Below, in pieces: positions 1-64,000 of a stretch of DNA of 64,000 bases (position 1 is the first letter of the stretch; every line of letters starts with the position of its first letter). The notes beneath the pieces were generated by a model, which saw nothing but the letters and a program-made list of their open reading frames with translations, had not been told where the DNA came from and made no database searches. The stretch comes from a virus, in IMG/VR virus record IMGVR_UViG_3300028558_000018, positions 1 to 64,000 of that record; one strand, 5' to 3'. Both the position numbers and the translations under genes were made by a program.

Positions 1-360
1 CAACGTGAGAAAATTAAACCAAAATTCAATAAAGGAATGGTTAATTTGGCTAACCAATCTATAACTTTCTTTATCTAGCTTATCGTTCTCCCATTTCGTA
101 AAAGAATCTAAATTATGATAACTCCTTATTTGTTTTTTATCGGGGGAGCACTCTAAAAATGGATGAATATAAGCCGGAACACCCGCTTTGGTTAAAATAT
201 CTAGAGCTTCTTGAACGGCGTTGATTTTTTCCAAAATATTATTTTCTGCGTCTTTTGCCGCATTTCTTTTATTCAAATCTTCTTTTAACGCTTCTCGTTG
301 CTCAAAATTTCTTAAATTGGCTTGAGAGAATAACGATTCTGATGATAATGGTTCGTTCAT
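1..360 (-). CDS. hypothetical protein, partial (runs off window edge)
   Basis: ATG at 360 (MNEPLSSESLFSQANLRNFEQ...), frame open to position 1 by manual translation. Confidence 0.7.
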   Translation of the reverse strand, partial: MNEPLSSESLFSQANLRNFEQREALKEDLNKRNAAKDAENNILEKINAVQEALDILTKAGVPAYIHPFLECSPDKKQIRSYHNLDSFTKWENDKLDKESYRLVSQINHSFIEFWFNFLTL

Positions 361-362
361 GG

Positions 363-671
363 TTAATCTTTTAATTGTTTGCCTACCTCATCGCAAACAC
401 TTTCGTAATTTTTCTTCATCATCGTCATTAACTTATTCCAACTACCATAACTTTTTCCTGTATTTTTAGCATAAAATCTATCTCGCGCCGCGTGTTCTAT
501 CATATCAATTAAGGGAAGCGTGAAATTCTCTTGACCATACATCATTGGCATACCGTGTTTCCCTGTCTTTTTATACCCATAAAGAATTACGCCTAATGTC
601 GGCTCGCTTTTAGACTCAAATGAATATAATAGATATGCATCTATTTTAATGACCGTTTTCAATTTAATCAT
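363..671 (-). CDS. hypothetical protein
   Basis: ORF coupled by ATGA-type overlap to 668..880. Confidence 0.7.
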   Translation of the reverse strand: MIKLKTVIKIDAYLLYSFESKSEPTLGVILYGYKKTGKHGMPMMYGQENFTLPLIDMIEHAARDRFYAKNTGKSYGSWNKLMTMMKKNYESVCDEVGKQLKD

Positions 672-880
672 TTAACACCCCTTTCGAATTCCTTAGAATA
701 TTCTAACGCATAAATAATCTTTTCTTCAATTGGACCTAAGATATTCCGCTCTTGCCATACCATTATCGGGCCGCGCTTTAATTCTACCCATTTATTACCT
801 TCTTCTGTGTGAAAAGTGAGAGAGTAGCAAAAATATAATTCGTCGCGGACTCTTTGAATTGCTTCGGTTAATGCGTCCAT
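668..880 (-). CDS. hypothetical protein
   Basis: tightly packed minus-strand operon. Confidence 0.65.
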   Translation of the reverse strand: MDALTEAIQRVRDELYFCYSLTFHTEEGNKWVELKRGPIMVWQERNILGPIEEKIIYALEYSKEFERGVK

Positions 881-882
881 AA

Positions 883-1665
883 TTATTTGGTGGTTAATTC
901 TTTATAACTTTGGAATGAAAAGTTTGTCGAACACGCATAATCTTTACTCGGCTTGGCGAATGAACTTTGGTTAAGAATGGAAACGTAAGTTATCCACGCT
1001 TTAGCATCCTCTCGTTTATTATACAAAATTGTCTTAACTTTCATTTCCTGAAACTTCTTATCCTTATTAAATTCATTCAAAGCCTCATCAATGCTCACTT
1101 GATGGATATGCTCGCTATCCTGTTCGCGAAAAATAATCATCTCGCGTTCAATTTCTTCCCCATAACTAGGAATAATCGCCGCGCCGTTAATTAGGGTGTT
1201 AACTGCAACTAGATTATCAAAAAACGGCCAGCACATTATTAAATTAGGCGTCCAAAGTTTCTTTAACTCTTCTTGATCAAAGCGATAATGATAATATTTT
1301 GCTTCTTTATTTGTTTTCCACGCTGTATAAATTTTGATTAAATCGTAATAGGCTTGGCTATTTTTCATCAGCACAATTACTTTATGATTACTCGCTAATG
1401 ATTCTTCGGTTTTATCGAATCTATTATTGGTCATCAATATTTCTAAACCAAAAATAAGTTGCAATCCCTCAGCTTTGAAATTATTATTTAGACTAACAAA
1501 TGAGTGGAAATTGTTGGAAATTACGATTACTTTTTTCAATCCGGCCTCTTTTGCGAGTTGAATAATACTCACTGGCCCGCCTTCTGTGCATTCTTTTGGC
1601 AACCAATCCACGACTAAGGATTTTTGCGACGAATTATCATAAAATACAGCGGTGATATCACTCAT
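883..1665 (-). CDS. stand-alone PHP domain resembling the N-terminus of DNA polymerase III alpha (DnaE)
   Basis: motifs AKEAGLKKV, LIFGLEI, HKVIVLMKNSQAYYDLIKIYT are DnaE-PHP-like; start probably Met at 1665 rather than 1689. Confidence 0.7.
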   Translation of the reverse strand: MSDITAVFYDNSSQKSLVVDWLPKECTEGGPVSIIQLAKEAGLKKVIVISNNFHSFVSLNNNFKAEGLQLIFGLEILMTNNRFDKTEESLASNHKVIVLMKNSQAYYDLIKIYTAWKTNKEAKYYHYRFDQEELKKLWTPNLIMCWPFFDNLVAVNTLINGAAIIPSYGEEIEREMIIFREQDSEHIHQVSIDEALNEFNKDKKFQEMKVKTILYNKREDAKAWITYVSILNQSSFAKPSKDYACSTNFSFQSYKELTTK

Positions 1666-1688
1666 TTTTAAATATTTACAGAAAATCA

Positions 1689-1715
1689 TTTCACACTGTA
1701 AAGTTTTTAGGGTAT
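1689..1715 (+). promoter_or_regulatory. putative phage-sigma promoter TTTCAC-N15-GGGTAT upstream of tnpB
   Basis: same 27-nt architecture found at 7 intergenic sites in the window. Confidence 0.6.
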
Positions 1716-1728
1716 CTGTAAGTAGAAA

Positions 1729-2943
1729 ATGCTAAAAGCATACAAATATCGGCTTTACCCCACGAAAGATCAAGAAATTCTTTTAGCGAAACATTTCGGC
1801 TGCGCTCGGTGGATGTATAATTATGGTTTGGAAGAAAAGATAAAAGCATATGAAAAGAAAGAGAAGTTAAGCTGTTTCGATATAATTAATCGTGTCGTAG
1901 TGATGAAAGAAAGTCAAGAGTTTTCTTGGTTAAACGAGGTAAATTCCCAAAGCCTTCAAATGGCGGCGCGAAACTTGGATAATGCTTTTCAAAGATTTTT
2001 CAAAGAAAAGAAAGGGTTTCCAAAATTTAAAAACAAAAAATCTAATCGTCATTCTTTTCAATGTTCCCAGCACGTAAGAGCGGATTTTTCCTTGGGTTAT
2101 CTACATCTTCCCAAATTTATTAAAGAAAATCAAATTAAAATTAAATTTCATCGTAAATTCGAAGGGAAAATTAAAACTACAACCATATCTAAAACTCCAT
2201 CCGGTAAATATTTCGCCTCTATCGTAGTGGAAACTCCTGATAAAATTCCCGAATTAAAACTAATTAATGAATCTACCACTATTGGCATAGACACCGGAAT
2301 TAAAACGTTTTTAACTCTTTCTAATAGAACTACTTTTGAAAACAATAAATATTTAAAACAATCACTTAAAAAACTTAAAAAACTAAACCGCACCCATTCT
2401 CGAAAGAAAAATGGAAGTGCAAACAAAGAAAAATCGCGAATTAAACTAGCAAAACAACACGAGAAAGTTACGAATCAACGAAACGATTATATTCATAAAA
2501 CAACTTCAAAAATTGTAAACGATAACCAAGTTAGCGCAATTTGCATTGAAGATTTGAATATTAAAGGAATGGTCAAAGAAAAGAATAAAAACTTCAATAG
2601 AGCTTTATCTGACGTAAGTTTGGGTAAATTCTATGAAGTTTTAAAATACAAATGCGAATGGAAAGGAATTAATTTGATTAAAATTGGCCGATTTGAGGCG
2701 AGTTCAAAAACTTGTTCCAATGACGGTTACGTTAATCATAATTTAACCCTTGCTGATCGCAATTGGGTATGTCCGATTTGTGGGACCAACCATGATCGCG
2801 ACTTAAACGCGGCAATCAATATTAAGAAATTCGGCTTGCTATCAGGCAAGCCACTACCGATGGAATGTCGGGAAGTCAAGCCTGTGGAGACTCGCATTAG
2901 TGGGTCTGCGAAGCAGGAAATTTTACCCCTTCGGGTGAGGTAA
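1729..2943 (+). CDS. tnpB: IS200/IS605-family RNA-guided endonuclease TnpB
   Basis: N-terminal KAYKYRLYPT HTH; RuvC-I GIDTGIK, RuvC-II IEDLNI, zinc finger CSNDG/CPICG, RuvC-III DRDLNAAINI; catalytic D-E-D intact. Confidence 0.95.
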   Translation: MLKAYKYRLYPTKDQEILLAKHFGCARWMYNYGLEEKIKAYEKKEKLSCFDIINRVVVMKESQEFSWLNEVNSQSLQMAARNLDNAFQRFFKEKKGFPKFKNKKSNRHSFQCSQHVRADFSLGYLHLPKFIKENQIKIKFHRKFEGKIKTTTISKTPSGKYFASIVVETPDKIPELKLINESTTIGIDTGIKTFLTLSNRTTFENNKYLKQSLKKLKKLNRTHSRKKNGSANKEKSRIKLAKQHEKVTNQRNDYIHKTTSKIVNDNQVSAICIEDLNIKGMVKEKNKNFNRALSDVSLGKFYEVLKYKCEWKGINLIKIGRFEASSKTCSNDGYVNHNLTLADRNWVCPICGTNHDRDLNAAINIKKFGLLSGKPLPMECREVKPVETRISGSAKQEILPLRVR

Positions 2944-2968
2944 TTCACCAACCCAAAATTGTTCACCG
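2855..2968 (+). ncRNA. TnpB omega-RNA (reRNA) scaffold, IS right end (TTCAC 2944-2948) and ~20-nt guide from 2949
   Basis: typical scaffold ccgatggaatgtcgggaagtcaagcctgtggag...gaagcaggaa, terminal hairpin ttacc-ccttcggg-tga-ggtaa, then TTCAC; 5' boundary approximate. Confidence 0.7.
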
Positions 2969-3309
2969 GAAAGAATATCCGCCCGTTCTTTAATTTTTTC
3001 AATCAAATAACCTTGCTCCGACTCTTCCAATATCTCCTTGGCCGCGCACCAAAGATATTCCACTCGCTGAATTGGGCTAACCTCCTTTAATTGGCCCGTT
3101 TTGCGAATTTCTAATTGAAGGTAGCTCACTCGGGTAAAAACATTTGCAATTTCTAATTCTAAATTAGTGCGTTCTTGATAAGAAGTCGCAATTTTGTCGT
3201 TAACCCAATTACTTTGAATTTCCAGTTTGCGCTGTTTTAATTGGGCTAATTCAAGAGTTTTTTCGCGTAGTTCGTCCTTTAATTGCTTTAATTTTTCTTT
3301 ATTATTCAT
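2923..3309 (-). CDS. coiled-coil hypothetical protein; C-terminus now supplied by the IS right end
   Basis: last codons (GELPHPKG*) lie inside the right-end hairpin. Confidence 0.7.
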   Translation of the reverse strand: MNNKEKLKQLKDELREKTLELAQLKQRKLEIQSNWVNDKIATSYQERTNLELEIANVFTRVSYLQLEIRKTGQLKEVSPIQRVEYLWCAAKEILEESEQGYLIEKIKERADILSGEQFWVGELPHPKG

Positions 3310-3475
3310 TTTGTTTCTTTGATTAATTTTAATTCGCCGAAAATATTAGTGCCATTAATATACCAAAGGGCTAGAATTTTATTATCATAAATTGCGCGCT
3401 CTTTTTTATTTTTAGTAATAAACTCCCCATTGGAACCTATCCAATATTTGTTATTAATTGTTTTAATGGAATATT

Positions 3476-3841
3476 TCATGAGTTTAAATAAGGTTTTAGC
3501 ACTTCTTCAATACGATACTTGATGAACTCTGCGTGACAAGCTCTAAATGTGGGTGCGCCTGCACACCAGCATAGCAAACTTACGCTTTTCCCTTTGTAAA
3601 CTTTCCGCGCAATTTTCAATGTTTCTTGTTTCATCGGGCCATCACGCTCCCAATCGGCGTCATAATCGGCTTTGTATTTTGAGAGAACTTCGGCGCGTTT
3701 AATATCGTCGCGATAATCTTCTAAAATATATTTATTTCCCAATATAGGATTAACTCTATCCACATGAATGACTTCCGTATCTTTTCTCGGCGGCGCGGCC
3801 CCGCTTCTTTTATTGCCGATATAGATATTACCAAATTTCAT
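3476..3841 (-). CDS. DUF4326-like protein
   Basis: VDRVNPILGNKY and LLCWCAG..CHAEFI motifs. Confidence 0.75.
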   Translation of the reverse strand: MKFGNIYIGNKRSGAAPPRKDTEVIHVDRVNPILGNKYILEDYRDDIKRAEVLSKYKADYDADWERDGPMKQETLKIARKVYKGKSVSLLCWCAGAPTFRACHAEFIKYRIEEVLKPYLNS

Positions 3842-4199
3842 AGATTTTTAATCCCCTCATATTTTAACACTCTATCAGCGTAACTCCTCATTCCAATAAC
3901 GTAATCTAAAGGAGTCAAATAACTTTCTCTTTGGGGAGGGTCAAATTCCCAATATGGATTTTTCGCGCCCATAATACGTTTTTGATCATTATTTAATTTT
4001 TGAGAAATCCAAAATTCGCATTCATCCCAATCCGATAAATTATTAGGGTCTAGTTCCATAATTATTTAATTTTAATAATTCTAATTCGTGTTTTTGAATT
4101 CTTTGAACGGCGAAAATAATATATTGTGGAGGAATAATAAGGGTATTTTTAGCTAATTGGCTCCAAATAGAGACTAAATGCAAATCATATTCTATTTGA

Positions 4200-4817
4200 T
4201 TATTCATTTTTAATTAATTCCACGCGACCCTCACCTAAAAACTCAATATAATCCAATTCAGGATATAAATCTTCAAATCCTTGGGATGTATGGGGATAAA
4301 ATAATCCTATAAATGAACAATTAAAAATTTTACTCTCATGCCAAGAAGATTTAATTGGGCCAATATCCTTGCTCCACCCACCTTGGCAATATCTGCTCCC
4401 ATAATTATGAAACCCTTGAGATTGCTCTAATTCAAATTTATAATTATTTTTTGCAATTTCGTAAAAAGCCATCATATTTGCCTCGTCTCCCAACATATCA
4501 ATATAATCTCCCTCATCCATCCAATTGCTAACTGAATGTTTATGATTATCACATTCGGGGCTAATTCCCGTTACGCTGTTTAAAATCAATAATTCTTCTT
4601 CTAAAAACCCGTCTTTGCTTACCTTAATCTCTTCTAATTTAATATTTTTATCTAAACGCGGGGAATAAATAATTTGAGATTCATTGTCGATAAAATCATA
4701 ACCCCCCTTGCTGTCTGAAAAACAAAATTCATCCTCGGAGAGATTCGGCGGGCGACCATCTTCCATAAATAGCCCCTCGGAAAGAAGGGCGACTCTAACA
4801 TATACGGGGATACTCAT
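4200..4817 (-). CDS. hypothetical acidic protein
   Basis: 205-aa ORF in operon context. Confidence 0.65.
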   Translation of the reverse strand: MSIPVYVRVALLSEGLFMEDGRPPNLSEDEFCFSDSKGGYDFIDNESQIIYSPRLDKNIKLEEIKVSKDGFLEEELLILNSVTGISPECDNHKHSVSNWMDEGDYIDMLGDEANMMAFYEIAKNNYKFELEQSQGFHNYGSRYCQGGWSKDIGPIKSSWHESKIFNCSFIGLFYPHTSQGFEDLYPELDYIEFLGEGRVELIKNE

Positions 4818-5789
4818 AATTATTTAAATATATTCAATTACCCATTCTTGAGACGGGCGAACAATTGCTTTCCCATAAAACCTCCCGCCCCATGATTTTT
4901 CCCAGAAAATTTGCGTATGGTCTAAAAATCTCCCAATATGTTTTTGGGGATTAATAAAATACACCTTCCCCTTTTTACTTAAATTAGATTTTGTGCGAGA
5001 CGTATCCCCATTTTCATGTTTGATTCTAACTTCTCTACATGGAATATAGTAAAGCGCGGTAATTGGGTCTTTTAGCCGGAAGGGTTTAACATTTTTCATG
5101 GGTTATTTTTACCTTTTTATACTCTACTCCTTCCGCGCCATCATTAATAGCCTCTTCATAAGCCCCATCAAGCATTTTAGTAACCAAAGTCTCTCCGGTT
5201 TCAGATTCGTGATTTAACGCACGAAGAACGTCTTTCGCCCAATGGTTTTCATTAATAATTTTAAACTTTTTATCATCCAGAGGCCCGCCGTTCTTTTCTT
5301 TGGAAGCGAATGCGAGGACGGAAATCCCTACGGTGATTACTAATTGATCATTTTCGATTCTAGTATTTAACGCTAAATCTTTATTTTTCTTTGTTTTCAT
5401 AATGGATAATATCTACGGTTTTGGCTCTCTTTAACTTTATATTCATTAACAATTTGTTCAATTACAATTTTCGCCGCGTTTAATGTTGCAAAAGAGCCAT
5501 CTTCGTGACAAATTTCTAATGGCGAATAACATTCTACTACCCATCCTTCGAAGGATAAAATTTGCTCGGTTTCTTTATTCATAACAATTATTTAAATTCT
5601 TAATATTTACCCAAAATCTAGAATCTTCACCTCCATTGTCAAACCACACGCCGCATTTTGTTACCCTTCTAACATAATGTTCTAATAGCTCATTGCTTCC
5701 ATCCCATGCGGAATTTATAGAGTAGATGGAGATAATTTTCCCCTCTAATTTTTTAAAACTAAATAACGTGCGGCGAATTTTATTTTGGC

Positions 5790-6164
5790 TCATAAATTAT
5801 CATTTTTCAAAGGATTCAGTCTATCAGCAATCATCCCTCCATGCTCAAAAATATTCCCCACAACTTTCGGCCCGCCGCCCGCGAACCAAATAGTATCGAG
5901 TTGATAATCCGTGCCCGCTGCGAAAAAGCCACTCCCGCGATAAATGATTGCACGATTTTCTCCATTTACATTGACAATATCGCCCTCGTAAATGTCCACT
6001 TTGTTGCTGTCTTGGCGTCCGGTAAATTGTTGAATAGCAAAATTTTCTCTATTTTCTACTTTAGCAAAAAACATTAATTCGCCGCCATTACCACATTCAA
6101 GATAATCTGGGTTATCAAATTCTTGGCCGTTCCAGACGCGAAATTTAAATGTTCTTTGTTTCAT
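5790..6164 (-). CDS. YopX family protein (copy 1)
   Basis: KFRVW...QQFTGRQDSNKVDIYEGDIV...VVGNIFE. Confidence 0.85.
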   Translation of the reverse strand: MKQRTFKFRVWNGQEFDNPDYLECGNGGELMFFAKVENRENFAIQQFTGRQDSNKVDIYEGDIVNVNGENRAIIYRGSGFFAAGTDYQLDTIWFAGGGPKVVGNIFEHGGMIADRLNPLKNDNL

Positions 6165-6440
6165 AAATTTTCTTTAACCCGCTTTTGACCAATTTACCGA
6201 TTTGTTCTTCTCTAATATAATCTTCGTAATCAATTTCTAAAGATTCTAATAGATTGCCCAAATCTTCGTTATCTTCTTTCACCAGTGTTTGCTTATAATC
6301 ATCAATATCTCCATTATGATAATCCACGTTCCATGTTGCGTAATATAACTTGTTCTTTTTTAGCTCCCAATGTTTTAAATAAAAATTAGAATCATTCTTT
6401 TTTAAGAATTTAATTAATTTAATTACTTTGGTTAATTTTG

Positions 6441-6899
6441 TCATAATTTCTTATATTTGTAGAAACCTGTTCCCGTGACTTCTTCGTGCAATTGCCTCAT
6501 CGTGCCCAATAGAGAATTTTTCTCCGCATCTGTCAAGGCCATGTTTGCAGCTAATTTTAGTCCAAAATCAGAACCTTTTCGCGCCGCAATAATTTCTTCA
6601 TCATTTTTAAACGGGTTCGGCGCGTTAAATGCATGATTATATCTCACGCACATTGATGCTAACAAATCAATCGGGGCTTTTTTAGGAATAACCACCATTG
6701 AGTTAATATTAGGGGTAATTTCACCCTTTTTAATCTCACTATCAATGTATTCTTCGACTAACTGTGCGACAAATCTGCAACTCGCCTCACCATTTTGAGA
6801 CTTGTGCAACCAATCTAATAATTGAGATTGATTCTCAATAACGTTATTCTTATTACGCTCAATTAATTTTTGCTTTTTATCCATCACAGACCCCTCCAA
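6441..6899 (-). CDS. hypothetical protein
   Basis: ORF in tightly packed operon. Confidence 0.6.
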   Translation of the reverse strand: MEGSVMDKKQKLIERNKNNVIENQSQLLDWLHKSQNGEASCRFVAQLVEEYIDSEIKKGEITPNINSMVVIPKKAPIDLLASMCVRYNHAFNAPNPFKNDEEIIAARKGSDFGLKLAANMALTDAEKNSLLGTMRQLHEEVTGTGFYKYKKL

Positions 6900-8139
6900 G
6901 AAGATTTTACTACTTCATTCATCGCCTCAAATTGGGATTTAAGTTTAACGGGGAATAAATTATAAACTAATTCGCAAAAAGTAACAATTAAATATTCAAT
7001 TACAATTAACGTATATGCAATTGGGATAATTAGCGCAATAATCGGTTTACGAAGATATGGTTCTTTAATTTCTGAGATATTTTGTGGTGTCATAATGATG
7101 TTATTCTACGCAAATTGTTTCTTTTTCAAATGTTGCTTGGGCCGCTTTGCATCGCGCTTCGAAATTTTTCCCATCTAGCTCTTTTTGCTTACGCTTTTCA
7201 ATTACTTCCCGCGCTTTCTCCTCCGAAGTTACAAACCCGCGCCAAGTATCAAAACCATCAACCAAATCCCACCATAGAAAATATTTTTTCATTTGAGGGG
7301 TGTAAACTGGTGAGGCGTTCAATAGCCATTTTTGGATTCGAAATTTGCAACATTTATTCATAAATTATTTTAAAATTTTCCATTTCATTTCGCGGCAACA
7401 TTCAACAGCTTGACGCTTTGTGGGAAACGAGTCCAGCCAAAAACCATTCCATTTCGTGGGAAGAAAAACATCATAAGGCAAAATAGACCATTGCCAAATT
7501 CCCGCGTCATCATTATGATAAAATGTTACTCCTTCGTAAACTTTATCGCGAAGTAATTGGGCAAGTTCAATACATTCTTTATAGCACGTAGGACAGCTTC
7601 TCTTTGTCCGCCGCGCCCAATTTGAAGATTTAATGGATTTTTGTTTAATTTTCATAAATTATTTTCTAAATACTAAGTAATAAATGGGAGAAACGGTTAT
7701 CACGCAGCCAATTATTCCACCGATTATCGCCGATTCAATTGATTCTCCGCGTAGCCAAGCTGAGAAAGCACAATAAACTGTTGTTAGAATAATTAGTAAT
7801 ACTAAAATCCTCATTAGTTTAATCATGTTTGTTCTTGGTTGAATTGCGCGCCACGTTTAATTAAATTGTTCAAGCGATTGCTCAAATAATAAATCTCGCT
7901 AGACAACGCTTCTATTTGAGAATCTTTATCCAGCGTCCTAAACCCACATTCTACATAACCAATTTTCTCTTCTAGTTCTCTTGCATATTTCCATGCGGAA
8001 TCTTCATCTTGAAAAATTTCAGTATTAACGGGAGGCTCATAATAATTATCGTCCGCGCCTCCATGCCAAACGTGATAAAAATCCTGCCAGAACATTAAGT
8101 AAATTTGATTATTCGCGGACATTTGTAAATTATTGATTA

Positions 8140-9018
8140 TTAATATTTTGCGGGAACTGCGCCGTTGATTTCGCCTCCTGCTCTCAAAATTTCAAGTTCT
8201 TTTTTAGTCTTTTCTAATTGCTCTTGTAATCTACTAATATTTCCCGCCCGCGCCTTTTCTTTCTGCGCATTTTCATAATTAACCATCTCAATTGGAATCC
8301 CAAGACCTAATTTCCTCGCGCTATTAATAAAACTAATATTGATTCCCTTTTCTGGAGTAATCTTATCGGCTTCTTCGTTTACTGCTTTTTGAGCCACTTC
8401 TAAGGCTTCATTATAACTCTTACAGGGAATTACCGTTTCTTTATAATCCCGCTCCATATAATATTCGCTTAGGCAAAAATTTAAATTTCCCTTGGTGTCG
8501 CCAAATAGCGTAACGAATTTAAGTTTATCTCTATAATAGTAATCGCTGTCGTCTTTTCGGCTAATTGCGTCTTTAAACTCACAAATTGTTACTGATTCAT
8601 AGGTTTCGCTAGAATACCAATTACGCAAACGAACTAAATAATTGATTTTGCCGTCGATAAAATCTTCTAGATATTTTAGCCTCTCATAACGGGCGAATTT
8701 ATCCTTTTGCTCGGTAATTAACTTATTCGATTCGTTAATTTTCTTATAAGCGTCACTAACTTTTTCATCGAGAACTTTTAGCTCATTATTTCTCTTGACA
8801 ACGGCTTCGTCAAGAATTTCCGTAGGAGGCTTAATGAAGATTTCGCGCCATTGCGTTGCATTCCCCCAGTCAGTTTCGATATCTCCTTCCCAACCTTGAT
8901 ATTCGATTTCGGGGATTACGAAATAATAATTGTCGATTTTTGAAATGAATTTGGCTCGTGCGCCATCGCGATTGTAAACGATAGTATCTCTTTTAAGTTC
9001 TTCTGTGTTAATATTCAT
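8140..9018 (-). CDS. hypothetical coiled-coil phage protein
   Basis: 292-aa ORF. Confidence 0.7.
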   Translation of the reverse strand: MNINTEELKRDTIVYNRDGARAKFISKIDNYYFVIPEIEYQGWEGDIETDWGNATQWREIFIKPPTEILDEAVVKRNNELKVLDEKVSDAYKKINESNKLITEQKDKFARYERLKYLEDFIDGKINYLVRLRNWYSSETYESVTICEFKDAISRKDDSDYYYRDKLKFVTLFGDTKGNLNFCLSEYYMERDYKETVIPCKSYNEALEVAQKAVNEEADKITPEKGINISFINSARKLGLGIPIEMVNYENAQKEKARAGNISRLQEQLEKTKKELEILRAGGEINGAVPAKY

Positions 9019-9021
9019 AAA

Positions 9022-9417
9022 TTATTTTAAATAATGCAATTTAATATGGCAAAAGGGTTTATCATCATCTACTTTCATTCCGCCCCAAGAAATAAATGAA
9101 CCGTCTTCATCTTCGCCCCAAAATACTGAACTCGGCGCGACAGCTAAATCTAATTTTTTAATTAGGGTTTTAGCATCTTCGTCAGGGGCTAAATTTTCAA
9201 TGGCGCGCTCTAATCTTTCTAAATGATGCGTAGAACGAATATTTACCATATCTTGTGCCGCCGCTTCACATTCATCAGCGACACATAACCCATCGCATTC
9301 AGCCTCGTCATAAAATATCGTTCCACCAGCGTATTCATTTCTAATATAAAACGCCGCGACCCGAAGTAAAAATGCCTCGCGGGGTTCGTTGGGGAGCGGG
9401 GAGATTTGATCTTTCAT
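9022..9417 (-). CDS. hypothetical protein
   Basis: 131-aa ORF in operon. Confidence 0.65.
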   Translation of the reverse strand: MKDQISPLPNEPREAFLLRVAAFYIRNEYAGGTIFYDEAECDGLCVADECEAAAQDMVNIRSTHHLERLERAIENLAPDEDAKTLIKKLDLAVAPSSVFWGEDEDGSFISWGGMKVDDDKPFCHIKLHYLK

Positions 9418-9419
9418 AA

Positions 9420-9521
9420 TTATTTCAAATAACCACAGCTACACGGAGCGGAATCCCAACATTTAGGACATTTTGCCTTGAGCCAACCATTGGGCGCGGG
9501 GACTACTTTTACGCATTTCAT
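9420..9521 (-). CDS. small Cys-rich protein (33 aa, MKCVKVVPAPNGWLKAKCPKCWDSAPCSCGYLK), not in ORF track
   Basis: TTGACG at 9551-9556 lies 35 nt upstream of the ATG like other promoters; stop lies 3 nt before the next start. Confidence 0.55.
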   Translation of the reverse strand: MKCVKVVPAPNGWLKAKCPKCWDSAPCSCGYLK

Positions 9522-9552
9522 AAGAGGAGAAAACCAAATTGATTTCCCTTCG

Positions 9553-9894
9553 TCAAGAACTTTCTAATTTTTCTTTAAAACAAATCTTTGAAATTTCCCC
9601 AAACAATTTCGGCCCAGAGCAAGTTTGAAGATAAATTCTATTAAGATTAATAATTTCCTCAATATCAAATTGATCCGTGCGACCTTTAATTGAGCGAATT
9701 ATGCTAAATTTACGATTATTTTTAATAATTATAAATTCTTCTTTTCCCCTTGCATCAAATAAAGCGCGCTTTCTCGCGGAATCGGGACAATTATTAGCAT
9801 TAGCTTTTTGTTTTTCTCTATGAGTGCCACCATCTTGCCAAGAGCGTTTTAAACCGGCGATGATTCTAATTTTGGCTTTTTGATTTAGCCGCAT
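9553..9894 (-). CDS. basic hypothetical protein
   Basis: 113-aa ORF. Confidence 0.6.
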   Translation of the reverse strand: MRLNQKAKIRIIAGLKRSWQDGGTHREKQKANANNCPDSARKRALFDARGKEEFIIIKNNRKFSIIRSIKGRTDQFDIEEIINLNRIYLQTCSGPKLFGEISKICFKEKLESS

Positions 9895-9914
9895 GACTTT
9901 TAAAGTTGTTATAT

Positions 9915-10178
9915 CTACTTGTTGGGCAGAGAAGGCGGAAGCGGTAGCGGCATCCAGTGGGTCATCCGGTTATTCGTCGGAATCCACCCCGCGCCGTGCC
10001 GCCAGATTCCATAGTCTTTATCCCACGTGATTACATACTGGCAGCGGTTCTCTGCGCTGTATGCGAGGATTCGCGTGCCGTCTTTCGGGGCGGTCGTTAT
10101 CGGAGCCCAACCATGCGTTACAGACAATGCCGCGCACGGTTCCGGCGAGACTTCGGGAGTTGGTAGAGAGCGCGTCAT
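9915..10178 (-). CDS. DUF551-like phage protein in cassette 1 (first ~25 aa encoded by attC1)
   Basis: WAPITTAPKDGTRIL...THWMPLPLPP signature. Confidence 0.8.
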   Translation of the reverse strand: MTRSLPTPEVSPEPCAALSVTHGWAPITTAPKDGTRILAYSAENRCQYVITWDKDYGIWRHGAGWIPTNNRMTHWMPLPLPPSLPNK

Positions 10179-10199
10179 GTCTGATCTGTTTTGTTAGGC
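10105..10199 (+). repeat. attC site 1 (95 bp)
   Basis: R'' GCCCAAC, 5-nt spacer, L'' GTTACAGA (extra base), stem CAATGCCGCGC/GCGCGTCATG, L' TCTGATC, 6-nt spacer, R' GTTAGGC. Confidence 0.85.
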
Positions 10200-10399
10200 G
10201 GGGCGCTGTCCTCGAAATATGCGATGCGCTCAATCCAGTGCGCATGAAGTCGCGGGTGTTTCTTTATCATGAAAACGAGCGGGTTCTCATCTTCGGGGAT
10301 TTCCTGCTCCTCGCCATAGAGGGCGTGCAGAATCTCGCCCGCGAGCCATTCGCGGTGGGTATAGGTCTTGTCGAGGGGCCAAATCATTCCGGCGTTCAT
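10175..10399 (-). CDS. hypothetical protein in cassette 2
   Basis: 74-aa GC-rich ORF between the attC sites; stop TGA overlaps ATG of next ORF inside attC1. Confidence 0.7.
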   Translation of the reverse strand: MNAGMIWPLDKTYTHREWLAGEILHALYGEEQEIPEDENPLVFMIKKHPRLHAHWIERIAYFEDSAPPNKTDQT

Positions 10400-10403
10400 A
10401 GCG

Positions 10404-10508
10404 TTAAAATTCGGAGCCTAACCAAGCGCTAGACCCAACGCTCGGGGCTTGGTCCGCGCTCTGTCCCGAGCGCGTGTCACCTCGGGTGTTAGGCTTTAAA
10501 AATTTCAT
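10404..10508 (-). CDS. 34-aa leader peptide reading through attC2 (MKFLKPNTRGDTRSGQSADQAPSVGSSAWLGSEF)
   Basis: ATG 35 nt downstream of TTGACG (10538-10543); stop 4 nt before the cassette-2 ATG. Confidence 0.5.
   Translation of the reverse strand: MKFLKPNTRGDTRSGQSADQAPSVGSSAWLGSEF
10416..10494 (+). repeat. attC site 2 (79 bp)
   Basis: R'' GCCTAAC, 5-nt spacer, L'' GCTAGACC, perfect stem CGCTCGGG/CCCGAGCG, L' TGTCACC, 6-nt spacer, R' GTTAGGC. Confidence 0.85.
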
Positions 10509-10545
10509 ACCCAAATAAAACTAAAATGTTCTTCTTTCGTCAAGT

Positions 10546-11415
10546 TCAAATATTAAACTTCTTTCTAAACTCTTCTATCTCATTGGTATCCATCATGTTG
10601 AAATCCTTTTTTTGCGGCAGCGCAATTTCAATTTTATCCTCATTAAAAAATTGCAACAATTTGCTCCTTATTCGTTCCGCCGCTTTGTTTCCTATGGAAA
10701 AATTTTCAACTTCATTATTTGTGCTAATTAGGATGCGATTGGGATTAATGCGAATTAAATAAGAGAGGAGTTTGCTGGATATTTCCACTCCGAATAAACA
10801 TAATGTGTTATTTATTCCACATTCAGATAAATACAATATATCGGCTGGACCTTCGGTGATTATTACTGTGCGAGAACATTCTATTGAGGTCAAATCGCCA
10901 CCAAAAATCCATAAACTCTTATTTCCTAAATGACGCCATTTCGGACCATAGCCGTCATTATTGAGTTTTCTACCTGTGAATCCTATAATTTTGTCTCGTT
11001 GTTCGTTAAAAATAGGTAATACCGCCCTTGAACGCATTTGGCCCTTAAGAGCCACGCCCATTTGAAATTTTTCGCACGTTTTATTAGATATTCCGCGAGA
11101 GTTAAAATAATCGTGATTTTTGATTAAGCCTTTGAGGATATTTAAATCCCAGCTTTCGGGGAGAGTGATTTTCGGCTCTGGAATTTGAGCAATAGTCTCC
11201 TCGTTAGATTCTGTTCCAATTAATTGTAAAATTCTCCCATTGTGCTCTTTGGAATCATCAACAATACAATTAAATTTACCGCTTGCGAAAACTCGCAAAT
11301 GGTTCTTGGACAATGCGTTGCGCCCATTTTCCAAACATGCCGGACAACATCCAATATACCCGCCGTCACTCTGGAGCATTTTTCCCTCTAATTTATCTAG
11401 ATCAATAATATTCAT
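10546..11415 (-). CDS. DNA primase (zinc-binding + TOPRIM)
   Basis: CPAC...H..C N-terminus, IIGFTGR, IITEGPAD TOPRIM motif, KDFN. Confidence 0.85.
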   Translation of the reverse strand: MNIIDLDKLEGKMLQSDGGYIGCCPACLENGRNALSKNHLRVFASGKFNCIVDDSKEHNGRILQLIGTESNEETIAQIPEPKITLPESWDLNILKGLIKNHDYFNSRGISNKTCEKFQMGVALKGQMRSRAVLPIFNEQRDKIIGFTGRKLNNDGYGPKWRHLGNKSLWIFGGDLTSIECSRTVIITEGPADILYLSECGINNTLCLFGVEISSKLLSYLIRINPNRILISTNNEVENFSIGNKAAERIRSKLLQFFNEDKIEIALPQKKDFNMMDTNEIEEFRKKFNI

Positions 11416-12809
11416 TTAATTTCGTCTCGGCTATTCTTAGAATTGCCAAACGGTTCAAATTTTTCTCCATCTGGATTGCTTGGGCCGGTCCATTGTTGAA
11501 CGGGATACTCAACCAACGAATTATCTTTAATATATTGATTATACGCATCTAAAGCCTCTTTCTCGGTCCCAAAGTTACCAATTTCTTTAAAAACCCCTCC
11601 CCTTGGGCGTAAAAACGCCTGCCATCTTTGACTCCTTTTTATAAAGGATATCCATTTATATTTTGAATATTTCTTCTTTATTTTCAAAAATCTTAAAAAG
11701 GCATCCTTATCCATAAAAACTTCTACGGGGTTAGGAAAAAATAAATCCCCATAGATTTCTCTCCCAAAATAATTATAAGCATTAATTGCCGCGTTTTTAT
11801 CGGAATAATTTCCCACATATTTATTTCCAACCATACACGCCCATCCCGCGCCATTCTTTTTAATGCCCCTCACTTCGTATTGCCTTTTTCTATCTGGGCA
11901 GAAATTAGCTTTAATCGCCGCTAGTCTTAATTCTTCAGTTCTATTCTCATATTTATTATCTTCGGCACGTTGTAAAAGCCACAAATATTTATTATATTTC
12001 CTATCTAGCCCGATTTTGTCAATTTCTCGGTTTTGATAGATATATTTACAGAATTTGAAAACATTATCCCTCGCCGTCAAAACTATAGAAGAACTCTTTC
12101 CCAATTCATTTATACATTTTTGAATATTATATTTAGTTATATCCAAAGAATTAAACAGTTCGATGACAAAGCTCCAATCATAATCATATGAAGATGCTAT
12201 TGAGATGCCATATCCGTAGGATTCATCATTAATACACCCATCTCCGTCAACCAGCCCGCGCCACCAATAATGTTTTAAATAATTTGGAATTTTATCGAGA
12301 ATTTTTTGCGCGCTCACCTTCGATTTTATATGATGATCTGTAGATAATAGCCATTCTTTAACCTCGCTATTATATGACCTCATAGAAATCGCATTTTTAT
12401 GCTTCTTGGACTTTGCCTTCCTTTGGTAAATTGACCATTTGCCAATTTTATCAATAATACCTTCTTTTATATTGTTATAATCTTCTTCGGCTATGCAAAA
12501 AGAAAAACACCAACCGATATCTCTGGCGCAACCGTCAGCCCAAAAATAACCTAAAAAATAAGCTACTTCAGGGGAAGTTATGTTTAAAAATTGTTCTACT
12601 TTAACGCCTGCCTGTTCATTCGTATAACGACGCCCCTTGGATGCCACTAACCATTTTTCTTCCTTAGTTAAAACTAAATTATACTCTTTAAATATTTTTG
12701 TAATAAACCCCGCCGATCTTTTTAGATGTTCACAACAAAATGTATTTCCATTTTTATAGTTTTCTAAAATAAAATCCAATTCGTCCTTTGTCAATGTGCT
12801 AGTCCTCAT
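11412..12809 (-). CDS. free-standing LAGLIDADG homing endonuclease with C-terminal AP2-like domains
   Basis: AYFLGYFWADG and WWRGLVDGDGCI motifs; two GNY/F..EKEA..AYN AP2-like repeats. Confidence 0.8.
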   Translation of the reverse strand: MRTSTLTKDELDFILENYKNGNTFCCEHLKRSAGFITKIFKEYNLVLTKEEKWLVASKGRRYTNEQAGVKVEQFLNITSPEVAYFLGYFWADGCARDIGWCFSFCIAEEDYNNIKEGIIDKIGKWSIYQRKAKSKKHKNAISMRSYNSEVKEWLLSTDHHIKSKVSAQKILDKIPNYLKHYWWRGLVDGDGCINDESYGYGISIASSYDYDWSFVIELFNSLDITKYNIQKCINELGKSSSIVLTARDNVFKFCKYIYQNREIDKIGLDRKYNKYLWLLQRAEDNKYENRTEELRLAAIKANFCPDRKRQYEVRGIKKNGAGWACMVGNKYVGNYSDKNAAINAYNYFGREIYGDLFFPNPVEVFMDKDAFLRFLKIKKKYSKYKWISFIKRSQRWQAFLRPRGGVFKEIGNFGTEKEALDAYNQYIKDNSLVEYPVQQWTGPSNPDGEKFEPFGNSKNSRDEIK

Positions 12810-14350
12810 AAAGCAGGCTCAACATCAATTTCGCCCTCCTTGATTAGTTTGGATTCGCTCACGGGCTTGTTAACTTTTACCGCGTTGCGGCCCATCTTAA
12901 TCAGCCAATCGGAATACGTGCCCATATCAACTGTGTAAAAGTTGGATATTTCAAAGTTCATAAAATTAGGAACATAGCGAACATCTTTCCCCTCTTTTAC
13001 CTTGACATAATTTAAAAATTCTGGCCCGTGTTCCCATAAATAACGAGTTTTTTGGAAAATCATTTTATTGGAAGGGGCTTTTAATGTTGCCGTGGAATCA
13101 GTTAATATTTCGTCGGGAGTCCTAGACCGAAGAATCGCCAAAACCGCTACTAACCAACCAATTCTGTCGCTTAGAGAATTACTATTCGCCGAGTCGTCGG
13201 GGCCAGTTTTACTAAAAATATCGCCGCCACGATTTTGCTGTAAAGCGGTTAATACCGGAGAATTTGTCCAGTCAGCTAAATCTTTAATAATTTCAATTTT
13301 TTGATAAGCTTGGGAATGCTCGCCCTCTTTTGAACTAAATTCTTTCTTATCATTATTATTCAGTTTCAAATAATCATAAATTAGTAACGAAGATCGCGCC
13401 CGCCCACATTTTGTTAATTTCCATCGTTTAACAAACTTTTCCATTTCGGAAATACCCATATTACCAATGGGTTCGAACCAGATATTTTTATTTTTAAGTC
13501 CTTGGATACGTTTGACTTCTTCGTTGATTTTTGGTGCCCATTCTTTCGAGAATTTCCATTTACGAGAATCAATGAGAAAGCTTGGACAGCCAATGTTACC
13601 CGCCACGTAGCGAACGACAGCATCATTTAGGCCCATCTCGGTGTCAACGTAAAGAACCGCCATATCTTCTTTATCTGGATTCGCTGGGGCAATTTTCCTA
13701 GCAATATCAAGCAATAAAGTCGATTTTTTTGCGCCCTGCCTCGCCGCCCAACAATATATCTGCCCCGGTCTAAGCGGCCCAATAATATCGTTCCATGTCT
13801 TATACGGCATATTAATGAATTCACTAATATTCTCTGGATTGCCCATTTCTTCAATAATCGCGGGTAATTCTTCCAATAGATTCTTTGGCTCTCTTTCTTC
13901 CGAACTAATGCTAATTAATGATTCGCCCAAATATTTATCTGCAATTCCAATTAGTTCCCGCGCAGATTTATCTTCGTTTTCCAACACTTCTTTTTGAACT
14001 TTAATCGCATTATTATGAATTGTGCGGATAAGGGTTTTCTTTTTTAACGCTTTCCCTAAATCATTAATATTCTTTTTATCCACATGGCGAATTTTCAACG
14101 CCATACAGAAATCTCCAATATCCAAACCATCGAATGTAATACCTAAATTCTTTAATCTTTCCGCGACAATAATCTCATCCGGCTTACCTTTATTTTCAAT
14201 AATATTTGAGATGACGGCGAATATTGAAGAGTTCTGGCGGGAAAAGTCGCTGGAATTAATATAACTTAGTTCAATATAAGTTTCTGGATATTGAATTAAT
14301 GTCGCGAGAATTGATGTTTCGATTTCTAAAGAATACAGTGTTTTTGCCAT
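12806..14350 (-). CDS. dnaB: replicative DNA helicase, DnaB-like
   Basis: N-terminal SLEIETSILA; Walker A ARQGAKKST, VLYVDTEM, LIYDYLKL, TALQQNR. Confidence 0.85.
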   Translation of the reverse strand: MAKTLYSLEIETSILATLIQYPETYIELSYINSSDFSRQNSSIFAVISNIIENKGKPDEIIVAERLKNLGITFDGLDIGDFCMALKIRHVDKKNINDLGKALKKKTLIRTIHNNAIKVQKEVLENEDKSARELIGIADKYLGESLISISSEEREPKNLLEELPAIIEEMGNPENISEFINMPYKTWNDIIGPLRPGQIYCWAARQGAKKSTLLLDIARKIAPANPDKEDMAVLYVDTEMGLNDAVVRYVAGNIGCPSFLIDSRKWKFSKEWAPKINEEVKRIQGLKNKNIWFEPIGNMGISEMEKFVKRWKLTKCGRARSSLLIYDYLKLNNNDKKEFSSKEGEHSQAYQKIEIIKDLADWTNSPVLTALQQNRGGDIFSKTGPDDSANSNSLSDRIGWLVAVLAILRSRTPDEILTDSTATLKAPSNKMIFQKTRYLWEHGPEFLNYVKVKEGKDVRYVPNFMNFEISNFYTVDMGTYSDWLIKMGRNAVKVNKPVSESKLIKEGEIDVEPAL

Positions 14351-14418
14351 AAAAGTAAACTACCTAACCCGCGTATATAAACGCATATTGTGTAACCAAA
14401 GTAAAGCCCAAACTATTT

Positions 14419-15708
14419 TTAAGACCTCGCGTGGAAAAAATGTTTGGCGATAAGTCCATCTTCCGAGTCAAACAACATCCCTTCTGCCATACGTTTCGCG
14501 CCAATATAGCCACGAGATTTATGCCAAAAATCGCTCGGGCAGAGTGACGCTATGGTTTGAAGCTCAACGCCTTGCACGTCCTCTACCTTCGTCCTGTGAG
14601 TGTGGCCAAGTTGAAATACTTTGTAATAACATTCCGCCCAATCTTGAGAACGCTCAGTTGCCATGATTAGAGGTAATTCTTTAATAGCCTTCTCCTCATT
14701 AGAATGTGTAAACCCAATTAAAGTATTCTTCCAGCGATAATATTTGCGGAGAGTTGGCGCATTATTCACAGTTACATCAGGAGCATTTCTAAACCATGCG
14801 GATAAAAATTCCCCAAGGTAAAATGACTTAGAGGTATCATGATTTCCGACGCAGATTACTACATCAACAGGAGCTAATTTCATTAAATATTCAATAGCGT
14901 CAATTGCCATGCGCGCCCCTTTCGTAAAGGTATACTGCCAACGATTGTCATCATCCATTTGGGTAGAATGCGCGGTCATTTCTGTAATTCCGTCTGAATT
15001 GTATAGATCGTTCCCTAGTGGCAGGAGTATCTTTTCTACGCGCTCCATATCTACACGAGAAGCTAAATCAACGATGGCTTGTTGGAATAAATCCACAGCA
15101 ATTTTACTATCATAATTAGGCCCATCTACCTGCAATCCCCAAATATGCTTGCCGACATGAATATCTGGAATTGCGATTTCGTAAAGATTGCCCTTTTTCT
15201 TCGGAGACGCTTGGAATGTTTTACTTGGAATTTTATTTAATTCCTCTTTAAATAATTCAGCGAATTCTTTGGCATCAACCTCGTTTACCTTACGTTTAAA
15301 TTCCGCTTTAATCTGCCACATCCCATTCCAGAGGTTCGCGCAAGTTTTCGTAGTTTCCCAAATATCCATATCAATATTTGCATAAGCGATTAAATCTTCA
15401 ACCGTAATAATATCCGCCACGTTCTTTACCTCTGCAACCGCTTTATCACCAGTCACTTGAAACACTTTATTAGATTTTTTTGCCGATTTAATTGCCGATT
15501 GGGTATAAACTTTCCCACCAATATGTTTCGCGCCGAATAATTTACTATATTTACTATTCCGCGCCGATTTCCCAATATTCCAAACTCGTCCCACTTCTTT
15601 ACGCACCGTGGGTTCGCTCACTTTTAGCTTAATTAAGCTTTGAATATATTCAATTTTTTGTTGCTCGGATTTCAAACTGGATACGCTTTTGATTAATTGA
15701 TTGCTCAT
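14419..15708 (-). CDS. calcineurin-like metallophosphoesterase
   Basis: DIHVG, GND, GNHD, FTH, GHTH motifs. Confidence 0.85.
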   Translation of the reverse strand: MSNQLIKSVSSLKSEQQKIEYIQSLIKLKVSEPTVRKEVGRVWNIGKSARNSKYSKLFGAKHIGGKVYTQSAIKSAKKSNKVFQVTGDKAVAEVKNVADIITVEDLIAYANIDMDIWETTKTCANLWNGMWQIKAEFKRKVNEVDAKEFAELFKEELNKIPSKTFQASPKKKGNLYEIAIPDIHVGKHIWGLQVDGPNYDSKIAVDLFQQAIVDLASRVDMERVEKILLPLGNDLYNSDGITEMTAHSTQMDDDNRWQYTFTKGARMAIDAIEYLMKLAPVDVVICVGNHDTSKSFYLGEFLSAWFRNAPDVTVNNAPTLRKYYRWKNTLIGFTHSNEEKAIKELPLIMATERSQDWAECYYKVFQLGHTHRTKVEDVQGVELQTIASLCPSDFWHKSRGYIGAKRMAEGMLFDSEDGLIAKHFFHARS

Positions 15709-15735
15709 AATTTTTAAAATAGTTGTTTTAGTAGG

Positions 15736-15762
15736 CTACACTTTTTGGGGTTTACGGTGAAA
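15736..15762 (-). promoter_or_regulatory. putative phage-sigma promoter TTTCAC-N15-GTGTAG
   Basis: recurrent 27-nt motif upstream of the metallophosphoesterase. Confidence 0.55.
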
Positions 15763-15763
15763 G

Positions 15764-16798
15764 CTAATCATTATTGCGGAAATTTAATCTACGCGGTTTC
15801 CCCGTCGTTTGATCATGGAAATATAAGCAGCCGAGGTATCGCTTTTTTACAAGTTTTTCCCCTTCAACAATTTTCACTCTCCCTTGTAACTCATCCTCAG
15901 TAAATGCAGTTTTAACGATTTCCCCCGCTTTATTAATAATCGCATAATAATCCAATGGCCGTTGATGGGGACAAATCCAGCCGCTTTTACTTGGGCCGCA
16001 AAGGAATTTAGTTTCCCATTTTTGAATTCCAAGGTTATCTCCAATATTCTTCTCGCTAAAATTATTAATCAATTTTTGATATTGAGTTAGCTCATATTCG
16101 AATCCATCAAGTGATGCCTCACTCAAAAGCTTAAACTCTTGTTGAGGCTCATCGGGGAATTTGAGAAAAAGAAACGTAAATTTTCTCAATTTATGCTCTG
16201 GAAATAGATATTTCGCCGCCAATTGATATATCATCCCTTGTAATGAATTTTGAATCTTCGGCGCGGCGAATTTAGCTTTGGAAGATTTATAATCCACAAT
16301 TTCCATTTCAATTTCATCATTGATAATTTTTACAAAAATGAATTTATCAATAAACCCGCGAATTCTATAATTCTTTTCACCCTCTACCACCTCGAAATCA
16401 AAATCTTTTTCGATCAGAATCTTAAATGTTCCCTTTGGCCCATAAAATTCATTATTTAACGCGACAAGAATATACTTATCAATAATATCTAGTTCGCTTT
16501 CAATTCCCACAGTGTTCTTTACTGCATATTTAACTAGAATGTTCCAAAGTGGAAGATAATTTCTACAAGTATTATCTCGTAAAATATCCATTACCAGAGA
16601 CTTACGTTTCGGAGTATTCTTTGAAAGAATTTCTAATATGTTATGAATAACATCACCCTTTTGGCTACCGGGATTTCCCTTATCGACAAGCTTAAGAACG
16701 TAATTAGCATAGTATGATTGCGAACAATGCTTAAATTTTTCGATCCGTGAGCTACTTAATGCAATTTTATTTTTAAAATCAGGGCCAAAATTTACCAT
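15764..16798 (-). CDS. PD-(D/E)XK exonuclease (AddB/Cas4-like)
   Basis: LSSSRIEKFKHC, G..IH..LE, RGFIDK, IVDYKSS, LQ..IY. Confidence 0.85.
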   Translation of the reverse strand: MVNFGPDFKNKIALSSSRIEKFKHCSQSYYANYVLKLVDKGNPGSQKGDVIHNILEILSKNTPKRKSLVMDILRDNTCRNYLPLWNILVKYAVKNTVGIESELDIIDKYILVALNNEFYGPKGTFKILIEKDFDFEVVEGEKNYRIRGFIDKFIFVKIINDEIEMEIVDYKSSKAKFAAPKIQNSLQGMIYQLAAKYLFPEHKLRKFTFLFLKFPDEPQQEFKLLSEASLDGFEYELTQYQKLINNFSEKNIGDNLGIQKWETKFLCGPSKSGWICPHQRPLDYYAIINKAGEIVKTAFTEDELQGRVKIVEGEKLVKKRYLGCLYFHDQTTGKPRRLNFRNND

Positions 16799-16836
16799 AA
16801 GGAAGATTATGAAGAGTTGTTACTACTATGTCAAGG

Positions 16837-17253
16837 TTAAAGCTCAATACCATATCGCTCTTTAACCCACTCTTTGCAAAAATCACCAATTTCATTTTCA
16901 TGAACCTCTATTAATATAATATCATTTATTTCACAATATTTAAATTTATCCATATCGCGCTTTATTTGAGAGAGAAAATTGGCGCGGGACTCATTATGAA
17001 AAAACTTATTATAATTGGTGTGTTGCGCCCCTTGTATCTCTACCGCAATTTTCTGGGAGGCGTTGTATATATCGATGGTCATGCGAGAAGACGCTAACGG
17101 TAATTCTGCACATACTACATGAGTTTTCCAAAAAGGACGGAAGGCTTGTTTGATTTTAAACTGGATTTTCGACCGCTCCTCTCCATCCCAATCTATAAGA
17201 TATTTTTGAACATTAATATTAACGGTTTTCCCCTTAAGATTTTTAAATTTCAT
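16837..17253 (-). CDS. Vsr/DUF559-like endonuclease
   Basis: DIY..IAVEIQGAQH..RDMDKFKYCEINDI. Confidence 0.7.
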   Translation of the reverse strand: MKFKNLKGKTVNINVQKYLIDWDGEERSKIQFKIKQAFRPFWKTHVVCAELPLASSRMTIDIYNASQKIAVEIQGAQHTNYNKFFHNESRANFLSQIKRDMDKFKYCEINDIILIEVHENEIGDFCKEWVKERYGIEL

Positions 17254-18802
17254 ATAAATAGTGTGAAGGCTTTATTTTCAAATAATCTTCTATTTGCTCG
17301 GGTGTTCTATTTAGAATAGAAAAAGCCCCACTCAAAAATAAATTTCTTATTCTATTTTTATCTATTGGCCATTCTATAATTTTAAACTCAAGGCCGTTCT
17401 TTTCGCAATATTTTCTAATAGTTTTGCATTTTCTTCTCACTTTTCTATCAGAAATATACTGTTTTGGTTTTATTTCTACTATTATTTTACCGTCAAGAAT
17501 AAAATCGGGGTAATATTTTCTGATTTTATTATCAAAACGATATTTTATCATATGGGATTGTTCCGCCGACTCAATTTTATGAAATCTTTCGTTATCGACA
17601 ATAAAGCTTAATTCCATTAACGATCTAAATAAGAAATTTTTATATCTTCCCACATAACCGAATCGTTTCGAAATATTAAGAGAGGTTTTAATTTGTATAT
17701 TGCTTTTTACCAAAGCTTTCCTTACTGCGCTCTGACTTCTCTTATGTTCTTTCGCAATTTGTTTTATAGGAATGTTTTGCGCGTAAAGAGACGCCATTTG
17801 ATGAGCCTCTTCGTCGGGAACGACCGTTCTTGCGGTCTGTCGATTTGAAATTTCAATGCCCGCCTCCTCGAAAGCTCTTTTTATAGAATTATAAGACCCT
17901 TTTCCAGTTATTCTAGGGATATCCTCTATAGCTATTTTTTCTACTTCATATTTATATATAAACAAATCTAGTTCTTCTTTACTAAAAGTGACGCCGACTA
18001 ATTCGAAAAAAGATTTTTCTTTAATATTATTGTTTTTTAAAACTTTCTTAATTTGCCTATAATTTCTACCATATTTCTCCATTAAATCAGTAATTGACGC
18101 TTTCGTAGTGGTATAATCAAAAATAATTTCTTTTTCCAATTTAAGAGCTATTTTATCGCCCTGACTCATCATTACATCGTAACCTAAGCCCCTTAATAAT
18201 TTAGATAAAGAAGTGATCGTTGTAAAATATTTTCTAGATAAACTTTTTATTGTTCCTCCATCTAAATATTCTTGTATCAAAACCTTTAATTCTGAATCGC
18301 TAAATTGGCGAGGTTTTATATAAAAGCCCGCTGGTTTAATTTTGGCACCGTTATCCCTCAAAATATTTATAATATGCCCAGCGGTATATCCATACAAATT
18401 ACCTATATAAGCCGCTGTTTTTTGTTCGGATTCGTATAGATTAATAATATTTTTAATTTGATCTTTTGTTAGTTCCTTGCGAATAACCCCGCAGGAATTT
18501 AAAAAATCACTCATTTGTTGATCCATGAGCTTAAATTTTAAAGCTGTTCTTCCGATTGATTTTTCTTCTCGAAAAAAATCTAAAATTTCTTCTTTGTAAA
18601 AATTACAATAATCTAGTAAATTTTTATTAAATAATTGTGTGGCTGAAATAATTTCATATCCATTCAGATTTAATACGCCCTTGACAGTTGCATAATCATA
18701 TTCAAGCTCCCTCTTTATCTCGGCAATTGAATAGTCTCTTTTATATAAAGAGATTATCCTTACTTGATCATCAATAGGCGTATTATTTCCAGCTATCCAC
18801 AT
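17243..18802 (-). CDS. putative homing endonuclease: tandem HTH repeats plus TnsA-like PD-(D/E)XK domain
   Basis: repeated helix-turn-helix units; FRSLMEL, YYPDF, VEIKP. Confidence 0.7.
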   Translation of the reverse strand: MWIAGNNTPIDDQVRIISLYKRDYSIAEIKRELEYDYATVKGVLNLNGYEIISATQLFNKNLLDYCNFYKEEILDFFREEKSIGRTALKFKLMDQQMSDFLNSCGVIRKELTKDQIKNIINLYESEQKTAAYIGNLYGYTAGHIINILRDNGAKIKPAGFYIKPRQFSDSELKVLIQEYLDGGTIKSLSRKYFTTITSLSKLLRGLGYDVMMSQGDKIALKLEKEIIFDYTTTKASITDLMEKYGRNYRQIKKVLKNNNIKEKSFFELVGVTFSKEELDLFIYKYEVEKIAIEDIPRITGKGSYNSIKRAFEEAGIEISNRQTARTVVPDEEAHQMASLYAQNIPIKQIAKEHKRSQSAVRKALVKSNIQIKTSLNISKRFGYVGRYKNFLFRSLMELSFIVDNERFHKIESAEQSHMIKYRFDNKIRKYYPDFILDGKIIVEIKPKQYISDRKVRRKCKTIRKYCEKNGLEFKIIEWPIDKNRIRNLFLSGAFSILNRTPEQIEDYLKIKPSHYLYEI

Positions 18803-19948
18803 TTAGCTTAAAAAGGATTTAATTTTCTTAAGAAACCAATCGTAAACAGCTTTATTCTCTCCTAAATAAGCAAATACCCCATTAATCCCCTGATGCTGAA
18901 TTTTAATTTCTACCCCATCTTCTTTCGCCTCATTAATAATTTTTTCATCAAAGGAAAACCATGCCCCCTTGCGGGTTAGAACCGTATATTGAAGAAGCAT
19001 GTCCACGATTTCTTTCTCCGTCCAAATCGCGCAACCAATTCGGCCTCTGGCAATGGGCACTCTATATTTCTTACCCGTAATATCCACGGAACTCTTCTTT
19101 ACTTCTATTACCGCCGTTACACCAAGAACTTTATTTTTAACTGGATCGGGTTTTTCCCCTTCTTTTTCGAGAATAAAATCGCCATTATAGCGAGGGTGAT
19201 AATAAAGAACATAATCGCTTTGATGCCCAATACTTGAACCGCCAGAGCCTTCAACTTGGCGCGGAACATCTTTCGCATATGGGTCAATTTTAATTGCCGC
19301 GCTATATTGAGAAATAACAATCATTAGCGCGTCATAATGGTTAATTGGTAACGCAAATCGCTTGAAAAGAAGTTTGGTTAGAAGGGGGACGCCCGCCACT
19401 TTAGGCGACTCATTTCCCCATACATCCTTTTGCGCGTCCTGTTTAAGAATTGTTTGATCTAGGCTATCCCAAATAATACAAAGTTGTTCTCCCGCCTCAT
19501 GCATTGTTTTAAGTAGGGATTCGAGGGATGAAGCAATTGTTTCGAAATAATTAATTGACCAAACGAAAACCGTTCCGTATTCCCATTCTTCGGCGGTTGT
19601 TACGAATTTATGTCCACTACGCTTTTGCATCTCGGGGGTTAGCCTCGATTCACATTTCAGATAGATTGTGCGGCTCTTGGGGAAAATATCCATGAAGTTT
19701 TGAGCAAAAACAAACGCTTGTGAGGATTTTCCTAGCTCTGCCCCCGCCCCGCAAAGTCTTACTACCGAACCGCTTCTAATTTTAAGGTCCGCGTCCATTT
19801 GGAGACTTCCGGTGGAAATGATTTTATTTTCGGAAATTACGTCATTATAATGATCGCCCTTCGTTTGTTTTAGAATTGCGCTGAAAGCATCTTGGGTAGA
19901 TACTTTTGTCTCTTCTGTTTCATCTGCTACTTTTTTAGGTCTAGCCAT
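18803..19948 (-). CDS. recA: RecA/UvsX-like recombinase
   Basis: ISTGSL..D, Walker A GAELGKSS, IIWDSL, GGSSIGH, KGAWFS. Confidence 0.85.
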   Translation of the reverse strand: MARPKKVADETEETKVSTQDAFSAILKQTKGDHYNDVISENKIISTGSLQMDADLKIRSGSVVRLCGAGAELGKSSQAFVFAQNFMDIFPKSRTIYLKCESRLTPEMQKRSGHKFVTTAEEWEYGTVFVWSINYFETIASSLESLLKTMHEAGEQLCIIWDSLDQTILKQDAQKDVWGNESPKVAGVPLLTKLLFKRFALPINHYDALMIVISQYSAAIKIDPYAKDVPRQVEGSGGSSIGHQSDYVLYYHPRYNGDFILEKEGEKPDPVKNKVLGVTAVIEVKKSSVDITGKKYRVPIARGRIGCAIWTEKEIVDMLLQYTVLTRKGAWFSFDEKIINEAKEDGVEIKIQHQGINGVFAYLGENKAVYDWFLKKIKSFLS

Positions 19949-20475
19949 AATATATTTTTTGTTTGTTTAAAATTTGTTTAATTAATCCTCAAAAACTACT
20001 TCTTTTTGTTCTTCTCTCCAGCGTAATTGCGCCGCGAATTGTCTCTCAATCGCTTCAATGTCACTTTGCTTAACTCCATATTTAGCCCATTCATCCCGTG
20101 CCCAATGACCTTCTTCATGATACTGAGCCTCTAGGACTTTCATAAAAAGATTGCGCCAATAATTAGGATTAATTTGAGTTTTCATTTTGTAAGATAATTT
20201 TTGATTAAAGTTTCTTTAAAATCGTTGAATTCTTCTGGGTCGTAACCACTTTTAGCATAATATTTTTCAGCTAATTCATGCAAAAAGTCGTCCACGCTTT
20301 TATCGAAAATATCTGATACGTCTCCATAGTAATCTTTTGCCCCAAAAAGAGCGTTAGGAGACTCTTTTTCAATAATCATGATTTCATTAGAATAAACTCT
20401 GCGTTTTTCATGGATAAAGTTAATATTTGTGAGAGTAAATTTCTTATTTTTATCAATATTCATTGGGCAAATTGT

Positions 20476-21087
20476 TTATTTTGAGTCTATCAAGTCAAGC
20501 ATATTCTTGGGGCGTTTCTTCACTATAATATCCTCACCAATTTTTTCCTCGCTCAATACTTCTTTTACTTGTTCTTTCGCACCCAAATCTAACGTAGCCT
20601 GATTATATTGAAAACGCAGCGCGTCTTTATTAGCCCCCATATATTGAGCCAATGAAACTACTCTTGTCGGCGGAGAAAAATTGCGCCAAAAATCTAAATT
20701 CGGATATTCAACAATAAGTCTCTTCAATATATGTAATTGATTGTGTAATTGGTGGAAATCTTCACTTTTCAAAAATTCTTCTTTAACCAATCGTCTAATG
20801 ATGGTTTCTTTTTCTTTTCCCGTTAAAATCTCCTCATTGACCCAGCTAACAATTTGGTCTTCTTTGATTTCAAAATCCTGCCGCGAAAACTTCGGGCGCA
20901 CGAATATTGAGTCTAGAACTATCGAAAGAATTTTGCAATCTTTGGCGGGGCTAATTTCCACCGCATTTACTCTCACTATATCATTAATTTTCGGGATTCG
21001 TTTTGTATTCATGTTTGATTTGCTTGGGTGTATGTTCGTTGTTTTTCTTGAATTTGTCAATACTATTTTTAATTCTGGCCGCACCAC
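20476..21087 (-). CDS. hypothetical protein (true start probably downstream of annotated start)
   Basis: long ORF upstream of recA. Confidence 0.6.
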   Translation of the reverse strand: MVRPELKIVLTNSRKTTNIHPSKSNMNTKRIPKINDIVRVNAVEISPAKDCKILSIVLDSIFVRPKFSRQDFEIKEDQIVSWVNEEILTGKEKETIIRRLVKEEFLKSEDFHQLHNQLHILKRLIVEYPNLDFWRNFSPPTRVVSLAQYMGANKDALRFQYNQATLDLGAKEQVKEVLSEEKIGEDIIVKKRPKNMLDLIDSK

Positions 21088-21464
21088 CTTTTCTCCTTAT
21101 TCTCGCGGCAATAAGACTTTTTCTCCAAACATCCCCATCAATCGTCTTAAACAGCATTAATTTTAAATGCTATGCCGGAATTTGGCCACCAGATGACTTG
21201 GAAGATCGTGCTTCCATTATATTGATATTCTTCGTTGAGATTTTCGCTATTTATTAATTTTGTTAATTTTCCTTTTAATTGGTCTTCGGTGGGGATGTTT
21301 CCGCCGTGAATAATTTTCAATGCGTTGAATAACGCGATATCAACTTCTTTAAAATAGCGTTCGATGATATAATTCTGGATATTGTAAATTTTCTTATCAA
21401 TGTCTCTATACAATAGCAATTCTTGCGGCGGGGCGAAATCAAAGGTGTGCATTAATTATCTAGA

Positions 21465-21701
21465 TTATTCCATATCAACATTTTCCGCTTTCACCAATTT
21501 AACTTTCCCCGCTTTACCTACGTTAACATATTCTGGATCGCCCTCGGCCTTCGCTTCTTTATGGGCTTTCTTCCAAACACTTAACATGATAGCATAACGT
21601 TGTTTTTGATCGGGATAATCTTTGTTCATCACTTTATCCCCCATGAATTTTGTGGTAAATTCTTTGAGAGATTCTTTATCTGTGGGTTTTGGCATCGGCA
21701 T
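21465..21701 (-). CDS. hypothetical protein (MPMPKPTDKES...)
   Basis: start re-assigned to 21701, just downstream of promoter motif at 21727-21753. Confidence 0.6.
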   Translation of the reverse strand: MPMPKPTDKESLKEFTTKFMGDKVMNKDYPDQKQRYAIMLSVWKKAHKEAKAEGDPEYVNVGKAGKVKLVKAENVDME

Positions 21702-21726
21702 AGTATAATTGGGTTGAAATTGGGAT

Positions 21727-21753
21727 TTACACTTATTTTTTCTTAAAAAGAAA
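21727..21753 (-). promoter_or_regulatory. putative phage-sigma promoter TTTCTT-N15-GTGTAA
   Basis: recurrent motif. Confidence 0.5.
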
Positions 21754-21893
21754 TTATTTGACAATAAAACAATAGCTCACATTTGCCACGGCGTATCCCA
21801 AAAACATAACTGCCACAGCTATATTACCTTTATAAAACTGCTCGCCGCTGACATAGAATTGCAACACAGCCATAATAATGAGAAATTTAATAC

Positions 21894-22196
21894 TCACTTT
21901 TTATTTCGATTAAAATAATCAGTTTCAATAATCCAATCGAATTTCTTATTCGCCATTTCTAAATTAGGGTATGAAAATCCGAAAACCCCAAAATTTTCGT
22001 TCGATGGGCCATATTCAGCGGCGGGCACAATATTATTAAATAGTTTAGTTTCTTCGCGCTCTCTAATCAAAATAACATCATAAGCAACCGCACCAAGACC
22101 CTTTTCAATACTAGCCTTAGCTATCGCGACATTACCTTCGCGGCGAATTATCTTATAATGCATACCATTTTTGGCAAATTCTGTAAGTTTTTTCAT
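21894..22196 (-). CDS. hypothetical phage protein
   Basis: 100-aa ORF. Confidence 0.6.
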   Translation of the reverse strand: MKKLTEFAKNGMHYKIIRREGNVAIAKASIEKGLGAVAYDVILIREREETKLFNNIVPAAEYGPSNENFGVFGFSYPNLEMANKKFDWIIETDYFNRNKK

Positions 22197-22653
22197 AAAT
22201 TATTAATGAGTCATAGTTATATCTCTATAAGAACCCCTTATCCAGCCTTCCCGATACTCTGTAAAATCAACATAGGCGTAGTCAAATAATCTATCGTCTA
22301 TCGCAAATACTTTGTCCCTCGCCCCTTGCCTAATCTTTTCTTTAACACGTTCATCGACTTCTTTGTTATAGGCATATCCCGCGTCAATTAAAATCTTACG
22401 AATCAATTGATAATTATCAAAGGTTAATATAATTGGGTTTTCTTTCGTGCCAATTTTATTCATTTGGGAATATAAACTTTCCCGCGATTAAACCAATTTC
22501 GGGCCGTTTCTTCACTAATAGAATCATCCCATTCCCAAGAATCTTCTAAAGCTAAATAATAAAGCTCCCAACCATCGTTTTCGTTGAAAAGAATTTTTCT
22601 CGGCGATTTTCCATCTTCAAATACTATAAAATCTTTAGGCAATTCATTCATAA

Positions 22654-23049
22654 TTACTTATTTTCAAAAATATTTCCAATAACCTCAAAGCTATTCCTAT
22701 CAATATTATCTCCCATAATGCTCCAACCATAAATTTCACCATCAACGGTATATCTTCCAAAATACCAACACGCATCTTCATTATCATACCACACTGGCTC
22801 TTTTGTAAAATATTCCACCTCTGGACCATGTGGGATTCCCTTGACGATAAAATTAACCAAATCGCCTTCAAAAATTTCCACGCCGTTTTTGTCAATTAAC
22901 CCCGTAAATTGTTGAATAATATAATCGCCATTCCCTTCCGTGAGATATTTTAGCCCGCCGTCAATATGGACTAGATAATGGAGTTCGTCACCTGAATATA
23001 AATTCTTGGTTCGTTTGGAATAAATGCGAAATTTTAATATCCGGCTCAT
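22654..23049 (-). CDS. YopX family protein (copy 2)
   Basis: LKFRIY...QQFTGLIDKNGVEIFEGDLV...EVIGNIFEN. Confidence 0.85.
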   Translation of the reverse strand: MSRILKFRIYSKRTKNLYSGDELHYLVHIDGGLKYLTEGNGDYIIQQFTGLIDKNGVEIFEGDLVNFIVKGIPHGPEVEYFTKEPVWYDNEDACWYFGRYTVDGEIYGWSIMGDNIDRNSFEVIGNIFENK

Positions 23050-23441
23050 TTAGTTAATAGTTCTGGGTTTTCATGGATATTACCGATAATTTTCTTATCT
23101 CTGATAACGGTAAATGAAGCACATGGCCAATTATCATCATTTGTTAAAATAACATATTCTGAATCTTCAAATCTTACGTCCCCCATTAATTCAAATTCAT
23201 GATTATCTACATTTTTAGCAAAACATTTAATAATATCCCCTTCGTAAATCTCCTCCCCGTTCATATCTTTCGAGTCAGTTGAATGCTCAACGGCCCAGCC
23301 ATCGCGAAAAGGAACTTCAAACGGAAACCTATGATCACCGCTGACGAAATAGAGCGTCCCATTAATTTTCTCAACGGTGTATTTTTTCAGCCCAAAACCA
23401 TTAAAATTGTGCCAAGCGCGGAATTTAGGAAGGTTACTCAT
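23046..23441 (-). CDS. YopX family protein (copy 3)
   Basis: KFRAW...KDMNGEEIYEGDII...IIGNIHENPELL. Confidence 0.85.
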   Translation of the reverse strand: MSNLPKFRAWHNFNGFGLKKYTVEKINGTLYFVSGDHRFPFEVPFRDGWAVEHSTDSKDMNGEEIYEGDIIKCFAKNVDNHEFELMGDVRFEDSEYVILTNDDNWPCASFTVIRDKKIIGNIHENPELLTK

Positions 23442-23723
23442 AATTAATAAAATTCCCGTTTAAATTTAAAACTTTTACCAAGAAAATCTTTTTCAAATGC
23501 TTTATCGGTGTTAACAAATTCCCCTCTGGAACTCGCCCAAATATTTTTATAATTAACCCGCGCAAATTCAAACGAAGGACATTCACCTTTCGTCCAAGGG
23601 TGATAAAGTAGTCCAATATCGCCCTCTCTAGAGATTAAAATTGCATTAATAATTTCGCCACCGTTTAAATTTCCAAATCCGCGATTATTAACTTTATATT
23701 TAACTATTTTATACTTTTTCATA

Positions 23724-24227
23724 TCACAGAGTCTTGCAAAATTTTCTTAGTTTGTCAAGACCATTTTTCGCGCCAAGATTATATACCGGAATCTTAAAAT
23801 GCTTCGCCAACCTCAGACATTGCGCAGTTCCTCCAACCATTTCGCCACCCTCAGTCCACGCGATAATAAATTCCGATAAAGGTTTATTATTTATTCCGCA
23901 TTGGCAAGTATTTCGGGCCATAAGTTGTCTCGCCCCCAATTTTAGCCCGTCCCAATTTGGGTGAAACTCTTTGGCTAAATCCCAATCAGCTTGTTTCCAG
24001 AGAAGTTTGCTTTTATTGTCGTTAAAACCCAACCAAGGAAGCCAAATTTCTTTTTCTCCGTTAGCTTCATCATAACTTTGCTCCCAAAAAGAATCGGCCC
24101 CAGTCGCGCCGCCAGAACGCAAAACATATCCTTTTTTAACTAGAAATGGGGCAATTTTGCGAACTATTTCTTTATAAGATTCTGGTGCGGAACGACTTCC
24201 AATACCCGCAAAATATTTTTTATCCAT
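23724..24227 (-). CDS. SLOG/DprA-Smf-like nucleotide-binding protein
   Basis: AGIGSR, LRSGGATGAD, ARN, GGTAQ, IPVYNL. Confidence 0.75.
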   Translation of the reverse strand: MDKKYFAGIGSRSAPESYKEIVRKIAPFLVKKGYVLRSGGATGADSFWEQSYDEANGEKEIWLPWLGFNDNKSKLLWKQADWDLAKEFHPNWDGLKLGARQLMARNTCQCGINNKPLSEFIIAWTEGGEMVGGTAQCLRLAKHFKIPVYNLGAKNGLDKLRKFCKTL

Positions 24228-24434
24228 AATTTTAATTCCATTTTTCTTCCCAGCTAAAAATACGAAGACTATTTAGCTCAACTCTATGATTGTTAAATTT
24301 ATCAAACTTTTTCATTAACGCAAATTTTCCTTCTTCGCAAGCAGAAATCCAACGGTTGAACGTAATTTGGCTTTCCTCGGGAATTAAATAGGCGTGGGAA
24401 TCGTTGTCAAAAACAATAATGTGGGGAATTTTAT

Positions 24435-24935
24435 TCATTTAATCATTTGGAGTCCAAAATTACTTCCCTTTTTACCAAATGTAAACCCGCCCGTTACTTT
24501 CCCATAATGCATAAGCTTAATAATACTCCCAAAGTCTGATAAAAACACTGAATAGGTTCTATCATCCTTGACGCTCTTGAGAGTAAAATATGCCGCGCTC
24601 CGACCTCTTGAATAAGTTTCGTAAATTAAAGTATCCTCAAAAATATAATTATCTACTTCAATATACCCATTAATTTCTGCAATTACATCTTTGACCCCAG
24701 TTTTATTATGATCCCAACGAGTTACTTTAGGTTCCGCGAGTTCTTTTACTTCGCTTTGAAAAAATATCTTTTTAAAAGTTTCCGGCGCACCCCAGTTATG
24801 ATGTTTTACATACCAAAAACCGTCTTCGTGAAGATTTTCCGCCTTTAGCTCAATAGGGTAGCCCTCGGGATAATGGAGTTGATTACCATAAATATCAAAG
24901 GGGATTTTGCCCACATAATGTTTTGATTTAGCCAT
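24435..24935 (-). CDS. hypothetical phage protein
   Basis: 166-aa ORF. Confidence 0.65.
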   Translation of the reverse strand: MAKSKHYVGKIPFDIYGNQLHYPEGYPIELKAENLHEDGFWYVKHHNWGAPETFKKIFFQSEVKELAEPKVTRWDHNKTGVKDVIAEINGYIEVDNYIFEDTLIYETYSRGRSAAYFTLKSVKDDRTYSVFLSDFGSIIKLMHYGKVTGGFTFGKKGSNFGLQMIK

Positions 24936-24937
24936 AA

Positions 24938-26080
24938 TTATTCGTAATTTCTGATTAACATATCTGTGTAAGGAATTAATGGAACGCCATAAGAACTATA
25001 TTCCTGAAAATCAACTGTAATCATTTCCCCTTTATACTTTTCTTTTTCGTTAAATACTTTCCTCAAGTGCTCCCGTTCTCCTTTGATGTTACTTTTAAAT
25101 CTATCGGTTCTTTTCCCGTTAGGGAGTTTACACCATACCGCTTTCGCACAACCCTTCCAGTCCGCGTCTCCTTCTTCGATTTCAATTACTTCGAATTCCG
25201 CAGATTCGGATTTTTTGAATTTCAGCAAATCTTTTGTGCGAGAATGTTGATAACTTGCTTTGGGGTTTCTAATGATAACGCCCTCTCCTCCAGTAGCTAC
25301 ATATTTATTAAAACGTTCCTCCATAGCTTTAAACGAATAAAGTCTATCCCAATTAACACATTTAATATATTTAAATTTATTCGCTTTAATAAAAGCCTCC
25401 AAATGTGTTCTACGATCAAGCCCATTGTCTTCTTTTTTAATTCCCCAAAATCCGTAGCCATCATAAAGATGATATTCGACCATTCTTTTACTTTCCGCAA
25501 GTAATTCGGGTGTAATATCTTTTTCTTTCCTAACTACCGAAACAATTTCTGCAATTTTATCTAATTGAGTAACATAGGCGAAATTAAATAATTCTCCGTG
25601 GAAAAATGCCTCGGGAAACTTTTCAATAATAATCTCCAATTCTTGTTTAATATGAGGAATAGCAAAAAACTCTTCATTTTCACGACTGAATGCCCCCTTT
25701 TTGGTTATTTGGCAACAAATTCCATTAAGTTTGTCATCAACGATTTGTCCGTCTTCCCATTTTACCTTATCAATATATTTCTTACACGGTTTGGCTAATT
25801 GAGGTTCTAGATAACCCTTATCGACATCTTTAATATCCTCGAAATAATTAGATTTAAGTTGTTTAACAATTAGCGCATCAACTTCTAATTTAGCCTGTTC
25901 TTCCGGCGTTGTTTCGTTGGCTTTATTAATATTTTTCGCTTTCGCCTCAGTAAATGCGGTTGTGACAATCTTACCATCTAGCAAACCGTGATGTTGACGA
26001 TATTTCGCGCCGTCAATTTCTACTGACCAAACGCGAATTTTCCCCTTGGAATCTCGTGAATATAATTTTGGATAGTTCAT
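24938..26080 (-). CDS. ATP-dependent DNA ligase
   Basis: KLNG adenylation motif, HGELF, EGVIIR, LLKFK. Confidence 0.85.
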   Translation of the reverse strand: MNYPKLYSRDSKGKIRVWSVEIDGAKYRQHHGLLDGKIVTTAFTEAKAKNINKANETTPEEQAKLEVDALIVKQLKSNYFEDIKDVDKGYLEPQLAKPCKKYIDKVKWEDGQIVDDKLNGICCQITKKGAFSRENEEFFAIPHIKQELEIIIEKFPEAFFHGELFNFAYVTQLDKIAEIVSVVRKEKDITPELLAESKRMVEYHLYDGYGFWGIKKEDNGLDRRTHLEAFIKANKFKYIKCVNWDRLYSFKAMEERFNKYVATGGEGVIIRNPKASYQHSRTKDLLKFKKSESAEFEVIEIEEGDADWKGCAKAVWCKLPNGKRTDRFKSNIKGEREHLRKVFNEKEKYKGEMITVDFQEYSSYGVPLIPYTDMLIRNYE

Positions 26081-26877
26081 TAAATTTTCTTATTTTTGAA
26101 CGTAATTTCATATGTATTATCCACGAATTCTAACCTTGCATCATCAAAAATCGCGGGGTATTTATCCTTAACAATTTGATAAATTTGATTAAATACCTCT
26201 CTAATTTCCCATTCTGCGTGACGCGCCGTGCGTAATTCAATCAAATGGCGAAGCGAGCGTAAATTAAGAGAGAAACCAATTTCGTTAGCCTGTCCATTTG
26301 GAAGCATTCGCCGCATAGCAGAAGTTAGTTTTTTCTTTTTGTCAAAAGATTTTTCCCCCGCAATATTTAACTGTGTTTCCAGTCGTTTATACCAATTTTC
26401 AAGATAATCTCGCGCCTCTTCCACTAAATCATAAGCAGGCTCTAGAATTGGGTCAATTACAACTTTTAGCTCATCATTACGGACATAACGCCCCGAAGTT
26501 TGAGAATATGCGCTGCCCACCCTATGCCGCACCAATTCGTGGGTAAATACTCTTGAAACATCCCGCGCCACGAAATTAATTTGCGCGTGCTCGAAAACCG
26601 AACCATGCCCAGAATCCACGGTGCCAATAATATTATCGTAAATTGCGCGAATTTTTGAAATATTCTTATTTTTGCCTAATGATAATGATGCGTAACAAAG
26701 TTTGGCATAAAAAGAACAGAGAATTTCGCCATCGCTCAGGTTATTGTCTTTCGCGGCTTGGACTTCATCTAAGAATTCAATTTGGTCGGTATCCTCTAAA
26801 TATTGAGTGAGTCCCGAAAGATTAATTGAAGTATATCCCGTAAGATATACCATAGGTTTAACAAAGTTTTTATTCAT
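26080..26877 (-). CDS. thyX: FAD-dependent thymidylate synthase
   Basis: GHGSVFEH, RHRVGSAYSQTSGRY motif, AEWEIR. Confidence 0.95.
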   Translation of the reverse strand: MNKNFVKPMVYLTGYTSINLSGLTQYLEDTDQIEFLDEVQAAKDNNLSDGEILCSFYAKLCYASLSLGKNKNISKIRAIYDNIIGTVDSGHGSVFEHAQINFVARDVSRVFTHELVRHRVGSAYSQTSGRYVRNDELKVVIDPILEPAYDLVEEARDYLENWYKRLETQLNIAGEKSFDKKKKLTSAMRRMLPNGQANEIGFSLNLRSLRHLIELRTARHAEWEIREVFNQIYQIVKDKYPAIFDDARLEFVDNTYEITFKNKKI

Positions 26878-26880
26878 AAA

Positions 26881-27414
26881 TTATGCAGAAATCGAAAAGT
26901 CATTAAATAAACGTTTTAGTGCTTCTGCTTCTAATTTCGCTCCAGTGAGAGCATTATGAGGTTTAACCTCTGGAGAAAGTCCAACCTTAGTTAGCACACC
27001 ATCAAGACTTAACGACTCTCTATATTTCGCAAACGCAATAGAATGTAAATCAATTGAGCGATATCCAAAAATCCACTTTTGTTTTGCAGTTCTATTTAGC
27101 GCCTCAAGGAATTTAATATCAAAACTTCCTACTTGTTGGCCAGCAATAATAGGATTGGGATAAAGCGTCGCCCAAGACAGAAATTTTAAATATAGTTCAT
27201 GCGGCAGGGGCTTGCTTGGATCGGTAATTTGTTCACGGGTAAACCCATTAACCGCAAGGGCAAAATCACTAACTACGGAGTCATCATAAATACGGCACTC
27301 GCCATAAAATTCATCTCCCGTTTCGTAATCTTTCGCCCCAATACTTACAATAACATTTTCGTCGGGAACTAGCCCCGTGGTTTCTACATCTGTAACGATA
27401 ATTGAGTTTGTCAT
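26881..27414 (-). CDS. DEDDh 3'-5' exonuclease (DnaQ/oligoribonuclease-like)
   Basis: DVETTG, FDIKFL, HNAL. Confidence 0.85.
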   Translation of the reverse strand: MTNSIIVTDVETTGLVPDENVIVSIGAKDYETGDEFYGECRIYDDSVVSDFALAVNGFTREQITDPSKPLPHELYLKFLSWATLYPNPIIAGQQVGSFDIKFLEALNRTAKQKWIFGYRSIDLHSIAFAKYRESLSLDGVLTKVGLSPEVKPHNALTGAKLEAEALKRLFNDFSISA

Positions 27415-28815
27415 AAATTATTTAGTGCGATTGATTTTAGGTTGCCCAAACGCCCCCTTTTGCGCCCCGCGATTCTTTTTAGTCCGCTTACGCCCAAACA
27501 TTTGTTGGCGAATAATCTTTTGCGCAATTTCCATTCCACGATTAAACTCGTCCTGATCTTCTTGGGAGGGTAAATTTTGAATCTTTTCAGGGATATTATC
27601 CACGATTTCTGGGAGATTATTATCTTTATTTTCCATATTATTAAATTATTTCGCTGTCCTTTGATATTTCTTTATTCGAATCTTCTACAAACTGCGCAAA
27701 AGCATCTTCGAGAATCTTCACCGCCCAAATATTTAAACTCGTTGGCGGATCATAGTCAAGGGAAAAAAGTATATTTTTAGAATTTCCCTCGTTATCTAAT
27801 TCTTCTGTAAGACTCTCGCCCCAAATATAACAATTAGGAGGCAATCCGGCTTCAAAAGCCAACTCAACGGCGATTTGATGTAATGTGTAAATTTCTCCAA
27901 TTGATTCGGAGGTTAATTTTTGCGGATCAATTTTATGCGCAAATACGAATTTAGTATTGGGGTCGCCTAAATTAATCTTTTCCCACCGATTCTTGGTGAC
28001 TCTATTGATAATTTCTCCCAATAGCGAATCTAAAACTAACTTACCTTGGTTATAAACAATTTTTGTTTTCATTTTTTTTAATATTACTCAATTTGCTCTG
28101 ATTCGTCAAAAATATCAGTGGTTGAATATGGTTGATCGGCGCAATAATCATTATAATTGTCCCATGCGGCTTTAATTTCTTTTAAAGTATGAAATCTTGC
28201 GTCACCGAAGTCACCTGTGCCGCTGAATTGTATAGAAACGTATTTCGCGCCGCCCTTTCTCGTCCAAGGGTAAAGCCAAAGAACGGAATCACCATAATAA
28301 GGAAATTCAATACCTAATCTATCAAAAAATAAATTATATTTATAGCCGAAGAAGCCATTTAATCTGGCACGAATAAATCTAATTAGTAAAAAATTCATAA
28401 TTTAATCTTTATTACGCAAACGCGCCAATCTTGTTATTCTCTCTAATTCTTTTTCCGCAATTAATTTGTTATAACTCGCCAACAACCATTGGACACATTC
28501 TAAAGTCGTCATTTCATCATCTTGGGCAAACTCACCGACGCAACTACAAATTTGACCCAACATGGAAGAATTGGACTCTAATTCTTTTAACCTTTCTTCG
28601 GTTATTTGTAACATATTAAGGCTTATCCAATGCTAATTTCCGTTTTAACCGAATAAACTCTTTCTCTAGAATCGCTCACAACTCGATAATTTTCCATACG
28701 AATATTTATAATATTTACACCATATTCGATAATAAACTCATTGAGCATTTTTTTAATAGATTCCTCTAGTTCTTCTTTTTTCTTGGCGAATTCTTCTATT
28801 GTAATATTTTGCATA

Positions 28816-29538
28816 TTAGGATTTATTGAGTTCGAGAATACACGTATCTATCATAGTTCCCTCGCTTTTGAAAGCTGGACCTTCGATTTGATGGACTTTA
28901 TAATCTTTGTCACTCAACCATTTATAAAATTTGGGGTTCGGATTCGCAGGGAGAACAAATACTAGCTTACCGCCGCTTTTGAGAAAATCATATGCGTGAT
29001 AAGTGTGTTTCATCCAAAGATTCTTATGGTAAGGAGGATTCCCAACTACAACATCATATGATTCTGGCGCGAATTTTAAGAAATCAGTAATGATGACTTC
29101 TTTCCGCGCAACCCTATCTTTAATTTCATCATCTTTGATATCAAGTCCTAGAATAATCTCCGCGCCTTGTTTCTCGCATTCGTCAATAACTCGCCCATCC
29201 CCGCAACTTGGCTCTAAAACTGTTTTACCACAAACATTGGCGATTTTAACAATTCTTTCGACTAGCCATTGAGGAGTGTAAAACGATTGGGTTAATTTTT
29301 TCTGGTCAATTAATACCCCTTTATCCACCAATAATCCCAGTTTCTCCTTTGGATTGCCGTCAAATACGTGCATTTTCAGCTTGGAATTCCATTTACCATT
29401 TAAACTTTCAAAAAGTTTGTTAATTTTGACATATAAAGCTCTATTAAGCTGAATATTTGGTAATTTAATGCCCGTATCAGTAAACTCGCATTGATCTAAA
29501 AGATCGCGAATGTCTCTATCTATAATAATATTTGCCAT
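28816..29538 (-). CDS. SAM-dependent amino-methyltransferase (probable DNA N6-adenine MTase)
   Basis: FYTP, VLEPSCGDG, VVGNPPY. Confidence 0.8.
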   Translation of the reverse strand: MANIIIDRDIRDLLDQCEFTDTGIKLPNIQLNRALYVKINKLFESLNGKWNSKLKMHVFDGNPKEKLGLLVDKGVLIDQKKLTQSFYTPQWLVERIVKIANVCGKTVLEPSCGDGRVIDECEKQGAEIILGLDIKDDEIKDRVARKEVIITDFLKFAPESYDVVVGNPPYHKNLWMKHTYHAYDFLKSGGKLVFVLPANPNPKFYKWLSDKDYKVHQIEGPAFKSEGTMIDTCILELNKS

Positions 29539-29539
29539 T

Positions 29540-30454
29540 TTATTTTAATATTTGAGTTAATTCCCCTTTATAATTTTCGACTCGCGATAATAATCTAATC
29601 CCCTTATAAAAGCCGCCATGCTTTTGAGTATTTCTTAGCCATTGTCTTCCTAAATTATTATTTTTACAAAAAATTCTCATATTATATACGTAAAAAATTT
29701 CACCATTTTCTTTTTCTAATTTAAAATACGACGCCCCACTTCTGACACCAACTTTTTTAGATTTTTCCGCTGTTAACGTCATTAAAATTTTATCGAATTC
29801 AATATTATCAATATTTTCTCGTTTATGTTGCCCTGCTACCAAATTACATATTTTTATAAAAATTTCTTGTTCAAAAACTAACTTAATTCTATTTATAGTT
29901 TTATGCACCCATTGCACGTTATCTTCCGTATAACCTCTTGATGAATCTTTCCTATCTAAAGAAGCACTTCCTTCTTTAGACTCATATTTAGTGGGAAAGG
30001 TTAATAATAAACCAGATAAGGCGCATTTTCTATTTTGCTTCAGGAATAAATCCCATAGATATTCTATATTTACTGTTACTTCAAGCCCCCTGTCTTTCGC
30101 TCCGTTTTTAATTTGAGACATGATCGACATTGGTAATTCTCCACATCCCCTCCACGTATGACTTTTATTACCAAAACTTTTTTTAGCCTCTGAGTCTTTT
30201 AAGCATTTAAAGCACCCCCTGCTATGGCGAACTTCTTTGCGAAAAATTGAGTATTTTATAATCTCCGACTCCCCACAATCACAAACGACAGAAAAACAAG
30301 GTTGTTTTTGAAACCTACCAACATATTCTATAAGTTTTAACCTTCCTAATTTCTGTCCGACTTTTGAGCGCATTCTTTCATCGAACATTCTTCGTTGCGG
30401 GTAAGTTGATTCCCCACATTTTACTATCTTCATTGTATCAAACCTTTTATTCAT
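29540..30454 (-). CDS. putative His-Me-finger homing endonuclease
   Basis: CDCG, KCALSG, SLDRKDSSRGYTEDNVQWVHKTINRIK. Confidence 0.7.
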   Translation of the reverse strand: MNKRFDTMKIVKCGESTYPQRRMFDERMRSKVGQKLGRLKLIEYVGRFQKQPCFSVVCDCGESEIIKYSIFRKEVRHSRGCFKCLKDSEAKKSFGNKSHTWRGCGELPMSIMSQIKNGAKDRGLEVTVNIEYLWDLFLKQNRKCALSGLLLTFPTKYESKEGSASLDRKDSSRGYTEDNVQWVHKTINRIKLVFEQEIFIKICNLVAGQHKRENIDNIEFDKILMTLTAEKSKKVGVRSGASYFKLEKENGEIFYVYNMRIFCKNNNLGRQWLRNTQKHGGFYKGIRLLSRVENYKGELTQILK

Positions 30455-30745
30455 ACTCTTTCTTAATATCAGCCATAGTTAAATTTCTCCTTTTGCTACT
30501 TCGTTGTCAAGCCAAACTTTGAGGCATTTTAATGAACAAAAATCCCAATTGTTATCACGGCGTAATTCATTCAAGCTAGTTGACCGTGGGACTCGGCCAA
30601 CATGGTAAAATCCACCATTATATGAGCCTCCAATTAACATTTCACCATTATCGCATACTTCTTTTCTGCAATTGTCGCAAATAGTGGTATTTGCTCCTAC
30701 GAATTGTTCTATTGTTCTTTTAATATGGGATTGAGATTTCATAAA

Positions 30746-31768
30746 TTAAACTTGGACCGCTCTTACATTAATTAGTCCATTCCAGTTTGACCCCCCGCTA
30801 TAACTGATCGCGCTCTGACAAGATTCTTTAATCTCTTGATATTTTTCAGCCACCGTTAACCCATTACAAGGAATTTTTACCTCGAAACCTTCAATGTTTT
30901 TTCGTTCTCCGTCTTTTTGTTTAACTGACGAAGACCCCCAATAACGTTTATAAATAATTTTGGGGAGCGGAATTTCTGGGTTAATAGAAATGCAACCATC
31001 GTAAATATTCTCTCCCGCCGCATCAATACACGCCGCAATTAGCCCCCCACACATAATCATAGGAACGCGAGGAGTAAACCCCTCATGTTTTTGCTTTTGC
31101 AGCCCCGCCCAAGTTGCTTTGATAATATCCGCATTTTCTCTAACGCCGCCGTCAAAAATAATATCCGTGTATCGTAACGTCACCGAACAATCAAGCGCGC
31201 AACTTAGCATCGGGACGTGAAATGAAGTCATATTTTTCGTAGAACAGATTCCACCCCCGCCGATTCCCACTTTGACCCCATCGCACCCCCAAGAAATAGC
31301 GTCCATTACAGCACTTTGGGTAGCAACATTTCCGCCGATCAATTTAACCGAAGGTAGTTCGTGCTTAACAAATCTCGCCATTTCTTGTCCGTTAAACGAG
31401 TTAAAATGAGCGATATCAATTGTTATGCAGTCCACGCGACATTTAGACTCTTTGATATCGCGGATTAATTGTTTGTCTTCTTCTTGAACTCCTATGGAAA
31501 TGGACACAAAAGGCCAGCTTTCGGCTCTTGCTTTTTGTAATAATTGTTTCGTCGCGCCGTGAAAACGATGATAAATGTAAAAATAGTTGTTAAACGCGCA
31601 CCATTTTGCAATATCAAGATTAATAACGCTTTCCATGTTCGACGGCATCCAGTTTCCATCGAATTTACGCCCTAAAAATGTAATCGACGTATCGGCCTCT
31701 TTGCGAGACTTTAAAACAGAAAAATTCGGGACGAGATAAATCTGATCATAACGTAGAGCTATATCCAT
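30746..31768 (-). CDS. guaC: GMP reductase
   Basis: IMPDH/GMPR fold: SNM, ITIDIAH, GNVAT, KVGIGGGGICST, DGGVR, SAISYSG; short GuaC type lacking CBS domains. Confidence 0.85.
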   Translation of the reverse strand: MDIALRYDQIYLVPNFSVLKSRKEADTSITFLGRKFDGNWMPSNMESVINLDIAKWCAFNNYFYIYHRFHGATKQLLQKARAESWPFVSISIGVQEEDKQLIRDIKESKCRVDCITIDIAHFNSFNGQEMARFVKHELPSVKLIGGNVATQSAVMDAISWGCDGVKVGIGGGGICSTKNMTSFHVPMLSCALDCSVTLRYTDIIFDGGVRENADIIKATWAGLQKQKHEGFTPRVPMIMCGGLIAACIDAAGENIYDGCISINPEIPLPKIIYKRYWGSSSVKQKDGERKNIEGFEVKIPCNGLTVAEKYQEIKESCQSAISYSGGSNWNGLINVRAVQV

Positions 31769-31810
31769 AGAGGAAATTTAGCCCTATTGCCCCGCCAAAG
31801 TCAAGTCTTT

Positions 31811-32221
31811 TTAACTTAAAAAATTCACAAGCAACTCTCTAATTGCGGGAGTCTCTATTACTTTAATGCTTCCAAAAATAAAAATCACCAAAACTACCGC
31901 ACCCCATTTATTGAATAAATATTTTTCTCCAAATCTTTTAATTCCAATAATATCTGATAAATCCTGTTTTTGCGCCGCCCTTTCTTCATTAATCGTATTA
32001 ATATCTAAAATCGCTTGCGCAATTTTTCCATTTGTCACCGTCGCTTTTCCGTCCAAAATATCGAGTTTTGCGCTCTGTTCACCTTGGGTTGTAACTAAAT
32101 AATCACTTTTTTGTGTCAACACGCTCATATTCTCCATTATCCACTTCATCTCGGGATTTACATTCGCCAGCAAGTGCTCTGGAATATTTGAGTTGAATTG
32201 TGGAGGTTCTTTAATGGACAT
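31811..32221 (-). CDS. membrane protein with C-terminal TM helix (holin-like?)
   Basis: coiled-coil plus hydrophobic WGAVVLVIFIFG. Confidence 0.5.
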   Translation of the reverse strand: MSIKEPPQFNSNIPEHLLANVNPEMKWIMENMSVLTQKSDYLVTTQGEQSAKLDILDGKATVTNGKIAQAILDINTINEERAAQKQDLSDIIGIKRFGEKYLFNKWGAVVLVIFIFGSIKVIETPAIRELLVNFLS

Positions 32222-32253
32222 AAAAATAGAATAAAATTAATTAAACGAGAAAA

Positions 32254-32649
32254 TTATACTAATGTTAACAAATACTTTAATTGATTTAATTTACCTAACA
32301 TTTCGTCACGAATATTTAGCAAATCGGTATCTTTTGAGGCTAAATTCGAGGGCAATTTCTCGGTTAAAAAATAAATACACTTATCAGTGTAAGTTAGGGC
32401 ATTTTCCTTGGTAAGATTATCCACTTCAATCTTAAACCCACCGAGGGCTATCACTCTTCCATACTTTCCCATATAAGTTTCAACAAAATCATCAACTAAT
32501 CCATTTAAATCACCGAAGATACTGTCAAAGGCTTTATGCTGGCTATAAGAGGTGGTTTGCCAGTGGAAAATCTTATATTGGTTAACCATTGATAACAAAT
32601 AAGTTACCAATTCTATATTGGAGATTTTGACTAAATTTACAGGGGGCAT
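32254..32649 (-). CDS. ferritin/Dps-like four-helix protein (DUF5856-like)
   Basis: HWQTTSYSQHKAFD...VETYMGKYGR...DLLNIRDEML..LNQLKYLLTL. Confidence 0.75.
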   Translation of the reverse strand: MPPVNLVKISNIELVTYLLSMVNQYKIFHWQTTSYSQHKAFDSIFGDLNGLVDDFVETYMGKYGRVIALGGFKIEVDNLTKENALTYTDKCIYFLTEKLPSNLASKDTDLLNIRDEMLGKLNQLKYLLTLV

Positions 32650-32673
32650 AATGTAATGAGTTGTAAAGAGTTA

Positions 32674-32700
32674 TTACCCAAAATTCGCCCAAAACTGAAA
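32674..32700 (-). promoter_or_regulatory. putative phage-sigma promoter TTTCAG-N15-GGGTAA
   Basis: recurrent motif. Confidence 0.55.
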
Positions 32701-32835
32701 TATAATTATTTGCGGTTGTCCAATATTGATTTTACTGCTAACCGTGCGATAAAATGCATGAATTCTCTGTCTGAAAAGAACAAATGACGATTACCAAAAT
32801 CGTCGTAATATGCATAAGGATCGCTTGGGCCAAAT

Positions 32836-33315
32836 TTAGACATGACAAGCAACCTTTTGCGGCGAAGATTCTAATTTTAGCACGTAAGAAAAGATGATGC
32901 TGAATATTAGAGTTCCTAATATGGACTTGGCTAAAAATAAATAACTCGGCGGATAATTCAAATTACCAGTGAAATTACATTCTATCCAAGAATTAAATGT
33001 TTTCGCGTAATAAGGAGAGGTGAAAAAACTAACAGTATTTGCTATTAAATATTGAATAAACGCGCCGCCGATTAACCAATTTAGCTGTTTTGGAATCGCA
33101 TAAAATAATAACCCTGCACAAGATGGTAATAAGCAATATGGAGTTAAGTGCTTAAAGGATAAAGCCATATCACAGAGCAAACTCCCAAGAAAAATAATAT
33201 TAATATTCCGAATATTTGAAACGAAAAATAGCGCAAATAATGGCGTGATTCCAAGTAATGCGCTGGGGCAGAGTAATCGGTAGAGAATCGTGAAGGCTAG
33301 AAGTAAATAAATCAT
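32836..33315 (-). CDS. DUF6580-like putative membrane transport (ECF S-component-like) protein
   Basis: multi-TM; YRLL..ITPLFAL, LLCD, YLIANT..YAKT..W..C..G..YPP..F. Confidence 0.6.
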   Translation of the reverse strand: MIYLLLAFTILYRLLCPSALLGITPLFALFFVSNIRNINIIFLGSLLCDMALSFKHLTPYCLLPSCAGLLFYAIPKQLNWLIGGAFIQYLIANTVSFFTSPYYAKTFNSWIECNFTGNLNYPPSYLFLAKSILGTLIFSIIFSYVLKLESSPQKVACHV

Positions 33316-33469
33316 GGGAAAAGTTCTTTAATATAAGGAATACATAATTTACATTTTGTCGCGCAAATGTTCAGTTCTTGAAGTTTCTCTATAGTAATAT
33401 TCTCGCCGAGGGGTTGGACCTTGGAGAGAATTTCTTTAAAAGAAATATCATGGCAAATACAATCCATTG

Positions 33470-34504
33470 TTAATAAATATTAAGATATAAATTTTCGTAA
33501 TTGGTATGATCGAAAAATTCATCATCGGCTATATACCAAGATTTAACAAATGCGTGTTTCAACGCCAAACTTTTATCGGGAGGCATTGGTTCTTTGTTAA
33601 ACTTCTTCCCGTTCATTTCGAGCCAATCGCTTTCCCACATCTCTACTACCTTAAATCCCTCCCCTTCTAAAAACTTTTTTCTTTCTTTAGTCGCTTTAAA
33701 TAAATCCCCGAATCTCTTGCCGCTTACTCCGTTTTTATCTCTTCCGTAATAATATTTAGGATTTCCATGAAAAAAGTCTCCATGAAATTCATAAACCGTG
33801 TCAGTCCATCTATCATAGCCATCAAAAATATATCTCTTTCCATTTAAAATAAATCTTTTTTGCTTCTCTAAACATGGAAGACCAAGAGAGTCTAGCCATT
33901 CATTTTCTATTTTAGACGAATTTGAATGACATTTTGGGCAACCGCCGCCAGTTAGATGAAAATGCGGACTTTGTTCGAAATCTCCGTGTTTTTGGCAAGT
34001 TATTGTTACTTTTTTATCGTTTCCGCTATATTCGACTTTATCGTAAATATATCTATTTTTATGAACATTATTCGCTTTTTCGTTAAATTCAACCGTGGTC
34101 ATCTTTTGATTACCTACGCATCGGGGGCAATTTGCCCCTTTTTGGTGTTCTTTTATAACTTGGGTAAATTCACCATGTTTTTCGCAAACAATTTTTAATT
34201 TTTGGCGATTATTTTTATATTGAAAATCGGGATATTGATATTTAATTTCATGAACCTCATCAAACAACTTAAGCATTTCTTCGTTAGTTCTCATTTTTCT
34301 TCCCGCGCAAGCAGGGCAACCTTGCTTCGTATTCACATGATTACTTATACATTGATTAAAAACTCCGTGTTCTTGGCAAATTATATCAATTCTATCATCT
34401 TTAGAAAAAATATCGCTGACTAAAGAATAATCATATTTATCTTTATGAATTTCCTTAGCTCTGGCGATATATTGCTTTGCTTTTTCGTTCATTTGATTTC
34501 GCAC
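33470..34504 (-). CDS. DUF723-repeat zinc-ribbon protein with PD-(D/E)XK endonuclease domain (homing-endonuclease-like)
   Basis: three HxxKYxY..IIC.EHG.F.Q..H..GCP.C repeats; DGY, VYEFHGDFFHG, MWESDW. Confidence 0.75.
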   Translation of the reverse strand: MRNQMNEKAKQYIARAKEIHKDKYDYSLVSDIFSKDDRIDIICQEHGVFNQCISNHVNTKQGCPACAGRKMRTNEEMLKLFDEVHEIKYQYPDFQYKNNRQKLKIVCEKHGEFTQVIKEHQKGANCPRCVGNQKMTTVEFNEKANNVHKNRYIYDKVEYSGNDKKVTITCQKHGDFEQSPHFHLTGGGCPKCHSNSSKIENEWLDSLGLPCLEKQKRFILNGKRYIFDGYDRWTDTVYEFHGDFFHGNPKYYYGRDKNGVSGKRFGDLFKATKERKKFLEGEGFKVVEMWESDWLEMNGKKFNKEPMPPDKSLALKHAFVKSWYIADDEFFDHTNYENLYLNIY

Positions 34505-36840
34505 GATCCGCCGCTACATGCCTGCGCGCCAAGAGTATCCGCCCCAACATATTCTTCCGTTTCTTCTACCGCCTTAGACCAATCCACCTCTTTATAAGTC
34601 CGCTTCAGATTCAACCAAGTATGCCAAAGACTAAGGTGCTTCAAACAGTGGGTAGTTTTAACTAAATTACCATTAAAATAACGCTCGGAAAACTGTTTCA
34701 TACGACGAATCCAATCTAACTTAAGTTCATTTCGTTTAAATTCTCCTAATTCATTATAATAAATACTCAATTCAATAGCATAATCTGCTAACGCAGAGGA
34801 AAATGCTTTTTCATTCTTAGAATTCTTTCTAACTGGTTTTAGGGGAACTTTGGGTTCCTCCAAAGTGTTAACTCTTAAATGCCCCAGAGAAGCGGAACAC
34901 GCATCCCAAAGATTATTATCAAACGCCGCAAGACCATCCACGACAAGTCCAGAACCGAGGATAGAACCATCACCATATTCTTTCACAAGTTCTTCTGGCG
35001 CAAGAACTCCGCAAAATGGGGCTTGATTATAGTCAAGATCGCCGCTACCATTAATTAACGAAATTCCAGCGAAATTCTGTTGATTATCAAATATATATTT
35101 TTCTACATCTAACCATTCTTGTTCATTTTTGACTACGACGGTGACGCTAACATTGTGCCTCATTGTAGGATCGGTTCCAAGTTCGGGCCGAGTTCCATAT
35201 TCCACCCAATTGTTTTGAGTAGTTTTTACTTGCTCAAGAAACTCAATAGCGGATAATTCATTTTTTAATTTCGCTCCTTTGGGGACTTCGCAAAGAAAGG
35301 AAATTGAATAATCAGTATCATTTGCCGACCAAACAGATTTTTCTACGGCGTCTGGGTTATGTTCAACAAAATATTTAAGGGGAAATTCATTACGATTCGC
35401 TTGGGCGCGACGAATATACCTTTTAGAATGATGGAGATGAATACCGGAAGATGTTTTCAATACGCAACTTGTGCTTCCCGCTGGCTTGATACAGGTGGCG
35501 CGGGCAGTTTTATTTACTCCAATAATTTTAGCAATTTTTTCGTTGATTTCAAGAACTAATTTAGCTCCCTTCCGCTGAATTTCAGCGTTCAATAAAATAT
35601 CAGGATTATCCATTACTCCAGTAATTGAGCACCCAAGTAAAGCTTCTTTATCGCAAATTTGTTTAGAAATTTTAGTGAGATATTTAAAATTTGTATAACC
35701 CGCTTGTATTGTCCCAATAATGGCAGATGCACGGCAACATTCTAAGAACTTATCTTCAGAATCACAATACTTACCGTTAATTTCTGTTAAATTACAGACT
35801 TGAACTCCCGTTTCTCCATTTAAAGCAGGAATCATGCCAATTTCACAACATGGATTATAAATAATATCTAAATTTTCTAACCAAACAAAGCCGGGTTCAC
35901 CAAATTTGCGGGTTGACTCCATCAAAGAAGAGAATTGTTCTTTTGTTGTTTTACCTTTTAGTAAAGCTGCTGAATTATTTGATCGTGCGCGTTGAGGATT
36001 TGTAATATACCAATCCCCAATTTTAGCATTAGCCATCTCTTCGTCATCAACAGAAAATAACGTTAAGGTCGCCGAACGACGAATTCCTCCCGATAAGACT
36101 CCATCGCTAGCATAACAAACTATATCATAAGCATTTATGGGTTTTAGTTTATTCGTAAATTCTCCCTCACAAAAACCCGCTGAATTAATTCTATCTACCA
36201 ACACTTTTCGAATTTTTTCAAGAGAATTAGCTAAACCCACATGGCCGGGAGCTTTAAATTGGCCCGCAATAAGCGAACCTTCGGGGCGTATTTCGCTATA
36301 ATCAAATTCTACATCATAACCAATATAATCTTTAAATTCATGATCGGAATTAAAAAATGAACAAGTAATTACTCCTATAGCATCACTCCATCCTTCGATA
36401 TCATCAGAAATTTTAAATGTTTTTTTGCCTTTTGTCGGCGAAATTAATTCTGGGAGTTTCTTAACGTGTTGTTTTTGGACGCTAAATCCCATTCCCGTGC
36501 CACAAAGAAGAGTATACATAACCTCTTGGAAGACTCGCGGACGATCAATATGCGTCGTGGCACAATTAAACATTTTAAGTTCATGCTTCTCTATCCATTT
36601 CCCACCGAATTGGAGTGCGCGTTGCGAGCCTAATACACGTTTTTTTTTCACCATTTGTTTGGCAAAATCAAAATCCTTTTTAAATTCTTCGTTTTCGGAT
36701 AATTGTTTACTAAATTTACGCTCATGCATCCCGAATACTCTATCGGTAATTTCCTCCCATGTTTCGCGCCGTTTCTTCTCTGGAAGATAATGGCTATATT
36801 TAGAATAGACTACATAATCAGATAATGCTTGTAAACTCAT
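34489..36840 (-). CDS. nrdJ: class II (adenosylcobalamin-dependent) ribonucleotide reductase, RTPR type
   Basis: RRETWEE, FNC, GGIRRSA, NPCCEI, CNLTEIN, TCIKPAGSTS, C-terminal CSGGSC; no beta subunit nearby; start likely 36840. Confidence 0.85.
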   Translation of the reverse strand: MSLQALSDYVVYSKYSHYLPEKKRRETWEEITDRVFGMHERKFSKQLSENEEFKKDFDFAKQMVKKKRVLGSQRALQFGGKWIEKHELKMFNCATTHIDRPRVFQEVMYTLLCGTGMGFSVQKQHVKKLPELISPTKGKKTFKISDDIEGWSDAIGVITCSFFNSDHEFKDYIGYDVEFDYSEIRPEGSLIAGQFKAPGHVGLANSLEKIRKVLVDRINSAGFCEGEFTNKLKPINAYDIVCYASDGVLSGGIRRSATLTLFSVDDEEMANAKIGDWYITNPQRARSNNSAALLKGKTTKEQFSSLMESTRKFGEPGFVWLENLDIIYNPCCEIGMIPALNGETGVQVCNLTEINGKYCDSEDKFLECCRASAIIGTIQAGYTNFKYLTKISKQICDKEALLGCSITGVMDNPDILLNAEIQRKGAKLVLEINEKIAKIIGVNKTARATCIKPAGSTSCVLKTSSGIHLHHSKRYIRRAQANRNEFPLKYFVEHNPDAVEKSVWSANDTDYSISFLCEVPKGAKLKNELSAIEFLEQVKTTQNNWVEYGTRPELGTDPTMRHNVSVTVVVKNEQEWLDVEKYIFDNQQNFAGISLINGSGDLDYNQAPFCGVLAPEELVKEYGDGSILGSGLVVDGLAAFDNNLWDACSASLGHLRVNTLEEPKVPLKPVRKNSKNEKAFSSALADYAIELSIYYNELGEFKRNELKLDWIRRMKQFSERYFNGNLVKTTHCLKHLSLWHTWLNLKRTYKEVDWSKAVEETEEYVGADTLGAQACSGGSCEIK

Positions 36841-37172
36841 AATAAAAATTTTTCTCTCCTTATTTCCCCTCTTCACCCAAACTCTCTTCCAACATCTTCA
36901 CAATAAACTCTTTAACCTCGCCCAAATCAATAGTTTTCCTCCCAGTTTGTTCAAAATAATACTCCTCAAACTTTTTATCAAATTCAAATTGATAATCTGC
37001 TGTGCCGTCGCTATATTCCTTAGTTTGTTTGAGATTGAGCATCTTGAGTGGAGTTATTATTACGGTAAAATTTGGTCCTTGGAAAATTAAAATGCTAAAA
37101 GATTTTAGTCTTTCAATTTATAATAAAAAGCGTGTAGGTTGTGCGCTTTTGGTCAAGTAAAAACACTAATAG

Positions 37173-37949
37173 CTACTCTTTAATTAACTCTGGAATTGGC
37201 TTCCCAAATCTTGCGAAATATTGAGGATTAAACACTAATTTGTTATTAGTTTCATCCCATTTATAACTACATAGACTCCCTCCCCATCTGCCCCGCTGAT
37301 ATTCCACCTTGCTTTTGGTTTTTTCGCAAGAAATCCAAGTTTTATGGACTATCCAACTTATATTAGGAGGAATAATCTTACTAGGAAAACTCTCGAAATC
37401 TTTAATATCCCGCGTAATAATCCCATGATAAACCACTTCATTATCGTGGCGAAAATTATTCAACCTATAGCCGTTATATTGAACTCTAAAGGCACGGGGC
37501 GGTTGAAAGGGAAGTTTTAGATAGGTAGAAGAATCGAACAAATAATTCTTATAGCTAAATTTATACCATGCTGAAAATTTATCTTCTTCAATGAACTTTG
37601 TAATATTTTGTAAGTCGTTGATTTGGAACAATTCATCGCCGTCGATTAAAAAAATCAATTCACATTTGTCATCCAATAATTTTCTTAAAGCTAATGTTCT
37701 TGCTTCGGCTTCACTAATATATTGCGGTTCGCGAATTAAATAATCTAAATTTTGAGTAGCTAAATAATCCCCCGTAGAATCATCAACATTATATTTCGTC
37801 TCTTTATATTCTTTGAAACAAACATTGATTCCAGCTATTACCCATTCGTGGCCGGAAAGTTTTTGTTCTCGGGCGAGAATTAATGGGCGAATAGAATCTT
37901 TAACGTATTCTTCGCAGTTGAATGCACAATAAATAATTCCGATTCTCAT
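37173..37949 (-). CDS. glycosyltransferase family 2-like
   Basis: IIYCAFNCEEY, EAEARTLAL, IDGDE. Confidence 0.7.
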   Translation of the reverse strand: MRIGIIYCAFNCEEYVKDSIRPLILAREQKLSGHEWVIAGINVCFKEYKETKYNVDDSTGDYLATQNLDYLIREPQYISEAEARTLALRKLLDDKCELIFLIDGDELFQINDLQNITKFIEEDKFSAWYKFSYKNYLFDSSTYLKLPFQPPRAFRVQYNGYRLNNFRHDNEVVYHGIITRDIKDFESFPSKIIPPNISWIVHKTWISCEKTKSKVEYQRGRWGGSLCSYKWDETNNKLVFNPQYFARFGKPIPELIKE

Positions 37950-38320
37950 ACTGGATATTCCTTTGTTTGATTTTCTTTATTTTTAGCGAATAACCCATGA
38001 TTCTTAATCATCGACTTTAACATAGTTTGTATTTCTGGATGAAATGGATTCATAAATCTATCTTCTCCAACGTCATAACAAAATAATTTTCTTCCACCGC
38101 TAGGTTTATTATGAAATTTTTCTGGCACATATTGAGCGAAATCTTTTGTCATCACAACAATATAATCTGCCCAACCATAAAGCATCTCACGAGTTTCTTG
38201 AGAATTAGATTCCCACCCACATGCAATAACATCATGTCGTTCCTCGCAATTATAATGCAAAAGATATTTTAATGCGACACTTCTTACGTGCCCGCCACGA
38301 CAAAGGGTTAAAATTTTCAT
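37946..38320 (-). CDS. low-molecular-weight phosphatase-like protein
   Basis: N-terminal C-X5-R-S loop (CRGGHVRS), WADYIVVM. Confidence 0.7.
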   Translation of the reverse strand: MKILTLCRGGHVRSVALKYLLHYNCEERHDVIACGWESNSQETREMLYGWADYIVVMTKDFAQYVPEKFHNKPSGGRKLFCYDVGEDRFMNPFHPEIQTMLKSMIKNHGLFAKNKENQTKEYPV

Positions 38321-38531
38321 AATTTATTTGACTTTAACCAATTTAATTTTTCCAATTTTCGTCTCGGTTAGTAACTCAGTTTCACCCTCGTTAAATTTAA
38401 AATTTCCATCTTTATCTACGACATAATAGGTATATTCTCCGGTTTCATCATTAGCCTCTAAACAGAAACTTATTTTATCTCCTGTAGATAAGTCTATAAC
38501 GTTATATTTGTAATCATCTATATCACCTACT

Positions 38532-39380
38532 TTAATATGCATAAATCTCCTTGATTAAACTCTCAATAGTCGGCACTCCATCATAGCCCGCGCCGCGCCA
38601 AAATTGTTCATTAGAAGACTTAAATACCGTAGAAATAGTTGAATCTTCCAGTCCTACAATTTTCCGTTTGACATTAATATTTTTGCCGCTATAAAGTTTC
38701 GCCAATGAAAGCAAATGCCCCTTGGAAATATCATCAGCGGGCACAATATGGAAAATATTGCTTAATTGAACTAATTTATCAAATTCGCCTTTGAGAATAA
38801 TCCCGCAAATAATTTTACTCAGCGCAATATTTGTAACCACATTACAAAAATGAGTGCAATATCCCGTGGCTTCTTCGTTTTGCTCACTAAACCATTTTAA
38901 CAATCCCCCATTACGCCCGACGAATGAACAGCGTAAATTGATAACATTTGGAGTGAGAACCTCACCTAACGATTTAGTTTGCCCATAAATAGAACTTGCA
39001 TTTTTTTCGTTAAACTCTCCTTTTGGTAACTCACTAAAATTCTTCGTAGCGAAAACTCCATTCGTAGAAATATGAATTATTTTGGCATTTTTACAATTCC
39101 GCGCTAATTGAATGGGAAAGAGCGAGTTTACCAATAGGCTATTTTCTGGATTATCTTCACCTTTAACGACAATTGTGTTAATAATATAATCATAATCTTT
39201 AGCGAAAAATGGCGCGTCCTTCGTTGCGTCAAAATTATAACAGGCGTAAGTTCCGTTAATATTGTCATCACATTGGCGGCGTGCAACCCCTAGTTGAATA
39301 TTCGGGGCGGAAGATAATAATTTGATTAATTCCGCGCCCAATAGTCCGTTACCGAAAACTAATACTTTTATTTTACTCAT
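38532..39380 (-). CDS. RmlD-like NDP-4-keto-6-deoxysugar reductase
   Basis: GNGLLG, IIHISTNGVF, YGQTKSLGE. Confidence 0.8.
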   Translation of the reverse strand: MSKIKVLVFGNGLLGAELIKLLSSAPNIQLGVARRQCDDNINGTYACYNFDATKDAPFFAKDYDYIINTIVVKGEDNPENSLLVNSLFPIQLARNCKNAKIIHISTNGVFATKNFSELPKGEFNEKNASSIYGQTKSLGEVLTPNVINLRCSFVGRNGGLLKWFSEQNEEATGYCTHFCNVVTNIALSKIICGIILKGEFDKLVQLSNIFHIVPADDISKGHLLSLAKLYSGKNINVKRKIVGLEDSTISTVFKSSNEQFWRGAGYDGVPTIESLIKEIYAY

Positions 39381-39835
39381 TTTAATAAATTTGGATTTTC
39401 GTAAATATTTCCAATAATCTCTATCGCGTTTGATTTCGGGCGACTTAATTGCACCGTATCATACCCTTCTTTGTATAAATCTAAATTGTAAGTTATGGTA
39501 TTTTGATAAGATGATTTTTCTATCATTCCATAGTGAGACATTTTTTGATTGAAATAAACATAGTATATTTTTCCCTTTCTTGTCTTCGCCCCGCTATCTT
39601 TTGTCGCTAAAACTATATCACCCTCATAAATATCTTTTCCGTGTTTATCTTTCAAACTGGTGGATTGCATAATTGGCGTATTATCTCCATAGATTGTATT
39701 AGCATCACTCATGCACGCCGAATCATTTTTATTCATCCCGTCGCAATAAAAAGAACCAAGATAACCCGCCATTATCTTATATTCCATTTGATATCCTGTC
39801 CATGCGCGGAATTTAATAGGTCTATTCATAATCAA
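39377..39835 (-). CDS. YopX family protein (copy 4)
   Basis: IKFRAW...LKDKHGKDIYEGDIV...EIIGNIYENPNLL. Confidence 0.85.
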   Translation of the reverse strand: MIMNRPIKFRAWTGYQMEYKIMAGYLGSFYCDGMNKNDSACMSDANTIYGDNTPIMQSTSLKDKHGKDIYEGDIVLATKDSGAKTRKGKIYYVYFNQKMSHYGMIEKSSYQNTITYNLDLYKEGYDTVQLSRPKSNAIEIIGNIYENPNLLK

Positions 39836-41031
39836 AACGGTTTAATAAAATTTAATCCTTTTAGATGCTTATTCTTTTCTTTAATCCCCTTTATGTAATT
39901 CCACGCAGTAACAATTACATCTTTATTCTCCTCGCTCTCCAAAATTTCCTTGCCGACAATCGGAATTCCAACTTGAGGAATAAATTTCCCCTGACGTAGC
40001 GGAGATTCATCTACCACGTAGCTAAATCTAATATCACTCATATTGTTAAACCAAGTATTGGCCCTTCCGCTTGCTCCATAGGCGATATTATTTGGATTTT
40101 TCAACATTTTTTGCGCCACGGGATTTGCATAACGTGCTTTATAATGAACGTTGAAATATTTGAATTTTAGTTTATCAAATTCAATATCTTTAGTGTTGTC
40201 GTAAATGAATTTCTTTTTAGAAAAAAACACCCTTAGACTACCTCCGTGATTCTTAATTTTTAGATTAAAAATCGGGAAAAGCCCTACTAAAGAACAGACC
40301 TTCACAAGCGAATGCAGCGAATAATTAATTTTATGCTCATGATAAATAAAATCCCATGCTTTATCGTCAAAAATCGCGTCCAAATCGCCTACTTCGACAC
40401 AAAATAGACCATTTGGTTTCAACGCGGCGAAAATTCCTTCAAAAACAGGCTTTAAATCGCTAATATGAGCGAGGCAATTCGCCGCGAAAAGATGGTCAAC
40501 AGTGGATTCCAAGTTATTTTGCTTAACAAAATCAAGATTAAATCCCTCGTTAAACAATTTAACATGGCTGAATTTGGGATTTTTACTGGCGCGTTTTGCC
40601 ACATCAGAGGGGTCAACTGCGATAATATTCCAATTTTTGGGCAAATGTTGAATTAGTGGAAACGAATTCGCTCCAATTTCTAAGAACGTAAACCCATCTT
40701 TATCTCCATTTGCTTGAATTAATCTATCTGCGTATTCCTTAAAATGAGCAACTAAAGCGGGAATTGAACTTGAATCATAATTATACTTCTTAAAAAGAAC
40801 TTCATCGGAAATATTCTCTCTAACTTGCACCGCGCCGCAATTTTGACATTGAACCAAAGTGAGGGGAAACAGCTCTGCGTTTTTGGCCTCCTCTAAAGAC
40901 TCCGCGAAGTGTCCGGCAAGGGGCACGGGTTTTTCAAACTCAAAAACCGGAATGAGGCTTTCGCCGTGGCAGCAACGACATTGAGTAATATCTGTATAAT
41001 TTTTGCTAATAGGCATAATTAACGAAACCAA
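39832..41031 (-). CDS. NDP-sugar C3-methyltransferase (NovU/TcaB9-like)
   Basis: CRCC/CQNC zinc site, LEIGAN, NCLAH, YHEH, HGGSLR, AYGASGR, VTAWNY. Confidence 0.85.
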   Translation of the reverse strand: MVSLIMPISKNYTDITQCRCCHGESLIPVFEFEKPVPLAGHFAESLEEAKNAELFPLTLVQCQNCGAVQVRENISDEVLFKKYNYDSSSIPALVAHFKEYADRLIQANGDKDGFTFLEIGANSFPLIQHLPKNWNIIAVDPSDVAKRASKNPKFSHVKLFNEGFNLDFVKQNNLESTVDHLFAANCLAHISDLKPVFEGIFAALKPNGLFCVEVGDLDAIFDDKAWDFIYHEHKINYSLHSLVKVCSLVGLFPIFNLKIKNHGGSLRVFFSKKKFIYDNTKDIEFDKLKFKYFNVHYKARYANPVAQKMLKNPNNIAYGASGRANTWFNNMSDIRFSYVVDESPLRQGKFIPQVGIPIVGKEILESEENKDVIVTAWNYIKGIKEKNKHLKGLNFIKPF

Positions 41032-41990
41032 TCGTTTTTGATGAGAAATTGTCTAAATTCTTCTTTAGAAACTACTACATTTCTAGAAGAAAACTCATTA
41101 TCTTTAAATTGTGGCGGATTATTTTTAACTGATTGTCCAATAGTATAATATGTCGAATAAGGTTTATTAATATCGGCGACAAAATTCGTGCGCGGCAATT
41201 CTTCCCTGCTAATCATTACTTCATGAAGTTTCTCGTTGGGGCGAGGTTGGCCCAGTTCATACTTTAATCCAAATTCTTCCGCGTAAAGCTCAAAAGAATC
41301 CTTGATTAGATAAGAAGGCAAATTTGGAATAATAACTTCATTTTTATGATGAAGACTTGTTTGAATTAAACCTACCGCATCTTCTACTGTGATAAAGAAC
41401 CTAGTCATTTCTTCTGAAAATAACTTGAGTGTGTAATTATTTCTAATAGCATCCCACATTAATTTCAATTGTGAGCCAGTTGAGCCAGCCACGTTTCCGT
41501 ATCTACATGAAGAAAAAGCAGTCAAATAACTAAGTTTTTTATCGTTTTCTTTGTAAACAAAGGAGGTTTCCGCCGCCGCTTTTAATTGGCCATAGAGGGT
41601 GCTCGGCGCACAAGATTTATCTGACGAGACGAAACACGAAGCTAAAAAGAAACATTCCTTAGATAGTTTTTTAGAGTTAATCGCCCCTTGATAAATTGTT
41701 CGCCCCGCTTCTTCCGCCGCGTCATCACAAGCTTCGATTTGTTTGAGTGAGGCGCAGAATATTCCAATATTACAATTATATTCAATCGCAACCTGCTTCA
41801 TCCTTTCGTAATTATAAACATCTCCAATTTCACAAATAATATTAGGAAATTGTTTTTTCAAAAAATAATGTTTGGCTTCGTCGCGAGAGTAAACAACTAT
41901 CTGATTATCTTGATATAGTTTTTTAATAATCGCTCGCCCAAGATAGCCCGCGCCGCCAGTAATGAAAATTCGTTTATTGCTTAAAATCAT
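41019..41990 (-). CDS. UDP-GlcNAc 4,6-dehydratase (PseB/FlaA1/CapD-type SDR)
   Basis: TGGAGYLG, YSRDEAK, SSDKS..P..YG..K, RYGNV.GS.GS, MTRF, RPNEKLHE. Confidence 0.85.
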   Translation of the reverse strand: MILSNKRIFITGGAGYLGRAIIKKLYQDNQIVVYSRDEAKHYFLKKQFPNIICEIGDVYNYERMKQVAIEYNCNIGIFCASLKQIEACDDAAEEAGRTIYQGAINSKKLSKECFFLASCFVSSDKSCAPSTLYGQLKAAAETSFVYKENDKKLSYLTAFSSCRYGNVAGSTGSQLKLMWDAIRNNYTLKLFSEEMTRFFITVEDAVGLIQTSLHHKNEVIIPNLPSYLIKDSFELYAEEFGLKYELGQPRPNEKLHEVMISREELPRTNFVADINKPYSTYYTIGQSVKNNPPQFKDNEFSSRNVVVSKEEFRQFLIKNDWFR

Positions 41991-41996
41991 TATTTT

Positions 41997-42416
41997 TTAA
42001 AGTTTTGTATTTTCGAATATATTCCCGATAATTTCCATGCTTTTTACCGAATTAAAAGTAAAATCTAGTGGAATACTTGGCTCCTCGCTAACCAACGTAA
42101 ATCTAAATTCCGGCGCGGCATATTCTATTTTGCAAATTTGTTCGCCCGCTCTGCCCATGTCACATTTGAGAATATCACCCTCATAAACTTCCTTTTTGTT
42201 CTTATCTTTCAGACCAATAAATTGTTGATAAATAATTCGCCCTCCGAAGGCTGGCCCCAGCGGGTTGTTAGGATAAAAAAATGTCATATCCTCCATATCA
42301 TCTTGGTCTGGACAATCCCAACAGTCAGAGTCCAACATATATTCATCACATGGAACTTGGTCTAGCCATTTTTTGTTTTTATTATCCCATGCGCGAAATT
42401 TAATTTCTCTATTCAT
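41997..42416 (-). CDS. YopX family protein (copy 5)
   Basis: REIKFRAWD...QQFIGLKDKNKKEVYEGDIL...EIIGNIFEN. Confidence 0.85.
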   Translation of the reverse strand: MNREIKFRAWDNKNKKWLDQVPCDEYMLDSDCWDCPDQDDMEDMTFFYPNNPLGPAFGGRIIYQQFIGLKDKNKKEVYEGDILKCDMGRAGEQICKIEYAAPEFRFTLVSEEPSIPLDFTFNSVKSMEIIGNIFENTKL

Positions 42417-42446
42417 AATAAAAAATATTCTTATGTTTGCCCACTC

Positions 42447-43256
42447 TTAGTCAATATTAATCGGAGAAAACGCATTTATTTCTCGATTAAAATCTAACCA
42501 GTGATAGCCCGTGGAATCAATAAAATGTTGGATACCATTGTTACTTCTGTAACTTGCTGATTGTCTTTTGTTTGTTAAACTTATCGCATGGTAAACACAT
42601 AAGTCCTTGAGAGTCACAAACTTATAATCATTCTTTAGTTGCTTTAGTCTCCAAGGGAAAAAGTTATCCAAACTATACCCACTTGACCACCTCATATCGA
42701 AGTTATTTGAATATCCGCCCACCGCAAGATAGTCTTTAAAATTAGTCACAATAGGATGATTATAGCCCACGATATTATTATTTAATTTCCATTTTCCTTG
42801 GGCGACCCCTTCGTTAAACTTAATTTCCGTATTGGGATCGGTATAATCGCCCAAATTTTCTACAATGACTAATGGATTGCCCGTTCCGTAGGGTTCTAAA
42901 AGAAATAAACTTTGCGTAATATTTTTGTTTCGCGCCGCATTGTTAATTACTTGAGCGTCCCACCCTTTAGGAAGCAACATATCGTTATTACAATTAACGT
43001 GTAATTCACTATCAATTAGAGGATTCGCATAATCTACCGACATTGGGCCGATATTATCCTCGCGAAGAATAAAATCAAATTTATCGCTATATTGGAGTTT
43101 GAATTCGTTAACTAGAATCTCGTCTTCTTTGGAATATTCATTAACGACAACAATCAGGCGCGAATCTTCTGAAAAAGATGCTATTGCGTTGGGAATGAAT
43201 GTTTTAAGCAAATCTGTGCCATGCCATGACGGGGCGACGAGAGTGAGACTATTCAT
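42447..43256 (-). CDS. glycosyltransferase family 2-like
   Basis: LVAPSW, NNDMLL, VGGY, VYHA. Confidence 0.7.
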   Translation of the reverse strand: MNSLTLVAPSWHGTDLLKTFIPNAIASFSEDSRLIVVVNEYSKEDEILVNEFKLQYSDKFDFILREDNIGPMSVDYANPLIDSELHVNCNNDMLLPKGWDAQVINNAARNKNITQSLFLLEPYGTGNPLVIVENLGDYTDPNTEIKFNEGVAQGKWKLNNNIVGYNHPIVTNFKDYLAVGGYSNNFDMRWSSGYSLDNFFPWRLKQLKNDYKFVTLKDLCVYHAISLTNKRQSASYRSNNGIQHFIDSTGYHWLDFNREINAFSPINID

Positions 43257-43711
43257 TTGGTTAGTAATTCTGGATTTTCAAAAATATTACCAATTACCTC
43301 TACTAGAATTTTGGTTCCTAGAACGCCCACATTAAAATCTAGAGGCATTTTTTGGCAGTCATCATATAAAATGTTGGAAAAGGCAAAATATGAATTAAAA
43401 TAAATAACACTAGACCGGTCCTCATGCCCTCGGTCATCTTTATCTTCTATGGATCGGATATAATATTTTATGATATCGCCTTCGTAAATATCTTTCCCGT
43501 TAACATCTTTTGACCCTGTAAATTGTTGGACCTTAATATCTTCTATTTTATAATCCCCCTGAGTAAGCCACAAATTATCTTCTTTATCTTTAGATATAAA
43601 CCCAACCAGCCCATTATTAGTGTCCGCGCCCTCTATCACCCCAATAATCCAATCTTGGATAAATTTATTTCTTTTACGATTCCACACTCTAAATTTAATT
43701 TCTCTGTTCAT
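43253..43711 (-). CDS. YopX family protein (copy 6)
   Basis: REIKFRVW...QQFTGSKDVNGKDIYEGDII...EVIGNIFENPELL. Confidence 0.85.
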   Translation of the reverse strand: MNREIKFRVWNRKRNKFIQDWIIGVIEGADTNNGLVGFISKDKEDNLWLTQGDYKIEDIKVQQFTGSKDVNGKDIYEGDIIKYYIRSIEDKDDRGHEDRSSVIYFNSYFAFSNILYDDCQKMPLDFNVGVLGTKILVEVIGNIFENPELLTK

Positions 43712-43717
43712 AATATT

Positions 43718-44521
43718 TTAAAGTTTTCTTCCTAGCGGAAGCCAAGGTTTACGAATTTCTTCCGCGCTAATCGGTAAATTAACAGGTCTACCATCTTCGA
43801 TTTCCCACATTTTGGACCAAAAATTCTTATTAATTTCAGCGCGCCGATCTAAATCTTTATATCCATGATGCACGATAAACGGCGATTGACTGTCTTGAAT
43901 CTTCCACCAATCCATAAGGGCCATGTTGTTATTGGGAACAATTTGAACAGATTTTACTAGCCGATTATTCTCATCTAACAACTCGCAACTGTCAGAAGCC
44001 CCATCACCATGAATTTTATGCGTTCCATCGGGACGTTTCGCGAAATCAACAACGCCGCGTTTTAATCCACGCTTATGCAAATACCATTTATAGGTAATAT
44101 CACTAAAATGCTCGTCGTCTTTGTAAAGATTAATTGACGGCAGCATGATACAGGAAAAACTTGATGATTCTAATAGCAACTGCAAATAATATTCCCACGC
44201 GGCGCGATCTGTAATACCTAATCTCTCGTCTCCGTCAAGTTGAAGAAGAATGTTACCACTACATTTTTGTAGTGCGGCGTCTTTTAGCGCACCGTCAAAA
44301 GTTGGCTTATCAGGAGTAAGTTCTGTAAGTAAAATTTCCACATTTGGGAACTTTTTCGCGGCAGATTTTAACAATTTTGCGCTATTATCAGAATCTTTAA
44401 TAGTTGAGATGATAACTTCATCGGCGAAAGCCGCAACGTGAGCGATAAAATCTTTATAGTCGAATTTATTAGATTTTACGTTAAATAACGAAGAATAGAT
44501 GCTTAATTTTACTTGTGGCAT
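43718..44521 (-). CDS. glycosyltransferase family 2-like
   Basis: FADEVII..DSD, KDAALQKC, LDGDER, IVHHGY. Confidence 0.75.
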   Translation of the reverse strand: MPQVKLSIYSSLFNVKSNKFDYKDFIAHVAAFADEVIISTIKDSDNSAKLLKSAAKKFPNVEILLTELTPDKPTFDGALKDAALQKCSGNILLQLDGDERLGITDRAAWEYYLQLLLESSSFSCIMLPSINLYKDDEHFSDITYKWYLHKRGLKRGVVDFAKRPDGTHKIHGDGASDSCELLDENNRLVKSVQIVPNNNMALMDWWKIQDSQSPFIVHHGYKDLDRRAEINKNFWSKMWEIEDGRPVNLPISAEEIRKPWLPLGRKL

Positions 44522-44892
44522 AGCTTATTTATGTGATTCAATCCAATTATCTAATAATTTCTCGAAATCTTTATCTTCGAGAGTCCACAAACCGATTCTA
44601 TTTGGACCTTTTTGGGTAAACATAAGATTTTCGATGAGTTGGCCAAATCTTTGTTGATCAATTTTATCCTGTGTCCAGATTTTTTCTAATTTTTCCAAAA
44701 ATGGCCGGATTCTGGCCGGGTCGCGGCCCAATTTAGGTTGATTTAACATAGTCCAAAAGTTCATTCCATTCTTTGCGCCAAGACTCGAAACCTTCTTGTT
44801 CCGACTGAGGAATCTCACCAATCAGTTCTTCCATTTGTGCTTGCGCGGCGATTTCGGCCTCGATAAAGGCAATTGCGTTGAGTTTGTCCATA

Positions 44893-45264
44893 TTAAGAAA
44901 TATTTTTGCCTTCCACATTACGCTTTTTACGGTCATTTGTTCGTTTCTCAAGCCATAAAAGCGCGGAATCGAGGTGTGTGAGCGCAACGGAGTTTTCGCG
45001 ACAAGGAAATTTACCATTGAGGTAATTTAGACGATTAATAAGAATTTCTAGTAATTCTTCGTTAGTTGTGCCATCATTAACTGTTTCAAGTTCGGTGGAA
45101 CTTGCATTCGTTGGAGAGCCATTTGGATTCGCTTGCGACCAGACTTTAACGTAATCTCCATTGTCAACTTTTGGGCGTTTTTCAATAAATTGAATGGTTT
45201 GACCGTTATTTTTGTCTTCAAAATTAGCGGCGATGTATTTGTGACCTTCTGTTAGGATTTTCAT
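44893..45264 (-). CDS. tad1: Tad1-like anti-defence signal sponge (anti-Thoeris/anti-CBASS)
   Basis: C-terminal half GTTNEELLEILINRL...FPCRENSVALTHLDSALLWLEKRTNDRKKRNVEG follows the Tad1 pattern (G...DLLEIV.DRL...F.SRENA.ALTH.EEALMW...R..DR..RNV.G), as recalled from memory. Confidence 0.8.
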   Translation of the reverse strand: MKILTEGHKYIAANFEDKNNGQTIQFIEKRPKVDNGDYVKVWSQANPNGSPTNASSTELETVNDGTTNEELLEILINRLNYLNGKFPCRENSVALTHLDSALLWLEKRTNDRKKRNVEGKNIS

Positions 45265-45280
45265 AGTTATTTTTATTAAT

Positions 45281-45354
45281 TGGCAGGAATATTTAGAATT
45301 GAACTAAAACTTAGCGGGTCAAAGCCGCTCGTGCAGCCGTTACACTATACTCCA
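45281..45354 (-). tRNA. tRNA-Gln (anticodon UUG), CCA encoded
   Basis: cloverleaf: D-arm GTGTAACGGCTGCAC, anticodon arm AGCGG-CTTTGAC-CCGCT, T-arm TTTAG-TTCAATT-CTAAA, 3' GCCA. Confidence 0.9.
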
Positions 45355-45370
45355 AAAAATTGATTCATAT

Positions 45371-45568
45371 TTAGATACTAACCGTTTCTGCGTTTTCTGC
45401 CAAATCTTTTTCTAATCTTTGTTTAATTAGTTGTTGAGACTCATTCTCAAAATCAAGTATTAGCATAGGAATCACTGTTTCAAAGGCTTTTACATAAATC
45501 GAACATTTATCCGCTTTGGAATGAACGACGTATTCCACTTTAGAACCATAATTAGTTTTTAACTGCAT
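45371..45568 (-). CDS. hypothetical protein, first gene of the leftward transcript
   Basis: ATG 35 nt downstream of TTGACT. Confidence 0.6.
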   Translation of the reverse strand: MQLKTNYGSKVEYVVHSKADKCSIYVKAFETVIPMLILDFENESQQLIKQRLEKDLAENAETVSI

Positions 45569-45594
45569 AAGATGATATATTTATTTTGTTTAAT

Positions 45595-45620
45595 ATAAGT
45601 CAAGATTTTTCTTGACTTAT
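45595..45620. promoter_or_regulatory. palindromic back-to-back -35 boxes (divergent promoter at the strand switch)
   Basis: perfect 11-bp inverted repeat ATAAGTCAAGA-tttt-TCTTGACTTAT, each arm containing TTGACT. Confidence 0.7.
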
Positions 45621-45648
45621 TTAATTCATTTTTCGTTTATCATCAATT

Positions 45649-46251
45649 ATGAATCTTTATAAAGACTACCCAGAATATCTTAAATCATTACATTGGAAAA
45701 ACTTAAATAGCTCTATTAGAGCGCGGGCCAATTATAAATGTGAGATTTGTTCCGGTCAAGATAAACCCGTTCCGTGCGACGAAGTTCATCATATTAATTA
45801 CCGCAATTGGATTGATGTTTTAGATAGTGATTTGATTGCGGTTTGTGAGTCATGCCATTGTAAAATTCATGAAGCGATAAAATCGGGATATATTAATCAA
45901 GATAACAAAGGGTCTAAAGAAAATACCATAGAGGGGCTTGTCAATTTTCAAAAGAATGGCCCGAAACTTTCTAGAGAAAAAAGAACTACTTATTATTTTA
46001 ACCAAAAATTAATAGATAAGATGAATGACGCCAATTACATGGCAAAATTAAAAATAAAGGGGATTTTAAAGGTTTCAACGACAGATTTTTCCTATCTTTT
46101 GGGAAAAAGCGTTAGAAAGTCTATCTATTTTAGAATTTTACGAGCTTCCAGTTTCGAAGTTCCTTATAGAAAGAGCTTTATAGATATAATGAAGAGACAT
46201 AAAGATACTTTGTATTGGCCGAAAGAAGAGGGTAAAAAGAGAAAAATTTGA
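45649..46251 (+). CDS. HNH endonuclease with basic C-terminal extension
   Basis: YLKSLHWK...CEIC...VHHINY...LIAVCESCHCKIH. Confidence 0.8.
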   Translation: MNLYKDYPEYLKSLHWKNLNSSIRARANYKCEICSGQDKPVPCDEVHHINYRNWIDVLDSDLIAVCESCHCKIHEAIKSGYINQDNKGSKENTIEGLVNFQKNGPKLSREKRTTYYFNQKLIDKMNDANYMAKLKIKGILKVSTTDFSYLLGKSVRKSIYFRILRASSFEVPYRKSFIDIMKRHKDTLYWPKEEGKKRKI

Positions 46252-46276
46252 CAAAATCTAATCATTTACATATCAT
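46248..46276 (+). promoter_or_regulatory. sigma70-type promoter TTGACA-17-TATCAT
   Basis: near-consensus; no long plus-strand ORF follows. Confidence 0.65.
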
Positions 46277-46282
46277 CATATG

Positions 46283-46820
46283 TTCCCTCATTTGCGGACT
46301 GATTTTCGAATCCGCCGTAGTTACCTTTAAAAAATGAGCAAAATATTATCCTATCACGGATTTTTTGACAATTTGGTATCCATTCCAGAATAAGAAAAAT
46401 CTTTCCCTTAGCTATAAAACCAGAGCGAGTAACCCTAGAAATGGGCCGAAAGACTGGTTTTAATTTTATACGAATACACACCCAAATATAAAGTTCTTTC
46501 ATAACTCATATTGATAGGTTTTCATCCGTAGGCTCTGATTCGAAGGCATCAACCTAGAAAGTGAATTGTAAAATTCATGGAGATGTAGACAAAAGCTAAT
46601 ATACCCATTGAGGCATCCGAATGGGGCGTAATTTATTGCGTAATAGCGAGTAGTCAGGGTAATACTAACGCATTGTGGTATACATAGGGGAGAAACGAAA
46701 ACTAATACGCGGGCGGAATCACTTAAGCCGAACGCTTCAATTGGGTTGCCAAATATGGCCAAATCCTGTTATAAAATACAGGATAAGCCTTCGGCTTGGG
46801 TTCCAAGGGGAGATTTGTTA
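46283..46820 (+). ncRNA. candidate large structured non-coding RNA
   Basis: own promoter, no long sense ORF, multiple hairpins including GNRA and UUCG-type loops. Confidence 0.5.
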
Positions 46821-46980
46821 TAAACTTTTTCTCTAAATAAATCCTTTCTAAAGCGTAGTGAAACGAAGCTTGAAGGAATTCTTCTGAACGAAGTGAAGAA
46901 AATTACTTCAAATAGATACTATAGTGAATTATCATTTAGAGGATATCTGCCGCGAAATTTAATAATAGTTGATTATAGTC

Positions 46981-47009
46981 TTGACAAAAATGATATAAGC
47001 GATTAGTAT
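46981..47009 (+). promoter_or_regulatory. sigma70-type promoter TTGACA-17-TAGTAT, ATG 7 nt downstream (leaderless)
   Basis: identical architecture at 51938 and 58423. Confidence 0.7.
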
Positions 47010-47016
47010 CTTCTAA

Positions 47017-47289
47017 ATGCTAGTTATATTTCCATTAGTCGTTTACTTCTTTTTCTGGTTAATTAACCATTCGGAGGGAATTTCTCCATATGTGAAACTT
47101 CATACGGAATTCTTGCCCGCGAAAATTCAATATGCGTTATCTTGCCCCGCGTGCTTTTCCTTCTGGAGCACGTTATTTATAATTTTCGGTTCTCAATATC
47201 CGTATTATTTAATTTGCACAACGCCCGTGCTTACAATGTTTTTAAATTTAACCTATCTAAAACTTTCTCAAAATAATGATAATCAATAA
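47017..47289 (+). CDS. small membrane protein (CPACFSFW, DUF1360-like)
   Basis: hydrophobic, CxxC.SFW motif. Confidence 0.55.
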   Translation: MLVIFPLVVYFFFWLINHSEGISPYVKLHTEFLPAKIQYALSCPACFSFWSTLFIIFGSQYPYYLICTTPVLTMFLNLTYLKLSQNNDNQ

Positions 47290-47860
47290 CTTGGACGACA
47301 CGACTTTAATCAATAATGTTCGAGAGGGAATTCAACTCAACGAATCCACAAAAGAGCTAATTCACCGTCACAGTGGCGTTTATTTCAAAGTCGCCTCACA
47401 ATTCAAAAGCAACCCCAATGTTAATTTCAACGACGTAATCGACAACAAAGACTTCAATATTTATCACGCCGCGCTTAATTACGATTCTTCGCGGGGCACT
47501 TTTTGTAATTTAGTTGGCCAAATGGCTCGTTATGAGTGCTTAAAACATATTCAGAGTAAAAAAACTGAAAAAATTAAGACTATTGAGATTGATTCTCAAG
47601 AAGAGTATTTCGCGCCGCCCGTTTCAGAAGACAATGTGGTTAGCAATGTGGGTCTTAACGAAACATATGAAACTATTGACGAAGTTTTGTCCCATTTCGA
47701 TAAAGAAACTCGGGCAATTTTCTCCCAACGAATTAATGGAGATAAAGGGCGAGTGTCTTGGAGAGATTTAAAAGATCGCAGTAATTACTCTCATGAATCG
47801 CTTAGAACAAAAAATAAAAAGATTATTAACAAATTGAAAGAGAAACTGCAAGTTGCCTAA
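47276..47860 (+). CDS. phage RNA polymerase sigma factor (sigma70 family)
   Basis: region 2 (IYHAALNYDSSRGTF..LVGQMARYECL) and region 4 HTH (SWRDL...SHESLR...IINKLK). Confidence 0.75.
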   Translation: MIINNLDDTTLINNVREGIQLNESTKELIHRHSGVYFKVASQFKSNPNVNFNDVIDNKDFNIYHAALNYDSSRGTFCNLVGQMARYECLKHIQSKKTEKIKTIEIDSQEEYFAPPVSEDNVVSNVGLNETYETIDEVLSHFDKETRAIFSQRINGDKGRVSWRDLKDRSNYSHESLRTKNKKIINKLKEKLQVA

Positions 47861-47866
47861 TTTATT

Positions 47867-48964
47867 ATGAATAAACCACTTACATTTGATACCGCCGTAA
47901 ATAATTTGAGCTTCGGCTTCGTCGGATTCAATATTATTAAAGAATTATATCGCCGCGAATATCCCGTAAATATTCTCGCAAAGGGCGGGTCGCTTGATTT
48001 TTCTAGCTTCGATAAAGCCTCCGATGAATTAAAAAATAAAATTCGTTCAAATGCCCAAAATTTCTTTTCTTCGTTTAACCGTAATAATCCAACCCTTCAG
48101 ACGTGGCACATAAACGGCAGCGAGTCCCATGTAGGCGCGAAAAATAACCTCCTAACGTTTTTTGAGCTAGACCAACTCACCCCCAGCGAAACCAATATTC
48201 TCAATAATCATCACCAAATTTTCGTCACAAATGAAGAGGCTCGCCAAACTTTTCTCGATTATGGAGTAGAACGCCCCGTTTATAATATTCCCCTTGGGTT
48301 CGATAAAGACCAATTTTTCGCCACAGGTAAAAAATATCTAAGTAACGATACCACCGTTTGGGCTATTAATGGTAAATTTGAAAAACGGAAGAAAACATTG
48401 GAAACGGCGCGGCTCTGGTTAAAGAAATATGGTAACAATCGTAATCATCGGCTGCATCTCCATGTTTATAACCCCTTTTTTAGCAAAGAACAGAACCAAC
48501 AGCTTTTGGCTCAAATCTTTGAAAACAAGGAATACTGGAATGTTTCGTCCTTTCACTATACAACTACCCTCAGTGAACTTAACGATGCCTATAACTGTGC
48601 AAATATCGTCATCGATATGAGTGGTGGCGAAGGTTGGTCGCTACCAAGTTTTCACATGACAGGACTAGGCAAACATGCAATTGTTCTTAACTCTACTGGA
48701 ATTAAAGAATGGGCGATAGAAGATAATGCCGTGCTTGTTCAACCTAACGGAAAAGAAGATGCCGAAGATAAGGTTTTCTTTCACAAGGGGCAGTTATTTA
48801 ATCAGGGTAATTTTTACACCTTTGATTCTAATGAATTCAGCGATAAACTTGATATCGTTCTCAAAAGAAGTCTTGCTTCGAGAGTTAATAGCGCGGGCCT
48901 AGAGATTCAAAATAAATTCACTTGGCAAAATACTGTTGATCAATTACTTGCACATATTTCTTAA
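47867..48964 (+). CDS. glycosyltransferase family 4
   Basis: IPLGFD, GKFEKRK, SGGEGWSLP, FTWQNT. Confidence 0.85.
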   Translation: MNKPLTFDTAVNNLSFGFVGFNIIKELYRREYPVNILAKGGSLDFSSFDKASDELKNKIRSNAQNFFSSFNRNNPTLQTWHINGSESHVGAKNNLLTFFELDQLTPSETNILNNHHQIFVTNEEARQTFLDYGVERPVYNIPLGFDKDQFFATGKKYLSNDTTVWAINGKFEKRKKTLETARLWLKKYGNNRNHRLHLHVYNPFFSKEQNQQLLAQIFENKEYWNVSSFHYTTTLSELNDAYNCANIVIDMSGGEGWSLPSFHMTGLGKHAIVLNSTGIKEWAIEDNAVLVQPNGKEDAEDKVFFHKGQLFNQGNFYTFDSNEFSDKLDIVLKRSLASRVNSAGLEIQNKFTWQNTVDQLLAHIS

Positions 48965-49022
48965 TGATTTACCGTTGTTTAATCTTAACGCCCGCGTTAA
49001 TAATTCACGATAGACAATAAAA

Positions 49023-49049
49023 TTTCACTTTTTTATCAATTTAGGGTAA
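49023..49049 (+). promoter_or_regulatory. putative phage-sigma promoter TTTCAC-N15-GGGTAA
   Basis: recurrent motif. Confidence 0.55.
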
Positions 49050-49068
49050 TTTAATCAAGGAATAAGGT

Positions 49069-49458
49069 ATGCCAAATTATTTGTATCAACATCCCGAAAC
49101 GGAAGAAACGATTGAATTGTTTCAGCACATGGACGAGCCGCACAACTATGTTGATGAATCTGGTCAACTATGGAATAGAATCTTCACAATTCCTAATGCC
49201 GCAAGCAATACTGCCAAAATTGATATTTATTCCGCTAAAGATTTTTCGCGGAGAACCGCTGATAAAAAAATGACCTTCGGCGAGGCATGGGACGAATCCG
49301 CCCGCTTATCTGCTGCTAGAGAAGAGAAAGAAGGGGTAAATCGTGATCCTGTGAAATTGGCGCACTTCGATAACTATTCAAAAACTCGCAAGGGGCTTAA
49401 ACATCATCTGGATACGCGCCCACAAGTTGTTCTTAAAAGAGCCAAGAAGAAAAAGTAA
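49069..49458 (+). CDS. FmdB-like ribbon protein (Cys-less variant)
   Basis: MPNYLYQHPETEETIELFQHM...WNRIFT.P. Confidence 0.55.
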   Translation: MPNYLYQHPETEETIELFQHMDEPHNYVDESGQLWNRIFTIPNAASNTAKIDIYSAKDFSRRTADKKMTFGEAWDESARLSAAREEKEGVNRDPVKLAHFDNYSKTRKGLKHHLDTRPQVVLKRAKKKK

Positions 49459-49464
49459 TCTCTC

Positions 49465-51072
49465 ATGCCCTATTCTCCCATTAGAATTCAACAACTCGAC
49501 TTACCTAATTTATCTGGGTATATCGGTTCTGTGCTTGCGGGTTCTCAGGCTGTGTTGATTTATGGCGACCAAACCGGAATTTCAGGCCGCAAAGTCTTCC
49601 TCGGCACAATTGATTTTAGTGGCAATACTTCAATTTCAGGCGGAATTAACTTTAGTCGCACAAATTATAATCTCAACCCATTTGGTCAATTTGAAGTAGG
49701 CGCGCTATCAAATATCAGCGCCGATCCTTATTTGGCCCAACTTTATGATTTAACCAACGGAGCATATATCGCCCTAGATTGGAACTCGCGCTCTTTATCC
49801 GGCCAATGGGCGTCTAATGTGGCACCCTCTTGGACAGGACATTTGGTTAATTTGGGGTTTCTTCAAACTGGAAATTTCGGCGCGAATCCTTATGTGGTAA
49901 ATACCGTTAGCGGGCAAACTATTAGCGGCGTGAAATTATTTCTAGCCCCTGCTTCTTTTCAATCTGGACTAAATTCGGATAACTTAAGTATTTTTAGTCC
50001 TATTTATCAAGACGGAGATACTATTTTTGAAATAAATTCCGGCAATAATATTTCTTGGAGTAAAGGACAACTGCAAAACAACGCTTCTGTTTATTTAAAT
50101 TGGACTGGACAACAATTAAGCGGGCAAGATTGGAAGAGTGACAATTCAAATCCGACAATTCCCTTTCATATCATTAATTATGATTATTTAACGGGCGGCG
50201 CGATTATTCCTATTTTGGGTCTGCCCACTCTATCCGCCAATCAAACATTTTTAGGTCAAAATACCTTCCGTAATATTCAACTAATCGGCGGCACGGGAAT
50301 TGATTTTAGCGGCAATCTTTATTTAACGCAATCGGGAAGTTTCTCCTCTGGATTCAATGGGCCGAATGTTTTTGACCCAAATACCGCGACTTTTAAAGAT
50401 TTTAGCAACGTATCTTCATTAAATTATTCCGCGAGAACCTTATCCGGCCAATGGAAAACAAATAATTCACCGTCTCAATCTGGAGATTTGATTAATTATA
50501 GTTATTTAACATCTAATTATGCTAATTTAACAGGAAATCAGAATTTTTATGGTTCAAATAACTTTTCGGGACTAACGACTTTTAGCGGCATTAATATTTC
50601 CGGGGGAAGCGGGATTCAACTTAGCGGCAATTTAAATATTTCACAATCTGGAACAATTAATTCTGGCGCGTCAACTATCTACGACCCAAATAGTGCTCAA
50701 TTTAATGATTTTAGCGGCAATAATTCTCTAAATTACGATACTCGCACGCTATCTGGGAACTGGAATACTTCTGGGAATCTTTATTTCCCTATCGGTTCTG
50801 GAGTAGGATATCCCACTGGAAACAACTCTTTAATTGGCACGGGAAGATTGATAACGGGCGGCGCGACAATTACTACTTCCGCGATTAACGCCAACGGGTT
50901 TATTTTTCTACAGCGTTCTTTAATTGTTAATTCTACTGGAGTAGGACAACTTGCCCCGTCAGGAATCGTTGCAAACAGCTACTTCTCAGTTCGCTCATTA
51001 ACAACTTCTGGGACTATTAATGTAAACGACAGCGGAAGTTTTTATTGGGAAATAAGTAATCCATCGAATTAA
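49465..51072 (+). CDS. putative tail fibre/virion protein with internal repeats
   Basis: G/S/N-rich; repeated Q.(I/F)SG.K.F and LN(W/Y)..R.LSG.W units. Confidence 0.6.
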   Translation: MPYSPIRIQQLDLPNLSGYIGSVLAGSQAVLIYGDQTGISGRKVFLGTIDFSGNTSISGGINFSRTNYNLNPFGQFEVGALSNISADPYLAQLYDLTNGAYIALDWNSRSLSGQWASNVAPSWTGHLVNLGFLQTGNFGANPYVVNTVSGQTISGVKLFLAPASFQSGLNSDNLSIFSPIYQDGDTIFEINSGNNISWSKGQLQNNASVYLNWTGQQLSGQDWKSDNSNPTIPFHIINYDYLTGGAIIPILGLPTLSANQTFLGQNTFRNIQLIGGTGIDFSGNLYLTQSGSFSSGFNGPNVFDPNTATFKDFSNVSSLNYSARTLSGQWKTNNSPSQSGDLINYSYLTSNYANLTGNQNFYGSNNFSGLTTFSGINISGGSGIQLSGNLNISQSGTINSGASTIYDPNSAQFNDFSGNNSLNYDTRTLSGNWNTSGNLYFPIGSGVGYPTGNNSLIGTGRLITGGATITTSAINANGFIFLQRSLIVNSTGVGQLAPSGIVANSYFSVRSLTTSGTINVNDSGSFYWEISNPSN

Positions 51073-51186
51073 TATCACTTGACACTCACAGCACAATTTT
51101 ACTGAATATACACTCAGGAAACCTTTTAGATAAAGTAATTTATTTAAATTGAATACACAAACAACAAAACTCAACACACAAATATT

Positions 51187-51876
51187 ATGGCTATTGGAAA
51201 AACAGGCGGCGCGTCGAACAAGAATCTTTTCTCGGTTCGCGTAATCACAAAGGATAAGGACAAGAAACCCGTAGACCCTCATTTCTCTTTCGTTCAAAAA
51301 GTAGAAGGAGTTTATAAAGAGGTTCAAACTAGCACTTCTTTTAATGGTAATGTTACCTCTGTAACGACCAAACTTGAAGAATATCAGGGTAATCCTCTTA
51401 AGAAAGTTATCGTTAAAGTGGAAGACGAAAGCGACGTTTATTACGTTGATTTTAATTACACCATTCTTTCGCGCTCAGTATTCAACACCCTGCTAAACGT
51501 TGCTCTTGGAGAATCGGTCAAATTTAGCATTTATCTTGCTAAAGCTAACCCGCAAGGTAAACGTTATCCTCAAATCTCCCTCTGGCGTCCTGTCGAAGGT
51601 CAGGAGAAGGATGAAATGATTCGTTGGAAGTTTCAGGTAGACGAGCTTCCTCCCACGAAGAAAGTCCGTGTAAAGGGCCAAGATATTACCGACACAGAGG
51701 ATGTTGATAATTTCTTTGAGGCGGAGATTCAAAAGACATTTGGCGGCGGGGCTAAAGCTCAAGTTACTCCGAAGGCCGAGGCCAAACCTGCCTCGAAAGC
51801 AGACAAAACTACGAAAGCGACCAAAACGGTAAAAGCCGCTCCTGCCGATGAGGATACGAGCGATATCCCATTTTAG
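51187..51876 (+). CDS. single-stranded DNA-binding protein
   Basis: beta-rich core, flexible linker, acidic C-terminal tip DEDTSDIPF. Confidence 0.65.
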   Translation: MAIGKTGGASNKNLFSVRVITKDKDKKPVDPHFSFVQKVEGVYKEVQTSTSFNGNVTSVTTKLEEYQGNPLKKVIVKVEDESDVYYVDFNYTILSRSVFNTLLNVALGESVKFSIYLAKANPQGKRYPQISLWRPVEGQEKDEMIRWKFQVDELPPTKKVRVKGQDITDTEDVDNFFEAEIQKTFGGGAKAQVTPKAEAKPASKADKTTKATKTVKAAPADEDTSDIPF

Positions 51877-51902
51877 TCGTTAATTATCAATAACTTACAC
51901 AA

Positions 51903-51939
51903 GTCCCGCGAGGTAATTCTCTCGGGGCTTTTTATTTTT
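51903..51939 (+). terminator. intrinsic terminator after SSB
   Basis: GTCCCGCGAG-loop-CTCTCGGGGC followed by T-tract. Confidence 0.65.
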
Positions 51940-51966
51940 GACATTTAAATAGAAAATCATTAGTAT
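51938..51966 (+). promoter_or_regulatory. sigma70-type promoter TTGACA-17-TAGTAT (leaderless)
   Basis: ATG 7 nt after the -10. Confidence 0.7.
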
Positions 51967-51973
51967 CTTTTAT

Positions 51974-53884
51974 ATGCCCGAAAAGAAAAAAATCGTCGCC
52001 ATCCACACAGATTCCCCTATTTCAAAAACTGGATTAGGTCGAAATGGGCGGGCGTTGGCCAAATATTTACTATCTACTAATAAATACGATATTCGTTACT
52101 TCTGCACGGGATTTCCTTGGTCGGCGCATGAGTTACAAAAACTCCCATTTAAGGCTCAGGGGTGTTTACCTGATAATCAAAATGAATTAATGGTGTTGCA
52201 AAATGACCCCGGCAAACTTCGTGATGCTTCCTACGGCGCGTTGCTAATTGATAAATTCGTCAAAGAAAATCGTCCTGATGTAATGATTTTTAGCAATGAT
52301 TCTTGGAGTTTTAATAATTATGACAAAAAGGCTTGGTGGAATAAGTTTCATTGCGTGCCGCATATTACTCTCGATTCTCTTCCTTTTTTAAAAGACCAAA
52401 TTGAGTTTATTAAAAATTCTAAAATTTTCACTGTTTGGGCTAAGTTTGCCCAAGAAGAAGCTGCGAGAATTGGGTTTAAAGATGTAAAAACTATTCCCGC
52501 GATTATTGAACACGAATATTTTAGGCCATTAAACGATTCTAAAAAGAATGAACTGCGCAAAAAATTCAATATTCCTCTTGATACCTTTGTAGTGGGCTTC
52601 GTGTTTCGTTCTCAATTGCGCAAAGAAGTAAAACCCCTTCTGGAAGGATTCGCGGAATTTAAACGTAATAATCCAGAGGCTAAAAATGCCAAACTCCTTC
52701 TCCATACAAATTTCGCAGAAGGATGGGATATTCCAAAATTAATCGAGGATTTAGGGATTAATAAAAACGATATTCTCACAACGTATTTTTGCCGTGAATG
52801 CGGCGAATATGAGATTAAATCCTTTGTCGGCCAAGATCAAGATTGCAAATATTGCGGCGCGATTAAATCCCAAATCACTTGTAATGTAGCCCAAGGTGTT
52901 AGCGAAGAAAAACTCAATGAAGTTTATAACCTAATGGATGCCTATTGCCATTTGGCAAACGCTGGCGGCTGCGAGATGCCTATTATTGAGGCTTTATACG
53001 CGGGCTTACCCATCGCGACGGTAAATTACTCCTTTGGCAAAACCTTTACCGATGAATCTTTTTGTTATACTATCGAGAGTGCGAAAACTATTCAATTTCA
53101 AACTCAATTTGACCGTGCAGCCCCTTATGCGTCTTCAGTGGCAAAATTTATGCGGCGGATTTTTAATTTAGACAAATCGGCTCGTAAAAAACTTGGCGAG
53201 CAAGGGAGAGAATTCGCGCTCAAAACATTTTCACCAGAAATAGTTGGAAAGCAATGGGAACAGCTTATAGATGCTTTGTCAGAAGTCACTTATGATTATA
53301 ATTTCGATTATGTTAAAAAGAATCCTTCATATCCTTTTCCAGAAATTTCTGATGTTAATGAATTTCTTACAACCCTTTATGACAATATTTTAAAACAACC
53401 CGAACCAATTAATGGTGATGGGAGAAAGTATTGGCTAGAGACAATTTCTAAAGGTGTGTCCCGCGCCGATGTTTATAAATATTTCGTTAAAGTCGCAATG
53501 GACGATAATAATAAGAATTTGGGCATCAAACTTGAAGACTTTTTCGATGGAGAGGTTGATAATCGGATTTTATTTGCTATTCCCGAGGATGAAACCGCCG
53601 TGTTGCATACTTTATCTCTACTCAAATCATGTAAAGAAACCTATCCAGAGTGCGATATTTATGTAGCAACTCATCCAGAGTTTAAAAATCTCCTAAATGG
53701 CAATCCTTATATTTATAAGCATTTAAATTTTATGCCAGAATTTGAAAATTTCATCTTAATGGAGGGCGGCGCGAATAAAGGCTATGTGAAATATCTATTT
53801 CTCCCTCACGTTAATGCGCAAAAGTTTCCTAATTTTATTCACAATAATAGTGATAAATCAATTTACCCTACAATTTCAGTATGA
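51974..53884 (+). CDS. glycosyltransferase family 4 with zinc-ribbon insert and C-terminal GT9-like segment
   Basis: KTGLGR, FRSQLRK, CRECG/CKYCG, GGCEMPIIEALYAGLP, LLNGNPYI. Confidence 0.8.
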   Translation: MPEKKKIVAIHTDSPISKTGLGRNGRALAKYLLSTNKYDIRYFCTGFPWSAHELQKLPFKAQGCLPDNQNELMVLQNDPGKLRDASYGALLIDKFVKENRPDVMIFSNDSWSFNNYDKKAWWNKFHCVPHITLDSLPFLKDQIEFIKNSKIFTVWAKFAQEEAARIGFKDVKTIPAIIEHEYFRPLNDSKKNELRKKFNIPLDTFVVGFVFRSQLRKEVKPLLEGFAEFKRNNPEAKNAKLLLHTNFAEGWDIPKLIEDLGINKNDILTTYFCRECGEYEIKSFVGQDQDCKYCGAIKSQITCNVAQGVSEEKLNEVYNLMDAYCHLANAGGCEMPIIEALYAGLPIATVNYSFGKTFTDESFCYTIESAKTIQFQTQFDRAAPYASSVAKFMRRIFNLDKSARKKLGEQGREFALKTFSPEIVGKQWEQLIDALSEVTYDYNFDYVKKNPSYPFPEISDVNEFLTTLYDNILKQPEPINGDGRKYWLETISKGVSRADVYKYFVKVAMDDNNKNLGIKLEDFFDGEVDNRILFAIPEDETAVLHTLSLLKSCKETYPECDIYVATHPEFKNLLNGNPYIYKHLNFMPEFENFILMEGGANKGYVKYLFLPHVNAQKFPNFIHNNSDKSIYPTISV

Positions 53885-55041
53885 AACTCCTTTCCTCCTA
53901 CGCCCTTACGACAGGTTTAGTCGCCAATAAACCAGAAATTATCGAAGAATACGTTCCCTTTTCCAAAGACTTATCAAAAGTCGTGCTATTTAATTTTAGC
54001 TCTCCCCATCAGAGTAAAATTTATGATTATGGCCAAGACGTTCTTGATATTATTGGTCCTATTTTGCAAAAATATGGCTATATTACTATTCAACTAGGGG
54101 AAGAGAAAGATAATCGACTTCGCACGGAATATTCTCTCATGGGAATGCCGCCCGCCCAAAAAGCCTATTTGATTAAAAATTGCGCGCTAATTGTTTCCAC
54201 CGATTCAATTCTTCTTCATTATGCAGGAATCTTTGATACGAAAAATATCGGAATATATGGCCCCACTCACCCAAATAGTCACGGCCCAGCTTGGGGAAAA
54301 CATATTGCAATTCGTAATTGTAAGAATAAACCCAGCTATTTTGTTCAAGAATTTCCCAAATCAATTAATGAAAATAAGCCCGAGGATATTGCGCGAGAGA
54401 TTTTGGCCCAATTAGGTATTAAAGAAGAAATCGGCTATTCTAGCTTATATTTTGGTCAAAACTATCCCTCGTTAGTGCTAGAATTTATCCCCAACCATTT
54501 AATTCCGCCAGATTTATTTGCGGGTAAAGATTTAATAGTTCGCATGGATTATCATTTTAATGAAGAATGTTTATCTATTATTGGTAAACAACGCAAGGTT
54601 TCCATTATTAGCGAAAAAGAGATTAATTTGCAACTAATTAAAGAAATTAAGAAAAATATTGCATTTTTTAATTACCGAGTTGATAAAAATTGTAATATTG
54701 AATATTGTAAAAAACTAAAAGAAACCGGCGCGAAAGTTATTTTCTTTAGTGAAGAGAACGAAGAAGATTTGCGTCTCACGAGAATCAGGCTTTTTGACAT
54801 TGCGTTGGTGGAAAACTTTAAAAAGGACGAAAAACCTCTTGACTTCAAAGAGACAAAATTTGATTCTTCCTTTTACTTTAAAAGCTATAAATTTATTCTC
54901 AGCGATGGTAAAATCTTCATTTCAAAGCCCCACTGGGAAGCCGATTTGCCAATTAAATCATTTAATGAGAATATTCATAGCGTAATTGATACATCAGAAT
55001 TCTGGAAAGATACAAATTTGTTTTATATATTTCAAAAATGA
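53881..55041 (+). CDS. glycosyltransferase family 9-like protein
   Basis: K.YDY, IQLG, TDSILLHYAG, IYGPTHP. Confidence 0.75.
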   Translation: MKLLSSYALTTGLVANKPEIIEEYVPFSKDLSKVVLFNFSSPHQSKIYDYGQDVLDIIGPILQKYGYITIQLGEEKDNRLRTEYSLMGMPPAQKAYLIKNCALIVSTDSILLHYAGIFDTKNIGIYGPTHPNSHGPAWGKHIAIRNCKNKPSYFVQEFPKSINENKPEDIAREILAQLGIKEEIGYSSLYFGQNYPSLVLEFIPNHLIPPDLFAGKDLIVRMDYHFNEECLSIIGKQRKVSIISEKEINLQLIKEIKKNIAFFNYRVDKNCNIEYCKKLKETGAKVIFFSEENEEDLRLTRIRLFDIALVENFKKDEKPLDFKETKFDSSFYFKSYKFILSDGKIFISKPHWEADLPIKSFNENIHSVIDTSEFWKDTNLFYIFQK

Positions 55042-55787
55042 GCACTCCACAAATTGTCCAACGCGATAAAGACGGGCTTCTGCCAAATATTGTATATCAA
55101 TATAACGAAGATGGCACGGTAGATTATAAAGCGATGATTCCACCTCAATTCATTGTTTTTAATCGCCAAAAAGAGGCCGATATTAAAAGCACTTATAATA
55201 AAGAGTTAAAAGAGCTAAACCCCATTGAGTGCGACCCAAAATATCAACTCATTCTTCTTGCGGGATTCAAACATATTGCGAAAATTCGCGGGTATAATAA
55301 AGTGGTTTTTTCTCGCCCCAGTTACGGAATGAATGGGGTAAGCGTCACTTGCGATATTACTTGGCGGCAAAATTATGAAACAGAAGGAGAAGTGACTTAT
55401 GGCGATGTCGGCGGCGCGTCAACCAATAATACTTCTCCAATTGGTAAAAATAAACTCGGCGAATGGGCATATTACCTTGAAACAATTGCCGCTAATCGTG
55501 CATTTGTTCGTGCCGTAAGAAACTTTTTAGCAATTCCCACCCTTGGATTTGACGAAATTGGTAGTTCTCTTAGTGAGGAAACCCCTCAAACTATGGAAAT
55601 TAGCCCGCCGCACATTAATCTTGAGAGAAAATGTGCCGCAAAGGGGATTAAACTCGAATTTTTGATTAAAAAGGCCATAAAGGATAAATGGGAGCTAGAG
55701 GGAAATCCTTCCGAGTGGACAGAATGGAAGGATATTAGTCCGAGGGATAGTTATGCCTTACTGAGTATTATTACCAAAGAGAAATAA
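55038..55787 (+). CDS. possible single-strand annealing protein (Rad52/Sak-like)
   Basis: LLAGF..IA..RGY, IAANRAFVRAVRNFLAI..DEI pattern; weak. Confidence 0.4.
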   Translation: MSTPQIVQRDKDGLLPNIVYQYNEDGTVDYKAMIPPQFIVFNRQKEADIKSTYNKELKELNPIECDPKYQLILLAGFKHIAKIRGYNKVVFSRPSYGMNGVSVTCDITWRQNYETEGEVTYGDVGGASTNNTSPIGKNKLGEWAYYLETIAANRAFVRAVRNFLAIPTLGFDEIGSSLSEETPQTMEISPPHINLERKCAAKGIKLEFLIKKAIKDKWELEGNPSEWTEWKDISPRDSYALLSIITKEK

Positions 55788-55814
55788 TTTCGCTTTTAGC
55801 TAGGAAAAGGGTAT
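55788..55814 (+). promoter_or_regulatory. putative phage-sigma promoter TTTCGC-N15-GGGTAT
   Basis: recurrent motif upstream of virion-like genes. Confidence 0.55.
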
Positions 55815-55827
55815 CTTTTCTTGGCTC

Positions 55828-56313
55828 ATGGCGGTAATTCAATCAGCGTCTAAAGGAATAAGGCTCCCCACTATAATTCAAAGTGGTGGAATATCCTATT
55901 ATCCGTTAGATTTAGTCTTGGTAGATAACGGAGGTAGTTACACTGGAACATTTTACCCCGGCACGATTAATGGGCTATTGCCGTCTAATTATTTGGCGCT
56001 AACTATTCCTAAAACTGGCACGAATTATATTATTTTAGATGTAACTTTGGCCAACGCGCAAGTCCAAACTGCCGTTTTTTCTACTAGCACGAGCGCCCCA
56101 GAAGGATACCCAGTTACAGAAACGACGCCGCCAACAAATATTTCAATTTTAACTCACGTTGTTATAGATGGGGCGATTTTCAGAGTAATTGGCAATGGTA
56201 GCCAGCAATTGACCCCAGCAACAATGTTTTACACAGATAAAACTTCTACTATAGCTGTTGGAGAACGCCCAGTGATTCCTTGGTTCAGTTATACTCTAAC
56301 AACCACGAGTTAA
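55828..56313 (+). CDS. putative virion structural protein
   Basis: beta-rich, Thr-rich. Confidence 0.5.
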   Translation: MAVIQSASKGIRLPTIIQSGGISYYPLDLVLVDNGGSYTGTFYPGTINGLLPSNYLALTIPKTGTNYIILDVTLANAQVQTAVFSTSTSAPEGYPVTETTPPTNISILTHVVIDGAIFRVIGNGSQQLTPATMFYTDKTSTIAVGERPVIPWFSYTLTTTS

Positions 56314-56314
56314 C

Positions 56315-58426
56315 ATGCCTTTAACATGGTATCAGATAGGGGATGGTCCCGCACCTTGGAGCAATGCAACATCTTATTCTTCGTCTTATGACGATACCCT
56401 CTCCTCATCTGATAGTGTTTTCCTTTCGTGGGCTGGTTCTACCATGAGTAGTTATACACAAGAAGCCCAATATAAACAAGAATATTCCTCAAAAGATAAT
56501 GTCTTTGATTCAAATGATACTTATTCAAACTTTCAATCAAATTTTGGCGGAACATATTATACCCACAGTGATTATAATCAAACTATAACCTCCTCTTTCT
56601 CGGCCTCCCAAACAACAAGCAGAAGTTTTATAAATTTCCATCAAGATTTTTCCTTTATCAGTCTTGCAAACGAAAAAGAATATCAATTTTCCGATTCCGT
56701 TGGGATAGTCAGCCACTCGATAGAAACTCATAACGGAAGCGCCTCTTACTTTTTCAAAACAGATTATATCGGGGGCGAAACCGCATCATATTATTATAGT
56801 TATATAACGGTAGAAAACGGAGGAATGACCCTTTCGCAAAGATACGGCACCTACATAGGGACTTTTCCATTTACTACTTTTACGTATTCTACTCAGGTAG
56901 ATACGGCTTCCACGGGTATAACCAATACTTATTATACTTCCAGCACTTATTTAATATCAACTTTATCAGCAAATACTTCCACGGCCCTATTTAGCGTTGA
57001 AAGTAATATTAGAGTTTCTACCACAGAAACACAATATACCACCCAAATAATCTCGACCATTTTAAGTTCCGACACGGGGACAGATACTTCTACTTATGTA
57101 AGCACCAGCTATGACAATACCACTTGGACAATAACCACAGTGGGAATATCCCCAATAACATCTTTCGTTCCCCAAGGAGTATCATCCACCTACTCTCCCA
57201 ATTATCAATATATTGCCCCAGTAATTTCCGCCCTTCCATCGGAATATCTTTTTGAATTTAAAACAACGGCCAATGGATTTTTGGCCGCGTCAAGTGATTT
57301 GGAAGAATTTAGAGTTAAAACATTTGGTTCTTGGAAATTTAGCGGATCAGAAGGCTCTCCGTTTACTCTTTCTATAGGAACAGATTCTTCGTCTAATTTT
57401 CATCACACCGTTACTTATTTTTTGGCTTTAGCTTCAACGATCGCGCAAAATTCTTCTAAAAATCTTTTTGCGACGGTCACTCAATATGGATTCAATGGGG
57501 AGATTCCAACCCCAGAATCTTTATCTTACACGCAAGTAATTTCTTTACCAACTCCGACAACGACGGCATTTAATATACAAAATATAACGACTTCAACGGC
57601 GACTGCATCCGGCGCGAGAACTTATTCTAAGTGGACTAAATTAACATTTGACACTACGACATCAATAAATAAGATTGGATGGGACCAAAATCAAAATAGT
57701 TATTTGTTTACGATGGCGTCGCTTATAAATAGCTACTCTATTGTTAGTTACGCTAGTTGGAGAGGAAACGCAGGGGAAACCGTTTCTACTTACGCAAGTC
57801 CCGCCGGTTGGAATATAAATACCTCAGTTGGTAATATGACTCAAGAAAGATTACGGCTTATAGGAGGATATCAAGGAAGCGAAATCGGTTCAAATCAAAA
57901 TGTGGGAAAATATTTAGACGCGCTAATTAGTTTTTATATTGGATATCAATCGGCGCAAGGAGCACGGGAATCAAATAATACTCCTGTTGATTATTCTACC
58001 TCGGCAACAACAAGCGATAGTAGTTATTTTTTCTCCCTTGGATCAAATTCTTATTGGAGCGTGACGGTTCTTGCAGATATTACAACGACTTCATTTTCCG
58101 CAAACGTGGCAACAATAGGCGGAAATGGAGGCTATTTTGCCCTAGAAAATAATGGTGGGACTCAAGCGGGAGGGGGGTTTCCTCACGAAAACCAAGTTCA
58201 ATATGCAACTCTATCAAACGCCCTTGATTGGAGATATACTTTGAGAGATAGCGCGGGGACATCTTCTTATTCGACTCAATTAAATGTATCGTTTTTTACA
58301 TTAGATATTAGCTCCAAAATAATGGCCATTCAAGGATTACCTGCCACGATAGCATCTCCCGATATGACGCAAGCGGGATATGGAACTTATACTTCTATTT
58401 CCGCTGTCAATGGGGAATTATATTGA
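56315..58426 (+). CDS. extremely Ser/Thr/Tyr-rich putative virion surface protein
   Basis: 703 aa, low-complexity S/T composition. Confidence 0.55.
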   Translation: MPLTWYQIGDGPAPWSNATSYSSSYDDTLSSSDSVFLSWAGSTMSSYTQEAQYKQEYSSKDNVFDSNDTYSNFQSNFGGTYYTHSDYNQTITSSFSASQTTSRSFINFHQDFSFISLANEKEYQFSDSVGIVSHSIETHNGSASYFFKTDYIGGETASYYYSYITVENGGMTLSQRYGTYIGTFPFTTFTYSTQVDTASTGITNTYYTSSTYLISTLSANTSTALFSVESNIRVSTTETQYTTQIISTILSSDTGTDTSTYVSTSYDNTTWTITTVGISPITSFVPQGVSSTYSPNYQYIAPVISALPSEYLFEFKTTANGFLAASSDLEEFRVKTFGSWKFSGSEGSPFTLSIGTDSSSNFHHTVTYFLALASTIAQNSSKNLFATVTQYGFNGEIPTPESLSYTQVISLPTPTTTAFNIQNITTSTATASGARTYSKWTKLTFDTTTSINKIGWDQNQNSYLFTMASLINSYSIVSYASWRGNAGETVSTYASPAGWNINTSVGNMTQERLRLIGGYQGSEIGSNQNVGKYLDALISFYIGYQSAQGARESNNTPVDYSTSATTSDSSYFFSLGSNSYWSVTVLADITTTSFSANVATIGGNGGYFALENNGGTQAGGGFPHENQVQYATLSNALDWRYTLRDSAGTSSYSTQLNVSFFTLDISSKIMAIQGLPATIASPDMTQAGYGTYTSISAVNGELY

Positions 58427-58451
58427 CAATTTGTTTAATTTTAGATAGTAT
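58423..58451 (+). promoter_or_regulatory. sigma70-type promoter TTGACA-17-TAGTAT (leaderless)
   Basis: ATG 6 nt after the -10. Confidence 0.7.
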
Positions 58452-58457
58452 CTTTAT

Positions 58458-59489
58458 ATGGTTTTATCAGTTGTTGTTTGTGCTACAAAATCTTATACCT
58501 ATGCGATGAAGGCTCAGGCTAGACGGGTTTGTTCTGCGCTGAATTTGGCAAAAATAGAAAAAGCTCATATTTTTATCGTTGGGGATGATTCAAAAGAGTT
58601 AAAAGAAATAGAGATTTTTTGGAAAAACGAGTTATCTGGCCATGAAGTTCAACTAATTCAAAATAAGCAATTCATAGAAGGTCAATCGGCAAATTATAAG
58701 AAAAATGCCCAATTACTTATCGCGGATATGCGTTCCGTCGCTCATTCTTTAGCGCGCAAGGCAAAATCTGATTTTTGTTGGTCGTTAGATAGCGATACCC
58801 TGCCACAGCCTAATGCGCTAAGATGTTTGCTTGATACTTGCAATTTTGATGGAGGGTTTTATTCAGTGGCAATGTGCCCTTATCCAAATACGGCTTTTCT
58901 TGGTGGGTTTGGCACCCCGCAAAATCCAATCGCCGAAGATTTTCTTCCTCACGAAAGAATACTTCCTTGGAAATTAAAGAGGGTATGGGAGGCCAACGAA
59001 AAGCTACTTAAAGAATGGACTTTTAAAGATCGCCCTGATAAATTAATTGATAGAAAAGAACGTTTATATAAAAAGATTAAAGAGTGTCCTCCCGATGGAA
59101 ATATTTGGCAAGTCGTTGGCAAGTATGGATTTAGGCAGCGTGGATGGCTCGACCAAGCATATCCATCAATCGGATACGGTTCTACCGTCCCAACTCGTTG
59201 GGTTGGAATGGGTTGCACCCTAATGAATAAACAGGCTCTTGAATTAGCCCATTTCGAGGGCTATACAGGAGAGGGCACAGAAGATTTATTTATTGGCTGG
59301 CATAGATGGTATCCAGCAGGACTAAGAATGGCGGTTCTACCCCATTGCCCAGCAGATCACGTAATTTGGGACAAAAAGAAAGGCGGCGACGAAAATAAAT
59401 ATATTCTCCACCACGTTTATCACGAACAAATGGGGGAATGTGCCGGTCATCTAAGAGTGAAGCAAATTCCTTGGCGCAAAGAAATTTAA
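58458..59489 (+). CDS. glycosyltransferase family 2-like
   Basis: WSLDSD, WVGMGCTLM, TEDL, CPADH. Confidence 0.75.
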   Translation: MVLSVVVCATKSYTYAMKAQARRVCSALNLAKIEKAHIFIVGDDSKELKEIEIFWKNELSGHEVQLIQNKQFIEGQSANYKKNAQLLIADMRSVAHSLARKAKSDFCWSLDSDTLPQPNALRCLLDTCNFDGGFYSVAMCPYPNTAFLGGFGTPQNPIAEDFLPHERILPWKLKRVWEANEKLLKEWTFKDRPDKLIDRKERLYKKIKECPPDGNIWQVVGKYGFRQRGWLDQAYPSIGYGSTVPTRWVGMGCTLMNKQALELAHFEGYTGEGTEDLFIGWHRWYPAGLRMAVLPHCPADHVIWDKKKGGDENKYILHHVYHEQMGECAGHLRVKQIPWRKEI

Positions 59490-60565
59490 TTCCCAGTAAT
59501 TAATATTGAATATCCGGTGTTATATCCTGAATAGCCAAATTGAACTATTTGCTGAGTCCCGTCATAAACCAATCTATTTAGCGAATGAAATATTCCATCG
59601 CTGCCGAAAGTTGATAAATATCCAGTATAACCCGTTAATCCAGACACGTAACTCATTGGATAATTTGCCCCGTCATTTTGCCCCGTCATGGAACTTCCCC
59701 ATACGCCGGTAAAATTTCCGCTAGCAGCCCCAGAAACCCAAGTAAGAGAAACTAACGCGGGCAATCCCGAAATAGTATATTCTGCCGAGCCTTTATAATT
59801 AGCCCAAGATAACGAATTTGTCAAATTGCCACTTCCTGAAATACCATTTGAAAAATTCGCACTTAAAATTTGGGTTATGGGATAGGTTGTTATCATGCTC
59901 AAACCAGTAGAAAAGGTTCCGAAATTCGTATAAAAAGTATAGGGAACGACTTGAACATTATCTGATAAATTCTCCAAATCAGTATCGGTAAAGTTTTTGG
60001 TAATATAAAATAATTGAGGGGACGCGCTTGTTATATTTCCTGTGTTTCCACTATATGGATAATAACCACTTCCATCGTATCCAGAGAATATTTTAAAATT
60101 ATTATTGGTGATAGAATTTATAAAATAACCGCTTCCCGTTGGGTTATTGCCTGAGAAATTAACCCCTGAAATTGAAAAAGAGGGATAATCACCGCTAAAA
60201 TACAAACTTAAATTATTTACTATACAGTTTTGGGGGTTGATATAAAAATATTCAATCGGCCCTAAATTTCTCGGCGCGGATAAACTAATCGGAATATAAT
60301 TGCCATAAATATTGTGCCCCGAGGAAGAAAAAGCCCCGTTTATATTTACCGTTGCCCCACTTTGATAAGAGTAAATTTGGCGGGAGTTCCCGTCATAAAT
60401 TTTCCCACTCACAAAATTGTAACTAGAAACATTTCCTGACGCGCCAGAAAACCCTAATAAACATGACCCAGTAGTATTGCTTAGATTAATGGAAAATTCA
60501 TAAGTAAAATCCCCCGTTTGAGTGGCGATACTTCTTTTATTATATCCCGTTAAATTAGTTATCAT
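59486..60565 (-). CDS. putative virion structural protein
   Basis: SG/TG/N-rich beta-type composition. Confidence 0.55.
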   Translation of the reverse strand: MITNLTGYNKRSIATQTGDFTYEFSINLSNTTGSCLLGFSGASGNVSSYNFVSGKIYDGNSRQIYSYQSGATVNINGAFSSSGHNIYGNYIPISLSAPRNLGPIEYFYINPQNCIVNNLSLYFSGDYPSFSISGVNFSGNNPTGSGYFINSITNNNFKIFSGYDGSGYYPYSGNTGNITSASPQLFYITKNFTDTDLENLSDNVQVVPYTFYTNFGTFSTGLSMITTYPITQILSANFSNGISGSGNLTNSLSWANYKGSAEYTISGLPALVSLTWVSGAASGNFTGVWGSSMTGQNDGANYPMSYVSGLTGYTGYLSTFGSDGIFHSLNRLVYDGTQQIVQFGYSGYNTGYSILITGN

Positions 60566-62874
60566 CGAAAAGCAGGGTTGTGATTAAAATTTAACATAAT
60601 TGAGGGTAAATAGATTAATCTATATCTATTGAAAGCATTGTCGTAAGTATAACGAATAAATACATCAGGGTTTCTCACTCTCATTTTTTCTGTGCCGAGA
60701 ATATAACTGGTTCTAATCCCATTATCACTAATGCTAATACTGAATCCTTGAAATCCTTGGCCGATACTTAATGTAGGAATTGTCATATCAATATTGGGAA
60801 TCGTGTAGGTGGCGGAAAAGAATGGGCCGGGTTGATCAACTGACGTAATTTTTGATAAATCATTAAATACTGTGTCGAAATTCCCCCTATTTAATATATT
60901 TGTTTGATAATTTCCATAATAGAAATAACTTGCACCCAGAATTTGTTGTTCTGTAATATTCAATCTAGTCAAATCATAATAATTAACATTGGCAGTTTTT
61001 GGCGGTATATAATTTTCAAATTGTAATTTGGGCGCGAAATTTGTAATTTTTAAAGCCTGAGAATTGGTCACTCTTACAGTAAATGGATTCGTTTTCGGGG
61101 GGAGAATTGCTGAAAAAAGCTCTGCGTATCCGTCCCCGTTTATATTACTCTTTGTATTAGTTCCAAAGTAAAAAACGGAATAAGTCAAAGTTTTTTCAAC
61201 CCCACCAACGGTTGCCGTATGGCTTCCGCTAAAATCCGCCGAAGAACCTTCTACGAGGATTGTATTGCCGAAAAACCCAACGGTGCCCGCGCTAGCTGGA
61301 TTATTTTGAACTCCATCATTTTTGTCCACAAAATTATCTTGGGGCTTCCAAATAGGCTTAACTGCTTTTATAACATATACGGCGGGAGGTAGAGAAGTCT
61401 GCCCAACCAAAGTTTGTCCGTCTATCGGTAAGGGGTTATTTTCTATAAAGTCCCCCAATGTCATTGTCGAATATCCCGCTATTTCAGAGGATAAAGGTGC
61501 GATAACTTCGCTTAGAATTTTAACATTACTCAAAAGAGTATCTTCTGTGTAAGTTTCAAAATCGCTGGTTAATGCGCCCGTTAAAACATCAGCGGCGGTT
61601 TGACCGGGCATTTTGATATAGAAAAATTTGCCCAATGCCGTTGCATATGCTTTATATTTATTATAAAGATTTTGAAAATCTCCACCGAAATAACATCCTA
61701 CCGCATACCAGTCATAATTATCTATAATTGGTTGATATTTTGATCCAGATAAAACGCGGTTGACTACAACTCTATCACTTCCTCCTATGGAAGTGTTTAA
61801 AGTCCGAACGTTAAATAATGTCCCCATATAATCTGATGGGTTACTTGTTCCCAGCGCGACCCCATTTACCGCCAAAGAATATAATAAAAACGCTTCCTCC
61901 CCGTAATAGGCTGCTTTTACTCTATTTTCAAAAACAGCGGGTTCCGTTAGTCCCAAATGCTTTGCTTTTAATGGAGTTGGCCCCGTAGGACTTAAATCCA
62001 GATAATTCATAATGAAATTAGTTGTTGATGGGGGTGAATCTGGTAATAGCTCGCCATCTTTATTGAACTGTCCATCAATAGCGCGGGTAAATGAGTCTTT
62101 AATCGAATATCTAGTGCTTGCCGTCGCCACCCCATTAGTATTTCTAGCATTATTCGCTAAAGTCACAACTGCCGAAAGATTAGCGGGATTATTTAAGTCC
62201 ACGAAATTAAGTTTTCTGTTTTCCCAGTAAAACCCAAGGGCCAAATCATTGCACCACGCGGATAAAACCTCTCTGAGCCTTCCACAATAAGATTGATAAT
62301 AATTTTGGGCGGCTTTATCCAAAGTAACCGTGCCCCCCAAAATATTTTGCCCGCGCATCTTTTCTAATAATTGCGGGAAAGAATACACAACATCGGGGAC
62401 TTTTAACGGATCATAATAACTCAATAAAGCACTAGAGTCGAACAATTGAGACGTAGAATTTGTTAATGCACTATTAATAATACTCTCGAAGCCAATAACG
62501 ATAGTATTTTCATATGCTTTTTCATTATCGACTCCACGACTTTTTAATTTTATAATTTGCTTATCCAAATAAACAATTGACTCATCTACATAATCAATTT
62601 GTAAAAATTTCCCCTTTGGTGACTCTTCTATAATATACTCCATAGGATACATATAGAGGGTAATTTTTGTCCCAATATCTATTTGAACGGGAGTTCCTAT
62701 CGTATAAAGCGAATCCGGACTGATATTAAAAATCCCCGTTTCGTTTGTAACGGTGACACGAAGAGTCGAAGGCTGTTCACCATAATTCGCGTCATATTGA
62801 ACAGAGTAAATATACCCGCCAAAGGCTTGATTAATACCGTCAATTTTTACATTATCTAGTTGTTTAATAGCCAT
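60562..62874 (-). CDS. putative baseplate hub/tail protein
   Basis: FGGYIYSV...PS.LRVTV, G.LREVLSAWC.DL...FYW; hub-like. Confidence 0.5.
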   Translation of the reverse strand: MAIKQLDNVKIDGINQAFGGYIYSVQYDANYGEQPSTLRVTVTNETGIFNISPDSLYTIGTPVQIDIGTKITLYMYPMEYIIEESPKGKFLQIDYVDESIVYLDKQIIKLKSRGVDNEKAYENTIVIGFESIINSALTNSTSQLFDSSALLSYYDPLKVPDVVYSFPQLLEKMRGQNILGGTVTLDKAAQNYYQSYCGRLREVLSAWCNDLALGFYWENRKLNFVDLNNPANLSAVVTLANNARNTNGVATASTRYSIKDSFTRAIDGQFNKDGELLPDSPPSTTNFIMNYLDLSPTGPTPLKAKHLGLTEPAVFENRVKAAYYGEEAFLLYSLAVNGVALGTSNPSDYMGTLFNVRTLNTSIGGSDRVVVNRVLSGSKYQPIIDNYDWYAVGCYFGGDFQNLYNKYKAYATALGKFFYIKMPGQTAADVLTGALTSDFETYTEDTLLSNVKILSEVIAPLSSEIAGYSTMTLGDFIENNPLPIDGQTLVGQTSLPPAVYVIKAVKPIWKPQDNFVDKNDGVQNNPASAGTVGFFGNTILVEGSSADFSGSHTATVGGVEKTLTYSVFYFGTNTKSNINGDGYAELFSAILPPKTNPFTVRVTNSQALKITNFAPKLQFENYIPPKTANVNYYDLTRLNITEQQILGASYFYYGNYQTNILNRGNFDTVFNDLSKITSVDQPGPFFSATYTIPNIDMTIPTLSIGQGFQGFSISISDNGIRTSYILGTEKMRVRNPDVFIRYTYDNAFNRYRLIYLPSIMLNFNHNPAFR

Positions 62875-62879
62875 GTTAT

Positions 62880-63953
62880 TTAGCCCCAGTAAAGGGTTGA
62901 AGAATCATCGTCGTCATTAATTGATAATAAGTTCCCGTTATAAATAGCTATTCCACTAATTAAATCCACTTTACTATGCTCGATAAATAAGCTAGGATCA
63001 ATTCTCGCTCCATTTAAATAATAGCTGCTTGATTCGCGATAGAACTTCGTCCCTGAATATCTATCATATCGGCCCGTTTGTTGAATTTCTCCAGTATATA
63101 ACAATGAGGAATAAATAGTCCCGCTAATTCCTGATATTTGAGGTGAAAAATTCATCGCCCCAGAAACATCAATAGTATAATCTATCCCACTTACCATTCT
63201 TAGACCATTCAAATAAAGATGATATTGCCCCCACGAAAGCTGACCCGAATAAAGATACCCAGAACCAGTTTTATAAAAAATATAGCGATTTTGCTGTTGT
63301 GAATGATCATAATATTCTGCATCAGAACCGCTAACAAATCTATTTGAATAAAAATATTGATTTCCAGAGGTGTAATAGTCTGCAATTGGAGTAACGGTCA
63401 AATTATAATATTGCCCAGAAATAGAATATCCACTTTCAAGTTGCAAAACCCCATTGTTCCACAAATTCAAATTCCCAGATTGATAAATTCCATTTGAGGC
63501 AAATTCTCCCTGTATTTGATCGTAATAGGCTTGTTTTCCAAGGTAGCCTACAATATCTGTCCCAGTAATACTAATAATCTCTTGAAGATCGCCAGTGTTT
63601 CTCTCCCATAGATAACTAATATAATCCATTCCAAACCCATTTTCGTAGCCAGTATTAACAATATAACCCGTATAAGCGTCGGATATTTTATAATATCCAG
63701 TAACTTGATTCCCCAGTGGAATAGTTTGATACCCAGAAGTTAAATAGCCGGTATTTTGAACGATATTAAAAACGGGATAAAGAGAACAGTTGGAGCCATA
63801 ACTGAGGAATGACCCTTCGATAGTTATCAAACTAGCATCAACATAACCTGTATAAATAGAAAATATTCCGCCGCTATAAAGATAAATTTGGCCCGAATCT
63901 TGAATATAATAGGGATTATAATCTCCAGAACCAGTGACGCCAGAGCTTATCAT
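62880..63953 (-). CDS. putative virion structural protein
   Basis: SG/TGY-rich; repeated LYLNG.R..SG.DY units. Confidence 0.55.
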   Translation of the reverse strand: MISSGVTGSGDYNPYYIQDSGQIYLYSGGIFSIYTGYVDASLITIEGSFLSYGSNCSLYPVFNIVQNTGYLTSGYQTIPLGNQVTGYYKISDAYTGYIVNTGYENGFGMDYISYLWERNTGDLQEIISITGTDIVGYLGKQAYYDQIQGEFASNGIYQSGNLNLWNNGVLQLESGYSISGQYYNLTVTPIADYYTSGNQYFYSNRFVSGSDAEYYDHSQQQNRYIFYKTGSGYLYSGQLSWGQYHLYLNGLRMVSGIDYTIDVSGAMNFSPQISGISGTIYSSLLYTGEIQQTGRYDRYSGTKFYRESSSYYLNGARIDPSLFIEHSKVDLISGIAIYNGNLLSINDDDDSSTLYWG

Positions 63954-64000
63954 CCGATAATAGCCAGAAGGAATCCCGGTTATTGGAGATACTATTCCAC

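Follow-up and report, generated by a model that had tools for sequence, protein, structure and literature searches.

The window, a stretch of 64,000 nucleotides covering positions 1 to 64,000 of the IMG/VR record IMGVR_UViG_3300028558_000018, belongs to a phage record of 144,389 bp with 37% GC that CheckV rates 95% complete (IMG/VR values for the whole record). Positions 9921 to 10494 of the window form a 574-bp island of 58.4% GC between flanks of 35.5% GC (9721 to 9920) and 31.0% GC (10495 to 10694). The island lies in a 77-nt spacer between a DnaG-type primase gene and a gene for a 113-aa protein. The features of the region are listed below in window coordinates; a slash in G/TT marks the junction.

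9553 to 9894, − strand: gene for a 113-aa phage protein, immediately downstream of the island (from the list of open reading frames [ORFs]).
9915 to 10178, − strand (attC bottom strand): ORF1, an 87-aa DUF551 protein (Pfam PF04448, 27.3 bits, cut-off 22; phrog_924).
9921 to 9927, + strand: left junction core site G/TTGGGC, fully complementary to the R'' box of attC1 (GCCCAAC); the GC step falls here.
9922 to 10193, + strand: cassette 1, 272 bp, ORF1 body plus attC1, with G/TT at 9921/9922 and 10193/10194.
10105 to 10199, + strand: attC1, 95 nt, a hybrid with R'' GCCCAAC and R' GTTAGGC (covariance model R1, 57.7 bits, E = 9.4e-11, full length).
10175 to 10399, − strand (attC bottom strand): ORF2, a 74-aa orphan with a GC3 of 0.70, like ORF1.
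10194 to 10488, + strand: cassette 2, 295 bp, ORF2 plus attC2, with G/TT at 10193/10194 and 10488/10489.
10404 to 10508, − strand: putative leader ORF, 34 aa from an ATG at 10508, read from the sequence.
10416 to 10494, + strand: attC2, 79 nt, R'' GCCTAAC and R' GTTAGGC, at the right island edge (R1, 41.3 bits, E = 4.2e-7, full length).
10546 to 11415, − strand: DnaG-type primase (Pfam DNAG_N and Toprim_2), preceding the island in the leftward transcription unit.

A first, sequence-only reading had proposed a GC-rich island with its edges at integron core sites, and both parts of that description held. The step in GC content coincides with GTTGGGC at 9921 and with the position just past GTTAGGC at 10488 to 10494, i.e., with the two outer G/TT junctions. 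Five core-type boxes lie on the + strand of the island (GTTGGGC at 9921, GCCCAAC at 10105, GTTAGGC at 10193, GCCTAAC at 10416, and GTTAGGC at 10488), a count that none of 20,000 shuffled versions of the island equaled (mean 0.19; maximum 3). Beyond the island, GTTAGGC is present as a single copy in the 144-kb genome, both strands counted; GTT triplets number 4748. Read from these boxes, the G of the left junction is target derived and TTGGGC is the start of cassette 1. Searches by blastn returned no match for the region among INPHARED phages or for the island among PLSDB plasmids, and the 113-aa protein had no match in a family search (Pfam, PHROG). Homologues of the primase number 44. Directly upstream of the primase gene, a 465-aa ORF (11412 to 12809, − strand) matches the PHROG endonuclease family phrog_4645 and is probably a homing-type endonuclease within the replication module.

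Each cassette ends in a site with a terminal R'' box of the form RYYYAAC and a terminal R' box of the form GTTRRRY. Between these 7-nt boxes, both sites have a 5-nt spacer and an L'' box with one extra base on one side, and an L' box and a 6-nt spacer on the other. The spacer and inner box read CATGC and GTT[A]CAGAC on the left of attC1 and GTCTGATC and TGTTTT on its right, in the order box and spacer; the corresponding elements of attC2 are CAAGC and GCT[A]GAC, and GTCACC and TCGGGT (extra base in brackets). This geometry agrees with the consensus of 49 bacterial sites. There is one mismatch in each L box. Covariance model R1, which is family specific and was built from 49 complete bacterial attC sites with the window sites left out, matched at exactly 10105 to 10199 and 10416 to 10494 and had no credible match besides these over the whole 144-kb phage. 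Rfam, searched at E ≤ 10 over positions 9500 to 10900, returned no attC-like family, just sub-threshold CRISPR-DR and snoRNA noise. Folding of the bottom strands, a check that the first reading had recommended, gave a 7-bp R stem plus a bulged long stem for attC1 and, for attC2, a structure with a z score of −3.0 whose stability was reached by 0 of 200 shuffles. Across the attC family, 9 of 12 stem pairs changed on both sides (compensatory), and 91.9% of cells were paired compared to 67.6% in shuffles and 18 to 40% with the 3' partners slid. The 5' half of attC2 resembles sites of the type found at L144:3459 and L081:4249.

The boxes also carry a record of how cassettes abut. In both window cassettes, R'' is complementary at 7 of 7 positions to the core that opens the same cassette, in keeping with what the sequence alone had suggested, including the hybrid nature of attC1. 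Among 59 bacterial cassettes, 48 showed the same perfect complementarity of R'' to the preceding core, as did 19 of the 20 phage cassettes (both of the window's included); R'' matched its own R' in just 23 of the 59 and 7 of the 20. As far as box sequences tell, this complementarity is the footprint of G/TT crossovers. The rule is strand symmetric and alone does not fix orientation. Judged by sequence, structure, and family model, both sites are genuine attC, and the two complete sites with R''/L''/L'/R' boxes, 5- and 6-nt spacers, and an extra L'' base that had been described at first sight stood up against the 49-site bacterial alignment. They are separated by 217 bp, and the record contains no integrase, which is the arrangement of a CALIN.

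Relatives of these sites were located in genome contigs with an R''-L'' pattern, which gave at most five pattern matches per 8-kb locus and found arrays mostly in metagenome-assembled genomes (MAGs) of Opitutaceae/Verrucomicrobiota. Mapping by nhmmer raised this to as many as 18 attC sites in one bacterial locus. The same attC family was present in 36 of the 61 sampled genomes of the family (Opitutaceae type) that includes genome G002, with up to 67 sites per genome. G002:C25 encodes an integron integrase (39973 to 40899, − strand; TIGR02249, 380.6 bits, cut-off 265), and to its right a same-family array of at least 11 attC sites in 5 kb begins at 42040 on the + strand. The attI junction there reads G/TTCGGC and is followed by an ATG, and the R'' box of the first attC is GCCGAAC. 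The top strand of this array is opposite to the intI strand and points away from intI, which is the canonical arrangement. By family resemblance, the window attC sites belong to the chromosomal integron family of Opitutaceae-type Verrucomicrobiota. Sites of the same family were also seen on short MAG contigs assigned to Methylophilus (L090), Chitinophagaceae (L104), Armatimonadota (L118), and Saccharibacteria (L138); incorrect binning of integron arrays could explain them, as could true movement of cassettes between phyla.

The intI-linked array also settles orientation. The search pattern lies opposite to the array top strand in G002:C25 and on the − strand in the window; because of this comparison, the + strand of the window is taken as the canonical top strand, in agreement with the spacer and bulge asymmetry of the 49-site consensus layout and with the original assignment. 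A − strand functional top strand, under which the ORFs would be canonical, was considered and rejected, since the intI-linked homology and the 5- and 6-nt spacer/bulge asymmetry both point to the + strand. Therefore, both window genes are inverted relative to attC. In bacterial arrays of the family, the longest ORF was on the top strand in 106 of 113 cassettes and on the bottom strand in 7, codon-position GC agreed, and ORFs began 4 to 12 nt after R'. The layout of the two window ORFs, opposite to that usual one, was thus correctly described from the outset (ORF1, 9915 to 10178; ORF2, 10175 to 10399), as was the DUF551-like phage nature of ORF1, which has 90 relatives in viral contigs and is 73% identical to P0002 from the GC-rich phage contig L081.

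Both genes are intertwined with the reversed attC sites. The ATG of ORF1 lies in the L' box of attC1, and the attC1 bottom strand encodes residues 1 to 25 of the protein. The codon for Trp24 (TGG) falls inside the R'' box of attC1, and W24 is invariant in a convincing alignment with 11 relatives; DUF551 relatives without attC begin M-x-x-W-Q-P-I-E-T-A-P-K-D-G. At the other end of ORF1, the last two codons and the stop fall in the phage flank. The ORF2 reading frame runs across the core site (..PPN..) and ends in a TGA that shares bases with the ORF1 start codon (ATGA) in the attC1 L' box. The sole homologue of ORF2 was P0004, a weak match (35% identity over 62 aa), and ORF2 had no Pfam, PHROG, or Atlas function. 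The putative leader ORF starts in the phage flank, crosses the entire reversed attC2, and stops 4 nt before ORF2. Consensus scans revealed no dedicated promoter or terminator for the island genes.

The sequence-only reading had reported no integrase in the window, and this absence extends to the full record: a search for tyrosine recombinases (PF00589, E ≤ 1) over all 144,389 bp found none. Nor was a tyrosine recombinase found in nine other viral records with the same attC family, three of which CheckV rates 100% complete. The island flanks showed no attI-like similarity to two bacterial attI regions. A complete integron, i.e., intI with adjacent attI and Pc, is therefore not what the phage carries. 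A protein database places ORF2 and the primase on one contig of 183,909 bp, compared to the 144,389 bp of the virus record; the latter may have been cut out of this longer contig, and host DNA or an integrase could lie in what was cut away.

The attC family of the window recurs in about 20 IMG/VR viral contigs, relatives of the phage included, in arrays of 2 to 10 sites (e.g., L087:318-3266, L086:97-2956, L167:1421-4747, L171:103-3998, and L089:9530-10173, among others). Phage markers on such contigs include a portal and a GpA terminase in L089, YqaJ and a DnaC-like loader in L087, and a terminase in L083. The arrays tend to sit among small genes by replication or terminase modules. A survey of attC orientation, as had been proposed, was carried out on these contigs: the bottom strand carried the longest ORF in 17 of 22 and 23 of 33 phage cassettes (40 of 55 overall), and the codon-position GC pattern agrees with the bottom-strand calls. 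Ten bottom-strand ORFs of phage arrays had no PHROG match, so the coding-strand calls rest on ORF length and codon-position GC. The bias toward the bottom strand was not uniform. That all phage arrays run antisense to phage genes was rejected, with 12 antisense, 6 in the same direction, and 2 unclear.

Cassettes were common to several phage contigs. A tblastx comparison of 55 phage with 112 bacterial cassettes found no shared content in this small sample. Homology-block boundaries between phage arrays were uninformative, as generic attC similarity extends the alignments. attC1 and L083:645-741 are identical at 95 of 97 positions, with homology running from GCCTAAC to GTTGGGCTC, and the genes on both sides are unrelated, so that one attC allele stands beside different contents. 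The N-terminal 25 residues of ORF1 are found again, at 92% identity, on the unrelated protein P0003 of L083. The segments 10105 to 10178 (− strand) and L083:666-741 encode the shared N terminus MTRSLP.PEVSPEPCAALSV.HGWA on ORF1 and P0003, and the homology ends at the R'' box.

Relatives of the phage had been named as a place to look for other cassettes, and a different one was found near the primase gene in L185 and L186. These contigs come from two separate samples, have 37% GC, and encode a primase 55% identical in amino acids to that of the window. Two attC sites lie 0.5 kb downstream of the primase gene (L185:3113-3883; also L186:1420-1530). In the L185 pair, the first site has a rare R'' (GCCCACC) and the second a rare R' (GGTGGGA), and between them is a normal G/TTAGGC to GCCTAAC cassette. 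The matched rare outer boxes are as expected if a cassette had been inserted into a resident phage attC, and we regard this box pattern as the best indirect sign of IntI-type events in the phage lineage. In the AT-rich L185/L186 cassette, both strands may carry ORFs, in convergent orientation. No empty site was recovered: primase homologues at 45 to 65% identity carry unrelated genes downstream, and peptide patterns did not find primase relatives in IMG/VR.

Taken together, these data favor a mechanism in which a host IntI drives cassette exchange (the most likely reading, with a probability of roughly 0.7); the catalysis by IntI, the host, and the expression of the genes are what we infer. 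The island is a two-cassette CALIN in a phage intergenic spacer. Under this reading, infection of an integron-bearing host would have allowed the host IntI to insert cassettes at a core-like G/TTAGGC in phage DNA, either sequentially or as one two-cassette circle, by a non-att ('attG' or secondary-site) route via the folded attC bottom strand. The preinsertion phage site would then have read ...ctacttGTTAGGCtttaaa... Since the attC bottom strand is the local phage coding strand, read-through of the leftward phage transcription unit would account for expression of the cassette genes. The reversed attC sites may supply translation signals, with the leader ORF over attC2, the ATGA in attC1, and the 25 residues encoded by attC1. 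The proposal in the sequence-only reading that phages exchange cassettes through a host integrase is accordingly plausible as a whole, and the parts that gained backing are those touched by the attC1/L083 allele and the L185/L186 cassette.

Several points weigh against insertion by IntI, among them the lack of a recovered empty site. TTAGGC at 10489 to 10494 must be phage derived in that case, yet GTTAGGC is rare in the genome; the target was then an uncommon consensus-like site, or something other than IntI made the right end. The occurrence of one attC allele beside different contents (window and L083) misfits simple coinheritance of cassettes. Finally, the phage has 37% GC, and the presumed host family is GC-rich.

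An alternative that accommodates some of these findings, and that we consider unlikely but worth weighing, is that the island is a passive passenger: a fragment of an array from another phage or a host, brought in by illegitimate or short-homology recombination, with attC sites that are relics and are not exchanged. A complete GTTAGGC at the right edge is easier to obtain if the whole R' box arrived with the fragment, and possible donors are at hand, since the GC-rich phages L083, L081, L087, and L089 carry same-family arrays and share the attC1 allele and the 73%-identical DUF551 gene. Qi et al. themselves raise off-target homologous or illegitimate recombination at GTTRRRY-like motifs (PMC9892861). 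A random fragment would nevertheless rarely have both edges on core sites, whole cassettes, and a left G/TT matching the R'' of attC1, and in L185 the boxes show the pattern of a true attC × attC insertion.

It is quite improbable, in our estimation, that the repeats serve phages mainly in a role apart from IntI, as intergene linkers (stop/start signals and leader peptide) or as sites of another recombinase. Several features lend themselves to such a role: reversed attC1 gives the same 25-residue N terminus to the unrelated ORF1 and P0003, the ATGA coupling and the leader ORF lie in attC sites, one attC allele stands beside different contents on both sides, and 40 of 55 viral cassettes, compared to 7 of 113 bacterial ones, have their longest ORF on the bottom strand. 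Against this, neither sequence nor structure sets the sites apart from bacterial attC adjacent to IntI, the core-complementarity signature of IntI crossovers holds in phage arrays, and the arrays are mixed in orientation to flanking phage genes (12, 6, and 2, as above). An assembly chimera, in which a GC-rich fragment of a co-occurring phage was joined into a low-GC contig, is scarcely credible: the contig is metagenome derived and its composition jumps abruptly, but a 574-bp insert with the same phage on both sides, within one spacer, would be atypical, ORF1 ends and the leader ORF begins in phage flank, ORF2 and the primase are recorded on one contig (183,909 bp), and attC cassettes are likewise present near the primase gene in the low-GC DNA of L185 and L186, which come from two samples.

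Integrons are usually regarded as bacterial gene-capture devices, and to our knowledge phage-borne attC clusters have been reported so far in just about 20 phages. Their novelty had been overrated in the sequence-only reading: Qi et al. (2023) described 17 CALINs in phages, some of them virulent, and found IntI1 to recombine five phage attC sites with attI1 (PMC9892861). Loot et al. reported cassette insertion by IntI at GWT sites in genomes, from which, they proposed, small CALINs originate (bioRxiv 10.1101/2022.09.11.507474). The kind of element found here is therefore already known from Qi et al. and Loot et al. Like the CALINs of Qi et al., the island has at least two attC sites bracketing small genes, no intI, and GTTRRRY at the boundary, and the phage appears virulent. 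Unlike them, its sites are of the Verrucomicrobiota/Opitutaceae family, and its two bottom-strand ORFs overlap these sites, whereas the best cases of Qi et al. are in the typical co-oriented arrangement (PMC9892861). The sites of Qi et al. were assayed with IntI1; those of the window are assigned by sequence and structure. The island resembles the attG insertions of Loot et al. in being a small array of whole cassettes outside attI or attC, with G/TT at both junctions and no integrase nearby; it differs in lying in a phage genome, in a reconstructed target that has the full GTTAGGC core and not a bare GWT, and in that the insertion itself is one that we infer.

Two further comparisons concern bacterial integrons. 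With the sedentary chromosomal integrons of Opitutaceae type (G002:C25), the island shares the attC sequence family, the structure, and the rule relating R'' to the preceding R', but those integrons have intI, attI, and top-strand ORFs, all absent from the phage island. Reverse-oriented cassettes in chromosomal integrons are typically toxin-antitoxin cassettes with promoters of their own. The window cassettes are like these in that the ORF is antisense to the attC top strand. They differ in content, since no toxin-antitoxin signature is seen in the phage DUF551 gene or the orphan, and in that the window ORFs appear to need phage read-through together with start and stop codons inside attC. Reverse-oriented cassettes of this chromosomal kind are a subject of PMC13108822 and PMC11023631.

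Beyond Qi et al. and Loot et al., the present case has a Verrucomicrobial attC family, reversed ORFs that start or stop inside attC with the codon of an invariant DUF551 Trp in R'', and recurrence of its attC family across about 20 viral contigs, with the same allele beside different contents. It adds a base-exact attC array in a large phage in which no integrase was found, and the attC family ties the phage to a specific bacterial integron family, which is a hint at the host. The inverted genes and the use of attC as a coding and coupling signal suggest that phages may shuffle accessory genes by host integrases in a way of their own. More broadly, and only tentatively, Verrucomicrobiota phages might keep integrase-less arrays and swap small accessory genes via host IntI, drawing on a cassette pool largely separate from the bacterial one and mostly 'backwards', with the reversed attC as a portable stop/start and leader-peptide linker. 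If this is true, backwards cassette genes would be expressed in phage transcription units and silent in a host integron.

Two other GC-rich segments of the genome lie beyond the window. A second sharp island of about 65% GC at 105,600 to 106,250 (L161:1900-2550) encodes a 173-aa Ala/Lys-rich protein on the − strand and has hairpin-like repeats on its flanks. R1 found no attC in it, and the 173-aa protein, examined as a possible host link, had no match in five Opitutaceae-type genomes. The other segment, 1.3 kb at 98,400 to 99,700 with up to 68% GC, would encode Gly/Ala-rich repeats on its − strand and looks like a glycine-rich fiber-type structural gene rather than foreign DNA.

Follow-up and report, generated by a model that had tools for sequence, protein, structure and literature searches.

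A 567-bp piece of inserted DNA just downstream of a primase gene in a 144-kb phage genome is probably a two-cassette integron array that lacks an integrase, carries attC sites of an Opitutaceae type, was inserted in trans, and has its genes on the attC bottom strand, with translation restarting at an L box between the first cassette gene to be read (ORF2) and the second (ORF1). Integrons are usually described as bacterial systems in which promoterless genes lie upstream of their attC sites, with one promoter beside the integrase gene. The phage sequence is an IMG/VR record, a metagenome-assembled contig, of which we analyzed a window of 64,000 nucleotides together with matches in the full genome; the insert and its neighboring genes all read on the minus strand.

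The insert (9922..10488) has a GC content of 58% in a phage genome of 37%. Directly upstream lies the gene for a DnaG-type phage primase (10546..11415; Pfam DNAG_N and Toprim), and downstream the next phage gene, encoding a 113-aa protein with no known family match (9553..9894). In relatives of the primase the insert is absent, and the next gene follows 3 to 37 nt after the primase gene. Both edges of the insert are AA|C crossover points, the bottom-strand counterpart of the G|TT at which IntI recombines attC, in cores at 10494-10488 and 9927-9921, and the reading frames are unbroken across both joins. The junction between cassette 1 and phage DNA carries, as read from the sequence, a terminal half-site, GCCCAAC (9921..9927), at which ORF1 borrows its final codon and stop (AAG TAG) from the phage. 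Excision of 9922-10488 in silico leaves one GTTAGGC site, ATGAAATTTTTAAAGCCTAACAAGTAG, encoding MKFLKPNK*, while excision of cassette 2 alone leaves MKFLKPNKTDQT*, which overlaps the ORF1 ATG; both outcomes are those that the initial annotation had given. There are 2 GTTAGGC heptamers in 144 kb, the restored site among them, against 9,718 GWT sites.

These junctions bear on two other origins for the insert. Since the sequence was assembled from a metagenome, it might contain a misjoin of bacterial or phage reads of high GC content. Such a chimera is most improbable: the phage DNA that flanks the 567-bp block has one orientation, so that two misjoins would be required, each exactly at a recombination core; the reading frames run on across both; and an independent relative from two samples (L160/L161) also has sites of this family. 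Recombination between phages during co-infection, with the attC sites acting as mere short patches of homology and no insertion by an integrase, would resemble the shuffling of modules for which the promoter/stem-loop cassettes of T4-type phages provide a likeness. In its favor, attC1 matches at 93 of 95 positions a site of L004, a phage contig rich in GC (L004:645-739), although both flanking genes differ, the homologous DUF551 genes of the window and of L002 each follow a different attC site, and the related low-GC phage L160 has family sites at a different position; illegitimate or homologous recombination at GTTRRRY repeats was also raised by Qi et al. 2023 (PMC9892861). Against it, each junction coincides precisely with the AA|C of an RYYYAAC core, which is what site-specific recombination would produce; the target as reconstructed is a complete GTTAGGC core, of the rarity given above; and the DNA on the two sides is of the usual AT-rich phage kind and shares no homology. 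We regard this origin as very unlikely.

No tyrosine recombinase (PF00589) was matched in the 144-kb phage genome, and with its two attC sites and no integrase in that genome the insert is a CALIN as defined by Cury et al. 2016 and applied in PMC9892861, namely two or more attC sites and no integron integrase close by. Outside 9922-10488 the genome has no GC island of attC-like character. Two more GC islands were considered as further cassettes and rejected: the one at 98.4-99.7 kb is the Gly/Ala-rich part of a large gene, and the one at 105.5-106.3 kb, which lacks cores, consists of one GC-rich gene that has no relative in 101 Opitutaceae genomes and thus gives no host link. A blastn search of 50,697 phage records for close relatives with an empty site gave no hit, IMG/VR had no match to the primase peptides or to the precise 21-nt pattern of the site, and those primase relatives of 45-65% identity for which DNA was available lack the region. 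Because no empty-site relative was found, the target site is reconstructed rather than observed, and the dedicated landing site envisaged in the initial annotation is not supported.

The two sites themselves are real attC sites and not inverted repeats that arose by chance. R1, a covariance model derived from 42 members of the attC family, matches the window at attC1 and attC2 only, and on the minus strand only, and inverted imperfect cores (RYYYAAC ... GTTRRRY) are present in both; the proposal of two attC sites was therefore correct. attC2 (10416..10494, 79 nt), whose coding strand runs GCCTAAC ... GTTAGGC and is the attC bottom strand, scores 49.6 bits (E = 3.8e-9) and folds as DNA at -22.2 kcal/mol (z = -3.3). 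attC1 (10105..10199, 95 nt), spaced 217 nt from it, scores 69.6 bits and holds both the ORF2 stop and the ORF1 start; its parts are, in order, GCCTAAC, an A-rich 9-nt spacer (AAAACAGAT), the L box CAGACATGA, a variable stem, CATTGTCTG, a spacer and GTTGGGC. The consensus fold of the 42 members has a 6-bp R box, 9-nt spacers, an 8-bp L box and a bulge at column 83. In the family alignment the extrahelical bulged base of the L box is on the 3' arm and the spacers are unpaired, and compensatory changes occur in 10 of the 20 pairs of the variable stem. attC1 fits this fold exactly; attC2 is more divergent, with a branched fold. The Rfam search returned no attC family, and its sole match, a sub-threshold CRISPR-DR32 at 9846-9870 (E = 0.03), was taken as chance.

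The attC sites of the insert are members of the family that Opitutaceae (Verrucomicrobiota) use in their chromosomal integrons. The sites' 3' motif is present at 24 genome loci, nearly all of them in Opitutaceae/Verrucomicrobiota MAGs, and at more than 119 metagenome loci; a search of IMG/VR with the attC motif gave no match. R1 matches are found in 48 of 101 Opitutaceae genomes, and 4 of 5 of the motif-bearing genomes encode an integron integrase above the TIGR02249 cut-off (376-425 bits). One of the arrays (G002:C25) has at least 15 attC sites after intI, all on the intI strand, and arrays adjoin the 5' end of intI on the same strand in this contig as well as in G005:C159 and G005:C90. Opitutaceae are a candidate host or donor for this 144-kb phage, which is otherwise an orphan; the attC family alone points to that host, and such a gap in GC content, 37% in the phage against 55-65% in the host, would be unusual.

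Three ORFs follow one another through the insert. A leader of 34 aa (10404..10508; MKFLKPNTRGD...WLGSEF*) begins in phage DNA, crosses the crossover point, traverses attC2 and is closed by cassette DNA, its TAA (10406-10404) lying 4 nt upstream of the ORF2 ATG (10399). ORF2 (10175..10399, 74 aa) starts 16 nt past the 3' core of attC2, after an AT-rich leader, and ends ...APPNKTDQT* at the L-box TGA of attC1. This TGA overlaps the ORF1 ATG as ATGA (10178-10175), and ORF1 (9915..10178, 87 aa) is read through the rest of attC1 to end ...PPSLPNK*. Each of the three traverses a GCCYAAC core as CCY-AAC, that is, Pro-Asn. The initial annotation had described this chain of starts, stops and Pro-Asn crossings, and all of it holds on the minus strand. 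The stop/start adjacency, both at the ATGA and between the leader TAA and the ORF2 ATG, is typical of termination-reinitiation.

The codon model favors the coding strand of ORF2 (29.4 versus 13.4 bits). ORF2 has no Pfam or PHROG family and no word-based homolog, and its sole relative, found by exhaustive search, is a protein from a phage-like operon (P0004, 38% identical, E = 2.4e-4). ORF1 carries a phage-family DUF551 / phrog_924 domain, with Pfam DUF551 covering residues 31-82 (E = 6.5e-6) and phrog_924 residues 22-83, and it has a relative that is 73% identical (P0002). Its homology starts at residue 22; attC1 encodes the stretch before that, from residue 1 up to about 21, with MTRSLPTPEVSPEPCAALSVTHGWAP as the predicted attC1-encoded peptide. 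A further protein (P0003) shares this attC-encoded N-terminus and has an unrelated body. ORF1 has no in-frame start codon outside attC1, and none from the 3' core to residue 72; on the sequence alone, its translation can only be initiated within attC1. In the predicted RNA fold the L-box AUG is base-paired in the L-box stem and preceded by the unpaired A-rich spacer. ORF1 could alternatively start at a TTG that lies in frame within the 3' L box (GCA TTG TCT GTA), six codons before a conserved Trp.

How the insert is transcribed is a separate matter. A phage promoter had been proposed at a TTGACG hexamer 2 nt past the primase stop codon (10538..10543); the hexamer is present as the -35 element of that proposal, but it lacks an acceptable -10. 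A sigma-70 scan called no minus-strand site at 10543-10510, the candidate -10 in TTGACG-N17-TTTTAT has no A at position 2, and among the 23 minus-strand TTGACG hexamers in the window the only one with a TAnnnT partner is not that at 10543-10538. A promoter here would also put the transcript start at about the leader ATG. The terminator scan called no terminator between the primase and the insert, and transcription would most likely occur by read-through from the phage replication operon.

Shine-Dalgarno (SD) motifs precede 6 of 89 phage genes, a frequency equal to background. Translation of the cassettes without an RBS of their own, as put forward in the initial annotation, consequently says nothing specific about them; the leader ATG, for instance, is preceded by TTTGGGT with no SD-type region. 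The candidate host is SD-poor like the phage, and local structure should therefore govern initiation.

The attC-first layout of the window recurs in four further phage-like contigs, and comparison with the bacterial arrays of the same family separates the two. Cassette genes lie on the model strand, i.e., the attC bottom strand, in the window, L004, L002, L086 and L139, whereas bacterial cassettes code opposite the model strand in 65 of 76 cases, and by 76 to 20 among the confident calls of a codon model that performs poorly on short ORFs, leaving 199 of 295 cassettes ambiguous, and is usable in aggregate. Bacterial T5orf172 and Glyoxalase cassettes, identified by Pfam, show the same opposite-strand coding. 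ORF1 and ORF2 accordingly depart from the canonical cassette, a promoterless ORF on the attC top strand with its own attC after it, to which the bacterial arrays of the family conform. One long candidate bottom-strand cassette gene, in L156, was rejected as an IS110-family transposase. ORFs extend beyond the crossover at 19 of 26 phage-type junctions versus 10 of 76 bacterial ones (p = 3e-8), and ATG starts inside attC account for 10 of 24 versus 3 of 72 (p = 3e-5), both of which support the reading in the initial annotation. The bacterial ORFs are self-contained, with a stop before the attC in 57 of 76 and an ATG 0-30 nt past the preceding site in 59 of 72.

The reading frame at the core was tallied for 26 junctions in five phage-like contigs, with frames counted for 25. 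The upstream ORF enters in the x-Asn frame at 17 of the 25, in the TAA-containing frame at 6 (5 stop on the core TAA and 1 reads through) and in the third frame at 2, and Pro-Asn was therefore rejected as a strict rule. The bias goes in the direction that the initial annotation had predicted. It is significant if equal use of the three frames is expected (p = 7e-4), but no longer so when the comparison is with the empirical open-frame background at bacterial junctions (p = 0.2), and the counts are not independent, since several junctions share ancestry (PPSLPN ends).

This background is one of several observations that would fit a different account, in which the cassettes are real and their chaining is incidental. 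The array would then have been carried along passively, the leader would be an ORF that arose by chance where GC-rich DNA has few stops, and the ATGA and Pro-Asn would be the outcome of conserved attC sequence and chance stop positions, with ORF1 starting by itself. Frames open through an entire attC are fairly common by chance (29, 75 and 151 of 389 sites in the three frames), so that the significance of the leader is uncertain, although comparable short attC-spanning ORFs occur in L086 (30 aa, with an ATGA overlap) and L004 (42 aa). AT-rich leaders past the 3' core carry stops in several frames, and site-crossing ORFs consequently end near the next ATG. Among 399 bacterial sites, where coding is on the opposite strand, 115 have the L-box ATG (29%) and 43 have ATGA (11%); ATGA is thus a family-wide variant of the L box, and the idea that it evolved in the phage was rejected. 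Since the phage does not use SD motifs, the unpaired A-rich spacer may suffice for initiation, and a start of ORF1 at the TTG, or independently at the L-box AUG via that spacer, would make coupling unnecessary. Three results weigh against incidental chaining: the excess of crossover passages and attC-internal starts at phage-type junctions, the predicted pairing of the AUG in the L-box stem, and the fate of the L-box ATG frame, which opens into a gene of at least 85 aa in every phage-type case and reaches at least 50 codons in 4 of 106 bacterial sites. On balance we consider incidental chaining possible but rather doubtful.

In the reading we prefer, the insert would be a two-cassette CALIN placed by a host integron integrase acting in trans at the core-like GTTAGGC after the primase gene, and its cassettes would belong to a phage-associated class with the gene on the attC bottom strand, so that each attC precedes its gene on the mRNA. 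Such a gene would span its cassette from core to core and pass the recombination point, with a stop supplied by whatever DNA follows. ORF2 would start at its own AUG after the short AT-rich leader, and ORF1 most likely at the L-box AUG overlapping the ORF2 stop (AUGA), with the ribosome that terminates ORF2 opening the L-box helix and then restarting at ORF1. An ...PN..DQT*/ATGA junction is also present in L086, between unrelated genes. The stop/start geometry would come from conserved parts of the family, a 7-nt core and a 9-nt spacer followed by CAGACATGA, and it appears to be a by-product that phage cassettes exploit, not a purpose-built module. The suggestion that attC sites are arranged so that inserted cassettes are translated is accordingly not upheld: ATG and ATGA belong to the conserved L box of the whole family, at the frequencies in bacterial sites given above, and are at most co-opted. 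To read the attC-first layout as a purpose-built translation device would be the weaker interpretation.

A broader proposal can be put forward only tentatively, and we hold it to be less probable than not. Phages of integron-bearing bacteria, here Opitutaceae, might keep a pool of mirror-image cassettes in which attC has been co-opted as a 5' translation unit with a frame interface of core and L box (entry in the x-Asn frame, a stop at or near the L-box UGA, a restart at the L-box AUG). Host or phage-borne IntI could shuffle such cassettes into any order and they would still be translated in a phage operon, even across very different GC contents; L086 would be a complete integron of this kind with its own divergent IntI. 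If phages do carry mirror-image cassettes whose genes rely on the recombination site for their start and stop codons, attC sites would be under translational as well as recombinational constraint, small accessory genes could be swapped by phages in plug-and-play fashion via the host integrase, and such arrays would be misread by annotation pipelines that look for genes on the top strand of attC or cut N-termini off there.

The nearest known systems are the phage CALINs described by Qi, Rajabal, Ghaly, Tetu and Gillings 2023 (PMC9892861). They share with the insert at least 2 attC sites, small cassettes, a phage without IntI, boundaries of the GTTRRRY type and a phage that may be virulent. Unlike the insert, those arrays run in the same direction that is "most typical of bacterial arrays", with some divergent sites, and the study does not report the systematic bottom-strand genes, crossover-spanning ORFs and attC-internal starts present here; the Opitutaceae-type attC family is not among its families. 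Cassette insertion at genome sites other than att sites (attC x attG; Loot et al., bioRxiv 10.1101/2022.09.11.507474) likewise involves an integrase in trans, exchange of the bottom strand, insertion away from attI and the need for a resident promoter for expression, and it would be the most economical route for the phage insert. Its target consensus is only GWT, whereas here the reconstructed target is a complete GTTAGGC core that matches cassette 2's own core. For the phage, it is the junctions alone that point to this reaction.

Short ORFs of attI1 and attC in class 1 integrons were reportedly studied by Hanau-Bercot in 2002 and Jacquier in 2009. Coupling through such ORFs is already known, with ORF-11, ORF-17 and ORF-18 of attI1 and short ORFs within class 1 attC sites reviewed in PMC8876359. 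As in the insert, a short ORF lies over the crossover and takes its stop from the incoming cassette; as predicted for the insert, termination-reinitiation then leads to the next cassette, and class 1 attC hairpins in mRNA block ribosomes unless translated through (PMC8876359), a further probable likeness. The attI1 ORFs, however, serve canonical top-strand cassettes under Pc, whereas the mRNA here is the attC bottom strand, and ORF-11 has an SD-containing initiation region that the leader lacks. The predicted start in the phage is the L box itself, giving an N-terminal extension of 21-40 residues, in contrast to the separate peptide of the attI1 system.

Vibrio VCRs are an example of the homogeneous attC sites of sedentary chromosomal integrons. 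The Opitutaceae integrons are VCR-like in having one lineage-specific attC family, with lengths of 88, 91, 98, 99 and 103 nt, and tens of attC copies per genome next to intI. Their arrays consist of self-contained ORFs on the top strand, of which the phage cassettes, open-ended and on the bottom strand, are the mirror image.

The GC-rich insert in this phage is a two-cassette CALIN (a cluster of attC sites lacking an integron integrase) with Opitutaceae-type attC sites, and its coding orientation is the mirror image of the usual one. The virus record in IMG/VR is 144,389 bp long, of which the window is the first 64 kb, and has 37% GC; between its DnaG-type primase gene (10546-11415, minus strand) and a 113-aa gene (9553-9894, minus strand) lies a minus-strand stretch of 58% GC, the sole attC-like GC island in the genome. 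A 34-aa leader ORF starts at an ATG at 10508, crosses the first hairpin site, and stops 4 nt ahead of the ORF2 ATG (10399). ORF2 (74 aa) ends at a TGA overlapping the ORF1 ATG (ATGA, 10178-10175), and ORF1 (87 aa) continues through the second site to the C-terminus PPSLPNK*, all three minus-strand ORFs reading the GCCYAAC core as Pro-Asn. In silico excision of 9922-10488 (567 bp) restores ATGAAATTTTTAAAGCCTAA joined to CAAGTAG, which encodes MKFLKPNK*. The coordinates, chaining, ATGA overlap, Pro-Asn crossings, and restored mini-ORF described in the initial annotation are thus all correct on the sequence.

ORF1 is a DUF551/phrog_924 protein, and ORF2 has a codon-model score of 29.4 bits on the attC bottom strand versus 13.4. 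A protein 73% identical to ORF1 (P0002) is encoded on a 68.5-kb GC-rich phage-like contig, L002, and another (P0003), beside terminase genes on contig L004, has the same 25-residue N-terminus as ORF1 with an unrelated body; both contigs carry similar sites between small genes. Two other GC-rich stretches of the phage genome lie outside the window. One (G000:C1:105529-106318, L159) holds a minus-strand 173-aa gene of about 65% GC with GC-rich hairpins on its flanks; attC cores are absent, and a search of 101 Opitutaceae genomes gave no relative. The other (G000:C1:98371-99740) reaches 70% GC in a large minus-strand gene with Gly/Ala-rich, GGxGG-like repeats and probably encodes a segment of a structural protein such as a fibre.

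Both sites in the window are true attC sites of integrons and belong to one defined family. Their common 3' motif, GTCTNTARNNNNTGGTTRGGCTCC, has no match in IMG/VR and occurs at 24 loci in species-representative genomes, almost all of them Opitutaceae/Verrucomicrobiota MAGs (Rariglobus, Didemnitutus, Opitutus), often in several copies on one genome contig, as well as in more than 119 metagenome contigs. Four of the five motif-bearing genomes checked have an integron integrase above the TIGR02249 cut-off. The lengths of 191 delimited elements form discrete classes, and an alignment of 42 elements gave the consensus GCCnAAC, 9 nt, CAGACATG, variable stem, CATTGTCTG, 9 nt, GTTGGGC. When folded, this consensus forms an R box, an L box whose 3' arm has a bulged base, and the variable stem, and the spacers stay unpaired. 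Compensatory changes are seen at 10 of the 20 pairs of that stem. A covariance model of the family (R1), which separates the two strands by about 60 bits, finds dense arrays in MAG contigs and matches 48 of the 101 genomes sampled from the Opitutaceae; its only matches in the window are two minus-strand sites, 10105-10199 (69.6 bits) and 10416-10494 (49.6 bits). Rfam contains no corresponding attC family. Its one CRISPR-DR32 match, at 9846-9870 (minus strand) inside the 113-aa gene, is sub-threshold (26 bits, where the gathering score is 48; E = 0.03) and was taken as chance, the repeat array being absent.

In classical integrons, the attC bottom strand is the strand with the polarity of intI. 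In the Opitutaceae-type genome G002 (contig C25), intI lies at 39973-40899 on the minus strand, and at least 15 sites on its 5' side are all on the minus strand; two contigs of a second such genome (G005:C159 and G005:C90) show the same relation. The bulge in the 3' arm agrees with this assignment of the bottom strand. With a codon model trained on long MAG genes, bacterial cassette genes lie on the top strand, opposite the sites' model strand, in 65 of 76 cases, confident calls for bacterial cassettes favor the top strand by 76 to 20, and Pfam places T5orf172 and Glyoxalase cassettes on that strand. The lone long bottom-strand ORF of the bacterial arrays was rejected as a cassette gene: it is an IS110-family transposase gene (Transposase_20/DEDD_Tnp_IS110; L156:7860-8942, in the G002:C25 array) that fills a 2.3-kb "cassette". 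In the window, ORF1 and ORF2 are both on the attC bottom strand, and genes occupy this strand in all five contigs of the phage type (the window, L004, L002, L086, and L139).

L086 and L139 are metagenome contigs in which the layout was found beyond L004 and L002; L139 has 5 to 6 sites. L086 (JGI contig Ga0070682_100000435, 27 kb) carries at 2450-7460, on the minus strand, 11 attC sites and a terminal half-site, an AT-rich gap, and an IntI-like recombinase. All 11 sites are on the strand of this recombinase, and the cassette genes all read toward its gene. Its best full-length family is the integron integrase (TIGR02249; 201 bits, below the 265-bit cut-off), and it has the IntI-specific insertion and 33% identity to the G002 IntI. 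Nearby genes encode a DUF5906 primase-helicase, a PIF1 helicase, and a sigma factor. This part of L086 resembles an integron that is complete though divergent, and its carrier looks to be a phage-like or mobile element.

In L160/L161, a low-GC phage related to that of the window (55% identity between the primases), two sites of this attC family lie downstream of the primase gene, 0.5 kb away, at L160 positions 3113-3223 and 3779-3883, with a convergent gene pair in the cassette between them. Their position differs from that of the window's insert. The first site is read through by an ORF that begins in phage DNA and has the L-box ATG in its frame. In the second, the cores and L box are retained and the variable stem is AT-rich, which would fit adaptation to the base composition of the phage. 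Four further relatives have no such attC sites. Also beside the primase, a 465-aa LAGLIDADG homing-endonuclease gene (11412-12809, minus strand) sits between DnaB helicase and primase in the window, with overlapping stop and start codons. The primase directly follows DnaB in L160, L162, and L163, and different insertions (a TnsA-like gene, a methyltransferase) occupy the junction in L164 and L165. The junction between DnaB and primase seems to attract selfish insertions.

How ORFs meet the sites was tallied at 26 phage-type junctions in the five contigs. The upstream ORF enters the core in the x-Asn frame (G-CCY-AAC) at 17, in the frame containing the core's TAA at 6, and in the third frame at 2, and stops just before the core at 1. 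Because the core spans 7 nt and the spacer 9 nt before CAGAC, ORFs in the x-Asn frame run into the TGA of the L box, where it overlaps with the ATG of that box, and the resulting ...PNxxDQT*/ATGA junction is found in both the window and L086 with unrelated genes on its sides in each. The proposed non-randomness of the Pro-Asn frame holds against a uniform expectation (p = 7e-4, several of the junctions having common ancestry) but not when the background is the observed distribution of long open frames over the full set of 415 junctions (22:38:14; p = 0.2). Chance also leaves frames open across an entire site fairly often (of 389, the counts for the three frames are 29, 75, and 151), so the 34-aa leader alone is not compelling.

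ORFs extend beyond the crossover at 19 of 26 phage-type junctions versus 10 of 76 bacterial ones (p = 3e-8); in the 76 canonical bacterial cassettes, the stop precedes the attC site 57 times, falls within the core 9 times, and is more than 30 nt into the site 10 times. Among 24 downstream genes of the phage type, 10 (including ORF1, P0003, and P0002) start at an attC-internal ATG, versus 3 of 72 bacterial cassettes with their first ATG in the preceding site (p = 3e-5). Another 10 start 9-25 nt past the 3' core after an AT-rich leader, TCCG(A/T-rich)ATG, and at 4 no ATG-initiated ORF of at least 50 codons was found downstream. Bacterial cassettes also seem to begin translation at the site edge, the median first ATG in their arrays (L009, L025, L027, L156, and others) being only about 6 nt past the preceding attC. 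Counting against a purpose-built design, 115 of 399 bacterial sites have an L-box ATG and 43 of 399 an ATGA. Of 106 bacterial sites that have an L-box ATG, 12 leave its frame open to the end of the site and 4 carry it on for at least 50 codons; in every phage-type case that frame enters a gene of at least 85 aa. The proposed translational coupling is plausible, with support as a structural regularity in the five contigs, and it rests on family-wide attC features.

The TTGACG at 10543-10538 (minus strand) is not supported as the phage promoter of the insert. Between 10543 and 10510, a sigma-70 scan called nothing on the minus strand, the hexamer in the -10 position (TTTTAT) is without an A as its second base, and a promoter there would put the transcript start at about the leader ATG. 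Since no terminator lies between primase and insert, read-through transcription is the simplest assumption. Having no RBS of their own, as proposed, would not set the cassettes apart, because Shine-Dalgarno (SD) motifs precede 6 of 89 long phage ORFs, which is background; phage leaders are AT-rich, and local structure should decide initiation. The Opitutaceae loci are likewise SD-poor (6 of 51 long ORFs versus an 11% background, the cassette genes themselves being outside the count). Because ORF1 contains none of the start codons ATG, GTG, and TTG in frame from the 3' core up to residue 72, the DUF551 domain could be made only by initiation inside attC1. RNA folding predicts that the ORF1 AUG is base-paired within the L-box stem and preceded by an A-rich spacer that is unpaired; this would be compatible with termination-reinitiation from ORF2. 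Independent SD-free initiation of ORF1, or its initiation at a TTG in the 3' L box, would also be compatible.

Both insert ends are of the RYYYAAC type, as expected if exchange occurred between AA and C on the coding strand (between G and TT on the top strand). As the phage genome encodes no tyrosine recombinase, an integrase would have had to act in trans. GTTAGGC, the reconstructed target, occurs only twice as a heptamer in the genome, versus 296 GTTRRRY and 9,718 GWT sites, and so looks closer to a full core than to the minimal GWT attG sites described by Loot et al. (bioRxiv 10.1101/2022.09.11.507474). Without the insert, the 144-kb genome has GTTAGGC 2 times on both strands versus about 10 expected from base composition, and GTTGGGC 11 times versus about 6 (a hand estimate from base composition); the GTTAGGC shortfall could reflect avoidance of the commonest core, or chance.

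We found no description in the literature of systematic bottom-strand coding of phage-borne cassettes, of open-ended ORFs across the crossover point, or of translation starting at the L box, with an N-terminal extension encoded by attC as the result. Several components are published: CALINs and even complete integrons in phages (Qi et al. 2023, PMC9892861), off-site insertion by IntI with expression from resident promoters (Loot et al.), and coupling via ORF-11, ORF-17, and ORF-18 of attI1 and via short ORFs in attC sites (reviewed in PMC8876359).
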